Of a stretch of DNA of 64,000 nt, positions 1-64,000 are shown one piece after another. The notes beneath the pieces were generated by a model, which worked only from the letters and a program-made list of their open reading frames with translations, had not been told where the DNA came from and made no database searches. The DNA is from an uncultured delta proteobacterium (GTDB taxonomy: Bacteria; Desulfobacterota; Binatia; UBA9968): assembly GCA_963804165.1 (NCBI GenBank), contig CAWDPO010000046.1:256001-320000 (forward strand). The letters are read 5' to 3'. Position numbers and translations under genes: made by a program. The first letter of the stretch is position 1, and the number at the start of each line of letters is the position of its first letter.

Positions 1-4371
<4,371 letters not shown>

Positions 4372-4527
4372 ACACCGGCCCTTGCTGCACGGGTCATCGA
4401 CAAGTTTAGGATTCTTGTTTTGAGTTAGCTCAACTCGGCTCAAAATCAAATATTCGAAACTGAAAGCTTGGAAGTTTCACGCCGCGCGCCGGGTACGTGG
4501 ATTGTATTGCTAAGAGAAGGGTAACCG

Positions 4528-6012
4528 ATGGGTAAACCGACTGGCTTTATGGAATATGAGCGCGAGCTACCCGAAGATCGCTCGCCGCTGGAACGGGTAA
4601 AGGACTGGAACGAGTTCCATGAACATTTCTCGGAAGAAAAGTTGCGCCATCAGGGCGCGCGCTGCATGGATTGCGGTATTCCGTTTTGCCATACCGGCCA
4701 ATTGATCAGCGGCATGGCTTCCGGTTGTCCAGTTAATAATTTAATTCCCGAGTGGAACGATCTCGTCTATCGCGGTCTTTGGCAAGAAGCGCTCAAGCGC
4801 TTACATAAGACGAACAACTTTCCGGAGTTCACTGGCCGCGTGTGTCCGGCGCCTTGTGAAGGCTCTTGCGTGCTCGGGCTAAACGAGCTGCCGGTCACGA
4901 TCAAAAACCTCGAGTGCGCGATTATCGATAACGGTTTCGCGCAAGGGTGGGTGAATCCCGACCCGCCCGAAAAGCGCACCGGGAAAAAAGTTGCCGTTAT
5001 CGGTTCGGGCCCGGCCGGTCTGGCGTGCGCGGACCAGCTCAATCGCGCGGGCCACATGATTACTGTCTACGAACGCGCCGACCGGATCGGTGGCCTGCTC
5101 ACGTACGGCATTCCCAACATGAAGCTCGACAAGACGATCGTGCAACGGCGTGTTGATTTAATGGCCGCGGAGGGCGTGGAGTTCATAACCAACGCTCATA
5201 TCGGAGTAGATCTGCCGGCGGCGAAATTGAAAAATGATTTCGATGCGGTGGTCATTTGCACCGGCGCCACCAAGGCGCGGGATTTACCGATTCCCGGGCG
5301 CGAGCTCAAGGGAATTCATATGGCCATGGAATTTCTTCTAGCCAACACGAAGAGCTTGCTCGACTCACAACGCCAGGATGGCAAATTCATCTCGGCCAAA
5401 GACAAGCATGTGATCGTGGTCGGTGGTGGAGATACTGGAACCGACTGTGTCGGCACGGCGATGCGGCACGGCTGTAAAAGCTTGACCCAATTGGAAATCT
5501 TACCGCGCCCTCCAGATACGCGCCAGCCCGACAATCCGTGGCCGGAATGGCCGAAAGTTTACAAGCTCGATTACGGCCAAGAAGAGGCCGCCGCCCGGTT
5601 TGGCGCGGACCCCCGCGTCTATCTGACCACGGGTGAAAAGTTCGTTGGCGACGACGCTGGCAACGTCAAAGAACTGCATATCTACGACGTCGAGTGGACG
5701 CGGAACGAACAGGGCGCATTTGTCCCAAGGCGAGTTCCAGCTTCCGAAAGAGTTTTGGCAGCGGAATTGGTTTTACTTGCGATGGGCTTCCTGGGACCGG
5801 AAGATACAGTGCTAACGCAGCTCCGCGTGGATCGCGATCCTCGGTCCAACGCCAGAGCCGAATACGGTCAGTTTGCCACGAACGTGCCGGGAATTTTTGC
5901 GGCGGGCGACTGCCGCCGCGGTCAGAGTCTGGTTGTTTGGGCGATCAACGAAGGGCGCGGCGCCGCGCGTGAGTGCGATCGCTTCCTCATGGGCGGAACG
6001 AATTTGCCGTAA
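4528..6012 (+). CDS. gltD: Glutamate synthase small subunit
   Basis: [10 protein letters not shown] start, CMDCGIPFC Fe-S motif, GSGPAG and GGGDTG dinucleotide-binding motifs; follows gltB. Confidence 0.97.
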
Positions 6013-6186
6013 GTACCCGCATGGTCAACTTGACAAAGGACGTGCCGACGACCGCAGCTTCGCGCAAGTTCGAGGCGGCATGACCAGATCTTGGTCGTCG
6101 ATGATATAGCCACATTTCTCGAAATTCTCTAACGTTCTTAAAACTCCTCGACGGTATTATTAAGTTGCCCTTTACCAATGGCACCT

Positions 6187-6232
6187 GTCGGGAACGCGAC
6201 TTTCCCGACTTGACACTGTGTCAGTGATGTCA
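6187..6232. promoter_or_regulatory. Hairpin plus palindromic TGACAC-T-GTGTCA site; candidate enhancer (UAS) for a sigma-54 activator
   Basis: GTCGGGAA/TTCCCGAC inverted repeat 6187-6209; perfect palindrome 6211-6223 about 75-85 bp upstream of the sigma-54 motif. Confidence 0.4.
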
Positions 6233-6296
6233 AAATCGAGGCCAATAGGGTGTCCAATTACACCGATTTACGGTCGTAACTAGTCTATTTTGGGCA

Positions 6297-6312
6297 TGGC
6301 ACTGGCGTTGCT
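6297..6312 (+). promoter_or_regulatory. Sigma-54 (-24/-12) promoter
   Basis: TGGCAC-TGGCG-TTGCT matches TGGCAC-N5-TTGCW with exact GG-N10-GC spacing. Confidence 0.75.
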
Positions 6313-6366
6313 TTAGGTAGCATGCGGAGGAATTAATTCTAGACGCGATATCGCGATAAAAATTAA

Positions 6367-6478
6367 CTCGCCTGAAAAAGCCGAACTCTCCGGGAAGGGA
6401 GGGCGGAAAGCCCCGGGTCCAGCGGCTGTCGGCGCTAGCGCTAAGCCGAGTCCGACTGCCGAGCCGGCCGAAAGCGAT
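6367..6478 (+). ncRNA. c-di-GMP-I (GEMM-I) riboswitch
   Basis: P1 TCGC(6368-71)/GCGA(6474-77); P2 CTCTC/GGGAG around a GGGA (GNRA) loop; core GGCGGAAAGCC..GGGTC and GACTGCCGAG..GCCGAAA resembles deltaproteobacterial GEMM-I; lies in the 5' UTR of 6514. Confidence 0.8.
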
Positions 6479-6513
6479 GAGACTGAGGAAAACAGAACAC
6501 TCGGAGTTGCACT

Positions 6514-7197
6514 ATGAAACAAAATACCGCTCAGGTCGCGGAATCAATGGTTACCGTGGATCGTGATCAACTAGACAAAGTAAACGGCTCAGCCGCCGCC
6601 GATGTTCGGGGTTTCGCGAAACAGCTACGCGCTTTGGGACAGGCGCTGGAGAAATTCAAATTCTCCGCCTTCGATCTCCAGTTGCAAAGCGGCATATACG
6701 TTGTTACCGGAAGAGCCGCAACGGCGGAGCAGATAAAGTTTTCGTTTTCCCGATTCATGCGCGAATTGTTCGAGGGCGTGATGCCACGGACCACACATAC
6801 GTACACCCAAGACCAGATGGACTTACGCTTTTCACTCGAGGAGATCGAGCGGTTCGACGTGCGCGGCCGGGTAAAGCGCCAGGACTCAAACAAGATGCCC
6901 GACCCTTATAGTATCTCGCAAATCTTGCGTGGTGCGGGTGCTTATCTGGACAATCGCGAGGTCGCGAACCTCTCTGCAATTTCGTTGCGCGGCAAATGGG
7001 TGACAGTGGCGTATGAGAGCCCCGAAGGCCGATTGGAGCAAGCCAAACAAGATTTAGAATACTTTTACGACTACTGGGTAAGGATGTATATGCGCCGCAG
7101 CAATCGCGTAAAGGTACCGGCGCCCAGCGAACCGACGCTTTTCGTGACGTGGGAAGGAATCCAAAAAGCCCACAGGCTCACGAACGTTCCTGGATGA
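6514..7197 (+). CDS. Hypothetical protein, two-repeat family (paralog of 27530-28036)
   Basis: 227-aa ORF with GGAG RBS; internal repeat LRALGQALE / LRGAGAYLD. Confidence 0.85.
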   Translation: MKQNTAQVAESMVTVDRDQLDKVNGSAAADVRGFAKQLRALGQALEKFKFSAFDLQLQSGIYVVTGRAATAEQIKFSFSRFMRELFEGVMPRTTHTYTQDQMDLRFSLEEIERFDVRGRVKRQDSNKMPDPYSISQILRGAGAYLDNREVANLSAISLRGKWVTVAYESPEGRLEQAKQDLEYFYDYWVRMYMRRSNRVKVPAPSEPTLFVTWEGIQKAHRLTNVPG

Positions 7198-7537
7198 TTT
7201 CAAATATATTGCGTCCTATCATGGGCGAATCGGTATCCCCGGCCTCCATAGAATCACCCTGGGTGTTTCTTAGCTTCACGTTGCGCGCCATTATCATCCG
7301 GCGGCATGAGCCGCGATGACTTGATATCGCCTTTATCTCGATCGAAGCGCTCTTCAGTTGACAATTTAGAAGATCGGTTGTTATGTTTCGCAAGGCTTGG
7401 GAGCATGCGATCGATGCATTGTAAGTTGGCCGCGCGCAGGTTCTGCCAGGTGATTGCTCGCGCGCTCGGTAATTGGGAATAGGTTTTAGCTCGCGCTGTC
7501 GTCCCACGTCTGTACATTCAAAAGTAGAAGGATTGTG

Positions 7538-8389
7538 ATGGCTCAATATTCGATGAAATGGCCGAATAATGCTCGCGTTGCGTTTGTGCTCGGCATCGCG
7601 TTGGAAGCATGGGATCGGACGAAGCCGACACAGGGAGCCGCCCTGCAGTCGCCGCTGCCCAAAGACGCGCTTTACAAATGGGACTGGTCCACGGAAACTT
7701 TCCGAGACTTCGGCCCGAAGATCGGCATGAAGCGACTCCTCGATATCTGCGACCAATACAAGCTCAAAGTCAGTATTCCGTTAAACGGCCTGACGTGCGT
7801 CTACTATCCCGACCTGGTGAAAGATTGTTACGAACGCGGGCACGAGCTGGTCGCGCACGGTTGGGAAATGGGCGAACGCCTTTATATGTTAACGCGCGAA
7901 CAGGAGCGCGACAATATTCTAAAAACTATCGATGCGATTGTAAGAGTCACGGGCGAACGTCCCACCGGTTGGTCATCGCCCGGTGTGCGTCCGAGCGACA
8001 ATACGGTCGAGCTCCTGGTGGAAACCGGGTTGGAGTACCACTGCGATTTTCACGACGATGAGATGCCCTATCCGATCTGGGCGGGCGATAAGCTTCTAGT
8101 CGAGTTTCCGCACCAATACACGATCAACGATCATCGAACTCAGGAAGAGGGTACGCGCCACGAATTCTTTGAGAAATTCAAAGACGAGTTTGATTACCGT
8201 TACAAAATCGGCGATGCGAACCCGACGATGATGAACGTAATCACCCATGCTTACCTGAGCTCGCGCATTCCCTTGATCGATACATTCGAGCAGATCGTCG
8301 CTTATGCGACGAGTCATAAGGACGTATGGCTGGCCCGTCGCGGCGATGTAGCGGCATGGGCGCGTAAGCAGTTCTTGGCGAACCGATAA
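7538..8389 (+). CDS. Polysaccharide deacetylase / PuuE-like hydrolase
   Basis: WPNNARVA start, GHELVAHG and PTGWSSPG motifs. Confidence 0.85.
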   Translation: MAQYSMKWPNNARVAFVLGIALEAWDRTKPTQGAALQSPLPKDALYKWDWSTETFRDFGPKIGMKRLLDICDQYKLKVSIPLNGLTCVYYPDLVKDCYERGHELVAHGWEMGERLYMLTREQERDNILKTIDAIVRVTGERPTGWSSPGVRPSDNTVELLVETGLEYHCDFHDDEMPYPIWAGDKLLVEFPHQYTINDHRTQEEGTRHEFFEKFKDEFDYRYKIGDANPTMMNVITHAYLSSRIPLIDTFEQIVAYATSHKDVWLARRGDVAAWARKQFLANR

Positions 8390-8425
8390 GTCCCGTCAAG
8401 TATCTCGGTTAAAAGCCAACCGGAG

Positions 8426-9397
8426 CTACTTGATCCAGAGATTGTTCAGATCGCCGATATTCGGCAGCAGGCCCAATGAAATTCCCGACTGCAAAATTTT
8501 GTTTTGTGACTGGAAGAAGCCCTCGCCCCACTTATCGGCAAAGTTGGCTTTGTTCTGCTTCAGCCCTGCGGCGATCTCTTCCGGCGTGCTCAAATTGAAA
8601 AGTTCCTTGGCTTTCACCTTGAAGAAGTCCTCGTCTTGACCCAATTTAATCACTTGGACCGCATCGATATAAGCGCTGCGTATGGCCTTGACCAGCACCG
8701 GCTGTTTTTCTACGGTCTCCCTGAGCATACCTACTGTCGATTTGAGTGGCGGCGCGCCAAAGATATTCTCGAGCTCGATGTCGAAATCGGCGAGCACGCG
8801 ATACTTGCCGGACATCACCAATCTCGTCGTGTGCGGCTCGAACATGTTGATCGCCTCCACTTCGCCGCGTTCTAAAAGCGCGATCAGGGCGCCGGTTTCA
8901 GCGGGCACGTTTTGAAAATCTTTCTCGATGTCGAGCTTCTGCTCCTTTGCTATTACGGCGGAAAAAAAATAGGCGCCGGTGACACGTGCGAAGTTGCCGA
9001 TCTTTTTGCCCTTGAGGTCGCCGAAAGATTTGTACGGCGCGTCCTTACGCACTACCCAGGAGTTGCCGGACCATATTTGCGGCGTGATCAAACGAATATC
9101 CGTGCCGCTCTTGACCAGATTGACCGCGGTGCTCGGTTGCATGGCGCTCGCCACGGTGCGGCCGAGCTTTACCGCATTCGCCGCTTCGGTGAAGTCCATC
9201 ATCATGTTATTGATCTTAATGCCGTATTTGGTGTCGAGCTTTTTGCTTTCAATCAGGGCGGCGATGTAACCCGACTGGCCGGCGGCGCTGGTGGCGATAT
9301 TCACTGTCGGCAGCGCCTGGCCGGCAAGCGCCGGCGCGCCGAGACCTGATGCCAACAAACAAAAAAGCATGGCCGAATAATCCCGTCTCGTCATCAT
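8426..9397 (-). CDS. NitT/TauT-family ABC transporter substrate-binding protein
   Basis: Signal peptide, DLKGKKIG motif, operon with ATPase and permease. Confidence 0.88.
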   Translation of the reverse strand: MMTRRDYSAMLFCLLASGLGAPALAGQALPTVNIATSAAGQSGYIAALIESKKLDTKYGIKINNMMMDFTEAANAVKLGRTVASAMQPSTAVNLVKSGTDIRLITPQIWSGNSWVVRKDAPYKSFGDLKGKKIGNFARVTGAYFFSAVIAKEQKLDIEKDFQNVPAETGALIALLERGEVEAINMFEPHTTRLVMSGKYRVLADFDIELENIFGAPPLKSTVGMLRETVEKQPVLVKAIRSAYIDAVQVIKLGQDEDFFKVKAKELFNLSTPEEIAAGLKQNKANFADKWGEGFFQSQNKILQSGISLGLLPNIGDLNNLWIK

Positions 9398-10155
9398 AAT
9401 TCGTCATCCTCCTTCAGACTCACTTTGGTTTCCAGCTCGGCAGCAAAATTATAAATCTCCGGGCACCAGCGACGCGGAGAAGGCAGCGGATTGGTCACGT
9501 AGGCATCGAGACGCGCCGGTCGGTTGGTCAGCGTGACAACGTAATCGCTCATATAGGCCGCTTCGGCGAGATTGTGCGTGACGAAAAGAACCGTGCGGTG
9601 CAATTGCTCACAGAGGCGCCGCGTCGTCTGGCGAAGTTTGCGCGCCGTAAGCTCATCGACGCTGGCGAAGGGTTCGTCCATGAGGACGATGTCGGACTCG
9701 ATTGCCAATGCGCGGGCTAAGCCGACGCGTTGGCGTTGGCCGCCGGAAAGATAGAGCGGAAATTGGTTGACGTATTCTTCGAGTCCGACAAGCCGCAGAT
9801 AGTGAGCGACACGCGACTCCCACTCGCTGTGAGCAACGCCGGCGGCTTTCAAGACGAGGCAAATGTTTTCGCCGATCGTTTTCCACGGCAGCAGGCGCGG
9901 GCTTTGAAACACGTAGCCAATGAGCGGCCGTGGTTGACTCCTGCCTGCGGTGAGAAATAGGAGATCGCCGCTGTCGAGTTTTTCCAGTCCGACGATGGAA
10001 TTGAGCAGGGTCGATTTGCCGCAGCCGGATGGCCCGATCAGAACCGTCACGCAGCCCTCGTGCGCTTCGAAGGACAGCCGGTCAATGACTTTCAGCGGCT
10101 GACCATCCTCGCGGCGAAACCACTTCTCCGCGTCCTGAACCAAAAGCTCGGCCAC
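9394..10155 (-). CDS. NitT/TauT-family ABC transporter ATP-binding protein
   Basis: GPSGCGKST, LSGGQ, LMDEPF, VTH motifs. Confidence 0.93.
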   Translation of the reverse strand: MAELLVQDAEKWFRREDGQPLKVIDRLSFEAHEGCVTVLIGPSGCGKSTLLNSIVGLEKLDSGDLLFLTAGRSQPRPLIGYVFQSPRLLPWKTIGENICLVLKAAGVAHSEWESRVAHYLRLVGLEEYVNQFPLYLSGGQRQRVGLARALAIESDIVLMDEPFASVDELTARKLRQTTRRLCEQLHRTVLFVTHNLAEAAYMSDYVVTLTNRPARLDAYVTNPLPSPRRWCPEIYNFAAELETKVSLKEDDEL

Positions 10156-11019
10156 CTAACGTCTCCAAACGTCGATTTTCGGGCGCCAAGCCGTGAGGCG
10201 TCGCTCGGCGAAGTTGATGATGCCGTATTCGATCACGATCATCGCGACCACGAACGTGAGCGTCCAGGCGATGACCCCTTCCATGTTGAAGACTTGATAG
10301 GATTTCATCACTTGATAGCCGACGCCGTTGCTGGTGCCGAACATTTCCACGACCACGACGACTTTCCAGGCAAGTCCTAAGCCATAGCGCGTCGCGGCAA
10401 AAATATTCGGCACTAGTTGCGGCAGGATGACCTGAGAGATCTTCATCCACTTGGTAAAATGAAAGACGTGGCTCATATCCATGAGCTCTTTATCGAGGGA
10501 TTTTACTCCCGCCCAGATGTTGATGACCAGCATGGGAAAAATCGTGACCGTCACGGCGAAGTAGGGAGAAAACTCATTGATGCCGAAGAGCATGACGGCG
10601 ATCAGCGCCCACATCAAACCGGGGATGGTTAGCCCGAGCACGACCAAGGGCTGAAAGAAACGTTCACCCATGACGACCGTACCCATATAAATGCCGACGC
10701 CGACGCTGAAGAACATCGCGATCACCGCACCGACGAATACCCGCCGCAAGCTTTGATACATATGGAAAAAGAACGTGCCGTCCGAAACCAACCGGGTCGC
10801 TTCCCGAACCGTGCTCAGCGGACTGGGCAACAGGCGCGGATAGATCGCCCAGAGTGCCCACCAGACGAGGACCACGCTTGATACGGCCAGCAGCGGCGGC
10901 AAAAGGCGTGCAGTCAAAGCGTGCGCCGAAGAGCTGGCGAAGGGCGGCACCGTTTCTGCGCCGGCGACGCCCGCACTTTGCCCCGCCATGGTTGCTTGGT
11001 TGTTTTGCTCGAAGGCCAT
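10156..11019 (-). CDS. NitT/TauT-family ABC transporter permease
   Basis: Multiple TM helices, LPSP motif, AWKVVVVVE helix. Confidence 0.9.
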   Translation of the reverse strand: MAFEQNNQATMAGQSAGVAGAETVPPFASSSAHALTARLLPPLLAVSSVVLVWWALWAIYPRLLPSPLSTVREATRLVSDGTFFFHMYQSLRRVFVGAVIAMFFSVGVGIYMGTVVMGERFFQPLVVLGLTIPGLMWALIAVMLFGINEFSPYFAVTVTIFPMLVINIWAGVKSLDKELMDMSHVFHFTKWMKISQVILPQLVPNIFAATRYGLGLAWKVVVVVEMFGTSNGVGYQVMKSYQVFNMEGVIAWTLTFVVAMIVIEYGIINFAERRLTAWRPKIDVWRR

Positions 11020-11159
11020 TTATCGAATGGATCTCATAAAGAGTGCAACTTTGTAAATCGCCGATTATTTACTAAATTGCAACGGAGCGTTGACTTGACC
11101 GTTGGGCTTTGTTTAGGCTCGGTGCTGTTCGAGCCAGTCCGGCGGGGGGAGGAATCAAT

Positions 11160-12281
11160 ATGGCAATCGCCGAGAGCGTCTTCGAGGCGCGGCCGATCGA
11201 AGAAGTGAAGGAAGAGCTGCTTGGGCGGGCGAAGGGAAACCGAAACCCGTTTCTCTACACGATTTTTCAAGAGGTCGCGCCGGTGATCAATGGGCTGCAT
11301 TCCGTCGATAGGGAAGAATGGGCCAAAGCGTTCAGCGCGTTGGCGGCGGCGCACGAGGAGCGGGCCGCGCAGGCTGAAGCCAAGGGCGATAGCGATACCG
11401 CTCGCAGGGAATATTTGATTGCCTACGACTATAACCACGTGGCGCGGTATCCGGCACCGAATTCGCCCGGCAAACTGGTTGCGTACCGAAAGTCACAGGA
11501 ATTTTTTCACAAGGCGGCGCGGTATTTCGATCCGCCGCTCGAGAGGGTCGAGATGCCGTTTAACGGACGGACCGGGGAAGGGAAGGTTTCCGTCGGACTC
11601 CTGCGAAAACCCAAGGGTATTGCCAAGCCCCCGGTTGTCGTCGTCTGGGGCGGCATCGATGCCTTCAAAGAAGAGCGCGCCAGCGATCCATATCTAAAGG
11701 CCGGACTCGCCCCGCTTGCGATCGATATGCCCGGCGTGGCCGATGCGCCTCTTGCCGGCTCGGAGGATGCTGAGCGACTCTGGGATGCAGTTTTTGATTT
11801 CATCGCGAGTCGGTCGGACCTCGATTCGGTTCGCGTCGGTGTTCATGGCGGCAGCACGGGCGGCTATTGGGCGACGAAGGTCGCGCACACGCACGCAGCG
11901 CGATTGCGCGCCGCGGTGAACCAAGGCGGTCCGGCCCATTTCGCCTTTCAAAAGGATTGGATTGCCAAAGCCCAGCGCGGCGAGTATCCGTTCGAATTGG
12001 CCGAAACTTTGGCGTGCGCGTTCGGCCGCTCCACGGCTAAGGAATGGGTTGAATACGCACCGAAGCTTTCGCTGCTCGATCAAGGAATTCTCGACAAACC
12101 ATGCACGGCGCTTCTGTGCGTCAACGGCGTCAACGATAGCGTTTTTCCCATCGCCGACATGCATCTCTTGCTCGAACACGGCAGTCCGAAGGCGGCGCGT
12201 TTTTATCCGGGTGGCCATATGGGCGGCGGCAATGCACAGGCGGCGATCATTCAGTGGCTGAAGGAAAAATTGACTGCATGA
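11160..12281 (+). CDS. Alpha/beta hydrolase (FrsA / 2,6-dihydropseudooxynicotine hydrolase-like)
   Basis: GGID, IDMPG, GGSTGG nucleophile elbow, C-terminal GHMG. Confidence 0.85.
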   Translation: MAIAESVFEARPIEEVKEELLGRAKGNRNPFLYTIFQEVAPVINGLHSVDREEWAKAFSALAAAHEERAAQAEAKGDSDTARREYLIAYDYNHVARYPAPNSPGKLVAYRKSQEFFHKAARYFDPPLERVEMPFNGRTGEGKVSVGLLRKPKGIAKPPVVVVWGGIDAFKEERASDPYLKAGLAPLAIDMPGVADAPLAGSEDAERLWDAVFDFIASRSDLDSVRVGVHGGSTGGYWATKVAHTHAARLRAAVNQGGPAHFAFQKDWIAKAQRGEYPFELAETLACAFGRSTAKEWVEYAPKLSLLDQGILDKPCTALLCVNGVNDSVFPIADMHLLLEHGSPKAARFYPGGHMGGGNAQAAIIQWLKEKLTA

Positions 12282-12334
12282 GGGCGGAGCGAAAGGAAGG
12301 TGGCGCGGCGCCGTTTGTCAACCGCGTTATTGAG

Positions 12335-12370
12335 CGCCCTCATCCCTTCACTCTCCCAGAGGGCGAGGGT
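12335..12370. repeat. CCCTCATCC..TCTCCC..GGG.GAGGG palindromic repeat
   Basis: Similar motifs at about 25211-25227 and 50781-50820. Confidence 0.4.
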
Positions 12371-12405
12371 TCGCGAAAATCGATCCTGAAAGGACGACGT
12401 AATTT

Positions 12406-12915
12406 CTAGCGTAAATTCTGCTGCTGGCGCATGCGGTCCAAGTCCTGGTGGTTCTGATTGCGGCGAATTTGATCCTGCAGCGAATTAATCTGCTGTTGGC
12501 GCTGCAAGTCGTTCAATTGCTGCTGCTGGCGCAGTGGGTCGGGCTCGCGCTGAATTCGATTGATTTGCTGGTCGGTTTGCAGGCGCTGGAGCTGCTGATC
12601 GTTTCGCTGCTGATCCAGTTGGCGCTGAGCTTGATTGGTTTCAGGCTGGTTGGGCTGTGCCGGCTCGATTTTCCGCTGCTTGACTTGATCCAATTGGCGT
12701 TGTGACTGTGCGCTTTCCCGGTCGCGCCTGAGATTCTCGATTTGCTCCTGCCGTTGTAACTCCTTTGTTTTTACTTCGTTACGAGCCTTGGTTTGTTCCT
12801 GCAAGATTTCTTTGATCTGATCTTCGGCTGCCCATGTTCGCATGGGGACGATGACCAAGACGCTGACGATACACCAAGCCAACCCGGCCGCAGCGAATTT
12901 CATAGGAACTCTCAT
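12406..12915 (-). CDS. Secreted glutamine-rich low-complexity protein
   Basis: Signal peptide followed by recurring QRQLDQ/QQQLN units. Confidence 0.7.
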   Translation of the reverse strand: MRVPMKFAAAGLAWCIVSVLVIVPMRTWAAEDQIKEILQEQTKARNEVKTKELQRQEQIENLRRDRESAQSQRQLDQVKQRKIEPAQPNQPETNQAQRQLDQQRNDQQLQRLQTDQQINRIQREPDPLRQQQQLNDLQRQQQINSLQDQIRRNQNHQDLDRMRQQQNLR

Positions 12916-12932
12916 ACCTACATCAAAGCAAA

Positions 12933-13889
12933 CTAACGCGGCGATGGCAACATGGAGAAATCCACCAGTTTTTCGGCGTCGAGAGTTTCCGGCACCGGCC
13001 GTTCTTCGCGAAGCAAATTTAAATAGCCGCGCACTTTCTTTATATCGATACCACCGTCGGGCGAAAGGATGCTGACGATGGTCTCGTAAGAGCGTTCCGC
13101 CTCGCTTTGGCTGATTTTGTATCGCGCCGCAATCATTCTGACCGCTTCGGCGCGGTTGGCGCGCTGCCAGGCGACGGCCGCCATCACCGCCGCTATTGTG
13201 TTTCTGATTCGGTCGCGGTGGTCACGAATCTCAGTCTGGGAGGTGAACAGTCCGACGTAGGGAATGTCGGCGAGGTCGCCGAGAAAGAGAAATTTCTTAT
13301 AGCCCGATGACACTGCCTTTTCGTCGAACGGCGGACTCAAGACCGCGCCGGACACCTGATTCGTCGCGAGCGTCGCAAAGCTGTTCGAAGTTCCTCCGGT
13401 GGTGACAAGACTCACTTGTTTCTCGTCCAATCCGAGTTTTTTGAATCCCGCGCGCGCGAAATAATAGGGCGACGATCGGATGTCCGAGATAGCAATCTTT
13501 TTGCCGACGAGATCGTGGGCTTTGGAAATGTCCTTGGTCGTGACCAAGACCCACGGCGTATCGCGATAGAGCGACAGTACGACCACGAGCGGCAAACCGG
13601 CCACCGCGGCGTTGATCGCGGCTTGCGGCGAAGTGAAGAAGTTAATATTACCGTTGAGGATCGCTTGCGGGCCGATGGCGCTGCGCATCTGAATGTATTC
13701 GACGTCCAACCCCGCTTTTGCGTAAAAGCCTTTTTCTTTTGCAATGTCGAAGGGCAAGGTGGAAACGGCGGACGATGGATAGCCGATGCGGACTTTCTGC
13801 GGAGCGTCTGCTGGCCATGAAGATCGAGGCAATAGCATTCCTGCGAAAAAAAGCCAAAGCGCCACCAAGGAGTTTCTAGCCATCAACAA
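12933..13889 (-). CDS. ABC transporter substrate-binding protein (NMT1/SsuA-like)
   Basis: Signal peptide, KVRIGYP, GLDVE and DLVGKKIA motifs. Confidence 0.88.
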   Translation of the reverse strand: MLMARNSLVALWLFFAGMLLPRSSWPADAPQKVRIGYPSSAVSTLPFDIAKEKGFYAKAGLDVEYIQMRSAIGPQAILNGNINFFTSPQAAINAAVAGLPLVVVLSLYRDTPWVLVTTKDISKAHDLVGKKIAISDIRSSPYYFARAGFKKLGLDEKQVSLVTTGGTSNSFATLATNQVSGAVLSPPFDEKAVSSGYKKFLFLGDLADIPYVGLFTSQTEIRDHRDRIRNTIAAVMAAVAWQRANRAEAVRMIAARYKISQSEAERSYETIVSILSPDGGIDIKKVRGYLNLLREERPVPETLDAEKLVDFSMLPSPR

Positions 13890-13903
13890 TTCTCGCGTTC
13901 CGA

Positions 13904-15037
13904 TTACATTCCGACGACGCCGTAATAGGCCGCGCAGTTATCCCAGAGAATTTTTCGCTTGTCTTCGTCAGTGAGCGGCAGTTGGAGAAAGCGCTCGACG
14001 GCTCTCGGATACTTGGTGTCCACATGAGGAAAGTCGGTGGAAAAAACCAGCCGCTCGTTGCCGAGGTAATCGACCGCGTATTTCACCGGCTCCTCGTCGC
14101 ATTCGACCGACGCATAGCACTGTCGCTTGAAATAATAGCTCGGCGGCTTCTTTAGCTCCGGCGCCCACTGGTCGCCATACAATTCCCAGTGTTCATCGAG
14201 ACGCCACATGAGGAAAGGCAGCCAACCGCAATTGCCTTCCAGAAACGCCACGCGCAGCTTTGGATGACGATCCAAAACTCCGCCGCCGCAGAAACTTCCC
14301 ACGGCGAGCATTTGCTCGACGGGATGCGAATAGGTGTGGCGCAGCATGAAATCGTAACCGAACTGCTCGCCAACCTGACGTGCCGCGGAATTGTTCGCTT
14401 CGTGAAAGCCCAGCGGCACCCCGAGACCCTCGAGAGTTGACCATAGGGATTCATAATAGTCGTCGTGCCAGTTGTGCCCATTGACGATGTTGGCCCGGAG
14501 AAAAATCGCGCGAAAACCCAGTTGCTCGACGCAGCGGCGCGTCTCGGCGATGGCGTCGTCGAGGTTGAAGGGCGAGATCATCCCCGCGCCGACGAGCTTG
14601 CTCGGATCAGCCTGGCAAAATTCGTAAAGCCAGTCGTTGTACGCGCGCGCCAGCGCGGCGGCGAATTCGCGATCCAAGTCCGGAATGCTGAGTACGTTCA
14701 GCCCGCGGCTCGGATAGAGAATCGCGAGATCTATCCCTTCTTCTGCCATCGCGTCGAGCTGGACTTGCGGCGACCAGCCACGCTCGTTGTGAGTTTTAAA
14801 CAGCTTCTGGTTCTTATGAAAAATGTGACCCGGCGGTGGCAGTGCTCCCGCCGGAGGATCGGCAGGACGCCCCCATGCCCGGCCGTCCGGGCCGACCAAA
14901 CGCAGATCGCGTACGTGATCGGTTGTGCCAATGGGAGCGAGGTGTCTAAATTTTTTATCGATGTAGCGCTGCCAGAGATCGGCGGGCTCGAGGATATGCA
15001 TGTCGCTGTCTAAAACCTTGAAACCGTTGTTTGCCAT
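13904..15037 (-). CDS. Amidohydrolase_2 family protein
   Basis: DSDMHILEP, FLEGNCGW, FSTDFPH, ILWDN motifs. Confidence 0.9.
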   Translation of the reverse strand: MANNGFKVLDSDMHILEPADLWQRYIDKKFRHLAPIGTTDHVRDLRLVGPDGRAWGRPADPPAGALPPPGHIFHKNQKLFKTHNERGWSPQVQLDAMAEEGIDLAILYPSRGLNVLSIPDLDREFAAALARAYNDWLYEFCQADPSKLVGAGMISPFNLDDAIAETRRCVEQLGFRAIFLRANIVNGHNWHDDYYESLWSTLEGLGVPLGFHEANNSAARQVGEQFGYDFMLRHTYSHPVEQMLAVGSFCGGGVLDRHPKLRVAFLEGNCGWLPFLMWRLDEHWELYGDQWAPELKKPPSYYFKRQCYASVECDEEPVKYAVDYLGNERLVFSTDFPHVDTKYPRAVERFLQLPLTDEDKRKILWDNCAAYYGVVGM

Positions 15038-15053
15038 AGGTCACCTCGAAATT

Positions 15054-15080
15054 TGTTCAAGCCGTTCAAATCGTTCAAAC
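15054..15080 (+). repeat. 9-bp tandem repeat (CGTTCAAAT/CGTTCAAGC family)
   Basis: GTTCAAGC CGTTCAAAT CGTTCAAAC; recurs at four other intergenic sites. Confidence 0.75.
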
Positions 15081-15117
15081 AACTTAAGCTGTTTGGGCTC
15101 GCATCGGTGCCGAACGT

Positions 15118-16074
15118 TTACGCCGTTTCCGGATTCGTTGAGATATATTTTCCCGCTTGCTGCGGGTCGATACCGTTGGCGCGTAGTTCAACCTGCGCCG
15201 CTTCTTCCTGAAGTTGAAAGGTGACGGTGTAGGCTGACTTGTCGCCCAGACCGCGGTTGACGGCGGCCACGAGATTCTGTTCGGCGATGTTGGCCAGTGG
15301 CAAGGGCACGTTCAGTTCCCGGCCGAGCGCCGTCGCCAGGCCGACGTCCTTGCGCAGTAATTTGAGGGGGAAAGTGTCCGTCGTATAATTATTACGAAAA
15401 ACCGTCTGCGGCACTTGCACGTGCAGCACATGCATCCGTCCCACCATCCCGCGCCGGACGCATTCCCACAGCGCTACGGTATCGACCCCGGCTTTCACGC
15501 CCAAGGTGAGTCCTTCGGCGATCGATTGGGATATGGTGCTGTTGATCATTTGATGGACGAGCTTGCAGACGCTCCCGGAACCGAGCGGCCCGGCATAGAG
15601 CACCTGGTCGCCGAACGCTTCGAGCACCGCCTGGGCGCGCTCGAAGATATTTTTCTCGCCGCCTACCATCACTTCATGAATACCACGTGCCGCGCCGGGT
15701 TGGCCCGAAGCCACCGGCGCATCGAGAACATGCGCGCCCTTTTGCCGAAACAGGGGTGCTAGTTTTCGAATAAGCGACGGCGGACTCGTTGAGATATCGA
15801 TGTAGATTGCGCCAGGTCGGATTCCTTCGACGATACCCGCCGCGCCGCAAGCGACTTGCTCCACATCGTTGGGCATCGGTAGTGCCGTGATGATCACGTC
15901 GCTCCGGCGCGCTAAGTCTGAGACGCTGTCGGCAACCTTCGCACCGAGGTCTTCAAACGGACGGGTGGCTTCCTCGCGTAGATCGAACACGATCATCGGG
16001 AAACCCGCTTTCTGGATGTGGCCGGCGACGGGTCCGCCCATGTTGCCAAGACCGATAAAACCGACTGTTTCCAT
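15118..16074 (-). CDS. 3-hydroxyisobutyrate dehydrogenase-family NAD(P)-dependent oxidoreductase
   Basis: GFIGLGNMG, LDAPV, catalytic K (CKLVHQ), KD motif. Confidence 0.9.
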   Translation of the reverse strand: METVGFIGLGNMGGPVAGHIQKAGFPMIVFDLREEATRPFEDLGAKVADSVSDLARRSDVIITALPMPNDVEQVACGAAGIVEGIRPGAIYIDISTSPPSLIRKLAPLFRQKGAHVLDAPVASGQPGAARGIHEVMVGGEKNIFERAQAVLEAFGDQVLYAGPLGSGSVCKLVHQMINSTISQSIAEGLTLGVKAGVDTVALWECVRRGMVGRMHVLHVQVPQTVFRNNYTTDTFPLKLLRKDVGLATALGRELNVPLPLANIAEQNLVAAVNRGLGDKSAYTVTFQLQEEAAQVELRANGIDPQQAGKYISTNPETA

Positions 16075-16327
16075 TTTAGCTCCCGCTTGCAGCAAATTCT
16101 TTTCCAGCTTATCGCAGAACGTCTATTCCGGTGTCAACGTTGGCACACGGGAATCTGCACCGGGGATACGCATGTTTGATTAGCTCACCACGTGCGGAGT
16201 TTCTCACACCCCGTGCATTCCGATCTTCTTCGAAGCACGCGTCCTCTGTTTCTCTGTTGCGTTGCCTGCCTTTTTCGTTTGCAGGGATTTTGATACAAGT
16301 CGTATTACCAGGCGAAAGGAGAATTCT

Positions 16328-17314
16328 ATGGGCCACATGATGAACGGCAGGTGGGTGGACGATGACCGCATCACGGCCGATGTACGCGGTGCATTTGTGC
16401 GTGCCGACTCGCAGTTCCGTAGCTGGGTTACGGATGATGGCAGCGCCGGACCTTCGGGCAGCGCCGGTTTCAAAGCCGAGCCTGGACGTTACCATCTTTT
16501 TGTTTCGTACAATTGCCCTTGGGCTCATCGGACGATCATCTTCCGCAAGCTTAAGAAACTAGAAAACGCGGTTTCGATGTCGCTGGCCGATAGGCCGAAA
16601 ACCGCGGGTTGGGCATATTCCGAGACGATCGACGACTTTCAACCGGAAAAAGACGGCGTCTTTCGTCTACATCAAGTTTACGCGGCCGCGGATGCCAACT
16701 ATGCGGGCAAAGTGACCGTACCGACGCTCTGGGACCGCGAGCGGCGCACGATCGTGAACAACGAGTCGTCTGAGATCATCCGTATGTTCAACTCCGGTTT
16801 TTGCGCGCATACGAATGTGACTTACGATTTCTATCCGGAAGAGCTGCGCGGCGAAATCGATCGGATCAACGATTTCGTTTATGGCCATTTCAACAACGGC
16901 GTGTACCGGGCAGGCTTTGCGCGCAGCCAGGAAGCGTACGACGAAGCGGTGAAGAAAGTTTTTGTTTGCTTGGATCAAATGGAACAGTGGCTCAATGACC
17001 GGCGCTATTTGGTCGGCGAGCGCATCACGGAAGCCGACTGGCGCGCCTTCCCGACCTTGCTGCGCTTTGATCCGGTTTATCATGGGCACTTCAAATGCAA
17101 CCTGCGCCGCGTGCAGGATTATCCAAATTTGCGAAACTACTTGCGCGAGCTGTACCAGTGGCCGGGGATCAGAGAGACGTTCGATCTGCAAAAAACCAAA
17201 TCAGGGTACTACAGCCAGCGCAACGTCAACCCGACGGGTATCGTGCCGATCGGACCCGACATGAGTCATCTTGAATTGCCGCATGATCGCGAGCGGCTTC
17301 GTGCGGCGGTCTGA
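16328..17314 (+). CDS. yqjG: Glutathionyl-hydroquinone reductase (Xi/omega-class GST, YqjG-like)
   Basis: RYHLFVSYNCPWAHR, VTVPTLWD, NNESSEI, NNGVYRAGFA, HFKCN. Confidence 0.9.
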   Translation: MGHMMNGRWVDDDRITADVRGAFVRADSQFRSWVTDDGSAGPSGSAGFKAEPGRYHLFVSYNCPWAHRTIIFRKLKKLENAVSMSLADRPKTAGWAYSETIDDFQPEKDGVFRLHQVYAAADANYAGKVTVPTLWDRERRTIVNNESSEIIRMFNSGFCAHTNVTYDFYPEELRGEIDRINDFVYGHFNNGVYRAGFARSQEAYDEAVKKVFVCLDQMEQWLNDRRYLVGERITEADWRAFPTLLRFDPVYHGHFKCNLRRVQDYPNLRNYLRELYQWPGIRETFDLQKTKSGYYSQRNVNPTGIVPIGPDMSHLELPHDRERLRAAV

Positions 17315-17356
17315 ACGCGACCCGCGCAAATTTATCGTGCGATGGATTCGAATCCC

Positions 17357-17382
17357 AGGGCGACCGCCCTGGTCGCCCCTAC
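17357..17382. repeat. GTAG-family REP (single hairpin)
   Basis: GGGCGACC-GCCCT-GGTCGCCCCTAC. Confidence 0.7.
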
Positions 17383-17412
17383 GGGTTTTTTGCGCCCTCT
17401 GCGTTCTTTGTG

Positions 17413-17832
17413 CTAAATTCGATTAACGCTCTGGGGGCCGACTTTCTCGATGTTGACGCGAATGATCACGCGCTTTTCGTCGGCCATCTGCTTTTTGTAG
17501 TCTTCCCAGTTCTTGTGCTCGCCGCGCACCTGCTTGTACCAGTAAATTAACGTGTCCATCGCCGCGGGTTGCTCGATGATCTCCGTAGTGCCATGGATCT
17601 GCACGAACTTGGAGCCACTGTACTGCTCGCCGAAGATCAGCATTGACACCCGCGGGTCGCGGCGCAGGTGTTTGATCTTGTAGGTGGTGCCGCGCGAGGT
17701 GATGATCACCCGTCCTTCGGGGTCGATTCCGGGCGTGACGAAAGTCATCTGCGGCCAGCCATCTTTCTGGCGGACCGCGATACAGGCGCGGTGGTTCTCT
17801 CGCAGAAATTTTTGCGCGTCAGCAATTTCCAT
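17413..17832 (-). CDS. PPOX-class (F420-dependent-like) oxidoreductase
   Basis: DGWPQ, KIKHLRRDPRVS, RVIIRV motifs. Confidence 0.85.
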   Translation of the reverse strand: MEIADAQKFLRENHRACIAVRQKDGWPQMTFVTPGIDPEGRVIITSRGTTYKIKHLRRDPRVSMLIFGEQYSGSKFVQIHGTTEIIEQPAAMDTLIYWYKQVRGEHKNWEDYKKQMADEKRVIIRVNIEKVGPQSVNRI

Positions 17833-17857
17833 TTTCCCCTCCTGATTGAATGAGCCG

Positions 17858-18097
17858 TCAGCCGTGACCGTTGGTGCCCCAGGTTCTTCCGTCGATCCAC
17901 ATTTTAGCGAGTTCAAGCACGTAGGCGTCGGCCTGTTTCCGGGTGTCAAACGTCGCGCGCCGTCGGCCGAAAATCGGAATCCTTTTGGTTTGCTTGTTTT
18001 CTACGATCACGATCGTGGCGCGGGCAAACCATTCGCCGGCGCGGACCTCTTCGGAATCGAGCTCGACGCTGTGATCACGGTAGGTCTTGGTTCGCAT
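17858..18097 (-). CDS. Small hypothetical protein
   Basis: 79-aa ORF MRTKTYRDHSVEL...AKMWIDG, co-oriented with its neighbours. Confidence 0.6.
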   Translation of the reverse strand: MRTKTYRDHSVELDSEEVRAGEWFARATIVIVENKQTKRIPIFGRRRATFDTRKQADAYVLELAKMWIDGRTWGTNGHG

Positions 18098-18169
18098 GCC
18101 GGTGGAAACAACCTGAATTCGAATATCCGAGCGCGGCAGTGGACCGCAGTTTTTATCCGTCAATTTGTT

Positions 18170-18228
18170 GTGGGGCGACCCTATGTAGTCGCCCGTTCGG
18201 AAGGGCAGACACATAGGTCTGCCCCTAC
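18170..18228. repeat. GTAG-family REP doublet
   Basis: Two hairpins GGGCGAC/GTCGCCC and GGGCAGAC/GTCTGCCC ending CCCCTAC; nearly identical to 38989-39049. Confidence 0.8.
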
Positions 18229-18234
18229 GATAGA

Positions 18235-19065
18235 TTAAATACTGACCTTTCCGCCGTTTAATTTGATGCCCAATTTCGCAAGCGCTTCGACTACGGGAAT
18301 GTCGGCGCCGAGACTCTTGCCCACCTCGGCGGCCAGCGGTAGGTCTTTGTCATAGAGATTGGTGCCGGGATTGAACTTCAGTTCATCGTCGGAAAGATCG
18401 TAGCGCATGTCCCAGCGATCCAAGATATGTTGCGACTTGGTTTTTTGCATCAAATCGAGCGCGGCTTTGTAACTCACTCCGCCGGCCTTGGCAATTTGCA
18501 GGGCCTCGTAGACGACCAGCGCTTCGGACGCGGTGACCATGTTTTTGAAAAGCTTGGTGACGTTGCCGCAGCCAAGCGGTCCCATATGAACCGCGTCCTT
18601 GGCCATATTGAGCAGATGCGGTTTGGCGCGCTCGAAGAAAGCTTTTTGTCCGCCAACAAGAAAGGTCAGCCCGCCCTGGCGCACCGCGCTCGGGATCGCC
18701 GTCATGCAGGCGTCGATTACGTTCACCCGCTTATCAGCCGCTAGTTCGGCAACTTTCTTTGTCGTCGCCGGCCGGATCGTGCTGTGCAGCAGCACGAGGG
18801 AGCCCGGCGCTGCGCCTTCCAACACGCCGTCGTTGCCGAGCATGCATTGGAGCACTTCCTGGTCGGTGCGCACGACCACGTCGATGATCGTCGAATTCTG
18901 CGCCACTGTTTTCGCCGACGACACCGTCTCGGCGCCTTCTTTGCGCGCGGCCTCCATGGCAACGGGCGCGATGTCGAAGGCGATCGCGTTGCCGCCGGCC
19001 AATTTCAAACGCGAGAGCAATGCGCTGCCCATGGCGCCCGTCCCGACAAAGCCGATTTTTTCCAT
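18235..19065 (-). CDS. 3-hydroxyisobutyrate dehydrogenase-family oxidoreductase
   Basis: GFVGTGAMG, TKLFKN, KDL motifs. Confidence 0.88.
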   Translation of the reverse strand: MEKIGFVGTGAMGSALLSRLKLAGGNAIAFDIAPVAMEAARKEGAETVSSAKTVAQNSTIIDVVVRTDQEVLQCMLGNDGVLEGAAPGSLVLLHSTIRPATTKKVAELAADKRVNVIDACMTAIPSAVRQGGLTFLVGGQKAFFERAKPHLLNMAKDAVHMGPLGCGNVTKLFKNMVTASEALVVYEALQIAKAGGVSYKAALDLMQKTKSQHILDRWDMRYDLSDDELKFNPGTNLYDKDLPLAAEVGKSLGADIPVVEALAKLGIKLNGGKVSI

Positions 19066-19076
19066 GTAATTCTCCT

Positions 19077-20087
19077 TTAGTTGGTGCCCTTTAGGTTCGG
19101 CATGACGTGCGTGCTGAACAATTGCACCGAGCGCAACGACTCGGCGAGCGACAGATCGCCGAAGCCGAGTTGTCCGACCAAATAGTTCGCCGCCGATACG
19201 TCGAGCTCGGCCTGAAGAAATTTCGTGACTGTGTCCGGATTGCCGGCCACCGCCTGGCCACGTTCCATCATCATTTCGAACTCGGCCGGGCGCGGGTGCG
19301 CCGGATTACCGCCCTTCAAGGAATACAAATAATAAAAATGTTTGTGCCACACCGGATAGGCGCGGCAGGCTGCGGCAAGAGCTTCGTTTGCTTTTTCGGC
19401 GATGACAACAAAACGGCTCAATCCGAGCTTCGGCGTCGGCTGATCGCCGTGCAATTCCCGCCAGACTTGGCGATAGCGATCGTTGTAGCTGCGCGTGTCC
19501 TTGGCCGAGTCGAGGCTCACCATGTTGAGGCCTTGCTTCGCCGCGCGCTCAGCGGATTCCACCGAGTGCACGCCGTACCACATCGGCGGGTGGGGTTTTT
19601 GCAGCGGCTCCAGCTCCATCGGGATGTCTTTGAAGGAAAAATACTTTCCCTCGAACGTGAGCTTCTTTTGCGTCAAGCCGCGCAGGATCAGCTCCCGCGC
19701 TTCGGTGTAAATGTCTTGTGCCTTTGCCGGATCTTGGCCGTAAAATGAGATTTCCGTGTTCGACGAGCCGCGGCCAAAACCGATCTCAAGCCGCCCGCCG
19801 CTCAATTGATCGACCATGCAGATCTCTTCGATCAGCCTTAACGGATGGTGCAACGGGAGAGCATAAACCATCGGTCCGAAACGCAGCGTTTTCGTGCGCT
19901 GCGCGATGGCGGTAAGAAATATGCTCGGTGACGGCGCCATGCCGATCGGCGTCGAGTGATGCTCCGCGACATGGTAGGCGTAAAAGCCCGCTCGCTCGTA
20001 AGCTTCGATCAGCTTGAGCCGTGCCTCGTAAAACTCATTGAGTGGAAGATCGTTCCGATCCAGATGGTCGAAGATGCCATATTCCAT
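19077..20087 (-). CDS. LLM-class flavin-dependent oxidoreductase
   Basis: AEHH, PLHHPLRLIEE, SGGRLEIGFGRG, PLQKPHPP. Confidence 0.92.
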   Translation of the reverse strand: MEYGIFDHLDRNDLPLNEFYEARLKLIEAYERAGFYAYHVAEHHSTPIGMAPSPSIFLTAIAQRTKTLRFGPMVYALPLHHPLRLIEEICMVDQLSGGRLEIGFGRGSSNTEISFYGQDPAKAQDIYTEARELILRGLTQKKLTFEGKYFSFKDIPMELEPLQKPHPPMWYGVHSVESAERAAKQGLNMVSLDSAKDTRSYNDRYRQVWRELHGDQPTPKLGLSRFVVIAEKANEALAAACRAYPVWHKHFYYLYSLKGGNPAHPRPAEFEMMMERGQAVAGNPDTVTKFLQAELDVSAANYLVGQLGFGDLSLAESLRSVQLFSTHVMPNLKGTN

Positions 20088-20320
20088 ATCACGCCGGATA
20101 TATCGTGAATCGCGAGCAAATCAAAGGCTATAGGGACAGATAAATCGATCCGGGGGCAGCAGAGTGCATCTTCGCGCTCTGATCGGATGGGACCGAGCCG
20201 CTTCAATCGCTCTGGCAAGCGTCGATATCGGCCGGTCAACCGTGGGCAATAAACCGACAAAGGTCAGCGCGATTCGTCTCAACCGCTGAACTATTGGGCC
20301 GATCGCGCCGTGGATTCCTA

Positions 20321-20360
20321 AACGACTGGAACGGCTCGAACGTTTGGAACGATTTGAACG
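20321..20360 (-). repeat. 9-bp tandem repeat (CGTTCAAAT family)
   Basis: CTGGAACG GCTCGAACG TTTGGAACG ATTTGAACG. Confidence 0.75.
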
Positions 20361-20376
20361 CTCCCCGTGCAATCCC

Positions 20377-21444
20377 TCAATGCGCCGCGCTCGCCCGCTG
20401 CTTGGTCTCCAGGCTCAGTCCGACGATGAACGCCGGGTTCACTGTGCACATCGTGTAGATCTCGTCTTCCGTGCAACCAAACGCCGCCATGTAGCCGCGC
20501 AAGAGTCTGAGCGACTCGACTGAATTGGGAAACAGCGGCTCGCCCGCGTCCGACGACAGCGTGCAGTGCTCGGGCCCCACCGTGCGTATGGCCTTGTACA
20601 TGTTGGCCGGGTCGATGCCTAAGAGCGGCGATAACTCATCGAAGGTGAAATTGAGCCATAGGCCGGCGCTGGCTGCTTCCTTCATTTCCTCGATGGTCAA
20701 ATTGACAAAGGGGCTGAAGGGATGATCGACGACTCCTTTCTTGAAGCCGATCTTGTGGCTGAACTCCGCCATGGCCTTGAACTCCGGCTTGGTCGGATGG
20801 CCGAAAAAGATCGCTGCGTTGTGATCATGGGCCAGGCGGAAGATCTCTTCGATCTCAGGTAACAATCGGCCCTTGTCGTCGAGCAGGTAGTGGCCGTATT
20901 TGAGCGAGTCGGCCCAGGACAGCGGTTCGGTATGGGCATTGGGATCGGCGCTCTTGTCCCAGGCGCTGGGCTTGCCGCCGACAATGGAGAGGGTGTTGGC
21001 CGAGGTGTTGTTGGGCATCCACAGACCCACGACTCCGGCTTTCAAGTTCTTGTCACACCAGGCTGGCTCGATCTTCGAGAGAAAACCTTGCGTGACCGAA
21101 GCGCCGGGCCAGAGGTGTGCAGGTATCAAACCCTGCTCCGCACACCAAGATTCCAGCGCTCTGCGCACGCCGTCGACCGTCCCCGCCGGATCCTTCCGTC
21201 CGACGATTGTTTTGTAGAGTATGCCTTTCATGCCGCTCTTCGAGGCGAGCTTGGCGACGCCGAGAGCGTCTTGCTGTCCCTCGTGCGCGTGGCAATGAAT
21301 GTCGATCGCGTCCTCGACTCCGATCACGTGATCGAGCGAAGGATCGACGGGCCCCTGCTTGAAGCCGCGGCGAGCGGGATACGATGTTACTGAACGAACG
21401 GAGCTCGGCGTGGAATAGTTTGGATTTGTCTCGGCCATGGTCAA
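20377..21444 (-). CDS. DUF6282-like amidohydrolase-fold metalloprotein
   Basis: IDIHCH, FGH, VVDHP, LSSDAG, NPA motifs. Confidence 0.75.
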   Translation of the reverse strand: MTMAETNPNYSTPSSVRSVTSYPARRGFKQGPVDPSLDHVIGVEDAIDIHCHAHEGQQDALGVAKLASKSGMKGILYKTIVGRKDPAGTVDGVRRALESWCAEQGLIPAHLWPGASVTQGFLSKIEPAWCDKNLKAGVVGLWMPNNTSANTLSIVGGKPSAWDKSADPNAHTEPLSWADSLKYGHYLLDDKGRLLPEIEEIFRLAHDHNAAIFFGHPTKPEFKAMAEFSHKIGFKKGVVDHPFSPFVNLTIEEMKEAASAGLWLNFTFDELSPLLGIDPANMYKAIRTVGPEHCTLSSDAGEPLFPNSVESLRLLRGYMAAFGCTEDEIYTMCTVNPAFIVGLSLETKQRASAAH

Positions 21445-21521
21445 TCCCTCCCTGTTATCGATTTGATTGGACAGTATCGCTTCGCGGCGCGCCAGGCAAT
21501 CGTTTTCTGTCAGCCGAAAGA

Positions 21522-21561
21522 CCGTTCTAATCGTTCCAGCCGTTCAAATGTTCAAATCGTT
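21522..21561 (+). repeat. 9-bp tandem repeat (CGTTCAAAT family)
   Basis: CGTTCTAAT CGTTCCAGC CGTTCAAAT GTTCAAAT CGTT. Confidence 0.75.
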
Positions 21562-21599
21562 TTGCTCATTGCGGCATACCAATGGCGCTCGCGTGTGCG

Positions 21600-22499
21600 T
21601 TATTGCTGTTTAAATCCATGCAGCCGCGCGGGGTTGTCGACCAGGATCTTGTGCAGCAGATTCGCATCGCCGTCGACGTAGCGGTAAAGAAGCTCGACCT
21701 CCTCCGCGTCGTTCATCATCCGCTTTGTCCACTGCGGATGGGGCCAGTCGGTGCCCCAGATGATGCGGTCGGGCGCTGCCTCAATGAATGCCTTGCCATA
21801 GGGAATCGCGTCGTCCCATCCCTCATCCATTTTCGAATCGCGATTGCCGTTGGACACCATCATCCACCAATTCGCCTGCTTCAGCATGTCGAGCACCCAA
21901 CGGATTACCGGCCGGTCGAGCCCGCCCTCGAACCCGACGTGGCCGAAATGGTCGATCACCATCGGCACGTCCTTGAGGGAACGCAACAAATCCGAATTGT
22001 TGAGAAGGTCCTGCCCGTTCACGTGCAGCCGCGCGTGCCAGCCGAGCTCGCGCAGCCGCGCCATCGATCGCCGTACTTCCGCTTCGCGCTGATCGAGGGT
22101 AAGAAAGCGCACGAAATTGAAGCGCGCGCCGCGCACGCCGGCCGCGTGCATGCGCTCGAGCTCCTTGTCCGAAACCCGGTCATCGACGATGCCGATGCCG
22201 CGGTAGCGGTCGCGATCATCCAAGCTCTCGAGAGCGTGGAGCAGCAGGCGGTGATCGCTGCCGTAGATCGCGCTATGGACGATGACGCCACGATCGAAGC
22301 CGATCGTTTTGTGCATCCTCTGCGCTTCGTTAAACGTTGCGCTTGTGATCGGCGGGTATGGCGGATCGGACCGCGGCGGAAACTTTGCTGGATCTTCGTA
22401 GATGTGAAACTGGCAATCGCAGCTTCCCGCCGGCGGCGCGGGCACCGGCATGCGAGGTTGTCTATCCCACTCGTAAATTTTCTCTCCGACTGTTGCCAT
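21600..22499 (-). CDS. Amidohydrolase, 2-pyrone-4,6-dicarboxylate lactonase (LigI)-like
   Basis: GSCDCQFH, GVRGARFN, VIDHFG, WGTDWPHP, ILVDNPARL. Confidence 0.87.
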   Translation of the reverse strand: MATVGEKIYEWDRQPRMPVPAPPAGSCDCQFHIYEDPAKFPPRSDPPYPPITSATFNEAQRMHKTIGFDRGVIVHSAIYGSDHRLLLHALESLDDRDRYRGIGIVDDRVSDKELERMHAAGVRGARFNFVRFLTLDQREAEVRRSMARLRELGWHARLHVNGQDLLNNSDLLRSLKDVPMVIDHFGHVGFEGGLDRPVIRWVLDMLKQANWWMMVSNGNRDSKMDEGWDDAIPYGKAFIEAAPDRIIWGTDWPHPQWTKRMMNDAEEVELLYRYVDGDANLLHKILVDNPARLHGFKQQ

Positions 22500-22741
22500 T
22501 ATTACTCTCCCATGTTTCTCAGTTTTGACCTTGAACTAGCCTGTCAGCGCTATCGCTATCCGTGATCGTCTACTTCAAAACCTTATAAAAACGAATCCGT
22601 TTTCCAGTCAATGGGATCGTAGGCAAAGGAGAGAGAATGTCGGACGTTGTTGACTAAAGAGAATTATTTTTTTCTGACAAGGCACAAAGATAGTCAAGCT
22701 TTACCGTGCACGGACGCGGGCCGGCGGTTCCACGTACTGGT

Positions 22742-23845
22742 CTATCGCGCCGGAAGCGGCGCGGGACCCGAGAGAGTTTTGAACATTTCTATCAATTCGG
22801 CGTCACGTGGGGTGTCGCGAATGGCCTTGGTCAATTCCTCCGGCATCAAAGGATCGGCGTCTTCGCCGACGAGTTTTCGGTATTCACGATGGAAATCTGA
22901 ATCTTTCAGAGTCTTGCGCATAGCCTCCTGAATGACCTCCACCCGATCTTTAGGTGTTCCCGGAGGCAAAACATAGGGCGAGCCTGTCAGTCTGAAAATT
23001 CGCGAGATGGTGAGGAGCTTGATCTCTTTTTCAGACTTAGCGAAGCTCTCGATCTCAGGGAGGTGGCCGAAGCGGGGATGCTTGAGTCCCTTGGGAACCT
23101 CCAAAATGGCGTGGAAATCCATCAGACCTTTTTCCACCCAATCGGGATTGCGCTGCCAGACCGATGTCGCCGTGTTCGCTCTGGCATCGACTTCCCCGCG
23201 CAGCAGGGCAACGTCCAGTTCGGGAGCCGCGTAGCCCGGGATAAACTTCGTATCTTTTAAACCCAGAAAGTAGGCAAAAAAACGAGATGCGATATAGGCG
23301 CTGTGTCCTACCGGCCGGGCGCCGACTTTGACCCCGGACGCCGCTCGGAGCTTTTCCAGATTGCTCAGGCCCGCTTCCTTTCGGGTGTAGAACACCAGGT
23401 GGCTGGTGCTTTCCGGTGAACCAAGGTAGAAAAATTTATCGATGTCGTACATCACTCCGCTCTCGCGCAGAATATTCAGTGAAACTACCGCGCTGCTGAA
23501 TGCTCCGATCGTGAGCCCGTCCGGACGAGCGTTGCGGTACATATGATTGCCGACCTGTCGGCCGCCGCCGCCGTCCATGTACTCGACCACGATGGCCGGA
23601 CTTCCCGGGATGTACTTGCGCAGAAAGGGGACCATAGACTTAACGCGCGCATCGCCGATTCCTCCCGGCGCGGTGCCGGCGATGACCGTTATGGTCTTTC
23701 CCTGGTAAAACGGCACTTGCGGAAAACCATGATCGGGTGAAAGACCAGCGAACACGAGTAGCGCGCCGAAAGCGGTTATTTTAAAGGCTACTCTATGAGT
23801 ATTCATTAAAGGCCTCCCTATGCTTTTGTCGCTGTTATCTCGCAA
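22742..23845 (-). CDS. TctC/Bug-family tripartite tricarboxylate transporter binding protein (start uncertain)
   Basis: FYQGKTI, PGG, PDGLT, RGEVD, PPGTP. Confidence 0.88.
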   Translation of the reverse strand: MRDNSDKSIGRPLMNTHRVAFKITAFGALLVFAGLSPDHGFPQVPFYQGKTITVIAGTAPGGIGDARVKSMVPFLRKYIPGSPAIVVEYMDGGGGRQVGNHMYRNARPDGLTIGAFSSAVVSLNILRESGVMYDIDKFFYLGSPESTSHLVFYTRKEAGLSNLEKLRAASGVKVGARPVGHSAYIASRFFAYFLGLKDTKFIPGYAAPELDVALLRGEVDARANTATSVWQRNPDWVEKGLMDFHAILEVPKGLKHPRFGHLPEIESFAKSEKEIKLLTISRIFRLTGSPYVLPPGTPKDRVEVIQEAMRKTLKDSDFHREYRKLVGEDADPLMPEELTKAIRDTPRDAELIEMFKTLSGPAPLPAR

Positions 23846-24068
23846 ACGGTGACCCTGCAGTGGAGAGTTTGTTGATTCAAATCAACGGCCTCCCATCGCG
23901 GGCAGCTTCCTAACGCGACCTAACATGCAGCGAGCAATTTTCTCCCGTTGATAGTTTGTCGTCGACGGTACTGAATGGGAGCGGCCGATGCAAATGAGCA
24001 CCCGCTGTGCCGCTCCCTCTTGAAGTGCGGTTTATCGCGAGCGAAACAAGAATCGGCGTGACATTTTT

Positions 24069-25046
24069 CTACCTGTAGTGGGATTTCGTGATAGGCCGAC
24101 TGTGAATTCCTCTGATTATTCCCGGGATCTCCAGCCCATGAATCATTATGGCATAAAAGATCAACGCAGGAACCTGATACCATCGAATTCCATAGTCGCG
24201 GTAAAAGAGAAGGCTCTTCCACCAGCTCTGCAATAAGCTTCCGCCAAAGATCAGCGGAACGGAAAGATAGCCAAGACGTCCAAGGACGGCAAACGGCACG
24301 TTGGAGTCTAGCTTGCGGGTGACTATCCGTGCGTAGCCTTTGTGGCGTCGAATGTCCCGCTCCATGTGCCAACCATAGTAGGCGTGGGTGACGCGCGCCC
24401 GAGGCTCGAAAAAGAGCCGGCCGCCGTCGCGCATGATCGCTTCGGCATGCATTCGCGAAGCGAACGGTCCTGCGTTCAAGGGCAGTGGATGCGCGAGCAA
24501 TACGGACCGACGAAACGCGGCGTTGTTATTGGAGATGGTTTCAGTATGGGCAGATCTAAAGCGGTCTACGTAGGCACGTTCGAGAAGAGCGGAGCAACGC
24601 TCGATCAGATTTCGGCCTTCATACATTGTTCTTCCGCTAACGACCGCAGGTTGAGATGGCAATCGCATCGTCTGGACCATGTGACGAAGCCAGTCCGGCG
24701 CCGGCGCACAGTCTGCGTCGAGCAAAATTACGAAATCGGCCCGAGCTACACTGGCGGCCTCACTTTTTAGGGCATACTGCAATTCTTGTAGAGAAAGGAT
24801 GATTTTCAGCCGGGGTAGAATTTGGCTTAGATCCGGCGGAATGTGATCTTTGTGTTTCACATTTTCAAGAAAGATAAACTCTGCGGGCTCGGCAAAGTCC
24901 TGTGCCGCAAGCCTTCGGAGAGTAGCCCTCAAGTCATTCCATGCTAGGGATGATCCCACTTTGTAGTCGGAGATGACGACAACGCTGGCGACTGGTTTTA
25001 CTGTGGGGTCCATGTTTTTCCCGGCCCATTCTTTAGTAGCGTCCAT
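24069..25046 (-). CDS. Glycosyltransferase family 2 protein
   Basis: ARADFVILLDADC..PDWL DxD motif, NNAAFRR, C-terminal hydrophobic helices. Confidence 0.8.
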   Translation of the reverse strand: MDATKEWAGKNMDPTVKPVASVVVISDYKVGSSLAWNDLRATLRRLAAQDFAEPAEFIFLENVKHKDHIPPDLSQILPRLKIILSLQELQYALKSEAASVARADFVILLDADCAPAPDWLRHMVQTMRLPSQPAVVSGRTMYEGRNLIERCSALLERAYVDRFRSAHTETISNNNAAFRRSVLLAHPLPLNAGPFASRMHAEAIMRDGGRLFFEPRARVTHAYYGWHMERDIRRHKGYARIVTRKLDSNVPFAVLGRLGYLSVPLIFGGSLLQSWWKSLLFYRDYGIRWYQVPALIFYAIMIHGLEIPGIIRGIHSRPITKSHYR

Positions 25047-25410
25047 TATGCACCCCGAGAGCCTAACGTACGCGAACTATACTAGCCTTGTAAGTCTTTG
25101 TCACCTATCCGCTCTATTCCTCCACGGCCCATTTCCGAAGTGCGGGAATCGTCCGCTAGTTCAATTCGTAATAGCGCGGGAACGGAATAAAGGGGTTGTG
25201 AGTCTTTAATGTCTCCCTCTGGGAGGGTTGAATCCTTCGCCCTCAGGCGAAGTGAAAGTTTGTCATGCGGGGGAACGCCGACGATAAAGAAAGTCGGATG
25301 CGAATAGTTCTTTCTCATTCACATTTCCTTAAATGGTCCGGCAAGGCAAAATAAAAAATCGAAATGTTTGGCGTCTGAAACATTCCATCCGAACTATTGG
25401 GGTCATACCG

Positions 25411-26439
25411 TCACTTCCCCAAGAGATTCTTCATCCTATCGATGGTCTCTCGATCTGAGGTGGTGACTTCTTTAGCGAGAGTCTCCAACTCCTCGCCGCT
25501 CGTCGGATCTATCTCTAGCTTTTTCTTCTTGACGTCGGCCACGACGTCAGCATCGCCGAGGGTCTTTGAGAAAGCCTCGCGCAGGATCTTCACCCGATCT
25601 GGTGGGACGCCTGGAGTCGTAACGATGGGCCGGCCGAATTCGCCGGCAGCCAACACCAGGGTCGCCAAACGCCGGGTCGCTTGGGGCGTCTTATATTCGT
25701 CCATCAATTCGTAGACGGTCGGTACGTCGGCCATTCTCGGATCGCGTTTTTTGCCGGTCTGAACCAGGACTCGAACGAACCCCTTTTTGCGCCAAGTATG
25801 GAACGGCTCACGGGCGAAGAAGCTCGTGACGGTAAAAGCTCGGCAGTGTACCTCTCCTCTTTCCACCGCCAGATCGATTTCTTGTCCGCCTTGGTATCCG
25901 GTGACGATGTTAAACTTAGTGCCGATCGCTTCATTTAAAAGCAGCATGAAGGCATGGGCGAGCCCGCCAGTCCCGGTGGAGCCGCACTTGGGCGGGTCCG
26001 AAGCCTTGGTCACGTCATGGATGGTTTTGAAAGGAGTATCCGCGCGCATATAGAGCAGATTGTACGAACGTTCAAAGCTTCCCAGCCAAGTAAACTTGGC
26101 CCAGTCGAACTGAACCTCCTTTCTGCCGATCAACTGATCGAAATAAAGCGCCGGCAAGAAAATGGCGAAAGTTAAACCGTCCGGCTTGGCGACGTTATAA
26201 ACATAGTTAGCGGCGGTCATGGTGGATGCGCCGGGCATGTTTTGAACGATGATGTTGGGATTTCCTGGAATATACTTGCCCATGTGCTCGGCCAAGATGC
26301 GCGCATAGATATCGTACACGTCGCCCGCGGGGAGTCCCACGATAATTCTTATTGTCTTTCCCGCGAAGAACTGAGTCTGAGCTTGAACGTTGGACACCCA
26401 TAGAAAGAAAAACGTGAACGCGACAGCGATTTTCTTCAT
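25411..26439 (-). CDS. TctC/Bug-family binding protein
   Basis: FFAGKTI, NMPGA, KPDGLT, GYQGG, ERGEV, PGVP. Confidence 0.9.
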   Translation of the reverse strand: MKKIAVAFTFFFLWVSNVQAQTQFFAGKTIRIIVGLPAGDVYDIYARILAEHMGKYIPGNPNIIVQNMPGASTMTAANYVYNVAKPDGLTFAIFLPALYFDQLIGRKEVQFDWAKFTWLGSFERSYNLLYMRADTPFKTIHDVTKASDPPKCGSTGTGGLAHAFMLLLNEAIGTKFNIVTGYQGGQEIDLAVERGEVHCRAFTVTSFFAREPFHTWRKKGFVRVLVQTGKKRDPRMADVPTVYELMDEYKTPQATRRLATLVLAAGEFGRPIVTTPGVPPDRVKILREAFSKTLGDADVVADVKKKKLEIDPTSGEELETLAKEVTTSDRETIDRMKNLLGK

Positions 26440-26560
26440 GGAATAATCTCCTTCCTTGCGGTCACCGGAAAACCAACGGGGAGAACCAACACTGTCAAGT
26501 TTTTGATTCTGCTATTCGCACACAACATCAGTCGTAATCGACGGGATCTGGGAGAGATAA

Positions 26561-26992
26561 TCATTTTTTCTTGCCGGGTTCCGCTTGGTAACCTTGTTCT
26601 TTCCACTTGCTGACGGGACAAAATGTTGTGCTGGTGAATCCGAGGTCTTCGGCTAGCTTCGCAGCCTGCGAGCTTGATGCTCCGGTGCCTCACGTGAAGA
26701 CGATGTAGGTATCCTTGGAAATCTTTTTCAGATAACCCTCGAGCTGATCCAAGGGAACGTTGATGGCGTCGGGGATGGTTTCTTTTTCAAAATTGGCCGG
26801 CGGTCGGACGTCGATGATCATCACCGTGCCGGCATCAAGTTGCTTCTTGAGCTCGTCGGCCGGCGTCGGTTTGGCGCCGACGGCCCATCTCGTTTTCGGA
26901 TCTACCTCATATTTGCGCTGTTGTTGGGCGAAGGACGACGCGGCAAAGAGTAAAAGTGAGGCAATGGCTAGCTCCACGATCAACGATTTCAT
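26561..26992 (-). CDS. Exported rhodanese-like sulfurtransferase, probable selenoprotein (UGA at 26690-26692 read as Sec)
   Basis: Signal peptide; IIDVR..F..TIPDAINVP; read-through gives YIVFT-U-GTGASSSQAAKLAEDLGF..WKEQGY, completing the rhodanese fold to a TGA at 26561. Confidence 0.85.
26651..26689 (-). promoter_or_regulatory. Candidate bacterial SECIS hairpin
   Basis: 3' of the UGA: AGC-UCGC-AGGCU-GCGA-AGCU stem-loop with G in the apical loop about 23 nt from the UGA. Confidence 0.65.
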
Positions 26993-27109
26993 AAATTCTC
27001 CTTTTCAAAGGATCGTTTGGATGGGCGCAGGCTAACCGGAAAAGCTTGCCGTCGTCAATCCCGGGCGTGGTAAGACGCGTCCCTAATTCGAGCCGGGCTT
27101 TTGAAGGGT

Positions 27110-27125
27110 TGGTGCCGGGGGCGGG
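27110..27125 (-). other. tRNA 3'-end-like fragment (possible att remnant)
   Basis: Minus strand reads CCCGCCCCCGGCACCA, like a tRNA-Leu 3' end with CCA; no T-loop or rest of the tRNA. Confidence 0.35.
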
Positions 27126-27529
27126 CCTAAATCTGGATTCTATCTCAGGTAGTTCGTGGGGTCATCGGCGGACGAAAATTTCGGGCGAAATTCCAAATTG
27201 CAGCCACTGATGATCTTCGAACGTGTTCAACGACGTCGACCGTTTGGTAGCACTGGATCGGGTAATTGTCGTGTTGAAAAAACCTGGGCCGGTGGAGGCG
27301 ACGATGAAGTGGGGCGGTCGTCTGAAGCGAACAAGGAAAGACTCTCGCCCCCTTTGGTCTTTTAGGATTAAAGGGATGAATCAGCCGCAGCGTACTTCAA
27401 TGAAATTCCTCTTTATGGCTGCCGCGGCGTGAGCGAAGTCTTGGTTCGGGTAACCATTCTTGAAGTGTCAGTGCAGTATGATCACCAGGACAAAGAGAAC
27501 AGCCTCCGTTCTGGACTCGAAGGGGGATA

Positions 27530-28036
27530 TCACTTTCGAAGTCGACAAGACCTCCGCAGGTGCATATCGACTCCGTGATCATGCAGATTTTGTGGCGTGA
27601 AACTTGTCTCCTCGTAACCACCGTCACGGGTTTCGTATTTAACCACTACCGACTGAATAGTCCACCTTATATCAAAGGCTACGGCTCTATTTCTATCCAA
27701 ATAGTCACCGAGTACACGCAGGCCTGCCGAAAGCTTGTGAGCGTCCAGATCGTCGCTTGAACCTCGTCTTGACCGTCCCTGAGTTTCTAACCGGGTAGTG
27801 TCGGAGTTGGTATAGACTAGAAGTTCCGGGGACCGTTGGGGCGTTGAAACCATTTGATCGGAATCGCCCCTTCCCCAAACCTCACCAGTGACACTCTTTA
27901 GAAAGCTTGGTTCCCAGTTATGCACAACGTATTTTTCGCCAGTTTTTTTTAATGCGAAAGCCTTAATGCGGAGCACCTCTAATGCCTGCCCGATGACTCT
28001 AAGAGATTGGGAGTATGATTTAGTGGTAGGTGCCAT
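27530..28036 (-). CDS. Hypothetical protein, two-repeat family (paralog of 6514-7197)
   Basis: LRVIGQALE / LRVLGDYLD repeats; C-terminal MHLRRS vs MYMRRS in 6514. Confidence 0.8.
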   Translation of the reverse strand: MAPTTKSYSQSLRVIGQALEVLRIKAFALKKTGEKYVVHNWEPSFLKSVTGEVWGRGDSDQMVSTPQRSPELLVYTNSDTTRLETQGRSRRGSSDDLDAHKLSAGLRVLGDYLDRNRAVAFDIRWTIQSVVVKYETRDGGYEETSFTPQNLHDHGVDMHLRRSCRLRK

Positions 28037-28217
28037 CAATAGCCGATCCCCGCCGTATAGAAAGCAATTTGTTTGAATTTGCGAGAAGGCCAGCAACCGC
28101 GGAAGCAAATAGCGTTCTTCAAATCAGTCACGCAGCTTGCCATCTGGGCGCGCAGTTTCCCGCAGAACGTAACAGAGTAATTGGCACAAAATAGAAGAAT
28201 CAGCACGTTGTCTCGAA

Positions 28218-29251
28218 TTACATCCCAGACGTTTTGTCTCGAACCAGGCGCTGAACGTAACATAGACTGTCTCTTGAGTCGAAAACATTCTGGCCGCAAG
28301 TGACTGTTCCCTGGAGCTTACCTGGGCCCGGGAATGCGTCGTCGGTGTTATTGCCTTTGTCGGGACAAAAGCTGCGCCCAATCTGTGATGTTCTGGCACT
28401 GGGTTAAGTTGCCGCCATTTTTTATCACCGGAATCAAGTAGCAACGATTACGGGTCGGCTTTGAACATCGGCTTGAGGTGGCCATTAACGATCGTTTCAT
28501 TCACACCGTTTGCGACATTTCCACAATAGCCAACATCGATTGCGGGCTGGCCCGCGCAATAAGGCAGCTTTTCGAACAGGGCGCGAACCTCATCGCGTGC
28601 TGGCGTTGTCTATTTGATAAGTTTCCCAGCCGCCGGTGCTATTGCCTCCCGACTGGAAATCCAAAATTACAGTCACGATTCGGGCCTTTGCAGAGACCTT
28701 CCACGACTACGATCGGCAGTCCGGGAAGCGCCTGGTTCACAGCAACGGCGCTGACGCTCACATCGGCTGTCGTTCTAGCTGGCTTGCCCAAACAAATTGA
28801 GCAGTGGCGTCAAGAACAGCGGGGATTTCATGGCTTTCGCAGCGCTTCCGCCGTAGGGGTTGGTATTTTCTAATGCCACTCGAGCTCCGTTCGCATTGTT
28901 GATGTTGACTCCTGACGTGGTAAATTCGCCGGTCCCGTTGTCATATTTCACGAGGGTCACGTTCTTTTGATCGATTTGATTGTTAGGACTGTCGAGATAA
29001 TTGTTTCCGGTGCCGGGATTTGTTCCGCCGGGGTTAAACTTTGCCGCTCGGTCTGTAACTGTCGACCAGTTTCCACTCGGGATTGCCGATGCGGCAGCCA
29101 GCGCCGCCGCATCCACGGCCGGCTGACCCTGAGATCGCACATAGGCCAGATGTCCTGTGTCTAATCCCATGCCGACCATGATCAAGAGCAAAACAATCAT
29201 CAGAGTCATGAAGACGAGCGCATAGCCTTGTTGATTTTTTAACGGCTGCAT
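28218..29251 (-). CDS. tadG: TadG-like Flp pilus minor pilin (at least five apparent +1 frameshifts)
   Basis: QQG-YALVFM prepilin-like N-terminus, GLDTGH, Q.AVDAAALAAA; reconstructed C-terminus ...SVSAVA...GGW...YLIPVI...RLVRDKTSGM* ends at 28218. Confidence 0.75.
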
Positions 29252-29267
29252 ATAAGCCTCCATTGAC

Positions 29268-29786
29268 CTAAGCGGAATAGGGTCCGTAACTGGTCGGAGT
29301 CGTGCAATAATTATTATTTATGTAGGGCTGATATTTGTAGTGCATTTGCGTTCCCCGAGAGATCGTCAGAGTGTTTGGAGCGCTACCGCCAAACAATCGT
29401 ATTAACTGATACATGAAAAATTTGTATTGACCCTGTGCCTTCACTTCGACAAATTCCATACAGGCCGTTCCCGTGTAAAATGTCACCGTGACGGTCTTGT
29501 TTGTCAGGTAGGCTGGCAATCGGCTAATGACTTCTGTTTTCACCGTATCGGCTTCAGCCGAGCTAAAGATTAGGTTGGGAACGTTGCCGCTCTTTTGAAG
29601 TCCGCTGCCGATGCGCGCTCCCTCCCGAGCCGCGGTCTGAATCAGGTTACCCATAAAAAACGAAACACCGAAATCGACGGGTATATACAACGCAATCAGC
29701 AAGAGCGGAGTAATGAGCGAAATCTCGACGATTCCCTGACCTCTTTGATTATTGCGCATCGATCCATTTTCACTCACAGCGTTCAT
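29268..29786 (-). CDS. tadE: TadE-family pseudopilin
   Basis: RGQGIVEISL, DFG, AAREGARIG. Confidence 0.9.
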   Translation of the reverse strand: MNAVSENGSMRNNQRGQGIVEISLITPLLLIALYIPVDFGVSFFMGNLIQTAAREGARIGSGLQKSGNVPNLIFSSAEADTVKTEVISRLPAYLTNKTVTVTFYTGTACMEFVEVKAQGQYKFFMYQLIRLFGGSAPNTLTISRGTQMHYKYQPYINNNYCTTPTSYGPYSA

Positions 29787-29831
29787 TGGTTGGCCCTCCC
29801 TGTTTTCGCTCGTTCACTTCGAACTCACGCG

Positions 29832-30362
29832 TTAGCATCCCGCTTGCGCCTCCCACCTCATGCGTGTTTGACGCGTGATCGGCGTATCGTTTAAGTTTCC
29901 TGAGACGCCCACCCAATGGAGGAGCTGGTAGAAAAAGAAGTGGTAGGTTCCGGATACCGCGACTGTCACCATCCGGTTGCAATTTGTTCCTATATCAGGA
30001 TCTAGGTTCACCGTGATCGTCGCGGCTGGAAGGAGCGCCGCCGAAATCCTTCCTGCGGTTTCCTTAAATATGTTTCCTGTACAAGAAGGCACGACGCAGC
30101 TGGTCGTTCCGCTAACGAGCGTGCGATCGGCCGACGCGATTCTGGCTCCTTCACGCGCGGCGTTCTGAGCGAGCTGCCCCGTATAGAACGCAAGCCCAAA
30201 ATCTGCCGGTATCCAGGCGACAATCAGCAGGATTAGAAACGTCAGCGTGAACTCGACCACGGCTTGGCCTGACGAACCGGTTAAACCCATTAGACCCTTT
30301 CGACTTAGAAGCGGGGAAGATGAATCAAGTGACATCTTTCGAACTCCTTCTGCTTTCCGCAC
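29832..30362 (-). CDS. tadE: TadE-family pseudopilin (start uncertain)
   Basis: SGQAVVEFTL, DFG, AAREGARIAS. Confidence 0.9.
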   Translation of the reverse strand: MRKAEGVRKMSLDSSSPLLSRKGLMGLTGSSGQAVVEFTLTFLILLIVAWIPADFGLAFYTGQLAQNAAREGARIASADRTLVSGTTSCVVPSCTGNIFKETAGRISAALLPAATITVNLDPDIGTNCNRMVTVAVSGTYHFFFYQLLHWVGVSGNLNDTPITRQTRMRWEAQAGC

Positions 30363-30408
30363 ATTTATTGTTTTGCTACTGTCGCCCGCTGTGATTGAGC
30401 AACACTGT

Positions 30409-30424
30409 TGCTATTTACGGGCCG
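30409..30424 (-). promoter_or_regulatory. Possible sigma-54 promoter of the tadE-tadE-tadG cassette
   Basis: Minus strand CGGCCCG-TAAA-TAGCA keeps GG-N10-GC spacing but has three mismatches to consensus. Confidence 0.35.
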
Positions 30425-30856
30425 TGAGACAGCGATGACGAAACCGACATTCGAATTGACATTGCCGTCATTGCGCCGTCCGATTTCGTGTAGAGAGACC
30501 TGGCGGACGAACAGAATTGCTCTGTTCATTTCTGGCAAAACTAAATGGCAAAAGACTTTTGCGGCAAAGCGTGATGTGAATAGGAAGAAACTGGGATGCT
30601 CGTAGTCAATTCGTGTTGATAGTTCTTTTGGGAGTATGTCAGGTGCTTAAACGTCAAGACATGACGTGCAGGAGATTGCAGTGCGATCAGGCGGCGTCTA
30701 CGACGACTCCAGAAGAACAGCAAAGCATTCAAACCCCACGGTCAAAGAGAAATGCTGCGCCTAAGGGTTTGGGATGTTAAAAGTCCGAGCACTGCTGGAG
30801 TTCCCTTTATTTTTGGGAACAATGTGAGAGAAAAAATATACTTGTATGACTTTATG

Positions 30857-31289
30857 TCAGTCCTTCTTCATCGACACGCGCCCATCTTCCTGTATCGTCC
30901 AAAAAGGGTTGTAGGCAATCTCCCACGTATGGCCGTCCGGGTCGGAAAAATAGCCGGAGTATCCACCCCAAAAGGCTTTCTGCGGTTTTTTGACGATGGT
31001 TACGCCGTGGTTTTCTAGCCGAGCGAAGATTGCATCGGTTTCCTCTTCGCTTCGGACATTGTGAACGAGGGAGTAACCTCGGTAGGCAGGGACCGTGTTG
31101 GCCGTGATGCCGATGTCTTTCGCCAGCTCATCGTGTGGCCACAGGGCGAGGACAACTCCGTTCAGATCAAAAAGGACAACCCCAGGCGGGCTTGATTCTG
31201 CCTTCCAACCGACGATGCGCTCGTAGAAAGCGACGGCTGCGTTGCAGATCAGCGACACCGAGCGTGATTAGGCTTAATCGTTGTTCCAT
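30857..31289 (-). CDS. VOC/glyoxalase family protein (frameshift at about 31230)
   Basis: MEQRLSLITLGVADL in one frame joins FYE..FWGGYSGYFSDPDGHTWEIAYNP. Confidence 0.85.
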
Positions 31290-31312
31290 AAGTCCTCCTA
31301 AATAAGCCTATC

Positions 31313-32148
31313 CTAGTCGTCGTCGCAGTCGTCGGTATTGAACAAATCGGACATCGCGAGGGTGCTGCCAACGCGGGTCAACAACGTTTGTGTTGTCGCA
31401 TCTGCGAGCTCGCGAAACTCACGGCACATGTGGGCCTGGTCCGCGTAGCCTGCCGCGCAAGCTAGGTCCGCGAGATTTTGTTGTACCAGGTCAGTGACCG
31501 AAGAATAATTTAGCAATCGTTGAAACCGCATGATGCGTTGGAAGGTCTTTGGTCCGTAGCCGACCGCTGCGACAAAACGTCGCTGCAACTGCCGGTCGCT
31601 TATACCGATCAATCGAGCGAGATCGAGTACTCGTCCTGCCTGGTGTCGTGCGAGCCATGGGATCGCGAATCGAATCGCGGGATCGGGATCAGGTGCGACC
31701 GCCAGACGATTCGCCAGTGCGGTTGTGATGTCGCGGAGTTTGGCGGACTCCGATTGGTGATTGAACGGTCTATCCGTCAGTGTTTCGCGTGAATGGGCCA
31801 GATATCAGCCAACGGCACATCTTGGTTTAACATCTCATTTGCCGGCAGACCAAGCGAGCTCGCGGCACAACCGGGCCTAAACCGGATGCCGATAAGGCTC
31901 GTTCCCACAAATAATTGGACAACGATGCGGCACGTCGCCGGTCCCGCGACGATGGGCGCGGCTCTGCCGATCCAGACGATATCCACGCAACCGTCCGGTA
32001 GCACTGGGTGATGGTGATATTCACCCGCGCTCCCGTCTATGTTTTGCGTCCATACGCAGACGAGACGGTCGGAGAGCGACGGCGGAGGCGAAAACTCGTG
32101 ATACCGTGAGCTTGTGTGTGCGGTCACTTCGGTTCTCGTGTTACTCAT
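31313..32148 (-). CDS. AraC-family regulator with DUF6597-like N-domain (frameshifted)
   Basis: VLPDGCVDIVW and GIRFRPG in the N-part; SDRQLQRRF..GYGPK..GYADQAH in the HTH part. Confidence 0.82.
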
Positions 32149-32338
32149 ATCGAGTCCCTGATTCGAGTTAAGCTTATTCTAGTCTTCAATATAATAATTT
32201 ATACGAGAGAGAGCATGGAAACCATTGGGCGTGATCGTGCTCTTGAAAGCAGCAGATCTGATTGAACTTACTTTGCGAGTCGTACGCGATGGGCTAAATG
32301 CCTCGCCACTTCTTAATTTCTGGTCTATATTCGCTCCT

Positions 32339-33815
32339 ATGAAACACGCAATCGATCCTGAAGGCCTCCGGCTGCCAATCAAACTGGATACGACTTCGAA
32401 CGGGGAGTTCGAGCCCGTCCTTTTGTCGCCAGCCAACCGCGCCGGCAACCGTCTGGCGCACGAGGCGTCGAGCGAGTACGCGAAGCGCTTGGGCGTGAGC
32501 CGCCGCGATTTTCTGGTTTCGGCGTGCGGCGCGGCGAGCGCGTCTGCTCGCTTTCAATGCGGCCAACGCCGCAGCGGGGAAGCGCGGCGGATTTTTCGAG
32601 CTCGAAAGCGAAGCCGCGCTCGAGCCGCAGCTCGCGCAGGCGCGAGTCGGCGGCAAGGGTGAATTTATCTTCGACGTGCAGGGGCACTTCGTCGATCCGA
32701 CCGGCGCGTGGGTCAAGACGGCGCCGGCCGATGCATTCAAGTGGTCGCCCAAAGCGGGCTGCGGCCTCGCCGCCAAACCCGGCGCGCGCAGCCATCTCCA
32801 TTGTCTCGGACCGGAGGAATTCGTCAAAGACGTTTTTCTCGACAGCGACACCGACATGATGGTGCTCTCGTTCGTGCCCTCGCGCCGTGACGCCGAACCA
32901 CTGACGATCCAGGCGGCGGATGCAGTGCGCCGAATCGTCGACCGCATGGAAGGTACCCATCGGCTGTTGCTCCACGGCCGGATCAATCCGAATCAACCGG
33001 GTGATCTCGAGTCGATGGATGAGCTGCAAGAGCGCTGGAAAGTTAGCGCGTGGAAGACCTACACCCAGTGGGGCGTGGACGGCAAGGGCTTCTTCCTGTC
33101 AGACGACGTCGGTACGCGCTTCATCGAGAAGGCGCGCGCGCTCGGCGTAAAAGTGATCTGCGTGCACAAGGGACTGCCGTTTGGCAGGCAGTCCTACGAG
33201 CACAGCCAATGCAGCGACATCGGCGTTGTCGCCAAGCGCTTCCCGGACGTAAGCTTTCTCGTCTATCACTCGGGGTTCGTCACCGGCGTTTCCGAGCGCG
33301 CTTACACCGGGCGCGGCGCGAACGATGGTATCGACACACTCATCCGCTCGCTGGTCGAGAACGGCGTGAAACCGAACAGTAACGTTTTCGCCGAGCTCGG
33401 CAGTACGTGGCGCTTTTTGATGCGCGATCCCACGAGCGCGGCCCATGCCCTCGCTAAGCTCATCAAGTATTGCGGCGAGAACAACGTGTTGTGGGGCACG
33501 GACTCGATCTGGTACGGCTCACCGCAGGACCAGATCCAGGCGTTTCGCGTTTTCCAGATCGCGCCCGAGCTGCGCGCGATGTACGGCTACCCCGAGATCA
33601 CCTCGACGCTGCGCGCTAAGATTTTTGGCTTGAACGCAGCCCGGGTTTACGCCATAAGTGCCGACGAAGTGAAGAAGCACACACGGGCGGACGGCGTCGC
33701 CCGCGAGCGCCACGCCTATCGCGAGCACCCTGAGCCGCACTATCTCACCTATGGGCCAAAAACCCGGAGAGAGTTTTTAAATCTGCTGCGCTGGAACGGC
33801 GGATCGCGGACTTAA
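32339..33815 (+). CDS. Amidohydrolase with twin-arginine-like motif (frameshift at about 32540)
   Basis: SRRDFL motif; FDVQGH, CVHKG, VYHSG, LWGTDSIW, IFGLNAA. Confidence 0.85.
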
Positions 33816-33828
33816 CAGACTCGGAGTG

Positions 33829-33911
33829 CGTTCAAAACGTTCAAGCCGTTCAAATCGTTCAAAACGTCTGGAACGGAAGCGCGTTCAATGTTCAAGGTTC
33901 AACCGTTCAAG
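33829..33911 (+). repeat. 9-bp tandem repeat cluster (CGTTCAA family)
   Basis: About eight GTTCAA units plus one inverted GGAACG unit. Confidence 0.78.
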
Positions 33912-34052
33912 GACCGGACAGGGATGGATGATTCCATTCGTCCATTCCGCATGAACGGCTGGGGATGACGACGCGAGGTTTAGCAAGCTGGAACGCTTTC
34001 GAGTCGCGCCTAGCGAGCGATTCGCGAAGCGCATTTTCGCGCACGGGACTAA

Positions 34053-34545
34053 TCAATAAATACCGAGAACTAGGCCGGCGGCGAGGGTGGCGCCGATCTC
34101 TTCGCAGCGCGTTAAATCGTAATCGCCGATCTGCTTTGGCGCAAGAATCTCTGCCGGCGTCTGGGCGTAGGTGCAGACGATGACGGGATCTGCGATTTTT
34201 TTCAAACGCAAGCCGGTTGCAATGCGTTCGATCTGGCGAGCGGCGTTTTCGCCGTCGCTGCCGGCGCAGATCAGGGTTGCGTAGGGACGTCCGTTTATGC
34301 GGTCGAGGACGGGATAGTAGGTGCGGTCGAAGAAGTCTTTCATCATGCCGGACATCATGGCGAGATTTTCCGGCGTCGCGAAGATGTAAGCGTCGGCTTC
34401 GAGCAGCTCGTCCGCGCCGGCTTCGCCGGCGTGAATGAAGTTGACTTCGACGTCGGGTTCAGAGCCGGCACCCGCTGGCGGCGGCTTGGGCCATTTGATG
34501 GGTGCCGCCGGTTTTGGAGTGAAAGACAATTAGAAGTTTCTTCAT
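34053..34545 (-). CDS. Flavodoxin-family protein (frameshift at about 34475)
   Basis: MKKLLIVFHSKTGGTHQMA joins FATPENLA.MSGMMKDFFDR..CAGSDG. Confidence 0.85.
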
Positions 34546-34648
34546 CGGGATTATTATTTAATCACAACAGCGCGGAAACATCTCAACGACAGAACCGTGA
34601 TTTCAAAAGATGCAAGTCGGGAGTTCGAAGCACTCTTGAAAAAATTGT

Positions 34649-35616
34649 TCACTCGGTGGACCTCAGCGACTGGCTGACGAGCCGCATTCTTTGCGGACAT
34701 AAAGCGATGATGAGCCCGTCGATGAAGCCTTCGTCGTCCAATTCTTTGAGCCAGTGCAGGTTCCATAGCGCGAGCGGGTTTTCGACGGCTGCGCCGTATT
34801 CGTGCCTGGCGATCTCGTTGGTGTTCACTACGGCCTCGACGGTCGGATAGGGTTTCACACGCAGCATCTCGGCGATGGAATCCACCTGGCGGCGCAGCTC
34901 GCCGGCATCGGATACTTTCATCAAGCGCATGGGCTCTTCGGCGATGATTTGCATCGCATCCTCTCTTTTGTAAATCAGCAGAGCGAGGGCGTGGACCACA
35001 GCCTTTACGTAATCCTTCATGAGCGCGGGATTATCCCGAAGGGAAGTCGAGAAAGGCAGGCTTGCGCGAAGTTGCTGACGATTTCGGCTTCCGGCACCGC
35101 AAAGGTTTTCAATCCCGCGGCGAGTGCCGGAGGCAAATAAATCGGCGCGATAAAGCAGGCGGCGCATTCGCCTGAGACAACCTTTTTCCACTGCTGCCAG
35201 CGGCCGATCTCTTTGTCTTTGACGATGATTGTCTTGACGTCTTTCTCAAGGCCCATCTTGCGCAACCAGAGTGTGACCGTGTACGGCCGCCCGAGGTCGC
35301 GCACCGCCATGGTCTTGCCGCGAAGTTCTTCTAACGACTTGAAAGTTTGCGGCACGACGAGTTGCAGCCCGCGGTGGATCTGCGGCGCGCAGAAAAACGT
35401 CACCTTCCGGCCGTTGGCGGCCTCGGTGTGGAGATATTCGATGTGCTCGATGATGACGTCGCAGGAATTATTGAACAGCGCCGCTTCGAATTTCTCTCGG
35501 TCCTCGATCTGCACGACCTCGACGGTGACACCGTAGTGCCGTTCGGCCATCGCCTTGATGCAGTAGATGACAGGCGTGCGATCGTTGTCCCGATAGGCAA
35601 GCCTGACGGTTCTCAA
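34649..35616 (-). CDS. NitT/TauT-like binding protein without obvious signal peptide (frameshift at about 35040)
   Basis: ELRGKTMAV and KPYPT motifs across two overlapping ORFs. Confidence 0.7.
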
Positions 35617-35633
35617 GATTCACTCCTTGCTGG

Positions 35634-36359
35634 CTAGAAGGGTCCAGCGGGGAGGGCAGGCCACGAGGAGAGCAGCTTACCGTACCCGTTGATCGAGTAA
35701 CGCCGTCCGAGCTTGGAAAGTATCAACCAGAGCATGGCTGGATTGCTGGCGATGATGGGAAGATTTAGCTCGGCCTCCAGCTTCGCGAGAACCGGCAAAG
35801 GATCGAGGAGCGCGCCCTGAAAATAGATCGCGTCCACGTTCGAATACTGCGCGAGCGCGCTCCGTGTCATGGATTCCACGTCACTGGAGGTAAGCTTCTG
35901 GGCGTCGGTGACGGTGCGCAGAGTTTGCGGCGGATAATACGACTGGATGCCGAATTCGGCGAGATAGTCGTGATACATTTTCTTGAGCTGATCGTCCACC
36001 GGCGTCATCAGTAGGATTCGTTTTGCGGCGAATGCACTTTAACCCGGCCACCGAGGATCTGAAGCGCAAGCGACACGGGAACCTTCAGGGCCGCCGGAAA
36101 CCCGTTCCCACATGCCCGGGTTGAGCGCTTCCTTGGGCGCACCGCTGATGATCAGGCCGTCCCAATGGTGTTGCTCGATTAACTCCGTGACTTGCTCTAT
36201 CAGGGCATCGACCTTGCCCTGGACGTCATAGATCGAAGTTTTCGGACCGGCTTCTTGAACGATGGTGAACTCGACGTCCTTGGGGATCAGCGCCTTGAAG
36301 CTATCGTGGTGCGGGCTGGCCGGCGCGCTGGAGCCGACGAAGCCGATTTTCGTTTGCAT
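35634..36359 (-). CDS. Maleate isomerase / arylmalonate decarboxylase-like protein (frameshifted)
   Basis: KIGFV start, RILLMTP, LEAELNLPIIASNPAMLW, GYGKLL. Confidence 0.72.
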
Positions 36360-36392
36360 GAAATCTCCCATTCGGGTGTCAAACTGAACGGA

Positions 36393-36587
36393 TTACTTCG
36401 ATGTCTGCTCCGACGCCAGCGAACCGCGAATGCCCCAGTTTTCCTTTTCCGTGTCATGAAAAAGGATATTGAGCGACTCGGGCTTGATGCTCAACACGTC
36501 TTCGAAGTCTTTAGAAATTCGTTTGACCATTTCGCTTTTCTGTTCTTTGGTTCTTCCCGCGTACATGTAGATGTGGACGACTGGCAT
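36393..36587 (-). CDS. 4-oxalocrotonate tautomerase family protein
   Basis: Catalytic Pro-1 (MPVVHI), GRTKEQK, NWGIRG. Confidence 0.9.
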   Translation of the reverse strand: MPVVHIYMYAGRTKEQKSEMVKRISKDFEDVLSIKPESLNILFHDTEKENWGIRGSLASEQTSK

Positions 36588-36722
36588 AGAGACCTCCGAT
36601 GGTTTGAAAGTTGCCTTAAGCAATATGAAAGCCCGCGCAGAAAGGCAACAGTTCGTCCGCCTCAATCTCTTGACAGCGATGGGCCGTTAGTAAGAGGATA
36701 CGCTTCGAACGCTGCGGGAGGC

Positions 36723-36917
36723 ATGAACATGGAAAAAATCATTGCCGTTTGGCTGGGATTAGCAGTTTCGGAACAAACTTCCTTCCTGATCAAATCAGGA
36801 ATTTTTCTGTCGGTTTGCGGCGCGACTTTGTTTGTCGCGTTGGCGGCAAGTTATCCCGCGGTCCATGACACTCTGCACAATGTTCGCCACGCGTTAGCCG
36901 TAGTTCCTTGTCATTAG
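36723..36917 (+). CDS. cbtB: CbtB-like small membrane protein (putative cobalt uptake)
   Basis: TM helix followed by VHDTLHNVRHALAVVPCH, the CbtB C-terminal pattern. Confidence 0.8.
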   Translation: MNMEKIIAVWLGLAVSEQTSFLIKSGIFLSVCGATLFVALAASYPAVHDTLHNVRHALAVVPCH

Positions 36918-37062
36918 CAGACTGCTGAAAAACTTTGGAGTCCTTCGACGACGCTGCTCAGGACGAGCGGAGGAGTTCTGATATTCTTGTCCATTTTCCG
37001 TTCTGAGCATGTCAAAGCATGAGGCTATCGAAGCATTCCGAACCCGTTTTTAGCGGGCTGGT
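36916..37062. mobile_element. MITE-like element (GGAGTCCTTCGAC..GCTCAGGACG core)
   Basis: Imperfect TIRs CAGACTGCTGAAAAAC / GTTTTTAGCGGGCTG; core shared with 42641-42765 and 63799-63905. Confidence 0.6.
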
Positions 37063-38054
37063 AGTTTTCTGCGTCTCCATTTCTTTGCTCCAGGGCTCAG
37101 CCCTTCGAGCTGAAGGTCTCAATATTTACTTTAAGACAACGCCACGGGTCGAGTTGCTCCGCCCCTTTGCCGATCCGGTGAGCATGTCGTTGTTGATTAC
37201 CGGCGCCGACGGCCGGCCGGTGAAACAGGGCGTGGTGGACATTCGCCTGGACGCCCCTAAGCCGGGAAGAATTTTCTCGACGGATTTTCCGCTCGTCGAG
37301 GGGACGCGTTTGAGTGAAATGCGCCTATCGTTGCGCCAGGGCAAAGTCAATTGGGTCGTCCTCCTGCCAATTCGGGGCAAGTATCAACTGGCCGTTGACG
37401 CGATCACCGCCGACGGCAAAAGCGCGAGCAAGATTTTTGTTTTTACCGTCCGCGAGAACGAGAAGAAGTGGTTTATCCTCGGCGGATTTTCTCTCGGTCT
37501 GTTGTTTCTCGGCTTTGCCGCGGGGCGAATTTTTACACAAAGCAAACCGGTTTTGTCGCTATTCGTTGGTATGACGTTGTTATCCGGATCGGCGCCTTGC
37601 GCCAACGCCCAACGAATCGCGAGCGGACGTGCCGACCGCGGTTTTGGCAGCGGCGCCGGCAACCGTCGGCCAACCCAGTCTGGTGCGCTGGAGCATGAAC
37701 AGATCCAGCGAAGGCGAAACGACGACGGCGGCGCTGACTCTGGCGATCACGCACTTGGAGAAAGGTAAGATCGTTTTTGCGCTCGAGAAACTGCCCGTGC
37801 AGAGCGAATTCTCAATGAAATTTCATTTTACGGACGGCGCGGAGTATCGCATTAGGACAATTGCGGAGCTTCCCGGACGCCGGCCGATTCTCAACGAGCA
37901 GGTCCTTTCGGTCACGGGTGTCGAGCCGCCGGTCAAGGCGATGGTACCGGCGCTGTCGTATTTCATATTCGTGATTGCCTTGGGATTGGGCGTAGGGCGT
38001 TGGACGAAGCGGCGGTCGAGCGCTGAGTCATCAACTTTCCCTCCGCAGCAATAA
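37019..38054 (+). CDS. Membrane-anchored protein with two beta-rich (YtkA/FixH-like?) domains (frameshift at about 37630)
   Basis: ORFs 37019-37768 and 37629-38054 each have a beta-rich domain followed by a TM helix. Confidence 0.65.
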
Positions 38055-38088
38055 AAAGGGCGTTCGCCTTGTCGACGAACGCCCTTTT
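38053..38088. terminator. Bidirectional rho-independent terminator
   Basis: AAAAAGGGCGTTCG-loop-CGAACGCCCTTTT between convergent genes. Confidence 0.85.
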
Positions 38089-38110
38089 CGCGAGTAGCAA
38101 ATATCGCGGA

Positions 38111-38914
38111 CTAATTTTCCGACACGTCGATCAGCACGCCATCGGGATCGGCCATTTGAAACTGGCCGAAGCAGCAGGAGGCGAGGAGTTTTTGTCGTAC
38201 TTCGCGCTCCGGGTTTTTCTCCGGCCGATCTTCGCGAGTCGCGTCAAAAAGATGTGAATGCTTTTCCAAATCGGCTTTGAATGCTGACATGCTCTCGACC
38301 TTGAAGCCGATGTGGTCGAGCGCCGGCCGCTCGATGCCCGAGCCATAGAAATCAGAAATCTTCCACGGCATGACCGCCAGAGTGACTTTACCGTCCGACA
38401 GGTAACGATTGGGATCACCGGATGGTTTTTCCAGCTCGGTCAGTTCGAAGACATCGCGATAAAATTCGGCGCACTCTTCCGGCTCGACGCAGCGCAGGCC
38501 GAAGTGGCCGATACGGCGTTTGCGATCCTCAACTTTATCGGTGTAGATGTCGCGGCGGTTTTCCATGTTCGCCTGCGACAGATCGAAAACGTTGCCCATT
38601 GGGTCGTGCATGCTGATGCCGGCAAAGGGGCGGTTGCTCGGCCGATGGAGCACTTGGATTTTGGGATATTTTTCTTTTAGCCGGGAAAACACGACCTCGA
38701 CGTCCTGCACTTCGAACCCGAAGTGATCGAAGCCCGCCTGGCGGCCCGGTGCGCGCGGGTTGAGATTCAACCCCACGTAACCGTCGCCGACGACCACAGC
38801 GCCGCCTGCGCGCTGTAAGCTCGAACGACGCATGCCGAACACATCTCTATAAAAATCGCCTTCGTTATTCGCGTTGCTGGTCACGATCGCCATATGGCGC
38901 ATTTGTGCAAACAT
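38111..38914 (-). CDS. Two-domain VOC family protein
   Basis: RHMAI, GFDHFGFEV, DPMGN, LDHIGFKV, DPDG. Confidence 0.85.
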   Translation of the reverse strand: MFAQMRHMAIVTSNANNEGDFYRDVFGMRRSSLQRAGGAVVVGDGYVGLNLNPRAPGRQAGFDHFGFEVQDVEVVFSRLKEKYPKIQVLHRPSNRPFAGISMHDPMGNVFDLSQANMENRRDIYTDKVEDRKRRIGHFGLRCVEPEECAEFYRDVFELTELEKPSGDPNRYLSDGKVTLAVMPWKISDFYGSGIERPALDHIGFKVESMSAFKADLEKHSHLFDATREDRPEKNPEREVRQKLLASCCFGQFQMADPDGVLIDVSEN

Positions 38915-38988
38915 GGTCGTTCCTCCCTTAGGATGTCGAGATAACCACAAAGTAGTTGAATGTAGCGTCAGTTGTCAATGGATATTGG

Positions 38989-39049
38989 GTAGGGGTGACC
39001 CTATGTGGTCGCCCGTCCGGGAGGGCAGACACACGGGTCTGACTCCTAC
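38989..39049. repeat. GTAG-family REP doublet
   Basis: GTAGGGGTGACC..GTCGCCC..GGGCAGAC..GTCTG..CCTAC; matches 18170-18228. Confidence 0.8.
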
Positions 39050-39062
39050 ATCCTTTTGAACC

Positions 39063-40526
39063 TCAAACGTTGACGACCACGACGCCTTTAGGTTCGAGAT
39101 AGTAGTCCAGGGCTTCGGGGCCGTGCTCGCGGCCGACGCCGCTCGACTTGACGCCGCCGAAGGGCAACTCGTCGTAGCCGTAGTGGAGCGAGTTGACCCA
39201 CACGTTGCCGGCCTGGAGTTTGTCGATGGCTTTGTTGGCGTGCAATAGATTACGCGTCCAGATCGACGAGCCGAGGCCGAATTCCGAAGAATTCGCCTTT
39301 TCCAGCGCTTCGTCCAGTGTCTTGAAGGTGTAGACCGGCAGGGCTGGGCCGAAAACTTCCTCCTTGGTCATGCGCGCGTCGTCGGGCACGTTGGTCATCA
39401 AAGTCGGCAGATAGAAAAAGCCCTTGTCGAAGTCGCCGCCTTTTGGCCGCTCGCCGCCGAATAACACTTTGGCGCCGCGCGCTTTGGCGTCTTCCACTTG
39501 TTCTTCGACCTCCTGGCGCTGCGAGCCGATGTGGATCGGTCCCATGCGGGTTTCTTTGCTCATGCCGTTGCCGACGGTTTTCTTTTTGAGGATTTCGACC
39601 AGGCCGCCGACGAAGTTATCTGCAATCGATTCCTGCAGGAATAGGCGCTTCACACCGAGGCACATCTGGCCGCAATTAAAATAGCGGCCGACGTCGGCCA
39701 TCTTCACGGCGAGATCGACATTGGCATCTTCCATGACGATCATTGGATCGCTGCCGCCCAATTCCAACGTCACGCGTTTGATCTCGCGCCCGGCAACTTC
39801 CATGACGTGACGACCCACCGGTGTCGAACCGGTGAAGGCGATGCGGCGGATGCGCGGGTTGCGCAGCAGCTCCTCGCCGACGCTGCCGCCCGGTCCGGTA
39901 ACGATATTGACCGTGCCTTTGGGCAAGGTCTTTTGTGCTTTGCCTTCACCGAAGGTCGCCTGGGCGATCAGCTCGATGACTTTGATCGTTGCCAGCGGCG
40001 TCGTGCTCGCCGGTTTAATGATGATCGTGTTGCCGGCGGCCAACGCGGGGCCGAGCTTGGTGCCCATCAACGTCAGAGGAAAGTTCCAGGGCACGATGCC
40101 GCCGCAAACTCCGATCGGTTGGCGCACGACCATGCCGTAGGCGCCTTTTTGCGGCAGCGGCACGTGCGAGCCGCGCACTTTCGAGGAGAGTCCGGCGTAG
40201 AATTCCAAACCGTGAACCAGATGGTGAATTTCCAAACCGGCTTCGAACAGCGTCTTCCCTTGCTCCTGAGTGAGCAGCTGAGCGATTTCGCCGCTGTTTT
40301 TCTTGATCAATTCGCCTGCGTTCATCAGCGCATTGCCGCGGTCTTCCGGCGAGACGTCGGACCAGACTTTGAAAGCTTCCTCGGCCGCCTGAATCGCCTG
40401 TTGTACGTCCTTGTCGTTGCCCTGCGGCACGGTATCCACCGTCGCGCCCGTGGCGGGATTGCGCACTTCGGTCGTGTTTTTGGTTACCGAGTCGACGGAC
40501 TCGCCGCCGATAAACATCTTGGCCAT
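39063..40526 (-). CDS. Aldehyde dehydrogenase family protein
   Basis: PWNFP, FTGS, LELGG, GQMC, EEVFGP, PFGGVK. Confidence 0.95.
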   Translation of the reverse strand: MAKMFIGGESVDSVTKNTTEVRNPATGATVDTVPQGNDKDVQQAIQAAEEAFKVWSDVSPEDRGNALMNAGELIKKNSGEIAQLLTQEQGKTLFEAGLEIHHLVHGLEFYAGLSSKVRGSHVPLPQKGAYGMVVRQPIGVCGGIVPWNFPLTLMGTKLGPALAAGNTIIIKPASTTPLATIKVIELIAQATFGEGKAQKTLPKGTVNIVTGPGGSVGEELLRNPRIRRIAFTGSTPVGRHVMEVAGREIKRVTLELGGSDPMIVMEDANVDLAVKMADVGRYFNCGQMCLGVKRLFLQESIADNFVGGLVEILKKKTVGNGMSKETRMGPIHIGSQRQEVEEQVEDAKARGAKVLFGGERPKGGDFDKGFFYLPTLMTNVPDDARMTKEEVFGPALPVYTFKTLDEALEKANSSEFGLGSSIWTRNLLHANKAIDKLQAGNVWVNSLHYGYDELPFGGVKSSGVGREHGPEALDYYLEPKGVVVVNV

Positions 40527-40551
40527 CAGTTAACCTCCATCGAATTAAAAA

Positions 40552-40586
40552 AGTTCCAAACGTTCAAATCGTTCAAGCCGTTCCAA
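40552..40586 (+). repeat. 9-bp tandem repeat (CGTTCAAAT family)
   Basis: AGTTCCAAA CGTTCAAAT CGTTCAAGC CGTTCCAA. Confidence 0.75.
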
Positions 40587-40629
40587 TAGTAAACTCGGAT
40601 CGAAACGCAACAGTGCGGAACGGGAATGA

Positions 40630-41421
40630 TTATTTTCCCTTGAATTGTGCGGTGCGTTTTTCGAGATAGGCTTTGACGCCTTCTTGACCGTCTTCGCTGG
40701 CGAATGTTTGCGCGAGCAGTTCTCTTTCGAATGCCAGTCCATCCGGCAATGAGAGTTCGAGGCCGGTCTGAATCGCGCGCTTGACTTTGCCGACGGCGAG
40801 GCTGCTCTTGTTCGGCACGATGAACTGGCGCGCGTAGTCCATCACTTCCTGCATGAAGTTGTCTTTTTCGTAGATGTAATGAACCAAACCTATTTCGAGG
40901 GCTTCTTCGAAAGCGATCGTTTTGCCGGTGGCGCAGAGCTCCAGGGCGCGGGCTTTGCCAACCAGGCGCGGTAACCGCTGGGTGCCGCCCATGCCCGGCA
41001 TGACTCCTAGATTGATCTCGGCGAGACCGACCTTGCCGCCTTCTTTTTTGGCGATGCGGATGTCGCAGGCCATGGCGATCTCCAGACCTCCGCCGACGGC
41101 GTGGCCGTTGATCGCGGCGATGACGATCTTCGGCGTGTTTTCCAGTCGCATGAGGACTTCGTGGCCGTGCAGCGCAAAATTATTCTTAAAGCCAAGCGAC
41201 TGCTTGGAGAGCATGTTAATGTCGGCGCCAGCAGAGAAGAACTTTTCCACTTTGCCGGTGATGACGATCGCGTGGACGTTGTCGTCGAAGCGGGCGTCTA
41301 AAATCGCCGCGTCTAATTCCTTCAATAAATCGGTGGTGTAACTATTTACCGGCGGGCGATTGATTTCCACAACCGCGATGCCGTTATCGACGCGATATTC
41401 GATCATTTTTCCGTCTGCCAT
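40630..41421 (-). CDS. Enoyl-CoA hydratase/isomerase family protein
   Basis: FSAGADI, AAINGHAVGGGLE, GGTQRLPRLVG. Confidence 0.93.
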   Translation of the reverse strand: MADGKMIEYRVDNGIAVVEINRPPVNSYTTDLLKELDAAILDARFDDNVHAIVITGKVEKFFSAGADINMLSKQSLGFKNNFALHGHEVLMRLENTPKIVIAAINGHAVGGGLEIAMACDIRIAKKEGGKVGLAEINLGVMPGMGGTQRLPRLVGKARALELCATGKTIAFEEALEIGLVHYIYEKDNFMQEVMDYARQFIVPNKSSLAVGKVKRAIQTGLELSLPDGLAFERELLAQTFASEDGQEGVKAYLEKRTAQFKGK

Positions 41422-41652
41422 GATCGTTCCTCCTGATTAAGAATCCGTAATTTCAATTAGCTGGCATCCCATCGCAAGTCAAGACGACGAATTGCAACTA
41501 TCGAGTGCCGGTTTCGAGCTAACTTCGAAAGGCGGGGGGTGTTTTTCTCATAATCGGCCTGCCGCGTTCAACAATAACACGTGCGATGGAGTTTGGAATC
41601 GTTTAGGAACTATGGCATGAAGTAGCAAATTTCACCCGTGCGAGGAGGCAAG

Positions 41653-42594
41653 ATGAAAGTTAAACCCAAACGGAAACCGATCAAATGGCCCGATGGCGCG
41701 CGCATCGCGATCACGCCCTGCGTCGCTTTCGAGACCTGGCCGGTAGACCTGGGAGGTCCCAATACATTGCAACAGGAAAATCGCCGCAGCTTCCCGCGCA
41801 ATGCTGAAACCAAACGGAATTTGGCGATCATCACGGACCGCGAGTTTGGCGAACGCGTCGGTATTTACCGCATGCTTGAAGTCTTCGAATCGGAAAAAAT
41901 CCGCACGAGTTTCTTTCCCACGGGAATCACCGTGCAGAACTATCCCGGGATCTTCAAAGAAGCAGCCGAGTACGGCCACGAGATCGGCACCGAAACGTGG
42001 ATACACGATTACAGCTACATGAAGAAGCGAGCCCAGGAGAAAAAAGATCTGATAAAAACCGCCGAAGCGGTGAAGAAAGTGGTCGGCAAGGCGCCTGTCG
42101 GATACCTCTCCACGGGTGTGGCTCCCAGCGCAGCTACGCCGGAAGTGATAGTGGAGTGTGGCTACACGTACTGGATGGACCCGCAGCATCAGGAGACACC
42201 GTACACCCTCAAGGTCAAGGGAAAAGAACTCACGGTGCTGTCGTATTTTCAGGACTTGAATGACTACTCCAGTTATCAACGCGCCGGCAGAACACCGCGG
42301 GATTTGCTGCAGATGTGGAAGGATTGCTTCGATTGCCTTTACGAAGAGGGTGAAAACGATCCAAAGTTCATGATGTGGGGCAATCACCCCTTCGTCGGCG
42401 GGCGGCCGTTTCGCGCACTGCTGCTGCGCGAGTTCATTCGCTACGCGAAAAGCCACGGCAAAGTCTGGTTCGCTCCGGCGGGAGACATCGCCAAGTGGTA
42501 CCGTGAAAACTATCACGACGCGCAAGTCGAAGAATGGCCGAACTTCTCGTTTGCCGGCCGCGCGGGCAAGATCACGGACCTTTCGAAACTTTAA
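41653..42594 (+). CDS. Polysaccharide deacetylase / PuuE-like hydrolase
   Basis: WPDGARIA, FGERVGIYR, GHEIG, GNHPF..GRP. Confidence 0.85.
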   Translation: MKVKPKRKPIKWPDGARIAITPCVAFETWPVDLGGPNTLQQENRRSFPRNAETKRNLAIITDREFGERVGIYRMLEVFESEKIRTSFFPTGITVQNYPGIFKEAAEYGHEIGTETWIHDYSYMKKRAQEKKDLIKTAEAVKKVVGKAPVGYLSTGVAPSAATPEVIVECGYTYWMDPQHQETPYTLKVKGKELTVLSYFQDLNDYSSYQRAGRTPRDLLQMWKDCFDCLYEEGENDPKFMMWGNHPFVGGRPFRALLLREFIRYAKSHGKVWFAPAGDIAKWYRENYHDAQVEEWPNFSFAGRAGKITDLSKL

Positions 42595-42640
42595 AAGTGG
42601 CGACCTGATGACTTGTAGGACGCCCCGTGCGTGGTTGGGC

Positions 42641-42765
42641 ATAGCATTGGCAAGATGATGAAAGGCCTTTCGGAGTCCTTCGACTTGGCTCAGGACGAAC
42701 GGAGAGGGTTGAGATCGTTGATGATTTTTTCCGTTCATGCTGAGACTCTCGAAGCATTCGAAAGC
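42641..42765. mobile_element. MITE-like element copy
   Basis: GGAGTCCTTCGACTTGGCTCAGGACGAACGG..TTCCGTTCATGCTGAG..TCGAAGCA. Confidence 0.65.
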
Positions 42766-42785
42766 ACCTAACAGAGATCACCGCA

Positions 42786-43952
42786 TTGGCAAAGAATAAA
42801 TCCCACGAAGACGAGATTAAATCAGGGCTCGCGACGCTGCGACAATTAGGCGTAGCTCTCGACATGCCTGAACCGGATCTCGTTTCTCGGCTTAGGACCG
42901 AATTCGGAAAGTCTCGGGAGAGTGATCTCGCGGTGATCTTTTCACTCGGCAAAGTCTTCGACACGACGGCAGTCGATGCGCTCGGCGAGATCGAGCGGCA
43001 AACAACCGACAAAGACCTCAAGAAAGAAATCAAACGATCGCTCTTCAAGCTGGCGCAAAAAGGTTTGGCCGCGCCGCACGAAGAGGCGGCGGCGACGAAG
43101 CCGATATCGCTCTTCGAGCGTGAAGCCGAGATCGAAGCCTACATGTCCGCGGTGGATGGTGGCGGTGGTCGGTTGATCTGGATCGCCAAGACGCAGCCAA
43201 GCCATGGCCTGCAGGTCCTCCAGGCCATGCTTCACGATCACGAAGGACTACTGCGCTTCGGCGGCACACATATGCGGCGCAAAGAACTGCGCAAGATGGC
43301 CGATGAGATCAAGCTGCAACACGGCATCAGTATGATCTCGGTGCCATGGGAATTTGCCGATCAGATTGTTTATGAAGGTTACGAGCGCGCGAAAGCGCGA
43401 GGGCAGCGCGGATTGGAAAATTTTCACGAGATTCGCTCGATCGTCGCCACGGGCAAACCTAAAGAACAAGCCCATCCGATCTATCTGAAATTGGATGCCG
43501 AACAAGCGCGCGACGGCGCCTGGCGCGAGCTCTCGCGGCGGCTTTTGGACGAGCCCGAATTGCGCTACTGGATTTTGACAGATGAATGGTTTCAAGCCTT
43601 TTTGCCCCAGCTGCAAGAAGCGCAGACCAGCCGCCTAGTGCTCAATCCGTTGCAAAAGGAAGAGCGCTTCAACGCCATCGCGCGCGACGCCGTGAAGGTC
43701 CTTTGTGCTGGCGAAAACGGCCAGGCGTTCAAACGGCGCATGGAAGACATGACGCTGTATTTTTTCGAAACGAAGAGAGTGGAGTTAGCGAAGCTTGCTT
43801 TCGCTGTCGCTCTTCAAGTTGGTGAGGGCGATCCAGGTCCGCTGGATATTTCATTTCTCACGGGACTGGTGCAGAAGAGTTTTGCTTTTTTCATGTCGCA
43901 GGAAAAGGCGAAGCGGGAAGAAGAGCAGTCCTCGCTGATCATCAAGCCGTAG
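42786..43952 (+). CDS. Conserved-looking hypothetical protein
   Basis: 388-aa ORF with helical N-terminus, SAVDGGGGR motif and C-terminal SSLIIKP. Confidence 0.8.
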   Translation: MAKNKSHEDEIKSGLATLRQLGVALDMPEPDLVSRLRTEFGKSRESDLAVIFSLGKVFDTTAVDALGEIERQTTDKDLKKEIKRSLFKLAQKGLAAPHEEAAATKPISLFEREAEIEAYMSAVDGGGGRLIWIAKTQPSHGLQVLQAMLHDHEGLLRFGGTHMRRKELRKMADEIKLQHGISMISVPWEFADQIVYEGYERAKARGQRGLENFHEIRSIVATGKPKEQAHPIYLKLDAEQARDGAWRELSRRLLDEPELRYWILTDEWFQAFLPQLQEAQTSRLVLNPLQKEERFNAIARDAVKVLCAGENGQAFKRRMEDMTLYFFETKRVELAKLAFAVALQVGEGDPGPLDISFLTGLVQKSFAFFMSQEKAKREEEQSSLIIKP

Positions 43953-44378
43953 GACACCAATGAAGCTCGCAGGTCTTGTCGGATTGATTTTGTTATAACA
44001 GCTTGCGCCAGTTATCTCTATAACCCCGATGGCACGGTAGTTGTGTGTCTCTCCGGAGAGTATCCAGCGCAGGACTTTTCGCCGCGCCAGCGAATGAACG
44101 GTGGTTACCGAATTCATTCCCCGATTGACAGAGTCTCAGTCGTAGTGGCAGTTCATCGTTGGCCTCTCTCACGTTCCCAGCAATCTAAGCCCGGATGAAA
44201 AAAGAGATATTCGGGATTTATTCAGCAAGGCGCTTCGGAGTCTATCGATCGATCCATTCAGGGGTTAAAAGCCTAAGGTATATAAGCAAGCCGGATCGAC
44301 TGTTATCCGGTTCTCGACACGACTTATTCTTAATAAATTTATTACAGAGATGTGATGACGGAATCAAAGCCTACCAGG

Positions 44379-44562
44379 CTAGGTTCTGCTTCTCGTGCAG
44401 ATATACAGCGTGATGAGCGGATAGAGCTTCGCGGCGTTGGCCATCGCATCGATCTCGATCTCTTCGTTGTGGGCCGATGCGGGGCGCGGTGGCCGATTTT
44501 GATCTTCGGGATGCCACGCTCGTCATAGACGTTGTGGTCCAGATAGGTGCACGGTCGGAGGC
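44379..44562 (-). pseudogene. Degenerate copy of the 3' end of the M20 peptidase gene (47488-47679)
   Basis: Reads ..NEEIEIDAMANAAKLYPLITLYICTRSRT* vs NEEIEIDTMVNAAKLYALIVLDICSRVRA*, with indels. Confidence 0.85.
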
Positions 44563-44573
44563 GGGTTTGGTTT

Positions 44574-45329
44574 TCAAATCTTTGATAACATCAGCTCGAA
44601 CCACGGCGTTTCCTCGTCAACAAATTTGTTCGGGCGCTTTTCCACGTGGACCAAATCCAATCCGTACTTGGCTCGGAGAGTTTCTTCATGTAACGGAAGG
44701 AGCGGCGCCACCACTAGTTTAGCGGATGGAGCTAAAGCGGCCGTAATGCTACGCAAAGCCAGATCCAGTTGCGCTTCATTCAGATGATTTAGCACTGAGG
44801 AGGCCAAAATCACGTCGAAGGCTCGCTGAAAATGCGCAATTTCAAAGGTTGCAGAGTGGAGAAATCTCGGTTGCTTATGTTCGAGACGATGCAAGGGAAT
44901 TTCGTATTGTACCGCCGCTTCTAAACTTTGCAGATGTGCATCCACGCCGAAATAGTGCTTGCTGTCTAGGTAGCCGATCCGCCATATCCCGGCGCGTATG
45001 CTACCGCAGCCAAAGTCGAGCAGATGGTGAGAGGTTTGAAGCCCGCGTGAAATCAAGTAATCGGCAATGTCTCGACCGTGGCACCAGGGGTTTTGGTAGG
45101 ACTGATGATGATATTCCGTGAGTAACTGGGACCGGGCCAATTTAGGGCGGCGGACGATTTGTACATTGAGCGCTCGTTCCAAAAATGTTTTGAGTTTGTG
45201 TTGAAGTGCTAGAAAAAGTTTTCTATGAGATGGTCGATGTTCAAGACACTGGACCCAAGAATAATTGTCTTTCTTATCAATAGCGTTGTTGTCGGGTCGG
45301 GTAAATTCTATCGTGATTTGTTTGGCCAA
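44574..45329 (-). CDS. Class I SAM-dependent methyltransferase (start uncertain)
   Basis: LLDFGCGSIRAG, YFGVD, FDVILASSVLNH. Confidence 0.85.
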   Translation of the reverse strand: MAKQITIEFTRPDNNAIDKKDNYSWVQCLEHRPSHRKLFLALQHKLKTFLERALNVQIVRRPKLARSQLLTEYHHQSYQNPWCHGRDIADYLISRGLQTSHHLLDFGCGSIRAGIWRIGYLDSKHYFGVDAHLQSLEAAVQYEIPLHRLEHKQPRFLHSATFEIAHFQRAFDVILASSVLNHLNEAQLDLALRSITAALAPSAKLVVAPLLPLHEETLRAKYGLDLVHVEKRPNKFVDEETPWFELMLSKI

Positions 45330-45534
45330 GGCTATGCCTCTTCGTCTTGAACCTGCCGAGCTAAATGCCGGTTAAATAGCAAAAATCAGGATTAGCTGCA
45401 GAGTCGTGGCAGCGGGCTTTGCACGTTATATGTGCGTCGCTTGCGGCTAGTCATCAACAGATATCCTTGAGCTAGAGAGCCATTCTGGGCTGTTGGCTGT
45501 CCGGTAGTTTATGTTGAGGAGGCTAAGCGGATCA

Positions 45535-46844
45535 TTACCGTCCAAGCTCCCTTGGTCGGTTCTGTATCCATCGGCGGGTTATGAATTGAATCCACCAAAT
45601 TATAGACACGATGGGATCCTGGAAAAAGTACTTTGTGTAGGGGCTCCAAATCCTCTTTCTTCCCGAGAAATAGGTCTCCCTGATCCAGAGGACCAGTTCC
45701 CTCAGTGACATCGCAGGACCGCTCCGGTCGATGGGCTCTTTGCCCAAAATTCCGATGCGGAACCGATAGATGAGGAGGTCCACGAGTGCTTGGCTGAGCC
45801 GTACGCTGTGTTCGACCGGATCGACAAGCACCGATCCCACCGGATATTCTCGTATCGGTTCGACTTCCTCGCCCCGAGCGATTTTTAAAATCATTAGAGG
45901 TTCGTTGATTCCCGCTTCTGTCCTGTTCCAAAGTCCCCACCCAAGTCGGGGATTGATCTCCATCAATTTCGGGATGTTATCTCGGGGATCGATAAAGGTT
46001 TGAACCGTGATGCCTCCCCACCAACCGAGTTTCTGGATCATCTTTGCCGCATCCGTGGCATAGGGTTGCGAAGCCGGCGAATCCAAAACAAAAACTTGAC
46101 AAAACCGACGAGAATGATCGAGCAATTTTCGGCAGAAGACCATCTTCAACTCTCCCTTTTTATCGAGCGTAATGGCAAAGTTGTTAATGTGGCGACCGGG
46201 AATATATTCCTGCATCACGAATGTCCCGAAACTATTCTCGTTAATATGTGTTTTGTCCAATAGCTCCGGGAGATCCTTGATCAAGTGCATTCCCCGCCCT
46301 CCCGCGGTAAATCGGCGTTTCATGATTAGGGGGAAGCCCAAGTCGTTCGCAATGCGTCTGACATTCTCCTCAGTCTGTGGCAAAAACGTCTTCGGACACG
46401 GAAACCCCACTTCCTCCGCGGCCTGGATCGTCCGATACTTGTCCAGCGGCGTTATCACTGCCTCATAGTCTGGTATCGGGATCAGTACGCCCATTTTTTC
46501 AAATCTCACCTTGTTCTTGGAAAAAACATAGACGTGGGCATCGTAGGAGGGAAAGATGGTATCGATCTTCTCTTGCTCACAGATTCTCAGAATCGCTTGG
46601 ATATAAGTTTCTTCCCGCTCCGTGTTCTCCCTCCGGATTCTTCCCGCTCTCCAATCTTGCACAGGGGAAGGACGTAGTACCGTTTGTCGACAAGGCGGGA
46701 GTTGGCGGCGTGACAGAGCAGGGCCGCCAGGCGGTTCTTACCGTCTATTGTCACGACGAGCTTCTCACTATGAGGCCGCAGCGCTCGGATGATCGCGTAA
46801 GCTTGGGGATTACGGGTGTTGGTGACTAGAAGCCGCATCATCAT
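45535..46844 (-). CDS. ATP-grasp domain protein (frameshift at about 46670)
   Basis: DKYRT, PCPKT, GFPLIMK, QEYIPG, MEINPR; N-terminus MRLLVTN in ORF 46587-46844. Confidence 0.82.
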
Positions 46845-47071
46845 TATCTGCGGGCATCGCTGATCAAGGTCTCACACGCCCATGTCCGGAAAAGCAGCGT
46901 GCGTTTTCCGAGCCGTCGTGAATGCTAGAGCGGACGTTTGACTCGGATGATTTAACACTCTGGTAGCCAAGATCACGTCGAACAAGACGGCCACATTACG
47001 TGGGCGTTGCTTATACTCCAGGCACCAGCCTTGATCAACAGCTGACTCACTGACAACGCGATATCCAGCCA

Positions 47072-47434
47072 GGTTTCAAGCCCTTTTGCCCCGGCTGCAA
47101 GAAGCGCAGACCAGCCGCCTGGTGCTCAATTCGCTGCAAAAGGAAGAGCACTTCGACGCCATCGCGCGACACCGTGAAGGCGCTTTGTTCCAGCGACAAC
47201 GGGAAGGCATTCAAAGAGGGCATGGAAGATACGGCGCTGCACTTTCTTGAAACGAACAGAGCGGAGGTAGCAAAGCTTGCGGTCGCGGTTGGTCTTCAAG
47301 TCGGCGAAGGCGATCCTGGGCCGCTGGATATTCCATTTCTCACAGGACTCGTGCAGAAGAGTTTTGCTTTTTTCATGTCGCAGGAAAAGGCGAAACCAGA
47401 AGAAGAGCAGTCTTCGCTGATCATCAAGCCATAG
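47072..47434 (+). pseudogene. Diverged duplicate of the 3' end of 42786-43952
   Basis: Aligns with 43588-43952 (roughly 80% identity by eye), includes a 2-nt deletion, same SSLIIKP end. Confidence 0.9.
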
Positions 47435-47487
47435 CGGCGTGGTGATGCTTCTATTTTCTATGGCCAGATTAGGCGGTTAAATTACCC

Positions 47488-48771
47488 CTACGCTCTCACT
47501 CGGCTGCAGATATCCAGGACGATCAGCGCATAAAGCTTGGCCGCATTGACCATTGTATCGATCTCGATCTCTTCGTTGCGGGGGCCGATGCGGCGGCCGC
47601 GGGGGCCGATTTTGATGGCGGGAATGCCAAGCTCGTTGTAAACATTCGTATCCGTCCAGATGCTGGCGCGGTCAGGGGCTTCGTGTTTGATCTTCTCGCC
47701 GAAAAGGTACTGATAACTTTCCTCCGCTGATTTCACCAGCGGTTCGACATTTTTACCCTCGTGGCCAAGCAACGACTTGTAGAGGTCCATCTGATAGTCG
47801 AGGCCGGTGGCGTTGAGCGTCTTTTCGAGTTCGTACTGGATCTGCACCGGCCGCACCTGGGGCGGCATGCGGATGTCCACATAGATCGAGCAGACGCCGG
47901 GAAAATAGTTGGGCCGATAGGGTGCGCCGCCTTCGATGGCACCGATGTTAACTTTGGGATAGAGCGGGCCAGTGGGCGATTGGTAGACGTATTTCGCTTC
48001 GAATTCCGTACCCCAGCGCTCAACGGCGTCGATGATCTTGGTCATCTTGACGATGGCGTTCATCTTCATCATCGGATGCGTTTCGCGATTCGATCCCCAG
48101 GCCGCTTCGGCTTTGCCGTAGGTTTGGATTTTTACCTGTACCACTCCGTTCTGCGTCCAGACGATATTCATGTCGGAGCCGTCGGCACAGAGCGCATAAT
48201 CGGAGTGCATGCCGTGGGTAAGCAAATGGCGCGTGCCGGCGCCTTCGCCACGATATTCCTTGGTCTGCCAGGGACCGATTGGCGTGCGCGAAATTTCGCC
48301 GACGACAGCGGCGAGAATCACATCGCCTTTGAGTTTTACGCCGCTTTTCCTGAGTGCTTTGCCGGCTATCATGAACGCGGCTACGCCGCCCTTCATGTTG
48401 GATATGCCCAAGCCCTGGACTTTGCCGCCGACAATTTTTCCTGCGAGCTCCGCTTCCGGTTCCATGTTAGCCACCATGCGGCGGTCTTCTTCCGTGCCGG
48501 TGAAGCTCGTGTCGGTGTGACCGTTAAAGCCCAGGCTCAGTCCCGTGCCGTCGCCTTTGACGATGCCGACGGCATTGGGCCTGTCGAATTCTACGTCCTG
48601 GCGTACGGCTTTGATGCCGTTGGCCGCGTACCAATTCAAAATAAACTCACCAATCGCCTTTTCCTGCCCCGTGGGACTCGGGATGCTAGTGAGGTCGCAA
48701 CCGAGTTGCGCCAATTCGTCGCGGTCAATTTGATCTAGGACTTTCTTCGATGTTTCCTTGTCGAGCGCCAT
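47488..48771 (-). CDS. M20/M25/M40 metallopeptidase (ArgE/DapE-like)
   Basis: FNGHTD, GISNMKGG, VVGE motifs. Confidence 0.88.
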   Translation of the reverse strand: MALDKETSKKVLDQIDRDELAQLGCDLTSIPSPTGQEKAIGEFILNWYAANGIKAVRQDVEFDRPNAVGIVKGDGTGLSLGFNGHTDTSFTGTEEDRRMVANMEPEAELAGKIVGGKVQGLGISNMKGGVAAFMIAGKALRKSGVKLKGDVILAAVVGEISRTPIGPWQTKEYRGEGAGTRHLLTHGMHSDYALCADGSDMNIVWTQNGVVQVKIQTYGKAEAAWGSNRETHPMMKMNAIVKMTKIIDAVERWGTEFEAKYVYQSPTGPLYPKVNIGAIEGGAPYRPNYFPGVCSIYVDIRMPPQVRPVQIQYELEKTLNATGLDYQMDLYKSLLGHEGKNVEPLVKSAEESYQYLFGEKIKHEAPDRASIWTDTNVYNELGIPAIKIGPRGRRIGPRNEEIEIDTMVNAAKLYALIVLDICSRVRA

Positions 48772-48961
48772 CTGTTCCTCCGAGAAAAATGATCGCGTCC
48801 AGGTAACTATACCGTAGAAAGCAAGTCAAACGAGGTCGGGACGGGATTCCCCATTCTTGCAAATTCAGCCGGCGCTCTTTAGAGTCGGAGCCGGCATTCC
48901 GACCGACCCACAACACTCGATGCCTCCCAACAAAAATTTATGGATCATCCTCAGGAGATCT

Positions 48962-49462
48962 ATGGACACTTCAACGGTCGTCATGATGGCGGCGGCGCTG
49001 ATTATGCTCGCCTTTGTTTATTTCAAGTCGCCGGAAGCCGCCAACAAAGGGCTTCACGCGACCGGATCTCTGATTCTTGAAATCACTCCTCGGATGATCG
49101 CGGCGTTTTTACTCGCGGGACTATTTCAGGCGATCGTGCCCCAGGAACTGATTGTCCAATGGATGGGGCATGGCTCGGGATTCAAAGGCATTTTGATCGG
49201 TATGACTTTGGGTGGCATAACTCCGGGCGGGCCGATGACGCATTTCCCCGTGATCGCCACATTTTTTAAAATGGGCGTCGGTATCGGTCCTTTGGTCGCT
49301 TACCTGACGGCGTGGTCGCTCTTCGGCATGCAACGCATTATAATGTGGGAAATCCCGTTTTTGGGTGCTAAAGTTGTCGCGATCCGGTTCGCCGTGAGCT
49401 TTTTCTTTCCGATTATCGCCGGTTGGCTCTGCGAGCTGGTCTGGAACAAATTGCACGTCTAA
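48962..49462 (+). CDS. Putative permease (DUF318/ArsP-like half-size)
   Basis: Hydrophobic; TPGGP..FP and GPLVAYLTAW motifs. Confidence 0.75.
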   Translation: MDTSTVVMMAAALIMLAFVYFKSPEAANKGLHATGSLILEITPRMIAAFLLAGLFQAIVPQELIVQWMGHGSGFKGILIGMTLGGITPGGPMTHFPVIATFFKMGVGIGPLVAYLTAWSLFGMQRIIMWEIPFLGAKVVAIRFAVSFFFPIIAGWLCELVWNKLHV

Positions 49463-49468
49463 GAAGGT

Positions 49469-50749
49469 ATGAACCGAAGAGAGTTTTTGAAAATCGTCGC
49501 CGGCGGGAGTCTCGCTGCTCCTGGTCTGTTCGGTCCATCCGGTTGCGCGACGGTTCTTCCGCCAACGGTCTCGGATACCGGGTTGTCGCTCTACTGTATT
49601 GCCGGAGACGTGACGGACAGGGAAGCACTGGTGTGGTTACGCACCGAGCCCAACAGCCTAGTCGCTTTACAGTATGGCAAAGAGGCGCGCCTGGCGGAAT
49701 ACGACGTGACGAAACTGGTTTCCGTCGATCCCGCAGCGGACTATACGGTCAAAATTCTTCTTGACGATTTGCAGCCTGCGACGCGCTACTATTATCGCGC
49801 CGCGGTGAGCGGTAAGGCTCCGGGGCCGATCGGAAGTTTTGTCACTGCGCCGAGGCTTGACGACGATCGCAAGGTAACTTTTTGCTTCAGCGGCGACACG
49901 CGGGAAAGCTACAAACCGTTTACGGTTATGAACGCCGTTCATGCCCAGCGGCCGGATTTTTTCCTGCACTTGGGCGATACGATTTACGCCGATCGAAACG
50001 GCAGCGCGCGGCAACTCGGCGAGTTCTGGGCAAAGTACCACACCAACCGCGACGACCCCGCGACCCGCAATTGTTTCAACGATACCAGTGTCTACGTGGT
50101 CTGGGACGATCACGAAGTTGTCGACAACTATGCTTCCGGCAATCTGCTCGCCGCGATCGGTCAGCGCGCGTTTCTCGATTATTGGCCTGTGCGCTGTCCG
50201 GCCAACGAGCCGAAGCGCATTTACCGTTCATTCCGCTGGGGCAAGGCGGTCGAGTTGTTCATACTCGACACGCGCCAATATCGGGATTGGAATAAATCGA
50301 CCATGTTGGGCGGAACGCAAAAAGAATGGCTCTTTGCGCGCCTCGCTCAATCCTCAGCGACTTTCAAGTTTATCGCAACGTCGGTGCCCATGGCGGGAGG
50401 CGGAAGTGATCGTTGGGACGGATTTCCGAAGGAGCAAGCCGAGATCTTGGCCTATATCCGCGATGCAAAAATCCGCGGCATATGTTTTCTGAGCGCCGAT
50501 ATGCACTGCGCGGCGATCACAAAGATTCCCAAGTCGCGCGGGCTCAAAGATATCACCGCAGGGCCGCTGGCTGCGCCGCTCAATCGAGTCACCGACGGCA
50601 CGGCGCGACGATACGAATATTACTTGGCGGAGAATTTCAACTTTGCAAAGATCACGGTTGATCCGAAAACGGATCCGACAAAGGCGTCGGTCGAGTTCAT
50701 CGATCAGGACAACCAAGTTTTTCATCGCACGACAATTCAAGCGGGCTGA
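49469..50749 (+). CDS. phoD: Alkaline phosphatase D family protein (Tat signal)
   Basis: NRREFL, HLGDTIYAD, WDDHE, LDTRQYR, WDGF, SADMH. Confidence 0.9.
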   Translation: MNRREFLKIVAGGSLAAPGLFGPSGCATVLPPTVSDTGLSLYCIAGDVTDREALVWLRTEPNSLVALQYGKEARLAEYDVTKLVSVDPAADYTVKILLDDLQPATRYYYRAAVSGKAPGPIGSFVTAPRLDDDRKVTFCFSGDTRESYKPFTVMNAVHAQRPDFFLHLGDTIYADRNGSARQLGEFWAKYHTNRDDPATRNCFNDTSVYVVWDDHEVVDNYASGNLLAAIGQRAFLDYWPVRCPANEPKRIYRSFRWGKAVELFILDTRQYRDWNKSTMLGGTQKEWLFARLAQSSATFKFIATSVPMAGGGSDRWDGFPKEQAEILAYIRDAKIRGICFLSADMHCAAITKIPKSRGLKDITAGPLAAPLNRVTDGTARRYEYYLAENFNFAKITVDPKTDPTKASVEFIDQDNQVFHRTTIQAG

Positions 50750-50911
50750 CTCGGTTGTAATTCAGTTCTAGCCTAGCGATGGGCACCCCCATCTTAATCT
50801 TCCCTCGTTGAAGGGAGAAAAATCGCAAAAAACTGCACTTCCCAGTAAGCCAAAGACGGTTTAGCCGTCCACATTCGCACCGGTGGTTCTTCATAAAGAA
50901 CAGGATTCGGT

Positions 50912-51880
50912 TTATCGACGGTTCTTTAAGGCTTCGGGGTTGAGGGCGCGGGTGAGCTTGCCGTTCATGTAATCGAGAATATTGGTTACGGCGTTTTCGG
51001 CGAAGCCTTCGAAGCCCGAATCCGTCGGCCAGCCAAGGTGCGGCGTCAGCACGACATTTTCCAACTCAAGCAGCGCGTGGTCTTTCGTGATCGGTTCTTG
51101 GACAAAAACGTCGAGAGCGGCGCCGGCGATGGCATTCTCCTTCAAAAGTTTGACCAGAGCCGTTTCGTCGACAATGGCGCCACGTGCGGTGTTTATCAGA
51201 TAGGCCGACTTTTTCATCAAGCGGAGACGCGCCTCGTTCAAGAGATTTCGGCTCTGGTCCGAAAGGGCCAGATGCACCGAGACAACATCGGCGGTCTTGA
51301 GAACTTCTTCCAGCGGCATGAACGTCGCCTCTGATTTCGCGGCGCGTTCGCTGGTCAGCGTCGGCCCCCAGGCGATAACTTTCATGCCGAAGGCGTGACC
51401 GATAGCCGCGACCTCCGTGCCGATTTTCCCAAGTCCCAATATGCCGAGCGTTTTGCCTCTGAGCACGTAGCCGAGCACGAGCGGCCATTCGCCACGGCGC
51501 ATGGCGCGGTCGCTCTGCGGGATGCGGCGCATAACCGCAAGCATCAAACCGAAGGCCAGCTCCGTCGTGCTGTTGCCGCCGGGCGCCAGGCTGACGACGA
51601 TGCCCTGTTTCGTCGCCGTGTCCATGTCGACGTGGTAGACGTGATTGCCGGTTTGAGAAATGTATTCGAGATCCGGCAGCGCGCGCAGCAGCGATGCCGT
51701 AAACCTCGTGCGCTCGCGCACGGGAATGATGACCGGCGAGTCTTTGAGCGCTTCGATGACAGCGGCTTCGGACGGAAGTTTTTCCGTCAGGATCCTCACA
51801 TCGACTTTTTGCCGCAAGCGCTGGATCGCTTCGGTGGCCTGGAAAGCGCGCTGATAATCGTCGAGGACGGTTACTTTCAT
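50912..51880 (-). CDS. D-2-hydroxyacid dehydrogenase family protein
   Basis: LDDYQ, RERT, GLGKIG, NTARG, TPHLG. Confidence 0.93.
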   Translation of the reverse strand: MKVTVLDDYQRAFQATEAIQRLRQKVDVRILTEKLPSEAAVIEALKDSPVIIPVRERTRFTASLLRALPDLEYISQTGNHVYHVDMDTATKQGIVVSLAPGGNSTTELAFGLMLAVMRRIPQSDRAMRRGEWPLVLGYVLRGKTLGILGLGKIGTEVAAIGHAFGMKVIAWGPTLTSERAAKSEATFMPLEEVLKTADVVSVHLALSDQSRNLLNEARLRLMKKSAYLINTARGAIVDETALVKLLKENAIAGAALDVFVQEPITKDHALLELENVVLTPHLGWPTDSGFEGFAENAVTNILDYMNGKLTRALNPEALKNRR

Positions 51881-52269
51881 TTAATGACGGCGATCCCCGC
51901 GATCTCGATCAGATAGTCGGGATGGGCCAGTCCTTTGACGATGACGAGCGTGCTGGTCGCCGGATCCTTTTTGTAAAGGCCGCGGCGAACTTCGTTGTAG
52001 CCTTCACGGTATTCTCGATCGACGATGTATGTCGTCGTCATCACCAAATCGTCGATGGTGCCACCGGCTGCTTTGAGCACGGCTTTGAGGTTATCGAAAA
52101 CTTGCTGGGTTTGGGCCTTGATATCGCCCTTGCCGACGACGTTGCCGTCTTTGTCCGAAGCGGTCTGGCCGGCGATAAAGAGCAGCTTGCCGCCCTGGTT
52201 GAGAATGCCTTGGCTATAACGGGGCCGTGGGTCATTCAAGGTTTTCGGTTGGATAGTTTTACGCGCCAT
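51877..52269 (-). CDS. RidA (YjgF/UK114) family protein
   Basis: YSQG, FIAGQ, PATST, LIEIAGIA. Confidence 0.9.
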   Translation of the reverse strand: MARKTIQPKTLNDPRPRYSQGILNQGGKLLFIAGQTASDKDGNVVGKGDIKAQTQQVFDNLKAVLKAAGGTIDDLVMTTTYIVDREYREGYNEVRRGLYKKDPATSTLVIVKGLAHPDYLIEIAGIAVIK

Positions 52270-52296
52270 GATTGCCTCCCTTGGGTTGATGCAAAT

Positions 52297-52378
52297 TGGA
52301 GTAATGGAGTAGTGGAGTGTTGGAGTATTGGGTCCGGAAAAACCAGCACTCCATCCTCCAATCGACTCCACACTCGGT
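52297..52378. repeat. 8-bp TGGAGTRD tandem repeat followed by inverted ACTCCA units
   Basis: TGGAGTAA TGGAGTAG TGGAGTGT TGGAGTAT .. ACTCCA..CTCCA..ACTCCA. Confidence 0.8.
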
Positions 52379-53377
52379 TTATTTTACCGGGTATCGTTTC
52401 GCCATCTCGTTGAAGAAACCTTCTTTCTCAAGTTCCTGCAAAAAACTCAAGTCCACGAATTGCTCGGGTTTGAAGTTTTTGGCCTGTGGCAGGGTTGGCG
52501 TAAGGACGTCGAGCATGAACTGGATTCCTTTGAGCGTGGGGTAAGGCTTTTTAGGAATCGATTTGATGTAGCCGTTGTAAGAGTCTTCGAGCACCTCGGG
52601 ATTATTGGTGCGCATGTACTTGGCGAAGACCCGCTGGGTCTCCTTCTTGTTGGCATACACGAAATAGATCGCTTCGACGAAACCTTTGAGGGCATTTTTC
52701 ACCGTGTCGCGGTTGCTCGCGATATAGGCGCGCGAGGTGGCGAAGCCGTTGCCTTGCACTTCCACGCCAAGATCGCCGACCGAGACAATTTCCGTCAGGC
52801 CCGCTTTGCGCGCCAGCGGCGCGGCCGAAGTCGCGACGTAGGTGGCGTCGAGCACGCCGGTGGTGACGCTGGCGATACGCTCGGTGTCGAGGCCGGCCGG
52901 GATGAGCGTCAATTCCTTTATATCCGCATTAATGTGCCTGGCGACGATGATTGAGGCGTAGTGGGTCGCCGAATTGAAGCCGGTGATGCCAATGCGCTTG
53001 CCCTTGAGCTGTTCCAATTGGGTGATACCGGACCGGGTGAAAACAATTAGATCATACTTATTTTCCACCGCGGCAACGAGGACGACGTTATGGCCCTGAA
53101 TCGTAGCCTGGACGACGGTGCCGATATTGACGATGGGCGGATCGCCGCTCACCAGCGCCTGGGTTGCCACCTGCCCGCCGCGAAAAAGGATCGGTTCGAC
53201 TTCCAGCCCGTACTTGTTGAAGAGCCCCATCTCTTTGGCGACCCAAACATTGCTTTGCCGAAAGCTGAGGGACGGGTAACCGATCTTGATCTTTTTGAGC
53301 TGCTGGGTTTGAGTCGTGGGCGCTGCAGCCAAATGGCATGAAACTAGTATGACGAATAAGGCAGATACTCGTTTCAT
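52379..53377 (-). CDS. NitT/TauT-family binding protein (paralog of 53485-54486)
   Basis: Signal peptide, GYPSLSFRQSNVWVAKE, KPYPT. Confidence 0.9.
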   Translation of the reverse strand: MKRVSALFVILVSCHLAAAPTTQTQQLKKIKIGYPSLSFRQSNVWVAKEMGLFNKYGLEVEPILFRGGQVATQALVSGDPPIVNIGTVVQATIQGHNVVLVAAVENKYDLIVFTRSGITQLEQLKGKRIGITGFNSATHYASIIVARHINADIKELTLIPAGLDTERIASVTTGVLDATYVATSAAPLARKAGLTEIVSVGDLGVEVQGNGFATSRAYIASNRDTVKNALKGFVEAIYFVYANKKETQRVFAKYMRTNNPEVLEDSYNGYIKSIPKKPYPTLKGIQFMLDVLTPTLPQAKNFKPEQFVDLSFLQELEKEGFFNEMAKRYPVK

Positions 53378-53395
53378 GTGATCACCTCGATAAGA

Positions 53396-53471
53396 TTGGA
53401 GTGTTGGAGTAGTGGAGTGTTGGTTTTTTCCGTACCATTACTCCATCACTCCAATAACCCATCACTCCAAT
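53396..53471. repeat. 8-bp TGGAGT/ACTCCA inverted tandem repeat
   Basis: TGGAGTGT TGGAGTAG TGGAGTGT .. TACTCCA TCACTCCA .. TCACTCCA. Confidence 0.8.
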
Positions 53472-53484
53472 TCTTCACGCGTTC

Positions 53485-54486
53485 CTACTTCGTCGGATAC
53501 CGTTTCGCCATCTCGTTGAAAAAACCTTCCTTCTCAAGTTCCTGCAAAAAGCTCAAATCCACGAACTGCTCGGGCTTGGCGTTCTTTGCCTGTGGTAGCT
53601 GGGGCGCGACCATATCCAACATGAATTGAATGCCCTTGAGCGTTGGGTAAGGCTTCTTGGGAATCCACTTGATGTAGCCAGTGTAAGAGTCTTCAAGGAT
53701 CTCCTGATCGTTGGTGCGCATATATTTGGCGAAGACTTTCTGCGCTTCTTTCTTATTCGCGTAGACGAAATAAATCGCTTCGACAAAGCCTTTGAGCGCG
53801 TTTTTCACCGTGTCGCGGTTGCTGGCGATGTAGGAACGCGAGGTGGCAAAGCCATTGCCTTGCACCTCGACACCCAAGTCCGCGAGGTGGAGTAGCTCCG
53901 CAAAGCCAGCCTTTCGCGCGGGCGCGGAGGCGGAAGACGTGAAAAACGTCGCATCGATCCGGTTGGCGATCATGGCGCCGAAACGTTCGGCGTCAGGCCC
54001 CGCCGGTACAAGCGCGACGTCCTTATTGATTTCTAAATTGAGATGCTTGAATAGAATAGTCGCGGCGTTATGTGTCGCCGAGCCGAAGCCGCTGATGCCG
54101 AACTTTTTCCCTTTGAGCTCTTCGAGCTTATTGATGCCTTTGCGCGCGAACACGATCTGATCATAGGTGGTTTCCACGGCGGCCACCAACACGAGGTTGT
54201 AACCTTGCAAGCTGGCCTGGACCACGGTGCCGATGTTGACGATCGGCGGATCGCCGGCCACCAGAGCTTGCGTGGCCATTTGACCGCCGCGCAAGAAGAT
54301 CGGTTCCACTTCCAGACCGTACTTTTCGAACAACTTCATTTCCTTGGCCACCCAGACGTTGGACTGGCGAAAACTCAAGGAAGGGTAACCGATCCGAATT
54401 TTCTTTAATGCCTGGGCGTCTGCCGGGTCGGCGCCGACGCCTATTATTAGGGTTAATGCCATCAGGATGCCAAGAACAAATTTCAT
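53485..54486 (-). CDS. NitT/TauT-family binding protein
   Basis: Own signal peptide MKFVLGILMAL..ADA; highly similar to 52379-53377. Confidence 0.88.
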   Translation of the reverse strand: MKFVLGILMALTLIIGVGADPADAQALKKIRIGYPSLSFRQSNVWVAKEMKLFEKYGLEVEPIFLRGGQMATQALVAGDPPIVNIGTVVQASLQGYNLVLVAAVETTYDQIVFARKGINKLEELKGKKFGISGFGSATHNAATILFKHLNLEINKDVALVPAGPDAERFGAMIANRIDATFFTSSASAPARKAGFAELLHLADLGVEVQGNGFATSRSYIASNRDTVKNALKGFVEAIYFVYANKKEAQKVFAKYMRTNDQEILEDSYTGYIKWIPKKPYPTLKGIQFMLDMVAPQLPQAKNAKPEQFVDLSFLQELEKEGFFNEMAKRYPTK

Positions 54487-54530
54487 GCGTAAAAACCTTT
54501 CAGCTAATCTATTATTATTACTGCCGCAAT

Positions 54531-55530
54531 TTATTTTCGCCAACTGCTTGAGCGCCTCTTCGATGTACGCATTGTCGACAAAATCGCTCGCCGGTGGAAT
54601 CTTTTTCCCTTGATAAGTTCCCTCTTTGGCCCGGAGGTCCATGGCCTTGTCGAAGGAAACCTGGCTGACCATGCCGTCCCTCGGAAACGGCCGAAAGTCC
54701 TTGACCAAGTATTTGTAATCTTCCTCGGCGCTTTCCCGCGTCGTTTTTAGGGCTTTCATGTGGATCGCTATGGACTCTTCTCTGTTCTTCGGGTCATAGA
54801 GCCAGCGCGTCGCCTCGATCACCGATCTGAGGTAGCGCACCACTTCCTGGCGATTCGATTTGAGGTAGTTGGTATGGGCGAAGTCGGTGGTGAAAAGAAT
54901 CGGGCCCAAATATTCATGAAAATTGGCGAGCTTGCGAAACCCTTCCTTGGCGGCGCGGAACGTCGACGGCGGACCCATGAACGAAGCCTGCACCGAGCCG
55001 CGCTTGAGGGCGGCGTAGCGCTCCGACGAGGTGCCGACGATCAAAAGTTTGTAGTCGTTTTCCTTGAGCTTATAGGCTTTCTCCAGGATCTCGTGCACCA
55101 TCAAAGTCGTGCCGCCGGTCAGTGTGCTGACGCCGAGTGTCTTGCCTTTTAAATCCGCGCCGGTTTTGATCTCGGGGCGCGCGTAGATGTCGTATGGGAT
55201 CTTCTCCATGTTGGCGCTGATAATTTTTATCTTTCCGCCTTTCTCTGCGGCGCCGATCACATAGTCCGGATTGATCCGGCCGATGGGGATGGTCTCGCTC
55301 AGCACGGCGCGCAGAACGTTGGTGGCGCCGCGGATGATGATCACTTCGACCTGGATACCGTTTTTTTCGAAGAATTTTTTCTGTTCGGCGACATACAGCG
55401 GCCAGCTCGACGAAGTATTGCCGCTCTGCGTAAAGCGCAATTTCAACATGCCGCCGTCGGCCGCCAGAGCAGTGGCGGATGAACTTAGCGCGCCGATGAG
55501 TGCGATGATCGTTCCGATTAGTTGCTTCAC
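54531..55530 (-). CDS. NitT/TauT-family binding protein (appears fused to the next gene in the ORF track)
   Basis: Signal peptide from GTG 55530; DLKGKTLG; removing one A from GCGAAAATAA restores a TAA at 54531. Confidence 0.8.
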
Positions 55531-55546
55531 ACCTAACCCTATCTCT

Positions 55547-55940
55547 TTATTGGACTGCATTTGGCTGAAGCTGGCGGAGGCGTTCACTTCTCCTTCGATT
55601 TGCTTCTAGACGCAGTTTTTCAATTCCAAAAAAACGGATCGGAACGCGTCTCCATTCACGCGTCCATGGTCTCGTCAAACCACTTGTGCACGCCCATGAA
55701 GTAGCCGATGGCGATGCCGACAATGTACGCCGTGGTAAACCCGTAGAAAAATTCGGTATGCGTCGCGACGAAGTGTTTATTGAGCTGGCCGGAGACAAAC
55801 AGATTCCAAAACGATGCCAGCACACTACCGGGCGGTGGAATCAGAAGTTCGTTTTCCAACAACAGACGCGTCAAAATTTCCCAAATCACCAGGCCGGCGA
55901 ATATGGTAACGCAGCCGCGTACGATTTCCTTCCTGAGCAC
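55547..55940 (-). pseudogene. Truncated ABC permease N-terminus followed by a possible ATPase C-terminal remnant
   Basis: IWEI..LIPPP..GYFMG stops at 94 aa; downstream ETRSDPFF-LELKNCV*KQIEGEV resembles an ABC ATPase tail. Confidence 0.55.
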
Positions 55941-55958
55941 AGAGCGGTTCTCCTGGAG

Positions 55959-58475
55959 TCAGCGATAGAGTTCTGGATCGCTGCCGGTGTCGGCGCCGGT
56001 GCGGATTCGCGGAAAAAGCGAGACACCGCCGGGACGACCCTGGATCATAAAATCGACGGGAATGAAGCCTTCGAGCAGTGGAATAGGCAATTGGACACCG
56101 GCAAATGGACTGCGGTGATCGCCGCCGATCGCGAGTTGATTACCCCATAGTCCGGTCGGCAGCCCGCCCGTCATGCTGAAGCGACTCGCCGAGATCGTGC
56201 CTTGCATTGGCGGCAATTTATATTTGCTGCCCGGATCGCGCTCGTTGTCGGTCAGTAATTGTGAATCCAGAACGCGCTGATAATTGTCCCCGGTTCCGCC
56301 AACCTCGCGGACCAGCGTGAACGTGGTATCTTCGCCACCTTCCGCCTGGCCGGCGCGTCGTTCTCGTTCGGCTTTGACGATGGCCGATGGAAGATTCTTG
56401 ATGCCGCCGATGCTGTCCTTGGCGCGTTGGTTGACGTCGGAGAGTGCAACCTGCAAATTCTTTTCGCGCAGCGTTACGAAAAACCGATCGTTCAATGATT
56501 TCGTCAGAGGATAACTCTGGATGCGCGTGCCCCACGGGGTTTGATAGTGAATCAAAATCTCGTTGTCATTGATCAGGTTCACGCCGCGCTCGGCGATCTC
56601 CATGTTGGCGGGATTGCCGTCGAACAGGGCGGCCTTGAGGCCCAATCCACGCGGTCCGAAAAGCTCGGGGTTTTCCACCAAAAACTGCTTGCTCATGCGC
56701 AGGCCCTGGTTTTCGTCCTTGGCCATGTCGGCCAGCCGCTTGGTCGCGTCGGCGGCGGCGGGGGTATCCGGATGTTGGTCGATTACGCTGGTCAGATAGT
56801 ATTCGCGGGCGCCGCGATTGGCGCTTCTAGTCGCTGCGTTGAGCAGCGCCTTCGCTGATTTGTCTTTCAGCGCTGCGATTTTCTGTTGCGGCGATCCGGC
56901 CAGTTCGTGATAGTTGATCGCTTGGTCAAGCATGCCGCGTTCCTCGTAGGCGTCGGCCAAGACTTTATACACGTCGGAGGCGTTTTCCGAGTCCGGATGG
57001 TTGCGCACATAGGCGACGCCGGCATCGATGACCGGCTGCGCCGAAACCGGATTCTGAGTCATGACCTGATAAAAGTTGTTGGTGACCATCAGAGCATTGG
57101 CCATGCCTAGCGCCATTGCGGCGCCGGGGCCGGCTGCTGCCAGCGCTCCAGCGCCGAAGAGCAGGTTCTTGCGCAAAAAGTCTTCACCGAGAAGAACATA
57201 CTTGGCCGACTGCACTTGTCTATCGGTTCGCGCGTCTTGAAATGGAGTGAGGAGGTTATAGTGCGGGCTTTGGAGAAGAGCGACGGCGCGCTGCTTGACT
57301 TCCGGATTCGCCGAGGATTTGGCCATCTGTTCAACGGCTTTTTTCGCCGCTTCGCGCCATCCCTTCATCTCCAGAGCGACCGCTTCCGCGTCTCGAGCGG
57401 CGTCGGCCAACGGCTTACCCAGGTATTTTTTCTCGGTGTCGATGGCGATCCGTTGAAGCTGGTTGCTGTCCCGCAGCGTCAAGACCTCGAGTAAACGTTC
57501 GACATCGGTTCGATGCTCGTCGCTCGTCGGCGATTCGGCGCGCGCAAGAAGCCCCTTGCTGCGCGCATTGTCGAGCTCGACCACGGATTTCTCGACTTGC
57601 TGGCGTAGGTCGTCGGCGTCGCGACACTGCGGGTCGATAAACGTGACCATATCGAGGTGAAACAGCGCTCTTTCAAAATCATTCTTGGCGAAAGCTTCCT
57701 TGGCTCTGTCGATCTGCTTGCGCGTCAATGCATCCTTTTTTTTCTTGTCCAGCTTTTCCACTTGTTTCCTGATGGCGGCATTGCGGGGATCGTCCGGGAA
57801 GCGCTTCAAATGATCGAGATCCCGCGCCAACGCTCGCCGTTCTTCGACGGCCATGTCTCGGTCCATCAGCGCGTAGACCTGGCTGACGGTGGTTTCGGCG
57901 ACGGCGCCGACATAGTTACCCGAAGCCACGCCGATCAAATCCACCGAACCGAGCAGACGGTTCGCCATGCCGCCCCAAAAATTGGTCGAGCTCCGGCGCA
58001 TCAGCGCGTCCGACTGATTGAAGTCGTCGTTGTTGATGATCGCCTCGAGATATTTTTTGCGTTCCGGCGACGCAACATTCTTGAGCGCTTCTTTCTGCGC
58101 CGCCATATATTTCTCGCGGTCTTGAATCGTATTGTTGACGATATCTTGCGCCTGCGCCGTCAAGCCCGTCGATGTGCCGTGCTGTTTCTTCATGCGCGCG
58201 TCTTCAGTGTGCAAGAACTGCAAATGTTGGGGCAGAGATTCTTCACGGTTGATCAACGCGTCGATGAGCAACTCACGCGCGCGTTTGTCGATTTCGTCGG
58301 GAAAATATTTCGGCGTCTCGCCGGCGCTCTGTTCGAAGGGGCTATAATCGGGAAGCGGGTTGAGGATTTTGTCGAGCGGCAAGGCTTTTTCTTGCGCTTG
58401 GAGCGCAACATGAAATGCCGCCACGAAAGTGAAGCAGACGGCAGCGCTCAAACGTATAAACCGCTCGAACTTCAT
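55959..58475 (-). CDS. Large exported TPR-like hypothetical protein
   Basis: 838 aa, signal peptide, helical TPR-like segments, beta-rich C-terminus. Confidence 0.8.
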   Translation of the reverse strand: MKFERFIRLSAAVCFTFVAAFHVALQAQEKALPLDKILNPLPDYSPFEQSAGETPKYFPDEIDKRARELLIDALINREESLPQHLQFLHTEDARMKKQHGTSTGLTAQAQDIVNNTIQDREKYMAAQKEALKNVASPERKKYLEAIINNDDFNQSDALMRRSSTNFWGGMANRLLGSVDLIGVASGNYVGAVAETTVSQVYALMDRDMAVEERRALARDLDHLKRFPDDPRNAAIRKQVEKLDKKKKDALTRKQIDRAKEAFAKNDFERALFHLDMVTFIDPQCRDADDLRQQVEKSVVELDNARSKGLLARAESPTSDEHRTDVERLLEVLTLRDSNQLQRIAIDTEKKYLGKPLADAARDAEAVALEMKGWREAAKKAVEQMAKSSANPEVKQRAVALLQSPHYNLLTPFQDARTDRQVQSAKYVLLGEDFLRKNLLFGAGALAAAGPGAAMALGMANALMVTNNFYQVMTQNPVSAQPVIDAGVAYVRNHPDSENASDVYKVLADAYEERGMLDQAINYHELAGSPQQKIAALKDKSAKALLNAATRSANRGAREYYLTSVIDQHPDTPAAADATKRLADMAKDENQGLRMSKQFLVENPELFGPRGLGLKAALFDGNPANMEIAERGVNLINDNEILIHYQTPWGTRIQSYPLTKSLNDRFFVTLREKNLQVALSDVNQRAKDSIGGIKNLPSAIVKAERERRAGQAEGGEDTTFTLVREVGGTGDNYQRVLDSQLLTDNERDPGSKYKLPPMQGTISASRFSMTGGLPTGLWGNQLAIGGDHRSPFAGVQLPIPLLEGFIPVDFMIQGRPGGVSLFPRIRTGADTGSDPELYR

Positions 58476-59512
58476 CGATTGAGCCTGGTCATTTTTTCGA
58501 GAAAACCGCGCGCCGCTTCGATTTTACCCTGGGCCTCGATTTTTTCCACGATGCCGTCGACTTGTCCGACCTCGCTATAGAGCTTGAGGGCCGACTTCAC
58601 GAATTGATCTAACATCTTGATGTCAAAGACTAATCCCTCCGGATCGTACTGGGATGCATATTCATTTGCAAGCACCATGTAGAAGTCGCCGAAATCGAGC
58701 AAAAAGCGGTAGATATTCTTGCTTTGCTGGTGTTTCGTCACCAGCTGGCTGTAGCCGACGATCGTCAGCTGATTGCCTTCCTTGAGGCGATGGCGGTTGG
58801 CTTCGACAAAGGCGACCTTGGCGCGGTCGACGCGTTCCTCTTCGACGCGGGCTAGAAACGCGTATTGCGTGCCTTGGTATTTTTGCATGAGATGATTCCA
58901 TGCGGCGACTTTCTCGTCGAGACCGGCGATGTACTTGAAAGGATCGTCAGTCGGGATGACCTTGTCGAAAATACGCAAAAAGTTATCCAGGATCTCGGCA
59001 TTTTTCGCCGCTTCGGCGCCGAGTCGACCGTCGGTTTCAGCGACCTTGCGATAAAGCGCCGCAGCTTGATCGTATTCCCTGAGTCTTTCCAGGGCGAGAG
59101 CTTTGTTGAACTGGACGATATCGCTGAACTGATCGCGATTTTTGCGTTCGTAGTCATTCAGGCGCACCAACGTGGCCTTCATGATATTGATGCCGGTGAC
59201 ATCCTTGGGAATAGGAAAACGGTAGACGTCTTCTTTCGCCAAGCGCTGAAAGTCCTTGACGATGTCGAGGAGATCGCCGGCCGGCACGTAGCGTGCTTCG
59301 GGCGGCGCAGTGCGCGAGGAGCAAGCGCTGAACAAGAATATCTCAAAAGCGAGGATGACACCGCGGATAAGATGATTTCTTGCTCGTGAGACTCGCAAAT
59401 TATTTTTTAGCCCGATCGCATCCTGCCGACGGTATGGAACTTCGCACTGACCTTTGAAGGTTTCACCCATTTTCCGAGAATTTGTCGCTAAGTCAAGGGA
59501 ACGGAAGGACAT
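58472..59512 (-). CDS. TPR-like lipoprotein (true start probably near 59400)
   Basis: FSAC lipobox; ALALERLREYDQAAALYRKV; ATGA overlap with the next gene. Confidence 0.75.
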   Translation of the reverse strand: MSFRSLDLATNSRKMGETFKGQCEVPYRRQDAIGLKNNLRVSRARNHLIRGVILAFEIFLFSACSSRTAPPEARYVPAGDLLDIVKDFQRLAKEDVYRFPIPKDVTGINIMKATLVRLNDYERKNRDQFSDIVQFNKALALERLREYDQAAALYRKVAETDGRLGAEAAKNAEILDNFLRIFDKVIPTDDPFKYIAGLDEKVAAWNHLMQKYQGTQYAFLARVEEERVDRAKVAFVEANRHRLKEGNQLTIVGYSQLVTKHQQSKNIYRFLLDFGDFYMVLANEYASQYDPEGLVFDIKMLDQFVKSALKLYSEVGQVDGIVEKIEAQGKIEAARGFLEKMTRLNR

Positions 59513-59549
59513 CCCAATCGCTTGACCATCGAAGACGAAACCCTAATAA

Positions 59550-60764
59550 TTGGCGGGTATGCTTAACAACCTTTCGCGTTGGCCGGTTTTGTTGGCTATG
59601 ACTCTATGGCTTTCGGCTTGCGCCGGCGATGGATTTTTGGCTGGCCCTCGTTCGGCCGCCCCGCCACCGGCGCCAGCTCCGAAGCCGCCGCCGCCACCAT
59701 CTCCGCCCCTGCCGGAATACCGCGGCCCGGCGACCCGGCCATTCTTTATGGGCTTCACCCAGTGGCCGGCGGATCTGAGCGAGGAAGGAGAGGCGACCGC
59801 GCGTGACTATGCGCAAGCGCACGGCGATATCGTTTCGGTGATGTTTATCGGCGGTATTCCTTGGCCCGAGGCGCTCGACGGCAAGCCATTTTCAAAAGAT
59901 GTGCAAGCCAACATGAGCTTCCGGCCGCCGACGGGGAAGAAGTTGTTCCTATCGATCTCGCCGTTGAACAAGGATAGGCGTGATCTGGCGCCTTACTGGG
60001 GCGACAGCGAGAATCAGCCATTGCCACAGCCGTGGAATAACGAGCCGCTGAACAGTCCACGGGTGAAAAGGGCGTACCTCAACTTCGTCCTGCGCGCCAT
60101 CGATGCGATGCACCCGAATTATCTCGCCATCGGTGTCGAATCCAACGTGCTGTTGTCACGCAATCAAGCCAAATGGCAGCAGCTTAAAGAGCTGCAGCGC
60201 GATACCTACACGGCGGTAAAAAAAGTCCACCGATCGCTGCCGGTCTTTTTCACGACCGAAGTGCTGCATTACAAACGGCTCACACGCGACGCCAAGGGTA
60301 CCGAGCAAGAGAAAGAAGTCACCGACATGATGCGCTATAGCGACCTGTTCGCGATGAGCCTCTATCCGCACATGAGTGCCGAGGTGCCGCGCGTCGTGCC
60401 GGCGAATTTTCTCGACTTCGCCAAGCGTTTCAAAAAAGGGATCGCCGTTTCCGAAAGCGGCATGACGTCGCGCAACGTCGAGCTCAAATCATACTCGACC
60501 GTGCTCTACGGCTCGGAGGCGGACCAAATGCAGTTCACCGAATATCTGCTCAAGACCGCGGCGCGCGACGGCTATGAATTCGTCATCAACTTCGCCACCA
60601 CCGATTCCGATCGCCTGGTCGCCCGGCTGCGCCCTCCGCTCGCCGATCTGGCGCGCATCTGGGCCTTTATCGGCATGCAAACCGGCGATCAAAGACCGAA
60701 GCCGGCGTCAGCCGTGTGGGATGGTTTCTTGCGGGCGAAGTACGAACAGACGAAGTGGTGGTGA
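59550..60764 (+). CDS. Lipoprotein with Pro-rich linker and putative glycoside hydrolase TIM barrel
   Basis: LSAC lipobox, poly-Pro linker, IGVESN and VSESG resembling clan GH-A catalytic glutamates. Confidence 0.65.
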   Translation: MAGMLNNLSRWPVLLAMTLWLSACAGDGFLAGPRSAAPPPAPAPKPPPPPSPPLPEYRGPATRPFFMGFTQWPADLSEEGEATARDYAQAHGDIVSVMFIGGIPWPEALDGKPFSKDVQANMSFRPPTGKKLFLSISPLNKDRRDLAPYWGDSENQPLPQPWNNEPLNSPRVKRAYLNFVLRAIDAMHPNYLAIGVESNVLLSRNQAKWQQLKELQRDTYTAVKKVHRSLPVFFTTEVLHYKRLTRDAKGTEQEKEVTDMMRYSDLFAMSLYPHMSAEVPRVVPANFLDFAKRFKKGIAVSESGMTSRNVELKSYSTVLYGSEADQMQFTEYLLKTAARDGYEFVINFATTDSDRLVARLRPPLADLARIWAFIGMQTGDQRPKPASAVWDGFLRAKYEQTKWW

Positions 60765-60782
60765 GGGCGGCCTCTCGGCGGC

Positions 60783-61112
60783 TCAGGATATGATCAACGA
60801 ATAGAACAAAACCATCTCCCCATTTCTCCCCGCCGCAAAATCGTGCGGCGTGCCTTTGGGGATGTGGCAGACAATTCCCGGTCGAAGAGAAATCCGTTTA
60901 CCATCGACGCGTAGCCGACCGGTGCCTTTGATGACGTGACAGACCACGTCTTTGTCAGCGTGGTTGATCTGCTTCGGGTCGGAATTCTTGCTTGGCTTGA
61001 AGGCGATCAGGCCGCTGGTGAATTGTTTGCCGGCGAAGCAGTCGGCGTAGCGGATCTCGTGGTTAAGATTTTTTAGCTCTTTGAGGGCTTGGCTGATTCG
61101 AACAATTTTCAT
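60783..61112 (-). CDS. Cupin domain protein
   Basis: H..DVVCHVIKGTG, IPKGTPH. Confidence 0.82.
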   Translation of the reverse strand: MKIVRISQALKELKNLNHEIRYADCFAGKQFTSGLIAFKPSKNSDPKQINHADKDVVCHVIKGTGRLRVDGKRISLRPGIVCHIPKGTPHDFAAGRNGEMVLFYSLIIS

Positions 61113-61136
61113 TGAAACTTTGCGTCGCAGGCAAAC

Positions 61137-61190
61137 GTAGGGGCGCGGCATGCCGCGCCTTTGGACGGGCGTATCGCGATACGCCCCTAC
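61137..61190. repeat. GTAG-family REP doublet
   Basis: GTAGGGGCGCGGCATGCCGCGCC..GGGCGTATCGCGATACGCCCCTAC. Confidence 0.8.
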
Positions 61191-61196
61191 ACCGCC

Positions 61197-62150
61197 TTAG
61201 GCCGTTTCTGTCACTGCTTCGACAATCTCTTTTATAGCCTGCTCGGCTTTGTCGTTGGGCACGCGGCTGGAGCCGACGACTTTGTGGCCGCCGCCGCCGT
61301 AATTTTTGAGCAACTCACCGACGTTGACGTTCGACGTCGGGTTGAAGATGTTGTAGCCGACGGAGATCGCCGTGGTGTTTTCGCGCTGGGGGTCGTGCGC
61401 GACTTTGACTTGCATGTTGCCTTTGGGAAAGAGCGTGAAGACCAAGAAGCGGTTGCCGTCGGGAATCTCTTTGACGCCACGCAGGTCGCAGTAAATAACG
61501 TTACCTTTTATCGTCGTCCGTTCGAGTAAGAGCTTGCGCAACTTTTCCTGTTCGTCGCGGATCATCTGGCAGCGTTTTTTAACGTCGGGATCGTTCAAAG
61601 TTTCTACCAACGTCTTCTCACGCAGCAGATCGATAATCTTTAGCCAGTAGGGCTCGTCACCGGCATTCCTTCCATCCGTGGTCATCGAAATCAGCACGTA
61701 GCCCTGTGGATTGAGAACGTCTTCCTGCTCCAGTTTGCCGGCGTCGATCCGATCGGCTTCGTGCATCAGATATTTCATTCGCTCGGTGCCCAGAAATTCC
61801 GCGATCTCTTCCGGCGAATTCCTGTTGCCTGTTGCCTGATGCCTATTGCCTACTTCCGTATAATATTCGTAGACCACCCGCGCCGCGCTCGGCGCCAGCC
61901 GGAAGCCGCCTTTGCCGAGCATGATCGGCTGGGGAAAATCCGGCGTCGTATTCGTAATGTGGTGATCGAACCAGAGGGTGCAGTTCGGATGATAGGGCAA
62001 ATTGGTAATGATGTCGCCGCTGCGGATTTCCACCAGCCCGTCCTGCATGAACTTGGGCTCGACGAAGAGATAATCCTCGATCTGCTCGAATTTCGTAACC
62101 AGCGCGCCACAAACCAGACCGTCGAAATCCGCACGTGTCACGAGTCTCAT
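61197..62150 (-). CDS. DHH/DHHA1-family phosphoesterase (exopolyphosphatase / nanoRNase-like)
   Basis: RLVTRADFDGLVC, WFDHH, PSAARVVY, GGGGH. Confidence 0.88.
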   Translation of the reverse strand: MRLVTRADFDGLVCGALVTKFEQIEDYLFVEPKFMQDGLVEIRSGDIITNLPYHPNCTLWFDHHITNTTPDFPQPIMLGKGGFRLAPSAARVVYEYYTEVGNRHQATGNRNSPEEIAEFLGTERMKYLMHEADRIDAGKLEQEDVLNPQGYVLISMTTDGRNAGDEPYWLKIIDLLREKTLVETLNDPDVKKRCQMIRDEQEKLRKLLLERTTIKGNVIYCDLRGVKEIPDGNRFLVFTLFPKGNMQVKVAHDPQRENTTAISVGYNIFNPTSNVNVGELLKNYGGGGHKVVGSSRVPNDKAEQAIKEIVEAVTETA

Positions 62151-63265
62151 GAGCGAATGGCCTCCTCGACCGGTGTCCAGGGCAAGTTAAAAGCATTGGC
62201 GACGCCTTCATGGGTAATTTTGCCATTGTAAGCGTTGAGTCCCTTGGCGAGTGCCTTGTCTCGCGCCAGCGCTTGCGGAAAGCCGCGATTGGCCAGTTGA
62301 AGCCCATAGGAAAGCGTCGAATTGGTCAACGCGTACGTCGAAGTATTCGGTACGATCGCGGGCATATTGGTGACGCAGTAGTGGACGACGTTCTCTTCGA
62401 TATAGATCGGCGCGTGGTGATTGGTCGGATGCGAAGTTTCGGCGCAGCCGCCTTGATCGATGGAAATATCGACAAACGCCGCGCCGGGTTTCATTCGTTT
62501 AACCAGCGAACGGGAAATCAATTTTGGCGCCTGCGCGCCCGGAATCAAGACCGAGCCGATGACCAAATCGGCGTCGACAACTTCTTCCTCGACGTTGGCG
62601 CGGTTGGACATCAGTGTGGTCAGACGCCCGCCGAGAATGTCATGGATGTAGCGGAGCTTGGTCGGATTGATGTCGAGAATGCTGACATAGGCGCCCATGC
62701 CTGTCGCGACCTGGCACGCCGCGGCGCCTGACATGCCGGCGCCGAGGATAACAACTTTTCCAGGGCGGACTCCAGAAGCGCCGCCTAAAAGAATCCCGCG
62801 CCCGCCGTTTTCCGCCTGAAGGCACCACGCGCCGACCTGGATCGACAGGCGGCCGGCGATCTCGCTCATCGGCGCCAACAGCGGCAGCGAGCCGTCGTCG
62901 AGCTGTATCGTTTCATAACCGATCGCGGTTACTTTGCGTTCGAGCAACGCGCGCGTGAAGGTCTCGTTCGCGGCCAGATGGAGATAGGTGAAGAGGATCA
63001 AACCTTGACGGATGAGCGGAAATTCGGACTCCTGTGGCTCCTTGACCTTCATGATCATGTCGGACTGCTGCCAAATCGCTGCGGCCGACTCTAGGATGGT
63101 TGCGCCGGCTGCTTCGTAGGCGCGCTCGTTAAGCCTGCTGCCGAGACCGGCGCCCTTTTCGATCAGCACCCGATGACCGCGAGCCACGAAACCGGCGACA
63201 CCGGTCGGCGTGACCGCGACACGGTTTTCCTCAGTCTTAATTTCCTTCGGCACGCCGATGATCAT
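62147..63265 (-). CDS. ald: Alanine dehydrogenase
   Basis: IGVPKEIK, KVKEP, FTYLHLAA, PMSEIAGR, IDQGGC, NMP. Confidence 0.95.
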   Translation of the reverse strand: MIIGVPKEIKTEENRVAVTPTGVAGFVARGHRVLIEKGAGLGSRLNERAYEAAGATILESAAAIWQQSDMIMKVKEPQESEFPLIRQGLILFTYLHLAANETFTRALLERKVTAIGYETIQLDDGSLPLLAPMSEIAGRLSIQVGAWCLQAENGGRGILLGGASGVRPGKVVILGAGMSGAAACQVATGMGAYVSILDINPTKLRYIHDILGGRLTTLMSNRANVEEEVVDADLVIGSVLIPGAQAPKLISRSLVKRMKPGAAFVDISIDQGGCAETSHPTNHHAPIYIEENVVHYCVTNMPAIVPNTSTYALTNSTLSYGLQLANRGFPQALARDKALAKGLNAYNGKITHEGVANAFNLPWTPVEEAIRS

Positions 63266-63309
63266 GAATAAAGGCTAAACGATGGGACGGGAAAAGGCAA
63301 AAGTAAATA

Positions 63310-63381
63310 TTGGAGTGATGGGGTAATGGAGTGTTGGAGAATTGGGTTTGAACCCATCACTCCAGTACTCCATGACTCCAG
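63310..63381. repeat. 8-bp TGGAGT/ACTCCA inverted tandem repeat
   Basis: TGGAGTGA TGGGGTAA TGGAGTGT TGGAG .. CACTCCAG TACTCCA TGACTCCA. Confidence 0.8.
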
Positions 63382-63392
63382 TGATCGGTGCT

Positions 63393-63758
63393 TTACCGGC
63401 CGACGGACCAGACGAGGATTGCCCAGCCGATGAGAAAAGCGAGACCGCCGATCGGCGTGATGGCGCCCAGCCAGCGGATGCCGAAGATACTGAGGATATA
63501 GAGACTGCCGGAAAAAATTATGATGCCGACGATGAAGGCCCAGCCGGCTGCATTCAGATTACGCTCCGGCCAGCGCGACGACGCCCAAGCCACGGCGAGC
63601 AGGCCAAGTGCATGGTACATCTGATAGCGCACGCCGGTTTCGAAAATATTCAACATGTCCGGCGTCAGGCGATTTTTGAGCGAGTGGGCGCCGAACGCGC
63701 CGAAGGCGACAGCGATGAAGGCGGCAATGGCGCCGGAGGTGAAGAAGAATCGGTCCAT
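63393..63758 (-). CDS. DUF423 (YgdD-like) membrane protein
   Basis: GAFGAH, YQMYH, FSGSLY, GAITPIGG. Confidence 0.92.
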   Translation of the reverse strand: MDRFFFTSGAIAAFIAVAFGAFGAHSLKNRLTPDMLNIFETGVRYQMYHALGLLAVAWASSRWPERNLNAAGWAFIVGIIIFSGSLYILSIFGIRWLGAITPIGGLAFLIGWAILVWSVGR

Positions 63759-63798
63759 CTTTCTTTAGATGGTGATCATGAAAAGTGTTCGTCGTTGT

Positions 63799-63905
63799 CT
63801 AGCACATTACTGAAATCTCGGAGTCCTTCGCCGAGGCTCAGGACGGACGGAGGAGACTGTATCATAGACGAATTTCCGTTCATGCTGAGCGTGTCGAAGC
63901 ATTCT
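63799..63905. mobile_element. MITE-like element copy
   Basis: GGAGTCCTTCG..GCTCAGGACGGACGG..TTCCGTTCATGCTGAG..TCGAAGCATTC. Confidence 0.65.
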
Positions 63906-63925
63906 CCCATACTTAAGCGACGAGC

Positions 63926-64000
63926 TCAGCGGTTGAGGGTGACCACTATGTCGCCTTTTTGGATGACTATTTGACGATATTCTTTACGCTTGCTGAGCGC
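63926..64000 (-). CDS. 3' end of an unidentified CDS entering from beyond the window
   Basis: Open frame ALSKRKEYRQIVIQKGDIVVTLNR*. Confidence 0.4.
   Translation of the reverse strand, partial: ALSKRKEYRQIVIQKGDIVVTLNR

Follow-up and report, generated by a model that had tools for sequence, protein, structure and literature searches.

A c-di-GMP-I type riboswitch aptamer downstream of a sigma-54 type promoter in the leader of an uncharacterised gene

Introduction

The c-di-GMP-I (GEMM-I) riboswitch Vc2 of V. cholerae (RF01051) folds as a three-helix junction with a GNRA-capped P2 and with G, A and C at the positions that contact the ligand, and precedes, within the 5′ leader, a gene with a link to surface behaviour. 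In this fold, G20 and C92 recognise the two guanines of the ligand, an A at position 20 leads to cGAMP binding, and single-base changes are known to switch the ligand (PMC6140456, excerpt). A described system with similar output but a different RNA is Cdi-2-4 of C. difficile, a c-di-GMP-II riboswitch upstream of pilA1, where c-di-GMP turns on a pilus-related gene by way of the leader RNA (PMC6366702, excerpt). At the level of transcription, sigma-54 and PilR control pilins through a GG-N10-GC promoter and an activator site 5′ of it, both placed before pilus-linked genes (PMC7170775, excerpt).

The locus described here lies in a 64 kb stretch of DNA (the window, at its full length), and was compared with 21 related loci (L001–L021), eight of which carry a class-I aptamer and form, together with the window, a set of nine leaders. 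The window aptamer shares the three-helix architecture, the GNRA-capped P2 and the G/A/C contacts with Vc2, and is likewise positioned in the leader of a gene with a putative link to surface behaviour. It differs from Vc2 and RF01051 in having an A-rich junction (GAAAAAG), an extra P3 hairpin of about 30 nt, a better score with a variant model than with the canonical one, and a sigma-54 promoter in front. The pair adjoining position 20 is C-G in the window aptamer and G-C in Vc2. The variant family c-di-GMP-I-GGC (RF03167) is the best model, matched over its full length, and has the A-rich junction and an internal loop in P1 in common with the window aptamer, but its consensus G at position 37, equivalent to A47, is replaced by A in all nine leaders. 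The Geobacter GEMM-Ib riboswitches for 3′,3′-cGAMP belong to the same fold and clan and also occur in former Deltaproteobacteria, but have an A at the equivalent of Vc2 G20 (PMC6140456, excerpt), which is G in each of the nine leaders.

Unlike Cdi-2-4, the window element is of class I, is not followed by a terminator, has a sigma-54 promoter, and is not accompanied by a pilin gene in its operon. Closer counterparts to Cdi-2-4 are L011 and L012, in which a class-II aptamer is followed by a terminator-like hairpin, a pilin-like ORF and a homolog of the window gene. Compared with control by sigma-54 and PilR, the TGTCA repeats upstream of the window promoter are unlike the TGT-N11-ACA site (PMC8035640, excerpt), and a riboswitch has been added downstream of the promoter. 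The window element is an additional representative of an established riboswitch class, found here in a dual-control arrangement that is both unusual and conserved. A literature search returned no description of a c-di-GMP riboswitch stacked on a sigma-54 promoter, and nothing relevant on riboswitches in Binatia.

Promoter and upstream control region

At 6297–6312 the + strand reads TGGCACTGGCGTTGCT, an exact match to the TGGCAC-N5-TTGCW consensus, as described in the first-pass annotation of this DNA. The GG and GC elements are 10 nt apart, as a sigma-54-dependent promoter requires, and the site is the single match in the 64 kb window when at most one mismatch is allowed. Shuffled windows contain 1.48 matches on average, with at least one match in 80 of 100 shuffles, and taken alone in the window the motif is within chance expectation. 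It stands above chance because it is conserved and enriched across related loci, for which the window by itself is insufficient. Of the 20 examinable loci, 13 have a GG-N10-GC motif with up to two mismatches to the consensus ahead of the homolog (L001–L009, L013–L015 and L019; the upstream DNA of L010 is cut). Among 365,640 positions scanned there are five exact and nine one-mismatch motifs, of which four and seven, respectively, precede family genes, i.e., 11 of the 14 best motifs are sites upstream of family genes. The motif is placed at a constant distance among the class-I leaders, and a scan for a sigma-70-like promoter on the + strand between 6013 and 6513 gave no candidate. We are confident that the sigma-54 promoter is real.

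Two further elements are found upstream of the promoter (Table 1). Block A, with its TGTCA/TGACA repeats, aligns in the nine class-I leaders, and similar TGTCA(C) repeats precede the promoter in L002, L013, L014 and L009; the block is a candidate binding site for a sigma-54 activator protein. The dyad in block B is a second candidate protein-binding site, and related dyads of the type GTGC-N6-GCAC occupy the matching column range in L003, L005, L006 and L008. No Sigma54_activat gene is present among the 64 window ORFs scanned. PilR was considered as activator, but its site in P. aeruginosa, quoted as TGT-N11-ACA (PMC8035640, excerpt), was not found in block A. L011 and L012 have TGGCATCATATCTGCG in common, located 13 nt 5′ of the class-II aptamer.

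Table 1. Features of the control region and gene, in window coordinates
Feature	Position	Strand	Basis or remark
Block A, TGTCA/TGACA repeats	6206-6236	+	about -117 to -87 from the predicted start; aligns in nine class-I leaders
Dyad block B, GGTGT-N6-ACACC	6249-6264	+	about -74 to -59; read directly from the sequence
Sigma-54 type -24/-12 promoter, TGGCAC-TGGCG-TTGCT	6297-6312	+	GG 6298-6299, GC 6310-6311; exact consensus
Two small 5′ leader hairpins	6329-6340, 6344-6355	+	minimum-free-energy fold; between the predicted start (~6323) and the aptamer
c-di-GMP-I (GEMM-I) type aptamer	6368-6477	+	RF03167 match extended by outer P1 pairs
Aptamer P1	6368-6371 with 6474-6477; 6373-6374 with 6469-6470	+	
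Aptamer P2	6381-6382 with 6405-6406; 6386-6391 with 6396-6401	+	loop GGGA 6392-6395
Aptamer P3	6409-6419 with 6454-6465	+	plus distal hairpin
Ligand-contact equivalents	G6380, A6407, C6468	+	
Candidate expression platform, Shine-Dalgarno-sequestering hairpin	6474-6510	+	predicted from minimum-free-energy and constrained folds
Platform pairs	6474-6478 with 6506-6510; 6483-6487 with 6500-6504	+	
Shine-Dalgarno GGAG	6503-6506	+	7 nt before ATG
227-aa protein, uncharacterised family	6514-7197	+	conserved core ~residues 33-200

Aptamer in the window

At gathering thresholds, Rfam yields no match in the entire 64 kb window. In E-value mode, applied to 6150–6600 (451 nt), RF03167 of clan CL00126 matches the + strand at 6371–6473 over the full model (1–80 of 80), with 39.1 bits relative to a gathering score of 59 and E = 8.1e-8, and two further matches from the same clan score below it. 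The GEMM-I-like aptamer placed at 6367–6478 in the first-pass annotation, for which a covariance-model search had been suggested as a check, is thus recovered with its bounds shifted to 6368–6477, but under the gathering score. The features listed for it were also found, i.e., the GNRA-capped P2 (GGGA), the core, with GGCGGAAAGCC at 6402–6412, and an extended P3 in which about 30 nt are inserted that the RF03167 model lacks. The presence of a GEMM-I-type aptamer in the leader is very probable.

The window aptamer is the lowest-scoring of the full-length copies, and the most deviant, with four lineage-specific changes: a C6391/A6396 mismatch that closes the GGGA loop, C6413 in place of a bulged A in the other leaders, an A6409/C6465 mismatch at the base of P3, and an additional G at 6466–6467 that adjoins the C92 equivalent. 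On this contig, gltB is spread over three reading frames, with frame changes at about 1170–1190 and 2344–2363, and for this reason the additional G may be an assembly indel. Upstream of the aptamer, a hairpin in the 6329–6355 stretch is predicted in all nine leaders despite differing sequence, as judged by eye from the folds. The fold of the entire leader is no more stable than those of shuffled sequences (z = -0.66).

Conservation among related loci

It is only by comparison with related loci that the finding is seen to exceed chance. A class-I aptamer is located upstream of the gene in eight loci, and reaches the gathering score in three of these. Matches to RF03167 directly upstream of the gene score 51.3–66.4 bits in L001, L003, L004, L005, L006, L007 and L015, where L007 (66.4), L003 (63.5) and L004 (59.9) reach the score of 59 and the other four fall at 51–57.5 bits. 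The copy in L008 is truncated, lacking the 5′ strand of P3, and that in L001, the closest relative of the window copy, has two uncompensated mismatches in P1. Upstream of homolog operons in L011 and L012, the unrelated RF01786 (c-di-GMP-II) is matched instead, with 54.6 bits (gathering score 53.5) and 43.6 bits, respectively. An aptamer is absent in 10 of the 20 examinable loci, including L002, L013 and L014 where the promoter is kept. A covariance model (R1) built from the nine leaders, and applied to the window and the 21 loci (182,820 bases), matched only its nine training sequences, and detected no aptamer in L002, L009, L013, L014 and L016–L021. Whether homologs keep the same leader had been proposed earlier as a check, and the outcome is a class-I aptamer in eight loci and the sigma-54 motif in 13 of 20.

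Across 24 pairs and 210 pair cells in the nine leaders, 91.4% are paired and five pairs have changed on both sides; this covariation, which rests on only nine sequences and on a structure taken from the Rfam alignment, is reached in none of 500 shuffles, and slid controls are 37.7–55.2% paired with 0–1 two-sided-change pairs. Identity between loci is 83–97% in the core, compared with 31–73% at fourfold synonymous sites and 23–80% in distal P3. The P2 loops are GGGA, GCGA or GAAA in all nine leaders, and no receptor motif for the P2 tetraloop was identified in P3.

Ligand

At the equivalents of G20, A47 and C92, all nine leaders have G, A and C, respectively (G14, A41 and C102 in the window row of the alignment). 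G6380 aligns with the unpaired model position 10 of RF03167, which we take to be the counterpart of Vc2 G20; the base was assigned in the same way in the first-pass annotation, and is a G throughout. Because the three contact positions are invariant as G, A and C, c-di-GMP rather than cGAMP is predicted to bind, and is the likely ligand of the aptamer. Despite the match to RF03167, the aptamer is not of the GGC type when judged by the binding site, since the A47 equivalent is A and not G.

Expression platform and direction of switching

In the predicted folds, the Shine-Dalgarno sequence in the window is enclosed by a hairpin, the outer stem of which uses the same GCGA segment (6474–6477) as outer P1. 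A GGAG precedes the start codon in nine of nine leaders. A scan of the window leader revealed no + strand terminator, and control is for this reason most likely translational. When the aptamer is forced in folding, the Shine-Dalgarno sequence is predicted to become more accessible in seven of the nine leaders, whereas the first two Shine-Dalgarno G in the window stay paired (0.03/0.08 vs 0.04/0.06) and the accessibility drops in L003. In L011 and L012, a hairpin that resembles a terminator and carries a U7-8 tract overlaps the class-II aptamer, whose 3′ end doubles as the 5′ arm of the hairpin; these hairpins were missed by the simple terminator scan and were revealed by folding. The arrangement has the same design as the ON switch of C. 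difficile pilA1 (PMC6366702, excerpt). On the basis of the modelled folds, an ON switch that acts on translation is slightly favoured for the class-I leader.

Protein family

The 227-aa ORF at 6514–7197 had been noted as lacking a recognised domain, and neither Pfam nor NCBIfam assigns it to a family at E ≤ 0.01. PADLOC returns no family, and PHROGs a single match with E = 0.08. The protein has 283 homologs at E ≤ 1e-3 and at least 405 cluster representatives at 50% identity. An initial AlphaFold model based on 40 close homologs has a pLDDT of 57.2, and the model based on an alignment of 111 sequences a pLDDT of 80.9. Foldseek comparison with the PDB gives a best E-value of 6e-3 and TM ≤ 0.30, and with BFVD TM ≤ 0.35; PCNA, LAGLIDADG and proteasome-type folds appeared among the low-TM matches (TM ≤ 0.35) and were rejected as relatives. 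A PDB sequence-profile search returned no match, and the ESM Atlas none that was usable. No fused or longer version of the protein turned up at E ≤ 1e-3, and Pfam assigns no family to ten members that are longer or were matched in part. A profile made from the alignment of distant homologs (A4) retrieved 21 proteins, all annotated as hypothetical and none with a Pfam family. Judged from the predicted model, the family is without a similar solved fold, and similarity in sequence or fold to a known pilus protein was not detected in Pfam, NCBIfam, PADLOC, PHROGs, Foldseek or the PDB profile search.

Gene neighbourhood

Upstream of the gene in the window is gltD, separated from it by a spacer of about 500 nt, and gltD likewise precedes the homolog in 11 of the 21 loci (L001–L008 and L013–L015), a synteny that is limited to related Binatia-type genomes. 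Pilus-gene neighbourhoods are found in eight of the 21 loci, all of them distant homologs with 27–56% identity. In L018, L020 and L021, ATPases of the PilT/PilU family are encoded directly upstream (446–507 bits, cutoff 319). In L009, L011 and L012, the corresponding position is taken by small Flp-pilin-like ORFs with a G-Q-G-L-[VT]-E-Y motif, for which there is no Pfam match at E ≤ 1. PilW-like TPR genes are located upstream in L016 and L017, the latter also with a T2SSF gene nearby. In the window, TadE/TadG-like genes are 21 kb from the 227-aa gene, and a loose scan for the pilin motif gave no credible Flp-like ORF. A minus-strand ORF at 7178–7756 is not conserved with ORFs downstream of the homologs, and was set aside as probably spurious.

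Because its relatives adjoin pilus genes, the 227-aa gene probably belongs to the machinery by which the cell attaches or moves; the chances of a pilus-linked role for the protein appear evenly balanced from these neighbourhoods. The first-pass annotation had proposed dual control by a sigma-54 activator and c-di-GMP, and an effector in motility or attachment. Each part gains independent comparative support: the promoter from the motif in 13 of 20 loci, c-di-GMP sensing from class-I aptamers in eight loci, class-II aptamers in two and the invariant G, A and C contacts, and the effector from PilT/PilU in three loci, Flp-like ORFs in three and TPR or T2SSF genes in two.

Discussion

Taken as a whole, the spacer that follows gltD can with fair confidence be regarded as a control region that is both complete and conserved and that serves one gene. 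An enhancer-binding activator would bind the TGTCA-repeat block about 90–115 nt upstream and switch on the sigma-54 RNA polymerase at 6297–6312, with transcription expected to start near 6323, about 12 nt past the GC. The resulting leader of about 190 nt would fold as a three-helix aptamer of the c-di-GMP-I type at 6368–6477. In the ligand-free state, the 3′ part of the aptamer would pair around the Shine-Dalgarno GGAG, where the sequestering strand may be the outer-P1 GCGA in the window and the 3′ strand of P3 (CCGAG) in most relatives. Binding of c-di-GMP would allow P1 and P3 to retain the sequestering strands, which in turn would open the ribosome site, corresponding to an ON switch. Synthesis of the protein would accordingly be restricted to conditions that combine an active sigma-54 activator with a high level of c-di-GMP. 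In this scheme, the promoter and the aptamer, their conservation and their covariation come directly from computation, and the ligand, the ON direction, the translational mode, the activator site and the role of the protein are inferred. The 227-aa protein is predicted to be cytoplasmic, and the neighbours of its relatives point to a function with type IV or Flp pili.

Several other explanations can be considered for the promoter and the RNA element. That the sigma-54 motif is a chance occurrence, and that transcripts of the gene come from gltD read-through or from a promoter of unrecognised type, would agree with the frequent matches in shuffled windows, but is highly improbable given the conservation at the same distance in orthologs, the concentration of 11 of the 14 best motifs at family sites, and the conserved upstream blocks at enhancer distance. 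The window aptamer could instead be a decaying relic that no longer binds ligand, which would leave the gene under the sigma-54 promoter alone. Its 39.1 bits compared with 51–66 in the relatives, the absence of a match at gathering thresholds, the four lineage-specific deviations, two of which adjoin the binding pocket, the damage in L001 (P1) and L008 (P3), and the loss of the aptamer from L002, L013 and L014 are all in line with decay. Nevertheless, the core of the window aptamer is 84–94% identical to those in L003–L006 where fourfold sites are at 36–47%, which argues for continued constraint, the three contact positions and the helices are all kept, and the additional G may be an assembly error; a relic is on balance unlikely. 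A ligand other than c-di-GMP, e.g., 3′,3′-cGAMP or an unknown ligand of the GGC variant group, would account for RF03167 being the best Rfam model and for the consensus-like A-rich junction and P1 internal loop, and single-base switching of ligand has precedent in this fold (PMC6140456, excerpt). This alternative is very unlikely considering that position 20 is G in all nine leaders and A in cGAMP binders, that position 47 is A rather than the G of the variant consensus, that position 92 is C throughout, and that homologous operons carry the unrelated c-di-GMP-II class.

With respect to output, an OFF switch, or an action through mRNA stability or Rho termination instead of ribosome access, is the less probable reading but one to be taken seriously. 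The Shine-Dalgarno GG in the window is predicted to be paired with or without the forced aptamer, L003 becomes less accessible, the leader fold does not exceed shuffles in stability, and in C. difficile every class-I switch is an OFF switch (PMC6366702, excerpt). Against this stand the gain in accessibility in seven of nine leaders, the competition between the outer sequestor stem and outer P1 for GCGA in the window, the resemblance of the class-II relatives to antiterminators, and the lack of a terminator in the window leader. A role for the protein in nitrogen metabolism rather than in pili, as a sigma-54-dependent gene kept beside glutamate synthase, would fit with the position after gltD in the window and in 11 loci, and sigma-54 is the classical nitrogen sigma factor. 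Such a role is decidedly unlikely, however, as the gene is set apart by a ~500-nt spacer with a promoter of its own, and as the synteny does not extend beyond related Binatia-type genomes and gives way elsewhere to pilT/pilU, Flp-like ORFs and pilus-assembly-like genes. The upstream dyads also differ from the NtrC half-site arrangement. Furthermore, the genes that typically follow c-di-GMP riboswitches are those for motility and adhesion (PMC6366702, excerpt).

Returning to the pilus-linked reading, we tentatively suggest that members of the family might serve type IV or Flp pili as components or regulators induced by c-di-GMP, possibly acting on the PilT/PilU retraction ATPases, and that riboswitch control might have been acquired twice, from unrelated classes, and stacked on an enhancer-dependent sigma-54 promoter to form an AND gate between an activator signal and c-di-GMP. 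The occurrence of one unnamed family under either class-I or class-II c-di-GMP riboswitches, depending on lineage, constitutes strong guilt-by-association for a c-di-GMP output, and the neighbouring pilus genes make a pilus role of the family testable. On a more technical level, GEMM-I relatives that look functional escape detection at the default Rfam thresholds in uncultured Binatia-type lineages from soil.

A divergent c-di-GMP-I aptamer

On comparative sequence grounds, the RNA preceding the gene for the 227-aa protein is assigned to the c-di-GMP-I (GEMM-I) clan as a new member, missed by Rfam default thresholds. The first-pass annotation had proposed a c-di-GMP-I riboswitch here, and its description is accurate. 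Nothing in the whole window matches at gathering thresholds, whereas a search of 6150–6600 (451 nt) with an E-value threshold returns RF03167 (c-di-GMP-I-GGC, clan CL00126) over the full model (1–80 of 80), with E = 8.1e-8 and a score of 39.1 bits (gathering score 59); two further CL00126 matches in this region score lower. From the window alone, the aptamer is not statistically secure.

Among 21 related loci (L001–L021) carrying homologs of the protein, Rfam in E-value mode places RF03167 directly 5' of the homolog in seven: L007 (66.4 bits), L003 (63.5), L004 (59.9), L015 (57.5), L005 (56.5), L006 (54.0) and L001 (51.3), three of which reach the gathering score. In the L008 copy, the 5' strand of inner P3 is missing. 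The nine leaders, including that of the window, were aligned with MAFFT, and the structure was taken from the Rfam alignment with four outer P1 pairs added (24 pairs, 210 cells). Standard pairs fill 91.4% of the cells, and five pairs show changes on both sides, compared with a shuffled mean of 1.3 and a value reached in 0 of 500 shuffles; with slid partners as control, 37.7–55.2% are paired and 0–1 pairs change on both sides. Because nine related sequences are few, covariation is supportive of the aptamer structure rather than conclusive. Sequence constraint is the stronger argument: between loci, identity is 83–97% in the aptamer core, 31–73% at fourfold synonymous sites in the gene downstream, and 23–80% in the distal P3 hairpin. 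For the window against L003–L006, the core is 84–94% identical versus 36–47% at fourfold sites. A covariance model built from the nine leaders found no further copy, either in the window or in the loci.

The window copy scores lowest among the full-length copies, and differs from the others at four sites that are otherwise invariant among them (see table). One of these, the extra G, may be an assembly artefact. On the same contig, gltB (2–4371) lies in three different frames (2–1426, 1125–2363 and 2344–4371), whose pieces fit the GltB profile contiguously at 83–451, 457–835 and 836–1469, which implies two frameshifts. Either gltB is broken, i.e., a pseudogene, or the assembly contains indel errors, and if the latter accounts for the frame changes the extra G could have the same origin. 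In L007, which has the best-scoring aptamer, the coding region (3001–3684) shows frame changes, with 7 stops in the starting frame, and may likewise reflect long-read assembly errors or a pseudogene.

Features of the leader region and of related loci (window coordinates unless a locus is named)
Feature	Position	Strand	Remark
TGTCA/TGACA-repeat block	6206–6236		conserved upstream
Dyad GGTGT-N6-ACACC	6249–6264		conserved upstream
Sigma-54 motif TGGCAC-TGGCG-TTGCT	6297–6312		
RF03167 match	6371–6473	+	
C6391/A6396 mismatch	6391/6396		window-specific; closes tetraloop
A6409/C6465 mismatch	6409/6465		window-specific; base of P3
C6413	6413		window-specific; replaces bulged A
Extra G	6466–6467		window-specific; beside C6468
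Putative sequestor hairpin	6474–6510		
Outer sequestor stem	6474–6478/6506–6510		shares GCGA with outer P1 in folds
Inner sequestor stem	6483–6487/6500–6504		weak five-pair helix, persists in both states
GGAG	6503–6506		7 nt 5' of ATG
227-aa ORF	6514–7197		
Overlapping ORF	7178–7756		looks spurious
NMT1/SsuA-type periplasmic binding proteins (several) and ABC transporter	8426–11019, 12933–13889, 52379–55587		
TadE, TadE and TadE/G-like genes, adjacent (Flp pilus assembly)	28775–30362	−	~21 kb away
c-di-GMP-II riboswitch (followed by a terminator-like hairpin with U7–8, a 62–74-aa Flp-pilin-like ORF and the homolog)	L011 88–172; L012 2545–2624		
Convergent downstream gene	L003 3889–4401; L013 3737–4315; L014 3598–4143	−	

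Predicted ligand

In the covariance-model alignment, G6380 is unpaired and precedes the two-pair helix, A6407 is the first unpaired base after it, and C6468, also unpaired, precedes the 3' strand of P1; each of the three is the same base in 9/9 leaders. We take these to be the equivalents of G20, A47 and C92 in the Vibrio cholerae Vc2 riboswitch; the first-pass annotation had likewise placed a guanine at the G20 equivalent. At the A47-equivalent position the RF03167 consensus has G and the nine leaders A; presumably, the GGC in the name denotes this G. Compared with the RF03167 variant, the leaders have its scaffold (A-rich junction, P1 internal loop), but their binding triplet is canonical. 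In PMC6140456, G20 and C92 are described as reading the two guanines of c-di-GMP, and A at position 20 as the mark of the Geobacter cGAMP class.

In L011 and L012, which encode proteins 50% identical to that of the window, the riboswitch is instead of the c-di-GMP-II class (RF01786; 54.6 bits in L011, above the gathering score of 53.5, and 43.6 bits in L012). Since two unrelated aptamer classes with the same ligand accompany the same gene family, c-di-GMP is likely the signal sensed.

Promoter and upstream elements

The exact sigma-54 motif of the first-pass annotation is present, and is the single match to TGGCAC-N5-TTGCW with at most one mismatch in the 64-kb window. Shuffled sequence gives a mean of 1.48 such matches, and at least one in 80/100 shuffles, so one such motif is expected by chance; the promoter motif is not statistically secure from the window alone. 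When the window and all loci are scanned on both strands (365,640 positions), 4 of 5 exact and 7 of 9 one-mismatch motifs lie 5' of family genes. In 13 of 20 loci (L001–L009, L013–L015, L019), the homolog is preceded by a GG-N10-GC motif that departs from the consensus at no more than two positions, L010 being left out because the locus ends inside the gene. Promoter and aptamer are each conserved in related loci.

The motif lies ~180–218 nt from the start codon in eight class-I leaders, compared with 217 nt in the window. It is only ~40–60 nt away in L002, L013 and L014, with no space for an aptamer, and L011 and L012 have in common TGGCATCATATCTGCG (a GG-N10-GC motif with three mismatches) 13 nt 5' of the riboswitch. 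The conserved repeat block and dyad are located at about −117 to −59 relative to the predicted start, a distance typical of sigma-54 enhancers. Upstream in the window are gltB and gltD, and because gltD ends at 6012, the control region fills the ~500-nt spacer, in which no sigma-70-like + strand promoter was found. No enhancer-binding protein gene was found among the 64 window ORFs scanned.

Proposed switching mechanism

No + strand terminator was found in the window leader, which suggests that control would act at translation, via Shine-Dalgarno access. In unconstrained folds, the first two Shine-Dalgarno guanines are mostly paired in seven of nine leaders, and in most relatives the partner of this region is the P3 3' strand CCGAG. 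Forcing the aptamer helices increases access in L001, L004, L005 (modestly), L006, L007, L008 and L015, with no gain in the window and a less accessible second G in L003. In the window, the sequestor would be a hairpin downstream of the aptamer match. In L011 and L012, folding gives a hairpin followed by U7–8 whose 5' arm is also the 3' end of their class-II aptamer, the same design as in the Clostridioides difficile pilA1 ON switch described in PMC6366702. Taken together, these thermodynamic predictions tilt slightly towards an ON switch.

Protein family and gene neighbourhood

In agreement with the first-pass annotation, which recognised no domain, neither Pfam nor NCBIfam assigns the 227-aa protein to a family, and relaxing the search to E <= 1 brings up nothing but noise. 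Searches gave 283 homologs among length-matched proteins at E <= 1e-3, and, exhaustively, 405 cluster representatives at E <= 1e-3 (183 at <= 1e-10, 30 at <= 1e-30). Among the matches listed from the length-matched set, all are ~220–230 aa and 'hypothetical' or without name, one being from a Candidatus Binatia record; the libraries searched hold no family name, and no fused forms were found. The 21 loci, from a one-genome-per-species scan, are mostly Binatia or 'Deltaproteobacteria' MAGs (identity 85% to 27%).

The core common to the family spans approximately residues 33–200. AlphaFold, with 111 diverse homologs, gives a confident model (pLDDT 80.9, pTM 0.73, core >90) of alpha/beta elements with disordered ends. 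With Foldseek, neither the PDB (best E = 6e-3, TM <= 0.30) nor BFVD (TM <= 0.35) yielded a significant neighbour, and a PDB sequence-profile search gave no match. Four arginines (R39, R122, R139, R195) are nearly invariant across these homologs. Together with a conserved RRSNR stretch (residues 194–198) and the N-terminal LRALGQALE helix (34–46), they could point to a phosphate or nucleotide ligand.

Gene context is the only functional lead for the protein. Pilus-linked neighbours occur in 8/21 loci: the homolog is directly 3' of PilT/PilU-family type IVa pilus ATPase genes in L018, L020 and L021 (446–507 bits, cutoff 319), and of a 62–74-aa ORF with G-Q-G-L-[VT]-E-Y and a hydrophobic helix in L009, L011 and L012. 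The latter, which have no Pfam match, bear what we take to be the Flp-type prepilin signature. In both L016 and L017, a TPR protein weakly similar to PilW is encoded 5' of the homolog, and L017 also has a T2SSF gene nearby. By contrast, gltD precedes the gene in the window and in 11 loci, often with a polysaccharide-deacetylase-like gene downstream, an adjacency that may be mere synteny in one lineage. The comparative evidence supports the dual sigma-54 and c-di-GMP control, and the motility/attachment role, put forward initially, with ligand binding, start site, switch direction and protein role all being predictions. What makes the setting notable is that a large unnamed family, whose neighbours are pilus-linked, is preceded by a conserved sigma-54 promoter, by blocks resembling enhancers, and by a c-di-GMP aptamer of one class or the other. 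The literature searches made found no published description of such a sigma-54 and c-di-GMP aptamer setting.

One MAG (labelled Chloroflexota) has two paralogs, L005 after gltD with a class-I aptamer, and L009, which follows the Flp-like ORF and has TGACA/TGTCA repeats and a sigma-54-like motif but no aptamer. No Flp pilin ORF turned up when the window, which has the distant TadE-type genes, was scanned with a loose motif. The product of the convergent gene is Q/R/E-rich with a hydrophobic N-terminus, conserved among its three loci and absent from the window. Members of the NMT1/SsuA-type binding-protein family also lie 3' of the homolog in many loci.

Follow-up and report, generated by a model that had tools for sequence, protein, structure and literature searches.

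A candidate exported rhodanese with selenocysteine at its catalytic position, hidden behind an in-frame UGA in an uncultured delta proteobacterium

Results

The reading frame and its internal UGA codon

The gene at positions 26561-26992 (minus strand) of the window, the whole 64,000-nt stretch of DNA analyzed here, very probably encodes a real, translated and exported rhodanese that contains selenocysteine (Sec); from the sequence comparisons given below, we put the probability of this reading at about 0.85. A hidden selenoprotein with Sec at the rhodanese catalytic site had been proposed in a preliminary description of this DNA, and this core reading is supported by the decoding machinery of the genome, by natural Cys/Sec pairs, by coding conservation past the UGA, and by the constraint on a hairpin behind it.

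As annotated by standard translation, the minus-strand ORF 26992-26690 encodes 100 amino acids, ends in ...KDTYIVFT, and is closed by the TGA at 26692-26690. With this TGA read as U, the frame runs on for 42 further residues, as UGTGASSSQAAKLAEDLGFTSTTFCPVSKWKEQGYQAEPGKKK, and reaches a second TGA at 26563-26561, for a read-through product of 143 amino acids. The selenoprotein coding sequence (26561-26992, minus strand) comprises 143 codons and the terminal TGA, with the internal UGA (26690-26692, minus strand) as codon 101, and is delimited by the translation, the Pfam match and the orthologs; those with one in-frame TGA match residues 1-142 or 1-143 of the 143-aa protein. The coordinates of the preliminary description were exact for both the ORF and the read-through translation. 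A Shine-Dalgarno sequence, GGAG (26998-27001, minus strand), lies 5 nt ahead of the ATG in AAAGGAGAATTTATG, and the same GGAG-ATG layout is found in orthologs. About 145 nt 5′ of the start codon, a promoter-like site (27137-27165, minus strand; -35 ATGACC, 17-nt spacer, -10 TAGAAT) matches the consensus only weakly, at 9/12 positions; since two such sites occur in the region against 0.9 expected, we take it as no evidence of function. The true stop, the TGA at 26561-26563 (minus strand), has no SECIS behind it. This terminal stop is TAA, TAG or TGA among the orthologs, whereas the internal TGA does not vary. RNA contigs from three metatranscriptome runs that matched the window covered only 26300-26454, a part of the neighboring TctC gene; soil DNA contigs from one DNA run span 26690-26692, with no change listed.

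A rhodanese domain spanning the UGA

The Pfam Rhodanese model PF00581 matched the read-through protein with an E-value of 1.2e-16 (61.5 bits; cut-off 22.2). The matched residues, 45-121, delimit a rhodanese homology domain at 26630-26860 (minus strand), so that the match spans the TGA. Profile alignments to solved rhodaneses put U101 opposite the catalytic Cys in the CxxGxRS loop, which bears out the earlier statement that the ORF stops exactly at this position. An AlphaFold2 model computed from a 20-row family alignment had a mean pLDDT of 80.8, and Foldseek assigned it a probability of 1.00 to many rhodaneses. The best matches were single-domain rhodaneses (3nhv, E 3e-8, TM 0.62; 3gk5, rmsd 1.6 Å), the TM scores of 0.62-0.64 being normalized to the full 143 residues.

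The active-site loop of this protein is U-G-T-G-A-S-S, without Arg. The lack of Arg had been remarked upon before; it holds for this protein, but as a family trait it is confined to a sub-clade. Ala is the commonest residue at position +4 of the loop, yet it occurs in only 30% of the 83 distinct Sec forms, and others carry Arg there (for example, UGTGRSS and UGSGRQS).

The C-terminal part contains an FCP motif, whose Cys125 (codon TGT, 26618-26620, minus strand) is the candidate for a resolving cysteine or partner. In profile alignments, it takes the place of the first G in the GG that rhodaneses usually have, as the preliminary description had it. The position is Cys in 83/83 distinct Sec forms, encoded by TGT in some and by TGC in others; the Cys forms and distant exported relatives keep it too. 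By DSSP on the model, the strand 96-100 ends right before U101, and the strand 120-124 (beta5) ends right before C125. In the rhodanese fold, these two strands adjoin in the parallel sheet. U101 and C125 should therefore be close to one another.

Homologs and the residue at the site

A protein search gave 253 matches, 120 of which were listed. Most of the listed homologs (103/120) are 99-101 aa long, being gene calls that end at the TGA; one of these, from a Candidatus Binatia MAG, is named at NCBI just as a rhodanese-like domain-containing protein. Two JGI gene calls give W at the TGA, which is the caller's choice of code and no measurement. As a check on its reading, the preliminary description had pointed to homologs with Cys aligned to the UGA and with conservation past the codon. 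Eight full-length Cys homologs of 142-149 aa (P0008, P0010, P0018, P0031, P0036, P0046, P0048, and P0063) align through the site and to the end of the protein, with the motif FTCGTGRTSSQAAKLAEE...FCP...WKEQGY or, over a fuller stretch, FTCGTGRTSSQAAKLAEELGF..TTFCPV..WKEQGY. The clusters matched by the natural Cys homolog P0010 were all rhodanese-like, the first of them mostly from Binatota.

A six-frame search of 61 related genomes identified, in 12 further genomes, full-length orthologs with exactly one in-frame TGA, or with the TGA and some damage; among the relatives that look damaged, an extra TAA is present in G022 and a frame break in G024, and the N-terminus of G012 has been replaced. 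G031 has CGA (Arg) at the site. In G043, a 38%-identical relative from another family of the same order, both the TGA and the later Cys are present. Its FYUQGGGRAS, matched by FYCQGGGRAS in P0258, makes a second, independent Sec/Cys pair. In addition, a scan of public genome contigs added 22 loci, and the best 80 of 100 loci were taken from a scan of metagenome contigs, the patterns of which were derived from a Cys-form alignment. In the pooled and de-duplicated set of 73 distinct 72-nt segments, the site codon is TGA in 67, TGC in 4, and CGA in 2; three loci that the pattern missed add two Sec forms and one Cys form. Moreover, more distant exported single-domain relatives, in which both cysteines are kept, turned up in a search across 1.84 billion representatives. 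The possibility that the TGA is a sequencing error for TGC or TGT, raised in the preliminary description, is set aside by these data, since the TGA recurs in 67 distinct segments from many assemblies as well as in soil contigs that cross the site.

The family occurs in soil and sediment MAGs, whose record titles name Candidatus Binatia, "delta proteobacterium", Thermodesulfobacteriota, Acidobacteriota, Vicinamibacteria, and Acidiferrales. Both CGA (Arg) segments retain the hairpin described below, which suggests that the residue at the site is dispensable or has been lost in some lineages. In a quick tree (91 rows x 120 columns, SH-aLRT only, midpoint root), which gives no direction of change, the site residue needs 3 changes and the Cys clade falls between Sec branches.

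The Sec decoding machinery and the SECIS hairpin

The source assembly (7.5 Mb, 46 contigs, 81% complete) contains all four Sec genes, the presence of which had been named earlier as a test of the selenoprotein reading. The genes selA (610 bits), selB (357 bits), and selD (385 bits) are all adjacent on a single contig (C16), and the genome also has a tRNA-Sec, at 76 bits (gathering score 47); all four exceed their curated cut-offs. The tRNA scan of the 64,000-nt window itself gave none. The selD gene itself has one in-frame TGA, in the context G-U-A-A-K. Among related genomes, selA was found in 13/13 of those with a TGA homolog (the 12 with TGA orthologs and the distant G043) and in 56/61 overall; this tally and the 52/61 tally of the six-frame genome search include two unpublished genomes, G005 and G035, which enter into no other result given here.

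Behind the UGA lies a 20-nt hairpin, AGCUCGCAGGCUGCGAAGCU (26655-26674, minus strand), with two G in its apical loop. It begins 15 nt past the UGA, and its loop, GGC or AGGCU, begins 22-23 nt past it; the AGGCU-loop hairpin reported earlier at about 23 nt downstream was found here, at 26674-26655, and is conserved at the nucleotide level in Sec forms. Folded alone (-7.7 kcal/mol), the hairpin forms 8 bp that enclose a GGC triloop and include a bulged A; the same structure can be written as 7 bp closing an AGGCU loop. The spacing rule for bacterial SECIS elements is 16-37 nt, and the hairpin presumably resembles the minimal hairpin of E. coli fdhF. The conserved apical G of bacterial SECIS elements, as given in a figure legend of the Sargasso Sea selenoproteome paper, agrees with the hairpin found here.

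The evidence for this element is comparative. The hairpin is identical in 63/67 distinct Sec segments and in both Arg segments, and at its six codons (S S Q A A K) synonymous diversity is 0.00-0.02. Among the 49 other conserved degenerate codons, the lowest value is 0.14, the median is 0.48, and none is at or below 0.05 (Mann-Whitney p 4e-5 for hairpin codons vs. the others). The four distinct Cys forms, a control that comes from one clade only, write SSQAAKL in four different synonymous versions, and the single Cys-form version that was folded (L076) had no structure, at 0 kcal/mol. Among the four variant Sec hairpins, a C-G pair has become U-A in one, a compensatory change, and a U-A pair has become U-G in another; each of the remaining two has one broken pair. 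Synonymous change is suppressed specifically in Sec forms, and on these comparative data the hairpin goes beyond chance. Folding energy was not used as evidence, since stability did not exceed that of shuffled sequences in 81-nt, 48-nt or 20-nt folds (z 0.14, 0.24, and -1.07, respectively; the two longer folds begin at or just ahead of the UGA, and the 20-nt fold is the hairpin alone). Covariation statistics are weak as well, because the hairpin is nearly invariant: 6/8 pairs never vary, one double change is found, and 13-15 of 500 shuffles score equally high. Rfam gave no family at or above its gathering score across the 64,000-nt window. A genome-wide search for the same apical motif behind an in-frame TGA gave 6 places, this gene among them. 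The distant Sec form of G043 has a different hairpin, with a loop lacking GG.

Translation past the UGA

Over codons +13 to +40, the 83 distinct Sec sequences differ from this gene 195, 139, and 960 times at codon positions 1, 2, and 3, respectively, which corresponds to 728 synonymous and 323 non-synonymous codon differences; pairwise identity between Sec sequences is as low as 40% over 77 aa. Since the differences are concentrated at codon position 3, the region after the UGA appears to be translated. The residues F, C, P, and W at +23, +24, +25, and +29 are 100% conserved, with varying codons for F, C, and P.

By this comparative evidence, UGA101 is decoded as Sec by SelA/SelB/SelC/SelD, directed by the short SECIS hairpin. 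Two other readings of the codon were weighed. If the UGA were a true stop, the gene would yield a 100-aa truncated fragment or be a pseudogene, the downstream frame being a remnant; gene callers and public records do end the protein at residue 100, the predominance of 99-101-aa entries among the listed homologs follows the same pattern, and some relatives (G022, G024, and G012) look damaged. Such a fragment would, however, end before the catalytic residue and helix alpha4 and be left without an active site, contiguous Cys homologs exist, and the TGA is conserved down to 40% identity over the 77-aa segment. The 42 codons past the TGA evolve as coding sequence (960 third-position differences vs. 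195 and 139), which, with the invariant F, C, P, and W and with terminal stops that vary against a constant internal TGA, excludes a pseudogene or truncated product, and we consider termination at this codon very improbable. Still less probable, in our estimate, is selenium-free read-through of the UGA, whether a near-cognate tRNA inserts Trp or Cys or the code is reassigned. The W of the two JGI calls would fit such a reading but reflects the code chosen by the caller, and the homologous residue is Cys, not Trp. Moreover, the gene's own stop is TGA and orthologs stop at TGA, TAA, and TAG, the genome has a complete Sec system, and a hairpin constrained at the nucleotide level 15 nt downstream is to be expected if decoding depends on SelB.

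Predicted signal peptide and probable export

Residues 1-22, MKSLIVELAIASLLLFAASSFA (26927-26992, minus strand), have the sequence features of a Sec-type signal peptide, with predicted cleavage after SFA: residue 2 is Lys, the core is hydrophobic, and the residues at -3 and -1 are small. In this copy, a Glu at position 7 lies inside the hydrophobic core. The ..SFA/AFA/ALA-QQQ junction is found family-wide, ahead of a conserved QQQ(P/R)(R/K)Y(P/E)VDP segment, and model pLDDT is below 50 at residues 1-4 and 16-23. The signal peptide of the preliminary description remains a prediction from these features, the family-wide junction, and the low-confidence N-terminus of the model, and export itself is what we infer from them. 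With such an N-terminus, the 143-aa protein most probably works outside the cytoplasm, in the periplasm. Exported selenoproteins are already known; those tabled in a 2026 review (PMC13188914) include DsbA-like proteins, a substrate-binding subunit, and a TonB-dependent receptor.

Gene neighborhood

A gene for a TctC-family solute-binding protein (25411-26439, minus strand; Pfam PF03401, E 9.6e-15) begins 121 nt downstream. The minus strand of the intergenic gap showed no terminator-like site, so the two genes may be co-transcribed. The position just upstream of TctC, which had been singled out as unusual, is real in this genome but is not a conserved association. Across 18 related long-flank loci (83/157 ORFs scanned; L088 and L149 omitted as near-copies of L087 and L145), TctC lies directly downstream on the same strand in only one (L069), and the genome has 73 TctC-family matches; on these grounds a functional link to TctC was rejected. 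Genes for NMT1/THI5-like binding proteins occur within ~2.5 kb in 10/18 loci. This association is uninformative as well, since the genome holds at least 150 such genes (150/150 scored candidates matched, of 456 candidates) and the related loci share synteny.

None of the 18 scanned loci has a thioredoxin-, DsbD- or CcdA-like gene next to the rhodanese gene, and the surroundings of the present gene showed no polysulfide reductase gene. For the upstream ORF 27530-28108, neither Pfam nor NCBIfam gave a match, and it does not resemble the 173-aa ORF found upstream of orthologs. Nor is a function suggested by the other neighbors in the window, which are a family-2 glycosyltransferase, TadE-like pilins, and assorted oxidoreductases.

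Discussion

Relation to known rhodaneses

Sec rhodanese-like proteins are an established class of computational predictions, listed in the selenoproteome papers on the Sargasso Sea, GOS, and Olavius, and in the review cited above (PMC13188914), as the preliminary description had indicated. The table of that review gives five forms, UxxS, UxxG, CxU (NF041203), UxxG, and UxxxxU (TsoB), the first three being credited there to a 2005 SECIS-algorithm paper. The closest to the present protein are forms 2 and 4 (UxxG, PF00581, PMC13188914), which have the same domain with Sec at the catalytic Cys, and in which UxxG corresponds to U-G-T-G here; they are known, as tabled, from computational prediction only, like the present protein, and the likeness is one of motif and domain. 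Form 3, NF041203 (rhodanese_LYCAU), likewise a single-domain rhodanese-related selenoprotein, was the best NCBIfam match. Membership in it was rejected, the score being 35.2 bits against a cut-off of 115, and the protein has F-T-U here, with no Cys at -2. TsoB (NF045694, form 5), a rhodanese/DsbD fusion, gave no NCBIfam match at E <= 0.01, and the present gene has one UGA and a single domain. The text of the review contains no "signal peptide", "periplasm", "soil", "Binatia" or "Acidobacteriota" and, where it deals with Sec rhodaneses, names no second conserved Cys; its supplements may have some bearing here. The habitats also differ: the Sargasso Sea, GOS, and Olavius listings stem, as described there, from marine metagenomes, whereas the family described here comes from soil and sediment MAGs.

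Three Cys-using rhodaneses provide further comparisons. E. coli PspE (NF007627, TIGR02981; PDB 2jtq) is also an exported single-domain rhodanese, of ~100 residues, with Cys and not Sec. The PspE models scored 32.1 bits (cut-off 102) and 28.7 bits (cut-off 126.3) against the 143-aa protein, and the family profile gave an E-value of 4e-13. PspE, which is periplasmic in E. coli, can support disulfide formation; to our knowledge, it has no second conserved Cys. In E. coli, the thiosulfate sulfurtransferase GlpE (NF001195; PDB 1gmx) is cytoplasmic; it has a single rhodanese domain as here but uses Cys, lacks the FCP cysteine, and scored 27.5 bits (cut-off 102). The active-site loop of GlpE, which has six residues and no Arg, follows the pattern C-x-x-G-x-S-S. 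Equivalog membership in PspE or GlpE was rejected, the scores being far below the NCBIfam cut-offs. Sud of Wolinella succinogenes (PDB 1qxn, entered as "sulfide dehydrogenase") is a periplasmic polysulfide-sulfur transferase and likewise an exported rhodanese with a single domain; it uses Cys, its sequence relation is distant (E 2.9e-5), and it is the functional model that we propose here. Sud carries sulfane sulfur on its catalytic residue.

A possible mechanism

In the mechanism that we propose, the U101 selenolate would head a GlpE-like U-x-x-G-x-S-S active-site loop and would attack a sulfane-sulfur donor (thiosulfate, polysulfide or persulfide) to form an Se-S(-) adduct. Cys125, right after beta5 (120-124), could then take over the sulfur or resolve the adduct, with formation of an Se-S selenenylsulfide and release of sulfide. 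The protein would act as a periplasmic sulfane-sulfur relay or reductase. This specific Se-S/Cys125 chemistry is put forward tentatively, at somewhat short of even odds.

The protein could also be an exported Sec rhodanese in which U101 and C125 form a redox couple of the thiol-disulfide type (selenenylsulfide/selenol-thiol), with no carriage of sulfane sulfur and with a role in periplasmic oxidative folding or in peroxide or sulfenic-acid chemistry. The invariant U...C is like the redox motifs of two residues that prevail among predicted bacterial selenoproteins, most of which are, in the accounts given by reviews, homologs of thiol oxidoreductases, and the models of PspE are among the weak matches. 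Against this, the loop is of the six-residue sulfurtransferase type with Gly conserved at +3, the fold matches are rhodaneses of the sulfurtransferase type, and the neighborhood survey turned up no adjoining thioredoxin-, DsbD- or CcdA-like gene in the 18 scanned loci. We regard such a couple as unlikely, though well above either of the alternative readings of the UGA, and prefer sulfane-sulfur transfer through U101 as the working proposal.

Significance

The finding reveals no new kind of system. The class of Sec rhodaneses is already known, and the protein described here adds a member to it, possibly as a new variant. A broader reading, which we consider doubtful, is that exported U...x23...C rhodaneses of soil Binatia-like bacteria and Acidobacteriota might constitute a so far undescribed selenoprotein class of selenenylsulfide-cycling periplasmic sulfane-sulfur reductases or relays, in which Sec would have been gained once together with the 20-nt SECIS, unusually small and invariant in sequence, and would later have reverted to Cys and, once, to Arg.

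The gene is a common one in soil metagenomes and is systematically mis-annotated: with their calls ended at the TGA, 103/120 listed homologs lose the catalytic residue and a third of the domain. The family also offers an unusually clean natural data set for the minimal bacterial SECIS, with a 20-nt hairpin that is frozen synonymously and Cys relatives as an internal control. Finally, the rhodanese-type selenoproteins gain what is predicted to be an exported protein with an invariant Sec...Cys pair, in which the contribution of selenium to sulfurtransferase chemistry becomes directly testable.

Selenocysteine machinery and genomic setting

The selA, selB and selD genes (L001, L002 and L010) of the source genome lie outside the window at positions 139949-144339 of contig C16, where they are adjacent to one another and on one strand. 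The selD gene itself contains an in-frame TGA, in the context G-U-A-A-K, and is a selenoprotein gene too.

Inside the window, three consecutive genes for TadE/TadG-like pseudopilins (Flp/Tad pilus) occupy 28775-30362 of the minus strand, upstream of an unannotated ORF (27530-28108). Across the 7.5-Mb genome, genes for periplasmic solute-binding proteins are very greatly expanded in number, with 73 TctC-family matches and at least 150 NMT1/THI5-like matches (all 150 of the scored candidates, out of 456 candidates).

Variant and damaged members of the family

Codon 75 of the window's protein (26768-26770), within the IPGAIN motif, encodes Asp. Of the 20 family members aligned, 19 have Gly at this position, as do 92% of the 83 distinct Sec forms. 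The Asp could be a real variant, a sign that this copy is weakened, or the product of misassembly. Some copies elsewhere are damaged (L030/L062 in G022, L033/L070 in G024, L034/L069 in G012, and the protein P0113), by an additional TAA in frame, by a break in the frame, or by replacement of the N-terminus beside an IS200-like transposase. The source MAG of L070 is labelled Verrucomicrobiia, yet the sequence is 90% identical, which suggests mis-binning. The metagenome protein P0047 (141 aa) shares the signal peptide and the N-terminal two thirds of the family, and its active site and C-terminus are those of a canonical rhodanese (VVYCRSGARS ... GG ... W); it looks like either the product of recombination or a close sister that has the usual rhodanese motifs.

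Several open frames of ~340-410 aa in related genomes also include a rhodanese-like segment that contains a single in-frame TGA, for example at G029:C14:230200-230457, G006:C290:4099-4353, G028:C387:4724-4978, G033:C174:4759-5001 and G014:C5:214051-214332. These frames may constitute a second Sec-containing rhodanese-domain family in the group.

Arg and Cys at the catalytic site

CGA (Arg) replaces the TGA of the catalytic site in two relatives, L024/L055 (genome G031) and L097, with the SECIS hairpin unchanged in both. The two form one small clade within the Sec forms in a quick tree (support 85), and selA is still present in G031. The catalytic residue may have been lost recently, or these proteins may be inactive rhodaneses.

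The Cys forms (P0010, P0018, P0031 and others) begin with MSAYRRTILT... and the distant Sec form L035 (G043) with MVRRLVV..., so that twin arginines precede the hydrophobic stretch in both; these N-termini are reminiscent of Tat signals. The N-terminus of the main Sec clade is MKSL..., without twin arginines. Most of the hairpin is kept in three Cys forms (L073, L074 and L092), with a compensated stem and a U to C change in the loop, and it is gone from other Cys forms. The remnant could be a fossil SECIS, which would agree with a Sec-to-Cys conversion.
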